Shown here: positions 1-64,000 of the stretch, piece after piece
Position numbering within the stretch: the first letter of the stretch is position 1
How the letters are laid out: every line of letters begins with the position of its first letter
Source of the DNA: Escherichia coli
Lineage (GTDB): Bacteria; Pseudomonadota; Gammaproteobacteria; Enterobacterales; Enterobacteriaceae
Assembly: GCF_003334255.1 (NCBI RefSeq)
Contig: NZ_QOWU01000009.1
DNA: 64,000 nucleotides
Direction: 5' to 3' (one strand)
Notes under the pieces: model-generated
Told to the model about the DNA's origin: nothing
The model's input: the letters and a program-made list of their open reading frames with translations, nothing else
The model's database searches: none
Program-made: the position numbers and the translations under genes

Positions 1-32487: not shown

Positions 32488-33822
32488 TTAATGTGCGTTA
32501 GACGCGGTGTGGTTATCCATTGAGTGGCTCTGGCGCTCGTGCATTTTGCGAGCGTAGAACATCAGGATAATCAGGCTGACGATGAAGGTACCTGCCAGCT
32601 CGAAGGAGCTTGCGCCCATCAGCGCGATGAAGCAGAACACGCAACCCAGTACAGAGCAGATCAGGCTGACAAAGTTGCGGATGTTAACGCCTTCAAAACG
32701 AATCAGGTCAACGCAAGAGTAGAAATACGGCAGCATAGTCAGCAGTACTGCGATACCGGTCAGTTCACCGAACAGGTCAGATGCTTTACCACCGGCAGAG
32801 TTCATCAGAGTGATAAGGATCATCAGGGCAGTCATTTTCACTGCAGCCAGCAGCAGACCTTTTTTCGGAATACCGTTGCTGTCGACTTCACCATAAACTT
32901 TCGGGAAGTTACCGTCGTTAGCGGCACGTACACCTGCCTGGCCTACCAACATCATCCAGGAGCCCAGAGAAGTCAGGCACGCAAAGGCGGTGAATGCAGA
33001 AACCAGCGGCGCAGCCCAGTTACCGAGGATAGTTGAAGCACTGATTGCAAACGGAGCACCGGAAGCCGCCATTACAGAAGACGGATACATACCGGAAAGC
33101 ACCTGAGTCGCAGCGATGTAAACAATACCTGCTAAACCAGTACCCAGCATGGTTGCCAGCGGAACGGTACGTTTCGGGTTTTTAACCATACCAGTACTTA
33201 CAGCTGCGGATTCAACACCCACGAAGGCCCACAGGCAGAGCAGAATACTTTTAATGATCGCATGACCATCAGTGGTATCCGCAGTATTCCAGTTAGCTGC
33301 ATAAGTTGCTGCATCAAACCAATGCCAGCCAACAATAGCAGTCATCACCACAGGAATAAGAACCAGCACCAGACCAATAGTGGTTAAACGGCTTACCCAA
33401 GTACCGCCGAGCATATTTACAAAGGTAAATACCCAGACGATAGCAATACAGGCGATACCCGCCGGAACAGGATCATTTAATACTGGGAAGAAGGTGGAAA
33501 GATAAGATACAGCGGTAATACCAATCGCCAGGTTACCAATCCAGTTAGCATGGTAATAAAGAACACCTGTCTGAAAACCAAATGCAGGGGAAATTTCTCC
33601 GGCATAAGCAATTGGGCCACCTTGTTGCGGGTTTTTTGTTGCCAGTCGGGCATATACATACGCCAGCGACATTGCACCAATAATAGAGATAATCCAACCC
33701 CAGATAGCAATACCACCGATACTTGCTAGGTTCGCAGGTAATAATGCAATACCGCTCCCCATCATATTACCGGCAACAACACCGGTACAGGCAAATAGCC
33801 CGATCTTCTTGGCAGAACTCAT
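32488..33822 (-). CDS. cadB: Lysine:cadaverine antiporter CadB (444 aa)
   Basis: 444-aa APC transporter paralogous to AdiC. Confidence 0.95.
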   Translation of the reverse strand: MSSAKKIGLFACTGVVAGNMMGSGIALLPANLASIGGIAIWGWIISIIGAMSLAYVYARLATKNPQQGGPIAYAGEISPAFGFQTGVLYYHANWIGNLAIGITAVSYLSTFFPVLNDPVPAGIACIAIVWVFTFVNMLGGTWVSRLTTIGLVLVLIPVVMTAIVGWHWFDAATYAANWNTADTTDGHAIIKSILLCLWAFVGVESAAVSTGMVKNPKRTVPLATMLGTGLAGIVYIAATQVLSGMYPSSVMAASGAPFAISASTILGNWAAPLVSAFTAFACLTSLGSWMMLVGQAGVRAANDGNFPKVYGEVDSNGIPKKGLLLAAVKMTALMILITLMNSAGGKASDLFGELTGIAVLLTMLPYFYSCVDLIRFEGVNIRNFVSLICSVLGCVFCFIALMGASSFELAGTFIVSLIILMFYARKMHERQSHSMDNHTASNAH

Positions 33823-34027
33823 GCTCTTCTCCTAATTTCATTTTTGAATTTGGAGTCCGGGTCATGATGTATAACTATTTCCTGACCAGACCAAACTGGC
33901 GATAAGATTACTCACGAAAAAAGGATTAATCCTAAAGATTAGGTGAAATAACACAAAAGTTTCTGTAAGTGAGAACTTGAGGTTTTTTATTAACACATCA
34001 GGATCGCAAGTTGATATCATGAAAAGA

Positions 34028-34044
34028 TAAACATTTAATGTTTA
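34028..34044. promoter_or_regulatory. AT-rich perfect palindrome in the cadBA promoter region (candidate CadC or H-NS site)
   Basis: taaacatt-t-aatgttta, about 205 bp upstream of the cadB ATG; assignment to CadC is not verified. Confidence 0.3.
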
Positions 34045-34081
34045 CAATGGATTGCGTGACATTCTCTGGTTAAATTTATGT

Positions 34082-34112
34082 AATAAAAATTATGCGGCAA
34101 ATAAATTGCCGC
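34082..34112 (-). terminator. Intrinsic terminator of cadC
   Basis: Hairpin gcggcaa-ataaa-ttgccgc (34094-34112) followed on the minus strand by ataatttttatt. Confidence 0.65.
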
Positions 34113-34186
34113 AACATATTATACCAACAGGAACATACAAAAACTCAACAACAAATATTTCCGAGCATAAATCAACCCGGAGTTAC

Positions 34187-35725
34187 TTATTCTGAAGCAA
34201 GAAATTTGTCGAGATAAGGTACAACATAAGGAACAGAAGTCTGGAATATACCATTTTCAATCCAGTAAAGGGTGTTTGCCCCTGGGCGTAAATTAAAGGC
34301 GGTGAGATATGCATCAGCTGCTTCCCGGTTCATCCCCTTCATTTCATAAACCTTGCCAAGCAACACATAATTTAGCCAGGACATTTCAAGATCAATGCCA
34401 GTATTTATCGCCTGGTAAGACTCATCTGTTTTACCTTTTACCAGAGCACTGACCGCTTTTATTTGATATATAATGGACAGGTTGTTCAATTCCGGCAGTG
34501 TAACAATGTTATCTATTTCTGTGTTCAGTGCTGCTAATTGTTTTTCATCTAAAGGATGTTGAGAATGGCGCACGATATCAACTAATGCTTTTTCTGCTCT
34601 CGCGTAGGTAAATTCTGGGGATGATTGAACAATCTCACCTAATAATTCACTGGCACGGTTCAATGATTTATCATCGCCATGCAGTAAATAATCATGTGCC
34701 TGATAAAAATTAGTTAATAACGCACCACGATGCGGCAAAATTTTCTGGAGCGTCTCCTGCATTCGTTGTGGCCACGGTTGGTTTAACGCTTTTGATAAAC
34801 TCTCCAGTAAATCATTTTGAATCGCCAGCTGATTACCGTTAGTGATGACATAACGTTTATCCAGCATGGTTGAACCATCTGCATTGTCTACCAATTTTAT
34901 CGACATAAAGCATTGTTGAGCACGGTATTGGCGCTGATTAACAAACGCAATAGATAATGTTTTACCGGAACTGCTCGGTTCATCAATGTTGTAGTTGATT
35001 TTGTCATGCACCATAAAGGTGGAGAAGGTGTTAAGTGATGTCGCCACCAAATCACCCACGCCTATCGCGTAAGAGAGCTGATACGGGGAACTCCAGCTGT
35101 TACAACTTTTATTTACCATATTAATGTCAATATCGCGTGGATTGAGCAAAATACGCGATTTGCTCATAGGAAGACGTGTATCAAGACTTGAAAACGCTAC
35201 CAGTGCTACACAGATACCTAACGACAACAGGAAAAAAAACCATACCCAAAAGGTAGTGAATCGTTTGCTTTTAACTGGGGATTGTTCAGGTGGCGTTGCG
35301 GTGTTTTGAATGTTAAGACTGTGGGAGGGAGAATCTGTGGCAGGAACCGCCTCTGGTATAGGGGGAGGCGAAGATAGCATTATTTCCTCTCCCTCTTCTT
35401 CGCTGTACCAGATAACCGGCACCATTAATTTATAGCCGCGCTTTGGTACAGTAGCGATATAGACAGGACTATCTTCATCATTATCTTTTAATGACTTACG
35501 TAGTTCTGAGATACTCTGCGTCACAACGTGATTGGTGACAATACTTCTCTTCCAGACATTATCGATAAGTTCATCCCTGCTAAGTACTTCGCCACTGTGT
35601 TGAGCAAAGAAAACCAGAAGATCGATTAATCTCGGCTCAAGGGTAAGTTGACGCCCATTGCGGCTAATTTGGTTTATGGACGGAGTAACAAGCCATTCGC
35701 CAACGCGAACTACAGGTTGTTGCAT
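34187..35725 (-). CDS. cadC: Membrane-integrated pH-sensing activator CadC (512 aa)
   Basis: N-terminal winged-helix OmpR-like DNA-binding domain, single TM (FWVWFFFLLSLGICVALVAF), periplasmic sensor domain. Confidence 0.95.
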   Translation of the reverse strand: MQQPVVRVGEWLVTPSINQISRNGRQLTLEPRLIDLLVFFAQHSGEVLSRDELIDNVWKRSIVTNHVVTQSISELRKSLKDNDEDSPVYIATVPKRGYKLMVPVIWYSEEEGEEIMLSSPPPIPEAVPATDSPSHSLNIQNTATPPEQSPVKSKRFTTFWVWFFFLLSLGICVALVAFSSLDTRLPMSKSRILLNPRDIDINMVNKSCNSWSSPYQLSYAIGVGDLVATSLNTFSTFMVHDKINYNIDEPSSSGKTLSIAFVNQRQYRAQQCFMSIKLVDNADGSTMLDKRYVITNGNQLAIQNDLLESLSKALNQPWPQRMQETLQKILPHRGALLTNFYQAHDYLLHGDDKSLNRASELLGEIVQSSPEFTYARAEKALVDIVRHSQHPLDEKQLAALNTEIDNIVTLPELNNLSIIYQIKAVSALVKGKTDESYQAINTGIDLEMSWLNYVLLGKVYEMKGMNREAADAYLTAFNLRPGANTLYWIENGIFQTSVPYVVPYLDKFLASE

Positions 35726-36011
35726 AATAGAAACTCATTCGAAAAGGGAATGATGCAATGATAATTGCCACAACCTATTTTTACCATCTATAGATGGGTT
35801 TATTTACATATTATTGGTGAATGCAAGACGTTATTTTTACCAGCCATAAACTTCTTGATTACATAGTATTACGAAAGGATTTTACTGAGAACCAGAAGTA
35901 ATATTCCTTACCATCAAAATTCATCATCTTTGCCAAAGAAAAATGTTCAGAAAATAATCCATGGAAAATTGTCCGGAGCACTTACTATTTTAATGGATTG
36001 TTAGTCTTTGC

Positions 36012-36335
36012 ATGAGCAAGCGAACTGATACATTTCTCTTTGTTCTCATTCAGAAAATCTCATCAGTCGCCGTTCAGACCGGTGTTGTGCTTTATGGATG
36101 CGTTACGCTCCTGATGACGTCATTTGACGTTCAACAGCATCACGGGGCCGCACGACATTTCACGTCAGTTAGTGCTATAGCTCAGGAACAAATTTTCCCG
36201 AATTGGGATATGCCCGCAAATTGCTGGTGATGTGGGGAGAATCTGGTTGAGTTCGGTAGAATTGATTTGGAGGCAGAACGCTTAAATCGTGGCGTCCTGA
36301 AACGAAAAACGGACCTCCGTGGAGGTCCGTTTATA
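36012..36335 (+). pseudogene. Degenerate C-terminal fragment of a P4-family tyrosine integrase, next to pheU
   Basis: 72-aa ORF plus out-of-frame continuation; HGAARHFTSVSAIAQE...FP..D resembles the integrase HGLRS.AST...E.GFP.D box and CGENLVEFGRIDLEAERL resembles the region just after the catalytic Tyr, with the Tyr not conserved; alignment made from memory. Confidence 0.45.
36301..36329 (-). terminator. Intrinsic terminator of pheU
   Basis: Hairpin cggacctcc-gt-ggaggtccg (36310-36329) followed on the minus strand by tttttcgtt, 13 nt after the tRNA 3-prime end. Confidence 0.8.
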
Positions 36336-36341
36336 TGAATT

Positions 36342-36417
36342 TGGTGCCCGGACTCGGAATCGAACCAAGGACACGGGGATTTTCAATCCCCTGCTCTACC
36401 GACTGAGCTATCCGGGC
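36342..36417 (-). tRNA. pheU: tRNA-Phe (anticodon GAA)
   Basis: Reverse complement reads GCCCGGATAGCTCAGTCGGTAGAGCAGGGGATTGAAAATCCCCGTGTCCTTGGTTCGATTCCGAGTCCGGGCACCA: 76 nt, cloverleaf, encoded CCA. Confidence 0.97.
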
Positions 36418-36523
36418 AACGGGGCGCATTAAACCGTAATCTGCACATCTCGTCAACCTAATTTCAGTAAAAGCGATTCAACTGCTTAAGATTGCGGCAA
36501 ATCGCTTCTTTTCTGTGTTTCTG

Positions 36524-37099
36524 TCAGGTCAATGCACCACCCTGGCGGCAGCGGGCGAAGCGCAGGATATCTTCCGCCAGCCGATGTGCAGTGTCGACAT
36601 CCGCCTGGCTACGATTCACCAGCATTCGGCTTAAACAGCCTTCCAGCACCAGTTCCATCTGCTTTGCTACCATCGCCGGATCGTCAACTTCCAGTGTGGT
36701 TAACAGTTCGTGGGTGAAATCGTAGGCCGCGCTTTTTTGCTGATCGGCCAGTTGATGAATAGGGTGGCCAGGATCGGGATAAAACGTACAGGCAGCGATA
36801 AATAGACAGCCCGGATAGCGGTTGTTTTTAACGCACTCCGATAACGCCTGATAACGTGCCAGCAGCTTTTGTTCGGCGGTTTGCGTTTCGTCCAGCATCA
36901 GCTGACGACGCCAGACATCTATCTGTTGGCTAAGATAACGCAGCGCATCGTAGAGGATTGCCTCTTTGTCTGGCCAGAAGCGGCGTAGCTCGTCCAGTGG
37001 ATAATCCACACGTTCAGCAACCATCTCCAGCGTGGTGTTGGCAATCCCTTGTAATTCTAATAATTTCAGGGCTTCTCCCAGTACATCTTCACGTTGCAC
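36524..37099 (-). CDS. yjdC: TetR-family regulator YjdC (191 aa)
   Basis: GTG at 37097-37099 preceded by GGAGG ([31 protein letters not shown], TetR HTH); track ORF is 8 codons longer from an upstream GTG lacking a Shine-Dalgarno. Confidence 0.8.
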
Positions 37100-37135
37100 G
37101 CTATTTTCCTCCGTCTTTCCCACTGCAAGTGTCGT

Positions 37136-38833
37136 TCACGGTTGGCGATCGCGCAAATGTGCGCTGAAGGTTTCAGCATCCATAAAGCCCGTGACGCGTG
37201 CTTGTGGATGCTCCTGGCCTTGTCCGTCAAAAAAGAGAATTGTCGGTAGGCCAAGGACATTAAGATGCTTTAACAGCGCCACATCTTGTGCGTCGTTGGC
37301 CGTGACGTTGGCCTGAAGTAAGACCGTGTCTGCTAACGCTTTTTGCACCTGCGGGTCGCTGAAGGTGTATTTCTCAAACTCTTTACAGGCGACGCACCAG
37401 TCGGCATAAAGATCTAACATCACCGGTTTGCCTTTGGCTTCAACGAGCGCCTGATTTAACTCATCTACCGTTTTGATTTGTGTAAAGTTGAGATGCGTCT
37501 GAGTTTGCGCGGTATGCGTCGCACCAAATGCCCAATCCTGAAGTGGGCGCACGCTAACCAATGCCGCTGCCAGCAGAATAATTTGCACAATACGCATCCA
37601 GCCGCGTTTAGCCTGTAGGCTGGTGATAAAGGCCCAGCCAAAGAATGCGACACCCAGCGCCGACCACAAGCGTAATCCCCATACATCACCAATCACTCGC
37701 TCCAGCAGGAAGACCGGCAGTGCGAGGATCACAAAACCAAACGCGGTTTTGACTTGTTCCATCCACGGGCCGCTTTTCGGCAGCAAGCGGTTACCAAAGA
37801 CGGTAATTAGCATCAGCGGCAGGCCCATGCCCAACGCATAGAGATAAAGCGTGCCGCCGCCCAGCCACATGTTCCCGCTTTGGGCGATATACAGCAGAAT
37901 CGCGCTAAGCGGTGCGGTGGTGCATGGTGAACAGATCAGTCCGGCAATCGCCCCCATAACAAACACACCGCCAGGTGAGCCGCCCTGTTGGCGATTGCTC
38001 ATCAACGTGAGACGTGTTTGCAGCGAAGAGGGGAGTTGCAGGGTAAACAAGCCAAACATTGACATCGCCAGCAAGGTAAAGACGATGGCGAGGCCAATGA
38101 GCACGTATGGGTGCTGTAGCGCCGCCTGGAACTGTAACCCTGCGGCGGCAACCACCAGACCCAGCGCCGTGTAGGTCAGCGCCATCCCCTGCACATAAAT
38201 AAAGGTCAGCAACAATGCTCTGGCAGTGGAGAGCCGCTGTTTACCACCCAGCACGATGCCAGAAATCAGTGGGTACATTGGCAGCACGCATGGCGTAAAG
38301 GCGATACCAATACCGATCAACAACGCCCAGAGCGCGGAAAAGGGCAATTGCGCGGTGGGCTGCTCTTGCTGCGGAACAGACACAGGCTGTGGCGCTGCGT
38401 TGTTGGCGACCACTTCGCTTAACGGAACGGTTTTGGTTTCTGGCGGATAACAGAAACCGGCATCAGCACAGCCCTGGTAGGTGACAGTTAACGTCGCTCC
38501 CGCACTCGCCTGGTTGATGGTGACGGGAAGCGTCAGCCGATCGCGGTAAATCTCGCTTTTGCCGTAAAACTCATCTTCATGCCAGACGCCTTGCGGCAGC
38601 TGCACGTCGGCAATTTTCGCGTGTTCCGGCGTAATGCGGATCTGTTTACGGTAGAGGTAGTAACCGTCTTTGATCTGCCAGGTCAGATTAAGGTCATGTT
38701 GGTTTTGCTGAAAATCAAAAGCAAAGGCTTGATCCGCGGGGACAAATTGTGAACGTCCCGGCGCGTCGAATAATCCGGCAAAAACGGAAGTGCTGCAAAG
38801 TAGCAGGATCAGCGTAAAGATGCGTTGAGCCAT
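37136..38833 (-). CDS. dsbD: Thiol:disulfide interchange protein DsbD/DipZ (565 aa)
   Basis: Internal ATG of 592-aa track ORF ([19 protein letters not shown] signal peptide); membrane core CVLPMY...CSPC and C-terminal thioredoxin CVAC motif. Confidence 0.93.
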
Positions 38834-39147
38834 GAGAGGTAATCTGTGTCTCCGTGTGTAACAGGTAAAACCAGAAGTTCCGGGGTTTGATATGGATGAT
38901 GAGACTTCAGGCATTCCAGCAGTGCCTGCTGGTGAGATACGGTAGTTTTTAAAATCATCTGCACTTCGTATTCTTGCTCCAGCTTACCTTCCCAGTAATA
39001 GAGAGAGGTAGCGCCGGGGATCAAGGTCGCGCAGGCCGCCAGTTTTTCCGCCAGCACTTTGGCGGCTAAATCCTGGGCTGTCGCTTCATCTGGTGCCGTA
39101 CATAGCACCACGACAGACGCGGTATTCGAACTTTTTTCATCAAGCAT
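38809..39147 (-). CDS. cutA: Divalent-cation tolerance protein CutA (112 aa)
   Basis: ATG (cat 39145-39147) giving [21 protein letters not shown]; 3-prime end overlaps the dsbD start by 25 bp. Confidence 0.9.
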
Positions 39148-39221
39148 AAACACCTCGCAAGAACAGATGGAACCGCAAGAGAGAGGTCACTATACAACGG
39201 ACGGGGGAAGGATGTTAGTCG

Positions 39222-39253
39222 GCGGGAAAGAAAGCGGGGCGTGAACGCCCCGC
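39222..39253 (-). terminator. Intrinsic terminator of dcuA
   Basis: Hairpin gcggggcg-tgaa-cgccccgc (39234-39253) followed on the minus strand by tttctttcc. Confidence 0.65.
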
Positions 39254-39262
39254 GATTGATCA

Positions 39263-40564
39263 TTACAGCATGAAGCTACCCAGCACGAAGCCGAAGCAAA
39301 CGGCCAGGGCAACACCCAGAGTACCCGGGATGAAGAACGGATGGTTGAAGACGAATTTACCGATACGGGTAGTACCCGTGTCATCCATCTGTACCGCAGC
39401 AACCAGCGTCGGGTAGGTCGGCAGAATGAACAGACCAGACACCGCAGCGAAAGAAGCAACAGCGGTCAGCGGTGAAACGTTCAGTGCCAGAGCCATCGGC
39501 ATCAGTGCTTTTGCGGTTGCAGCCTGAGAGTACAGCAGAGCAGAAGCAAAGAAGAAGATGACGGCCAGCAGCCACGGATGACCCTGAATCACTTCACCAG
39601 CGGTATCTTTGATCCAGTCGATGTTGTTGGAAACGAAAGTATCGCCCAGCCACGCAACACCCAGGATACAAATACAGGCGCTCATACCTGCTTTGAAGGT
39701 GCTGGAGTTGAGGATGTTGTCGGTATCGACTTTACAGATAACGGTGGTCAGAGTTGCAACGCTGAGCATGATGATCAGGATTGCGTTGGTGGTGTTCATC
39801 AGCGGTTTTTCAACCAGACCCATGCTTGGGCTGTTGATGATTGCATAGATAACCACGCCAACTACGCCCAGCAGGAACAGCCAGACGGACGTTTTTGCAC
39901 CGGATTTGATTTCAATCTGCTTTTCACCGCGCAGTTCAACCAGGCCCTCTTCCAGACGCTTGCGATAAATCGGATCGTCAGAGAGTTTGGAGTTGAACAG
40001 CATAGTGACCAGGAAGGACATCACCAGAACCGCCAGCAGGGTGGACGGGATGACCACGGAGAGCAGATGGAGGTAGCTGATACCATGACCTTCCATCACG
40101 GAAGACATGTAAACCACTGCCGCTGAGATTGGCGATGCGGTGATCGCAATCTGCGCGGATACCACTGCAGTAGACAGCGGACGGCAAGGTTTAACGCCTT
40201 GTTCCTTCGCAACTTCAGCGATAACTGGCAGTGTCGCCAGAGAGATGTTGCCAGTACCAGCAAAGATAGTCAGGAAATAGGTCACGATCGGTGCGAGGAT
40301 CGTGATGTATTTCGGGTTACGGCGCAGCAGCTTTTCTGTCTGATGAACCAGATAGTCCAGACCGCCAGCAACCTGCATGGCAGAAATAGCGGCGATAACC
40401 GCCATGATAATGGAGATGACATCGAACGGGATGTTACCGGGTTTAACGCCAATAGCGGCAAGAACCAGCACCCCCAATCCGCCTGCAAAACCAATACCTA
40501 TTCCCCCCAATCTGGCGCCCAAGAAGATCGCCAGCAAAACTATGATGAGTTCTACAACTAGCAT
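39263..40564 (-). CDS. dcuA: C4-dicarboxylate transporter DcuA (433 aa)
   Basis: 433-aa membrane ORF paralogous to DcuB, downstream of aspA. Confidence 0.95.
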   Translation of the reverse strand: MLVVELIIVLLAIFLGARLGGIGIGFAGGLGVLVLAAIGVKPGNIPFDVISIIMAVIAAISAMQVAGGLDYLVHQTEKLLRRNPKYITILAPIVTYFLTIFAGTGNISLATLPVIAEVAKEQGVKPCRPLSTAVVSAQIAITASPISAAVVYMSSVMEGHGISYLHLLSVVIPSTLLAVLVMSFLVTMLFNSKLSDDPIYRKRLEEGLVELRGEKQIEIKSGAKTSVWLFLLGVVGVVIYAIINSPSMGLVEKPLMNTTNAILIIMLSVATLTTVICKVDTDNILNSSTFKAGMSACICILGVAWLGDTFVSNNIDWIKDTAGEVIQGHPWLLAVIFFFASALLYSQAATAKALMPMALALNVSPLTAVASFAAVSGLFILPTYPTLVAAVQMDDTGTTRIGKFVFNHPFFIPGTLGVALAVCFGFVLGSFML

Positions 40565-40627
40565 ATTAGCCTTCCTTGTTTTTTAACAAGTTGATATTAG
40601 ATTGTTATTTTTAAGTTACTGCTCACA

Positions 40628-40662
40628 AGAAAAAAGGCACGTCATCTGACGTGCCTTTTTTA
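40628..40662 (-). terminator. Hairpin terminator downstream of aspA (bidirectional)
   Basis: 11-bp stem aaggcacgtca-tc-tgacgtgcctt with A6 run before and T run after. Confidence 0.7.
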
Positions 40663-40681
40663 TTTGTACTACCCTGTACGA

Positions 40682-42118
40682 TTACTGTTCGCTTTCATCA
40701 GTATAGCGTTTTGCTTTGTAAGCCGGGTGCATCAGATTCTGTACGGAGAAAATATCGTCAAGTTCCGCTTCAGTCAACAGACCGCGTTCCAGAACGACTT
40801 CACGTACACTCTTACCGGTTTCGGCACAGATTTTACCCACGATGTCACCGTTGTGGTGACCGATGAACGGGTTCAGGTAAGTAACGATACCGATAGAGTT
40901 GTAAACGTAACCTTCGCACACTTCTTTGTTAGCAGTGATGCCGTTAATGCATTTTTCCAGCAGGTTGTAGCAAGCGTTGGTCAGAATGTGAACGGATTCG
41001 AACATGGCCTGGCCAATGACCGGCTCCATAACGTTCAACTGCAGCTGACCTGCTTCTGCTGCCATGGTAACAGTGGTGTCGTTACCGATGACTTTGAAGC
41101 ATACCTGGTTAACCACTTCCGGAACAACCGGGTTTACTTTAGCTGGCATGATGGAAGAGCCCGCCTGCAGTTCCGGCAGGTTGATCTCGTTCAGGCCGGC
41201 ACGTGGGCCTGAAGAGAGCAAGCGCAGGTCGTTACAGATTTTGGACATCTTCACAGCCAGGCGTTTCAGCGCGCCGTGAACCATAACATAAGCGCCGCAG
41301 TCAGAGGTCGCTTCGATCAGGTCTTCAGCCGGTACGCATGGGAAGCCAGTAACTTCAGCCAGTTTTTTCACTGCCAGCGGAGAGTACTCTTTCGGCGTGT
41401 TCAGACCAGTACCGATTGCTGTTGCACCAAGGTTAACTTCCAGCAGCAGTTCAGCGGTACGTTGGATGTTTTTCACTTCTTCTTTCAGCAGGATGCTGAA
41501 AGCGCGGAATTCCTGACCGAGGGTCATCGGTACTGCGTCCTGCAGCTGGGTACGACCCATTTTCAGGATGTCCTGGAATTCGACAGCTTTACGTTCAAAG
41601 CCTTCACGCAGTTGGTTAATCGCATCTACCAGCTTAATCAGGGAAGAGTAAACTGCGATACGGAAACCGGTCGGGTAGGCGTCGTTAGTGGACTGACATT
41701 TGTTAACATGGTCGTTCGGGTTCAGGTACTGATATTCACCTTTTTGGTGACCCATCAGTTCCAGACCGATATTGGCCAGCACTTCGTTGGTGTTCATGTT
41801 TACGGAAGTACCTGCGCCGCCCTGGTAGACGTCTACCGGGAACTGATCCATGCATTTTCCGTTGTTCAGGACTTCATCACATGCGGCAATGATGGCATTC
41901 GCTACACTTTTAGGAATGGTTTGCAGCTCTTTGTTTGCCATAGCTGCGGCTTTTTTAACCATTACCATACCGCGAACAAATTCAGGAATATCACTGATTT
42001 TGTTGTTGCTGATATAGAAGTTTTCAATCGCTCTCAGAGTGTGAACACCATAGTAGGCATCAGCTGGAACTTCCCTGGTACCCAACAGATCTTCTTCGAT
42101 ACGAATGTTGTTTGACAT
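40682..42118 (-). CDS. aspA: Aspartate ammonia-lyase AspA (478 aa)
   Basis: Internal ATG of 493-aa track ORF ([24 protein letters not shown]); fumarase/aspartase signature [10 protein letters not shown]. Confidence 0.95.
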
Positions 42119-42305
42119 GTGAACCTTCTTTTTCAAGCTGCCAATGATTTGCTTTAAACACACAGAATATATGTGGTTTCGAATGTTTTTCGACCGACGA
42201 TTATCCCCTGCATCGACCGAATACCCGAGATCATATGCTGCTTGAGGATTTCTACCGTAATCTGGATCACTTTAAGTGTCGGTTTTTACCCCTTAATTAT
42301 TAATT

Positions 42306-42321
42306 TGTGAAATAGATCACC
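42306..42321 (-). promoter_or_regulatory. CRP-like site in the aspA upstream region
   Basis: tgtga-aataga-tcacc against consensus TGTGA-N6-TCACA, about 190 bp upstream of the aspA ATG. Confidence 0.4.
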
Positions 42322-42454
42322 GCTTTGGGATTACTACCAAAAATAGTTGCGCAAACATCTTGAAATTTTGCTAATGACCACAATATAAGCTAAACGCGAT
42401 TCGCAACCCATTCAGGTAGCCGGGGTTAACCGGCTGCTATTACAGGAGAAACCT

Positions 42455-42931
42455 TTGCGCTGGTTACCTTTTATTGCCATTTTCCTTTATGTCTATATTG
42501 AGATTTCAATCTTTATTCAGGTTGCCCATGTATTGGGGGTATTGCTGACCCTCGTGCTGGTTATATTCACGTCAGTTATCGGTATGTCACTGGTACGTAA
42601 CCAGGGCTTTAAGAATTTCGTGCTGATGCAGCAAAAAATGGCGGCGGGTGAAAACCCAGCGGCGGAGATGATTAAAAGTGTTTCGCTGATCATTGCTGGT
42701 TTGCTGCTTTTATTACCGGGCTTTTTTACCGACTTCCTCGGTCTTCTACTTTTATTGCCGCCGGTGCAAAAGCATCTGACAGTGAAGTTGATGCCGCATT
42801 TGCGCTTTTCTCGCATGCCTGGCGGCGGTTTTAGCGCCGGGACCGGTGGCGGTAATACTTTTGATGGTGAGTACCAGCGAAAGGATGATGAGCGCGACCG
42901 CCTTGATCATAAAGACGATCGCCAGGATTAA
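42455..42931 (+). CDS. fxsA: Inner-membrane protein FxsA (158 aa)
   Basis: 158-aa ORF with hydrophobic N-terminal half and charged acidic C-terminus. Confidence 0.9.
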   Translation: MRWLPFIAIFLYVYIEISIFIQVAHVLGVLLTLVLVIFTSVIGMSLVRNQGFKNFVLMQQKMAAGENPAAEMIKSVSLIIAGLLLLLPGFFTDFLGLLLLLPPVQKHLTVKLMPHLRFSRMPGGGFSAGTGGGNTFDGEYQRKDDERDRLDHKDDRQD

Positions 42932-42936
42932 TGTCG

Positions 42937-42982
42937 AAACGCCGGATTATGTGGTTATGCCATTTTCCGGCGTTTTTCGTTT
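42937..42982 (+). terminator. Terminator hairpin between convergent fxsA and yjeH
   Basis: aaacgccgga (42937-42946) pairs with tccggcgttt (42966-42975) around a 19-nt loop, then tttcgtttt. Confidence 0.5.

Positions 42983-64000: not shown

Follow-up and report, generated by a model that had tools for sequence, protein, structure and literature searches.

In Escherichia coli, low pH together with lysine leads CadC to activate cadBA via two promoter sites, Cad1 and Cad2 (PMC5430869). The Cad1 oligonucleotides are printed in the Methods ('DNAs') of Schlundt et al. 2017 (Sci Rep 7:1051, PMC5430869), and include the 41-mer, 5'-TTGTAAACATTAAATGTTTATCTTTTCATGATATCAACTTG-3'; Cad1A, GTAAACATTAAATG; Cad1B, GTTTATCTTTTCA; Cad1AB, a 26-mer across both; and Cad1C, TGATATCAACTTG. 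A 17-mer represents the quasi-palindromic core, the target that Kuper and Jung 2005 had earlier proposed for CadC (cited in PMC5430869). The isolated CadC domain binds this 17-mer 1:1 with a Kd of 23–67 µM (NMR, SPR, EMSA, SAXS), the stoichiometry resting on SAXS and NMR relaxation (PMC5430869). The 26-mer Cad1AB and the 41-mer take two CadC domains (SLS, SAXS) at higher affinity, 380 nM by SPR, and Cad1AB is the minimal fragment on which two CadC DNA-binding domains are accommodated head-to-head (PMC5430869). Swapping out the AT patches of Cad1A and Cad1B reduces affinity, and docking with HADDOCK places H66, Q70 and K95 in contact with bases, giving a loose 5'-TTAxxxxT-3' consensus that occurs twice, head-to-head (PMC5430869). 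The copy of the PDB searched contained no CadC–DNA complex, and the atomic picture is this docking model.

ToxR, PhoB and other OmpR-family response-regulator structures are the PDB matches of the CadC domain, and have the same DNA-binding fold. PhoB and OmpR typically bind head-to-tail direct repeats, ~10–11 bp apart. Unlike these operators, Cad1 has been modelled head-to-head, and CadC is tethered to the membrane. What CadC has in common with ToxR, PhoB and OmpR at their operators is AT-rich recognition with few base-specific contacts (PMC5430869). A PhoB-like head-to-tail reading of the Cad1 blocks TGTAAA and TGTTTA, which lie 13 bp apart, was considered and rejected, being off the helical repeat and without experimental support.

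The locus described here lies within a stretch of 64,000 nucleotides (the window). On its plus strand, positions 34028–34044 read TAAACATTTAATGTTTA, a perfect, AT-rich palindrome of 8 + 1 + 8, in which two fully complementary 8-bp arms, TAAACATT and AATGTTTA, surround a single unpaired T. The symmetry ends with the arms, the flanking A (34027) and C (34045) adding no further pairing. The palindrome itself is assigned to neither strand; its coding-strand reading (34044..34028), 5'-TAAACATTAAATGTTTA-3', is letter for letter the Cad1 17-mer of PMC5430869. Although the core is described there as 'quasi-palindromic', its arms are in fact perfect, and the central base alone is unpaired. The 41-mer probe likewise has one exact match in the window (34047..34007, minus strand), which corresponds to the full upstream CadC-binding site of the published NMR, SPR, SAXS and ITC work. 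From this match and the published oligonucleotides (PMC5430869), Cad1AB can be placed at 34020..34045 on the minus strand, with Cad1A at 34045..34032 and Cad1B at 34032..34020.

All 41 bp, including the 17-bp core, are identical to Cad1 of the E. coli K-12 cadBA promoter (Kuper and Jung 2005; PMC5430869), as are the gene context and the CadC DNA-binding domain; there is no difference between the two, and the element is the same. Of the two sites for CadC in the E. coli cadBA promoter, Cad1 is the distal one, and on this identity the palindrome is almost certainly its core. This regulatory element has been documented before, and no new one is proposed. The link to CadC is drawn from exact identity with the published probes, and direct binding, stoichiometry and affinities, which come from the literature on identical DNA and not from measurements on this copy, would apply to it by that identity. 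The first-pass annotation, made from the letters alone, had described a perfect palindrome ~205 bp upstream of cadB, had suggested CadC binding, and could not say whether this was the documented Cad1 site. Sequence, coordinates and complementarity of the arms are as it had read them, the distance to the cadB ATG (33822, minus strand) is exactly 205 nt (34027..33823), and comparison with the published CadC site gives a positive answer, the documented 41-mer (34007..34047) covering 34028–34044.

The spacer that holds the palindrome, between cadC and cadB of an E. coli chromosome, is 364 bp long and 33% G+C. The cadC, cadB and cadA ORFs are all encoded on the minus strand and meet curated NCBIfam cut-offs. 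An intact cadC (34187..35725; NF007540, 752 bits; 512 aa) encodes the membrane-integrated ToxR-like activator; cadB (32488..33822; NF007754, 920 bits), the first gene of the regulated operon, encodes the cadaverine/lysine antiporter; and cadA (30261..32408; NF011929, 1628 bits), the second gene, encodes the inducible lysine decarboxylase and has a terminator hairpin at ~30226–30247. A K-12-type genome with 100% identity to the window in this region carries the same annotation, which together with the NCBIfam scores upholds the earlier gene calls, with cadB downstream and cadC upstream. Residues 2–107 of the CadC encoded in the window are 100% identical to the crystallised DNA-binding domain (PDB 5JU7).

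cadC ends 143 bp upstream of the palindrome, and a terminator-like hairpin of cadC lies between the two, 48 bp upstream of the palindrome (34093..34113, minus strand; TGCGGCAATTTATTTGCCGCA followed by a T-run). The hairpin is largely conserved across ten Escherichia sequences, with three positions substituted in E. albertii and a divergent 'E. coli' (SCPM strain), and its location upstream of the palindrome leaves the latter outside the cadC transcript proper. It is the distal of two terminator-like hairpins that follow the cadC stop on the minus strand, the other being at 34160–34181. The K-12 derivative E. coli ER1709 has a Cad1 and promoter identical to those of the window, but its cadC carries the annotation of a pseudogene with a frameshift. 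A few K-12-like genomes (e.g. E. coli isolateA, NZ_CP135502.1) have an IS1A ~72 bp into cadB, which disrupts the first gene of the operon; an IS1 insertion in Cad1 was considered for these and rejected, as the IS1 sits inside the 5' end of cadB and Cad1 is intact.

As a symmetric sequence, the palindrome is not beyond chance in the window, and only mildly unusual in its spacer. Twelve perfect palindromes with 8-bp arms and loops of 0–3 nt occur in the 64 kb, compared with 4.7 ± 2.4 in dinucleotide-preserving shuffles; for those with a 1-nt loop, one is observed and 1.1 are expected. When the 364-bp spacer alone was shuffled, such a palindrome arose in 209 of 5000 shuffles (~4%). As the palindrome is unremarkable by symmetry statistics, its weight comes from identity with the published site and from conservation.

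The position of Cad1 relative to the transcription start can be approached through the published numbering, in which the 17-mer spans −144 to −128 and the 41-mer −153 to −113 (PMC5430869). These ranges are inconsistent by 6 bp, as the 17-mer begins 3 nt into the 41-mer (its 4th base). The implied +1 is therefore 33900 by the 17-mer numbering or 33894 by that of the 41-mer, with a 5' UTR of 78 or 72 nt, respectively. It is plausible that either position fits the conserved TAATCT at 33910..33905, which is taken as the candidate −10 of a putative core-promoter end at 33894..33910 (minus strand), placed from the numbering in PMC5430869 and the conservation profile. A scan for consensus sigma-70 promoters found no match on the minus (cad) strand, as expected of an activator-dependent promoter. 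The footprints of Cad1 and Cad2 we take to extend from −144 to −112 and from −89 to −59, respectively. One antisense sigma-70 match overlaps the palindrome on the plus strand (ATGAAA-18-TACAAT, 34019–34048, 9/12) and was dismissed as chance, 1 match being observed and 1.8 expected in shuffles.

Of the seven E. coli spacers aligned, six have G at position 33903 (minus strand, TAATCTTATCGCC), just downstream of TAATCT, where the window has the K-12-type T; the T is common to Escherichia sp. MOD1, the divergent 'E. coli' SCPM strain and E. albertii. This polymorphism speaks against taking TCTTAT for the −10 hexamer. A second block with very strong conservation, (T)TA(T/A)CTTTAGGA, is found at 33930–33941 (minus strand CTAATCTTTAGGA), ~110–120 nt upstream of the cadB ATG and near the expected −35. 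The block resembles the Cad1B core TTATCTTT, and persists in Edwardsiella, Hafnia and Izhakiella as well, genera in which the distal anchor is either missing or displaced.

Conservation outside Escherichia was followed by scanning one genome per species with CadB, which yielded 80 loci; 36 non-Escherichia Enterobacterales with cadC directly upstream of cadB were kept. In all 36 species the block TTTATCTTTT occurs 200–205 nt from the cadB ATG, and the conserved element as a whole can be written TGTAA-N8-(A)TGTTTATCTTTT, fixed at this same distance. Klebsiella, Raoultella, Salmonella, Serratia, Yersinia ruckeri and others share with the window this element, the upstream cadC and the invariant CadC residues described below; the 8 + 1 + 8 palindrome is absent from their orthologous cadBA promoters, among the 36 species aligned. 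Read along the coding strand, the TG before the left arm has an identity to the window of 0.9 per position, and the left arm TAAACATT itself scores 0.7, 0.8, 0.7, 0.4, 0.0, 0.6, 0.1 and 0.3. The centre scores 0.0, the right arm AATGTTTA 0.3, 0.7, 0.8, 0.5, 0.9, 0.9, 0.9 and 0.9, and the TCTTTT that follows 0.8–0.9 per position. The inner left arm and centre are thus not conserved outside Escherichia, which indicates that at least part of the palindrome is not under deep constraint. Across the 36 species, 2–6 of the 8 symmetric pairs survive in the aligned 17-mer (median 4), and these are in essence those of the outer TAA/TTA.

A changed recognition surface does not explain this loss of symmetry, as the CadC residues E30, R32, R50, W58, R60, V63, H66, T69, Q70, K95 and R96 are invariant in 33 orthologues. 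Of these, H66, Q70 and K95 are base-contacting according to PMC5430869, and the remainder were chosen in view of mutational data. From these alignments, the perfect palindrome appears to be a feature of the Escherichia lineage, its perfection specific to E. coli. A shorter, shifted palindrome, with the same right arm and a left arm 4 bp closer, is seen ~203–216 nt upstream of cadB in several genera, as TAAAC-N3-GTTTA in Raoultella and Buttiauxella, and as TAAACA-a-TGTTTA in Salmonella diarizonae and Superficieibacter electus.

The proposed CadC consensus can be located within this conserved region. 5'-TTAxxxxT-3' has two minus-strand matches, 34038..34031 and 34030..34023, and one on the plus strand, 34035..34042. 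The second of these, TTATCTTT (34023..34030, minus strand), lies in Cad1B and overlaps the last three bases of the palindrome; it is the deepest-conserved block of the site, with 0.8–0.9 identity per position in the 36 non-Escherichia species. The plus-strand match, TTAATGTT (34035..34042), falls inside the palindrome on the Cad1A side, at positions that are poorly conserved outside Escherichia. We infer from pattern matching that TTAATGTT may be the second half-site, and the mapping of both motif copies is qualified in the same way. Cad1B shares no more than the final five bases with the right arm and runs 8 bp past it, and because the second CadC domain sits on Cad1B, the palindrome would be part of the site rather than a two-arm operator. 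The functional unit is thereby suggested to be Cad1A plus Cad1B; the conservation pattern agrees with the published two-domain result and supports it independently.

Of 5426 complete E. coli genomes, 5205 have a single copy of the 41-mer region, and the other 221 gave no match to the Cad1 41-mer. Three of the matches were on plasmids rather than chromosomes. Both arms are perfect in at least 4809 of the 5205 genomes (at least 92%). The exact 41-mer of the window, which is of the K-12 type with a coding-strand A at the centre (34036), is found in 1165 of the 5205 (22%), and the same 41-mer with G at the dyad centre is the majority allele (3644; 70%). The dyad centre is therefore a common E. coli polymorphism, and the K-12 allele used in the published biophysics is the minority form.

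Ten cadC–cadB spacers were aligned to follow the site across Escherichia. Strain D10 and an Escherichia sp. share the 17-mer TAAATATTGAATGTTTA, with 7/8 symmetric pairs; JSWP021 (TAAAAATT...) also has 7/8, and the divergent 'E. coli' SCPM strain (TAAATGTT...) and E. albertii (TAATTATT...) have 6/8. The left arm thus occurs as the variants TAAATATT, TAAAAATT, TAAATGTT and TAATTATT, while the right arm varies only in APEC O78 and the TTTATCTTTTCATGATATC just downstream of it is invariant in 10/10 sequences. Relative to the window, the Cad1 alleles of other Escherichia lineages therefore keep the position, right arm and Cad1B, but differ in the centre and left arm. The 30 bp upstream of Cad1 are highly polymorphic in the ten spacers. 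One APEC O78 genome (O78:H4 E12049) reads TAAATATT-G-AATATTTA, a symmetric double change with 8/8 pairs, which restores perfection compared with the 7/8 variant TAAATATT-G-AATGTTTA of strain D10; only two genomes fall in its identity band, and the double change may be due to chance.

These distributions bear on whether the dyad symmetry itself is recognised, as it would be in a classical operator with each subunit of a CadC dimer on one 8-bp arm. In its favour are the perfect arms, which at least 4809 of the 5205 genomes retain, the TAAATATT-G-AATATTTA double change of APEC O78, which is symmetric, and the first proposal of a target for CadC, which was the quasi-palindrome (Kuper and Jung 2005, cited in PMC5430869). 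Against this, a single CadC domain binds the 17-mer, and 2:1 binding requires the 26-mer, which reaches 8 bp past the right arm (PMC5430869); the arm centres are 9 bp apart, which would seem to leave little room for two winged-helix domains. Other Escherichia lineages are already at 6–7 of 8 pairs, and outside the genus the symmetry falls to the median of 4 despite the invariant CadC residues, so that symmetry is not what has been conserved. We regard such an operator as improbable. The converse, that CadC reads no dyad symmetry, that the conserved element is the asymmetric TGTAA-N8-TGTTTATCTTTT, and that in E. coli alone a degenerate distal half-site has recently been sharpened into the palindrome, is put forward tentatively, as a possibility that could well prove wrong.

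Other proteins, or none, might be responsible for the palindrome. The first-pass annotation had named H-NS nucleation beside CadC binding; probe identity carries the CadC half of that suggestion, and for the H-NS half support exists for the whole promoter fragment, with no motif-like match on the palindrome. As an explanation, H-NS would make the AT-rich palindrome primarily a high-affinity site that seeds the silencing of PcadBA, which is compatible with CadC binding but, as the main role of these bases, rather unlikely. H-NS prefers the cadBA promoter fragment in competitive gel shifts (PMC2984483), and reviews state that CadC replaces H-NS at the cadBA promoter, but the former is binding at fragment level, with none mapped to these bases in the literature examined. 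The region is 68–72% A+T, but the whole 364-bp spacer is equally AT-rich, and nothing singles out the 17-mer. The high-affinity H-NS motif is TCGATAAATT; a search allowing up to two mismatches to it found none on 34028–34044, the nearest being at 34067–34082 and 34203–34212, which is a weak negative. Binding of the palindrome by OmpR, another winged-helix regulator, which represses cadBA under acid stress, is very improbable. The TGTAA...TGTTTA blocks bear what we take to be a loose resemblance to OmpR-type half-sites, which counts for OmpR. It also shifts the cadC/BA promoter fragment and binds the fragment in AFM (PMC5686162), but this too is fragment-level binding with no site mapped here, and identical DNA has been directly shown to bind CadC (PMC5430869). 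Perfect self-complementarity might instead point to a nucleic-acid hairpin, either an RNA terminator or attenuator or a DNA cruciform, and not to a protein site at all. The stem has a single G-C pair and a predicted stability of ~−4 kcal/mol, and the terminator pattern is not matched. The palindrome also lies downstream of the cadC terminator-like hairpin (34113..34093) and ~130–150 bp upstream of the cadBA start, so that it is not expected in either transcript, and an Rfam search with it returned no family at E ≤ 1. On the weak fold, pattern, position and lack of an Rfam match, the RNA or hairpin reading was rejected, its chance of being correct being negligible.

With Cad1 as the preferred reading, the following course of events is suggested. 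CadC, a ToxR-like one-component receptor that is anchored in the membrane and has a winged-helix domain of the OmpR/PhoB type, becomes active as a dimer at low external pH in the presence of lysine. Two of its DNA-binding domains would then occupy Cad1 head-to-head, one on Cad1A (left arm, centre and the start of the right arm), and the other on Cad1B (the last bases of the right arm and the 8 bp that follow). Each domain would read a few thymines and adenines of the loose 5'-TTAxxxxT-3', where the AT-rich grooves are narrow. Binding at Cad1 and at the proximal site Cad2 would jointly counteract H-NS silencing and recruit RNA polymerase, so that cadBA is transcribed, and the resulting lysine decarboxylase and lysine/cadaverine antiporter would raise the pH. 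The bases of the palindrome that CadC touches in vivo, and the displacement of H-NS at this exact spot, are points that we infer.

The element being a known one, what is added is only mildly new, namely that the perfection of the palindrome is lineage-specific, that its centre is polymorphic, and that the proximal half and Cad1B are deeply conserved. Were the palindrome indeed a sharpened distal half-site without a role for symmetry, natural variants could tune the affinity of CadC, and so shift the pH and lysine threshold for cadBA induction between E. coli lineages. The variants in question are the two central bases, A and G; the three bases seen at position 5 of the left arm, C, T and A; and the symmetric double change of one APEC lineage. 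The conservation data predict that GTTTATCTTTT, and probably the distal TGTAA, are needed for induction, and that the centre A-to-G change, and a change of the inner left arm from ACATT to the TTCAA of the Klebsiella type, would move the induction threshold only a little. They also point to the bases worth mutating in the engineering of PcadBA for biosensors or PACE circuits.

Elsewhere in the window, a tRNA-Phe (GAA) gene is located upstream of cadC (36342–36417, minus strand), and just downstream of the tRNA gene is a G+C-rich palindrome, GGACCTCCGTGGAGGTCC (36311–36328), which is probably its terminator. In the K-12 relative, an integrase fragment is annotated between tRNA-Phe and cadC. Two further G+C-rich perfect palindromes, CTGGCAGCATGCTGCCAG (19436–19453, 18 bp, no spacer) and CAGCATGATCATGCTG (19735–19750, 16 bp), lie less than 300 bp apart and share the motif CAGCATG.

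Follow-up and report, generated by a model that had tools for sequence, protein, structure and literature searches.

Does the short spacer that separates cadC from the tRNA gene pheU in Escherichia coli hold the remains of an island integrase, and if so, on which strand do they lie, how old are they, and what became of the island? In the window, the whole 64-kb stretch of E. coli DNA that was analyzed, the minus-strand genes are arranged here in the order cadB, cadC, pheU, dicD (yjdC), and dsbD. The cadC gene occupies 34187-35725 (-), with its start codon ending at 35725, and dicD occupies 36524-37123 (-), with dsbD beyond it. The pheU gene, which encodes tRNA-Phe(GAA), was located at 36342-36417 (-) by ARAGORN, by the Rfam tRNA model (68 bits), and by the MG1655 annotation; an E-value scan of 35600-36520 with Rfam gave no RNA family besides tRNA. 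The distance from the end of the cadC start codon to the pheU 3' end at 36342 was 616 bp (35726-36341), in agreement with the roughly 615 bp given in a preliminary description of the locus. The spacer and its flanks were 100% identical to E. coli K-12 records, and the positions of cadC and pheU gave an offset of 4,326,209 from the window to NC_000913.3.

Some further features of the flanks were recorded. The gap between dicD and pheU is only 106 bp in K-12. In E. whittamii (L005 10668-12683) a 671-aa ORF, absent in K-12, lies between these genes; the same applies to Escherichia sp. E1V33 (L006) and to many other genera, in which the tRNA gene is found about 1.5-2.3 kb after dicD. In the conserved region upstream of cadC there is an imperfect direct repeat of 34 nt (35759-35792 and 35815-35848; 71% identity, spacing 56), both copies of which contain TTTTTACCA; a role in the regulation of cadC, or as its promoter, is possible. 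IS1 was inserted in the cadC-pheU spacer of some strains; the records noted for this and for the unusual match of NCTC9967 described below are NZ_OY754443.1 and NZ_LS483303.1.

Anatomy of the integrase remnant

The intact 420-aa integrase adjoining pheV in strain UTME-7 (L004) was used as query and reference. This protein contains the domains Arm-DNA-bind_3 (residues 3-87), Phage_int_M (98-192), and PF00589 (209-383), with the HGFR box at 341-344, and it aligns with phage P4 Int at 55% identity over 97% of its own length (E 4e-152). Comparison with the 64-kb window by tblastn gave a minus-strand match (E 9e-8), which consisted of two blocks in two frames: 36144-36061 (-), corresponding to residues 359-391, and 36059-35988 (-), corresponding to residues 397-420. 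The frame-repaired C-terminal peptide showed 62% identity to residues 359-420 of the reference by BLASTP (E 6e-20), and the proposed resemblance of the spacer to the C terminus of a P4-family tyrosine integrase was thus borne out, with significant similarity to a recombinase. When the repaired 56-aa peptide was searched against NCBIfam there was no significant match; the only hit had an E-value of 0.076, far under the curated cutoff, and the peptide was too short for this search. Alignment with the island-bearing pheV flank, a check that the preliminary description had suggested, was also positive. One blastn block, 36417-36185 (-), matched pheV and the tRNA-to-int spacer of L004 at 89% identity (E 1e-91), and a second, 36152-35868 (-), matched the final ~65 codons of int, its stop codons, and about 115 bp beyond at 69% identity (E 9e-37).

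From pheU towards cadC, the first part of the island-type DNA is the left-end (attL-side) segment between the tRNA and the start of int (36179-36341, minus strand), which was delimited by blastn and by alignments to L004 and has 12-nt and ~22-nt deletions in comparison with the intact pheV island. The remnant itself begins 164 bp 3' of pheU on the same strand, and the same layout was seen in L004 and other loci. Local alignment (L004 1876-1966) placed int codons 1-8, which encode M-A-L-T-D-A-K-I in the intact gene, at 36155-36178 (-); the start codon is ATA in K-12, and ATG is kept in E. whittamii and Escherichia sp. 8794 (L007). Directly after codon 8, a deletion of about 1 kb has removed codons ~9-353, together with Arm-DNA-bind_3, Phage_int_M, and most of PF00589 including the HGFR box, and codons 1-8 are all that survives of the arm-type DNA-binding and central domains. 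Codons ~355-420, which cover the end of the catalytic domain and the C-terminal tail and form the body of the pseudogene yjdQ, were identified at 35988-36152 (-) by tblastn, blastn, and BLASTP. This piece has gained one nucleotide (+1) near 36119 and has lost 16 nt at 36100/36099 and 14 nt at 36060/36059. The 16-nt deletion took the V-R-A-A-Y codons including that of the catalytic Tyr378, as had been suspected from the apparent loss of this residue, and with the HGFR box inside the large deletion the catalytic domain is incomplete.

The tandem stop codons of int, TAG TAA (35982-35987, minus strand), were found by reading and alignment and are identical to those of the intact pheV-island gene. 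They are followed by DNA from downstream of int (35868-35981, minus strand; blastn and multiple alignment) with ~69% identity to the pheV island. The homology to island DNA stops abruptly at ~35868, and the remaining region upstream of cadC (35726-35867, minus strand) had no island likeness. The interval originally assigned to the feature, 36012-36417, therefore missed the last 24 bp of the coding part of the remnant and the whole of the int-downstream DNA, to 35868.

The data showed that the int reading frame is not intact, with ATG changed to ATA, indels of +1, -16, and -14 nt, and in-frame stops. With ~82% of the gene deleted, three breaks in the frame, and neither the start codon nor the catalytic Tyr retained, the remnant cannot be an enzyme. 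On these alignments it is very probably the relic of a P4-family tyrosine integrase, a dead gene identical with the pseudogene yjdQ, and the decay pattern suggests that it encodes nothing. The closest intact integrase examined was only ~69% identical at the DNA level.

The integrase fossil beside pheU is already known as an annotated pseudogene and is not a new observation. In MG1655, yjdQ (b4654) is located at NC_000913.3 4362191-4362353 (-), which corresponds to 35982-36144 (-) in the window, and is the same object with the same coordinates and strand. In other genomes PGAP gives it the name 'tyrosine-type recombinase/integrase; frameshifted; incomplete; missing N-terminus', and of the E. 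coli genomes among the matches listed, almost all bore this label at the matching position. A search by name in a limited literature collection gave no match to yjdQ. However, the annotation comprises the C-terminal piece only; codons 1-8 at 36178-36155, the int-upstream island DNA, the pheU terminator, and the ~115 bp past the int stops all lie outside it.

The old island, the pheU terminator and the cad segment

The locus was compared across 80 species by a DicD scan of species-representative genomes, which gave 80 loci. Among these loci, the fossil followed by cadC was confined to Escherichia, where E. whittamii, Escherichia sp. E1V33, and Escherichia sp. 8794 carry it.

The intrinsic terminator of pheU was located at 36301-36332 (-) by a terminator scan and as inverted repeat I5, with an 11-bp stem at 36332-36307 and a T run after it. 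Directly after E. coli pheU lies AATTCATATAAACGGACCTCCACGGAGGTCCGTTTTT, a sequence that was also seen behind tRNA-Phe at every locus with a P4-type int after it. This combination of an island-type hairpin with a P4-type int was found at pheV of L004 and in Leclercia, Trabulsiella, Klebsiella, and Raoultella (L052, L065, L078, L084). In about 50 other Enterobacteriaceae its place after pheU is taken by another hairpin, the native one, CTATTTAAAGAACCCAGCCTATGGCTGGGTTTTTGC. Since the island-type hairpin tracks the P4-type int and differs from the native one, we infer that the terminator of E. coli pheU was derived from the island. The fossil island thus appears to supply the working terminator of pheU, which would plausibly be the sole part of the old island still in use. 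In Citrobacter amalonaticus S646 (L012 6011-6047), an island-type terminator was found after tRNA-Phe with no P4-type int in the 7.7 kb downstream, and this locus may be a comparable fossil in another genus.

These observations point to a history in which, in an ancestor of the genus Escherichia, pheU acquired an island by integration at its 3' end. The native sequence downstream of the tRNA would have been replaced by island DNA, which brought its own terminator hairpin and an int gene co-directional with the tRNA. As the alignments show, a single deletion of ~1 kb removed int codons ~9-353, and small indels specific to each lineage followed, among them the 16-nt deletion that in the E. coli sequence took the catalytic Tyr codon.

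We also looked for the far end of the old island. A search of the 64-kb window with the 23-mer of the pheU 3' end, allowing up to 6 mismatches, returned only pheU itself, and a pheU 17-mer with up to 3 mismatches gave no second copy. With up to 4 mismatches the 17-mer gave one site with 4 mismatches (9688-9704), which is at chance level, as shuffled sequences gave 0-1. The direct repeat of the pheU 3' end for which the preliminary description had proposed a search was therefore not present in the 64 kb beyond chance level. No relic of the native enterobacterial pheU terminator, or of the conserved box after it, was found within the window. As neither an old attR nor the displaced native terminator was recovered, the integration event is read from one end only. 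The remnant has int directly 3' of the tRNA, as in a GI-pheU-type island, but lacks the far-end attR; attR repeats at pheU belong only to newer islands, in other strains.

The remnant belongs to the same family as P4 Int and the intP4-type integrases of pheV and pheU islands (GI-pheV, papGII PAIs), and shares with them the 3' position next to tRNA-Phe and the orientation; the tRNA-to-int spacer, as noted, is 89% identical to its pheV counterpart. However, the remnant is fixed in the species, whereas intP4-type islands vary between strains. K-12 has other cryptic P4-like (CP4) elements and integrase fragments, which are also decayed and located at tRNA or tmRNA sites. These other CP4 elements keep recognizable cargo and usually att repeats, whereas the remnant beside pheU has kept neither.

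That the cargo is gone, as had been stated, was an unproven assumption, as the 36 kb downstream retain neither an attR nor the native terminator of pheU. Beside this reading stands a second, in which the cad segment would itself be DNA of the island zone, such that cadCBA, perhaps with dtpC and lysU, would be the surviving domesticated cargo of the pheU island or of a tandem island whose attR has decayed. In its favor, int points toward cadC, island homology ends 142 bp short of the cadC start, and no attR intervenes. Moreover, cadC adjoins pheU in Escherichia only, among the 80 species, and this restricted adjacency indicates that the cad segment may sit in island-derived territory. In Enterobacter, Kosakonia, and Phytobacter (L024, L035, L043, L055, L057, L075, L079), yjdF lies within ~0.2-0.5 kb of pheU and is followed by proP, genes that are 17-30 kb away in E. 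coli: 17 kb separate pheU from yjdF (18719-36341), containing cadCBA, dtpC, lysU, yjdIJK, dcuSR, dcuB, and fumB, and proP is ~30 kb off. The stretch downstream of pheU is, as judged from these gene orders, a lineage-specific mosaic. The G+C content of cadC and its upstream region (34000-36000) was 38-41%, in comparison with 51-53% on the dicD/dsbD side of pheU, but low G+C by itself is weak evidence for cad as cargo. Against this reading, the window held no far-end att repeat and no displaced native terminator, and the abrupt end of island homology at 35868 also fits a deletion endpoint; that position may be either a deletion endpoint or a module boundary. On balance, we regard an origin of the cad segment as island cargo as possible but rather unlikely.

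The antisense ORF and the age of the remnant

The preliminary description had taken a 72-aa ORF, with a frameshifted continuation, as the integrase remnant. This ORF does exist, at 36012-36230 (+), but the homology to integrase lies on the minus strand at 36152-35988, and the ORF is best described as a chance open frame antisense to the remnant. Searches of the 72-aa ORF against Pfam and NCBIfam gave no match, so that the domain search that had been proposed failed for the plus-strand ORF, and similarity to integrase was obtained through the minus-strand tblastn and BLASTP comparisons. In a single BLASTP comparison between the 72-aa ORF and the intact integrase, only a 20-residue match was found (E 0.006), which fell in the central domain and not at the catalytic end and was judged to be chance.

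We also considered whether the ORF at 36012-36230 is a real small gene. The frame is uninterrupted in both K-12 and Escherichia sp. E1V33, and a sigma-70-like hexamer pair lies upstream of it at 35930-35958 (+). However, the promoter scan showed no enrichment (1 promoter-like site found, 2.3 expected from shuffles), the ORF is without a protein family, and the MG1655 record has no annotation of it. Indels shorten the frame to 42-43 aa in E. whittamii and Escherichia sp. 8794, and the region changes at about the neutral rate, with indels. A genuine gene on this strand is therefore very improbable.

The remnant itself, read on the minus strand as a dead integrase gene, was then followed through the genus. 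The junction of the large deletion and int codons 1-8 were common to K-12, E. whittamii, Escherichia sp. E1V33, and Escherichia sp. 8794, while the small indels differed by lineage. Among these four lineages, the 16-nt deletion of the Tyr codon was present only in K-12 and Escherichia sp. E1V33; Escherichia sp. 8794 has kept the Tyr codon, TAC, and has a separate deletion of ~40 nt. Identity to K-12 among the Escherichia lineages was 78-92% in the fossil segments and 83-92% at the third codon positions of cadC and dicD. The 142 bp directly upstream of cadC were 90-96.5% identical, above the fossil. The remnant thus drifts at about the synonymous-site, or neutral, rate.

Within the species, at least 80% of the spacer was found in 5218 of the 5426 complete E. 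coli genomes, and with its presence in the other Escherichia lineages this showed that the fossil and the adjoining cadC are fixed and not strain-variable. The deletion junction shared with three other Escherichia lineages indicates that the fossil is old and vertically inherited, and is evidence that it predates the split of several Escherichia lineages. The occurrence of the fossil in several species also argues against recent gene conversion as the source of the similarity to the pheV region. An alternative in which imprecise excision left the remnant only recently, within the K-12 lineage, is scarcely conceivable, since, although pheU islands are gained and lost within E. coli lineages (PMC7686366), the same remnant occurs in those 5218 genomes, the identical deletion junction recurs in three other species-level lineages, and strains with newer islands retain the remnant outside attR; judged from the genomes compared, this distribution already contradicts it.

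In E. albertii NBRC 107761 (L010 10785-11071), island-type DNA with 79% identity to L004 extends from pheU into the first ~42 codons of int, after which similarity to L004 is lost, and the contig ends ~390 bp further, 680 bp past pheU. The decay state of int in this strain differs from that in E. coli.

Present-day islands at pheU

The yjdC-pheU-cadC locus is a major PAI site (PMC7686366; PMC11537424), and pheU of K-12 has been listed without a mobile element (PMC3032704). The genome analyzed here likewise has no island at pheU, as the preliminary description had concluded. The occupancy of the site was examined by searching 5426 genomes with 36000-36480 as query, which covers the dicD side, pheU, and the fossil. 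This query was contiguous in 3810 genomes (70%), which corresponds to the empty K-12 arrangement. It replaced an earlier query, 36250-36480, that had at least 80% coverage in 5201 of the 5426 genomes and did not discriminate empty sites, probably because many islands carry a near-identical stretch downstream of the tRNA. In about 26% of complete E. coli, the cadC-side match stops within the pheU 3' end at an attR of 19-23 bp, with an island between, and the description of this tRNA-Phe gene as an integration hotspot was therefore well founded. Among the matches listed, the cadC-side match of the non-contiguous genomes stops at 36364, and the att core of present-day islands is the last 19-23 nt of pheU (36342-36364); the attR-like repeats are thus real in other strains. 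In NCTC9967, the cadC-side match extends to 36390, an endpoint deeper in pheU than the usual one at 36364 and suggestive of an element whose att core is longer.

The arrangement of an occupied site was seen in strain 23AR0922, in which dicD is followed by a complete pheU, a 392-aa integrase, an island of 35.7 kb, an attR that repeats 19 bp of the pheU 3' end, the fossil, and cadC. The cargo of this island included a Dr/Afa adhesin, Ag43, and CbtA/YeeU and ParDE modules. This order, together with the ends of the cadC-side matches, indicates that the islands of today insert tRNA-proximal to the fossil, which stays beyond their attR.

As a pseudogene that is already annotated and lies at a textbook hotspot for islands, the feature matters little beyond bookkeeping. 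What is gained is a correction of strand, with the ORF recognized as antisense noise, and an anatomy finer than that of the annotation. To these may be added the age of the fossil across Escherichia lineages and the probable island origin of the terminator of E. coli pheU. If the cad segment was indeed cargo, both the position of the lysine-dependent acid-resistance operon in E. coli and the present pheU terminator would go back to an island event, which would be a neat case of an island fixed as core metabolism and would leave current thinking unchanged.
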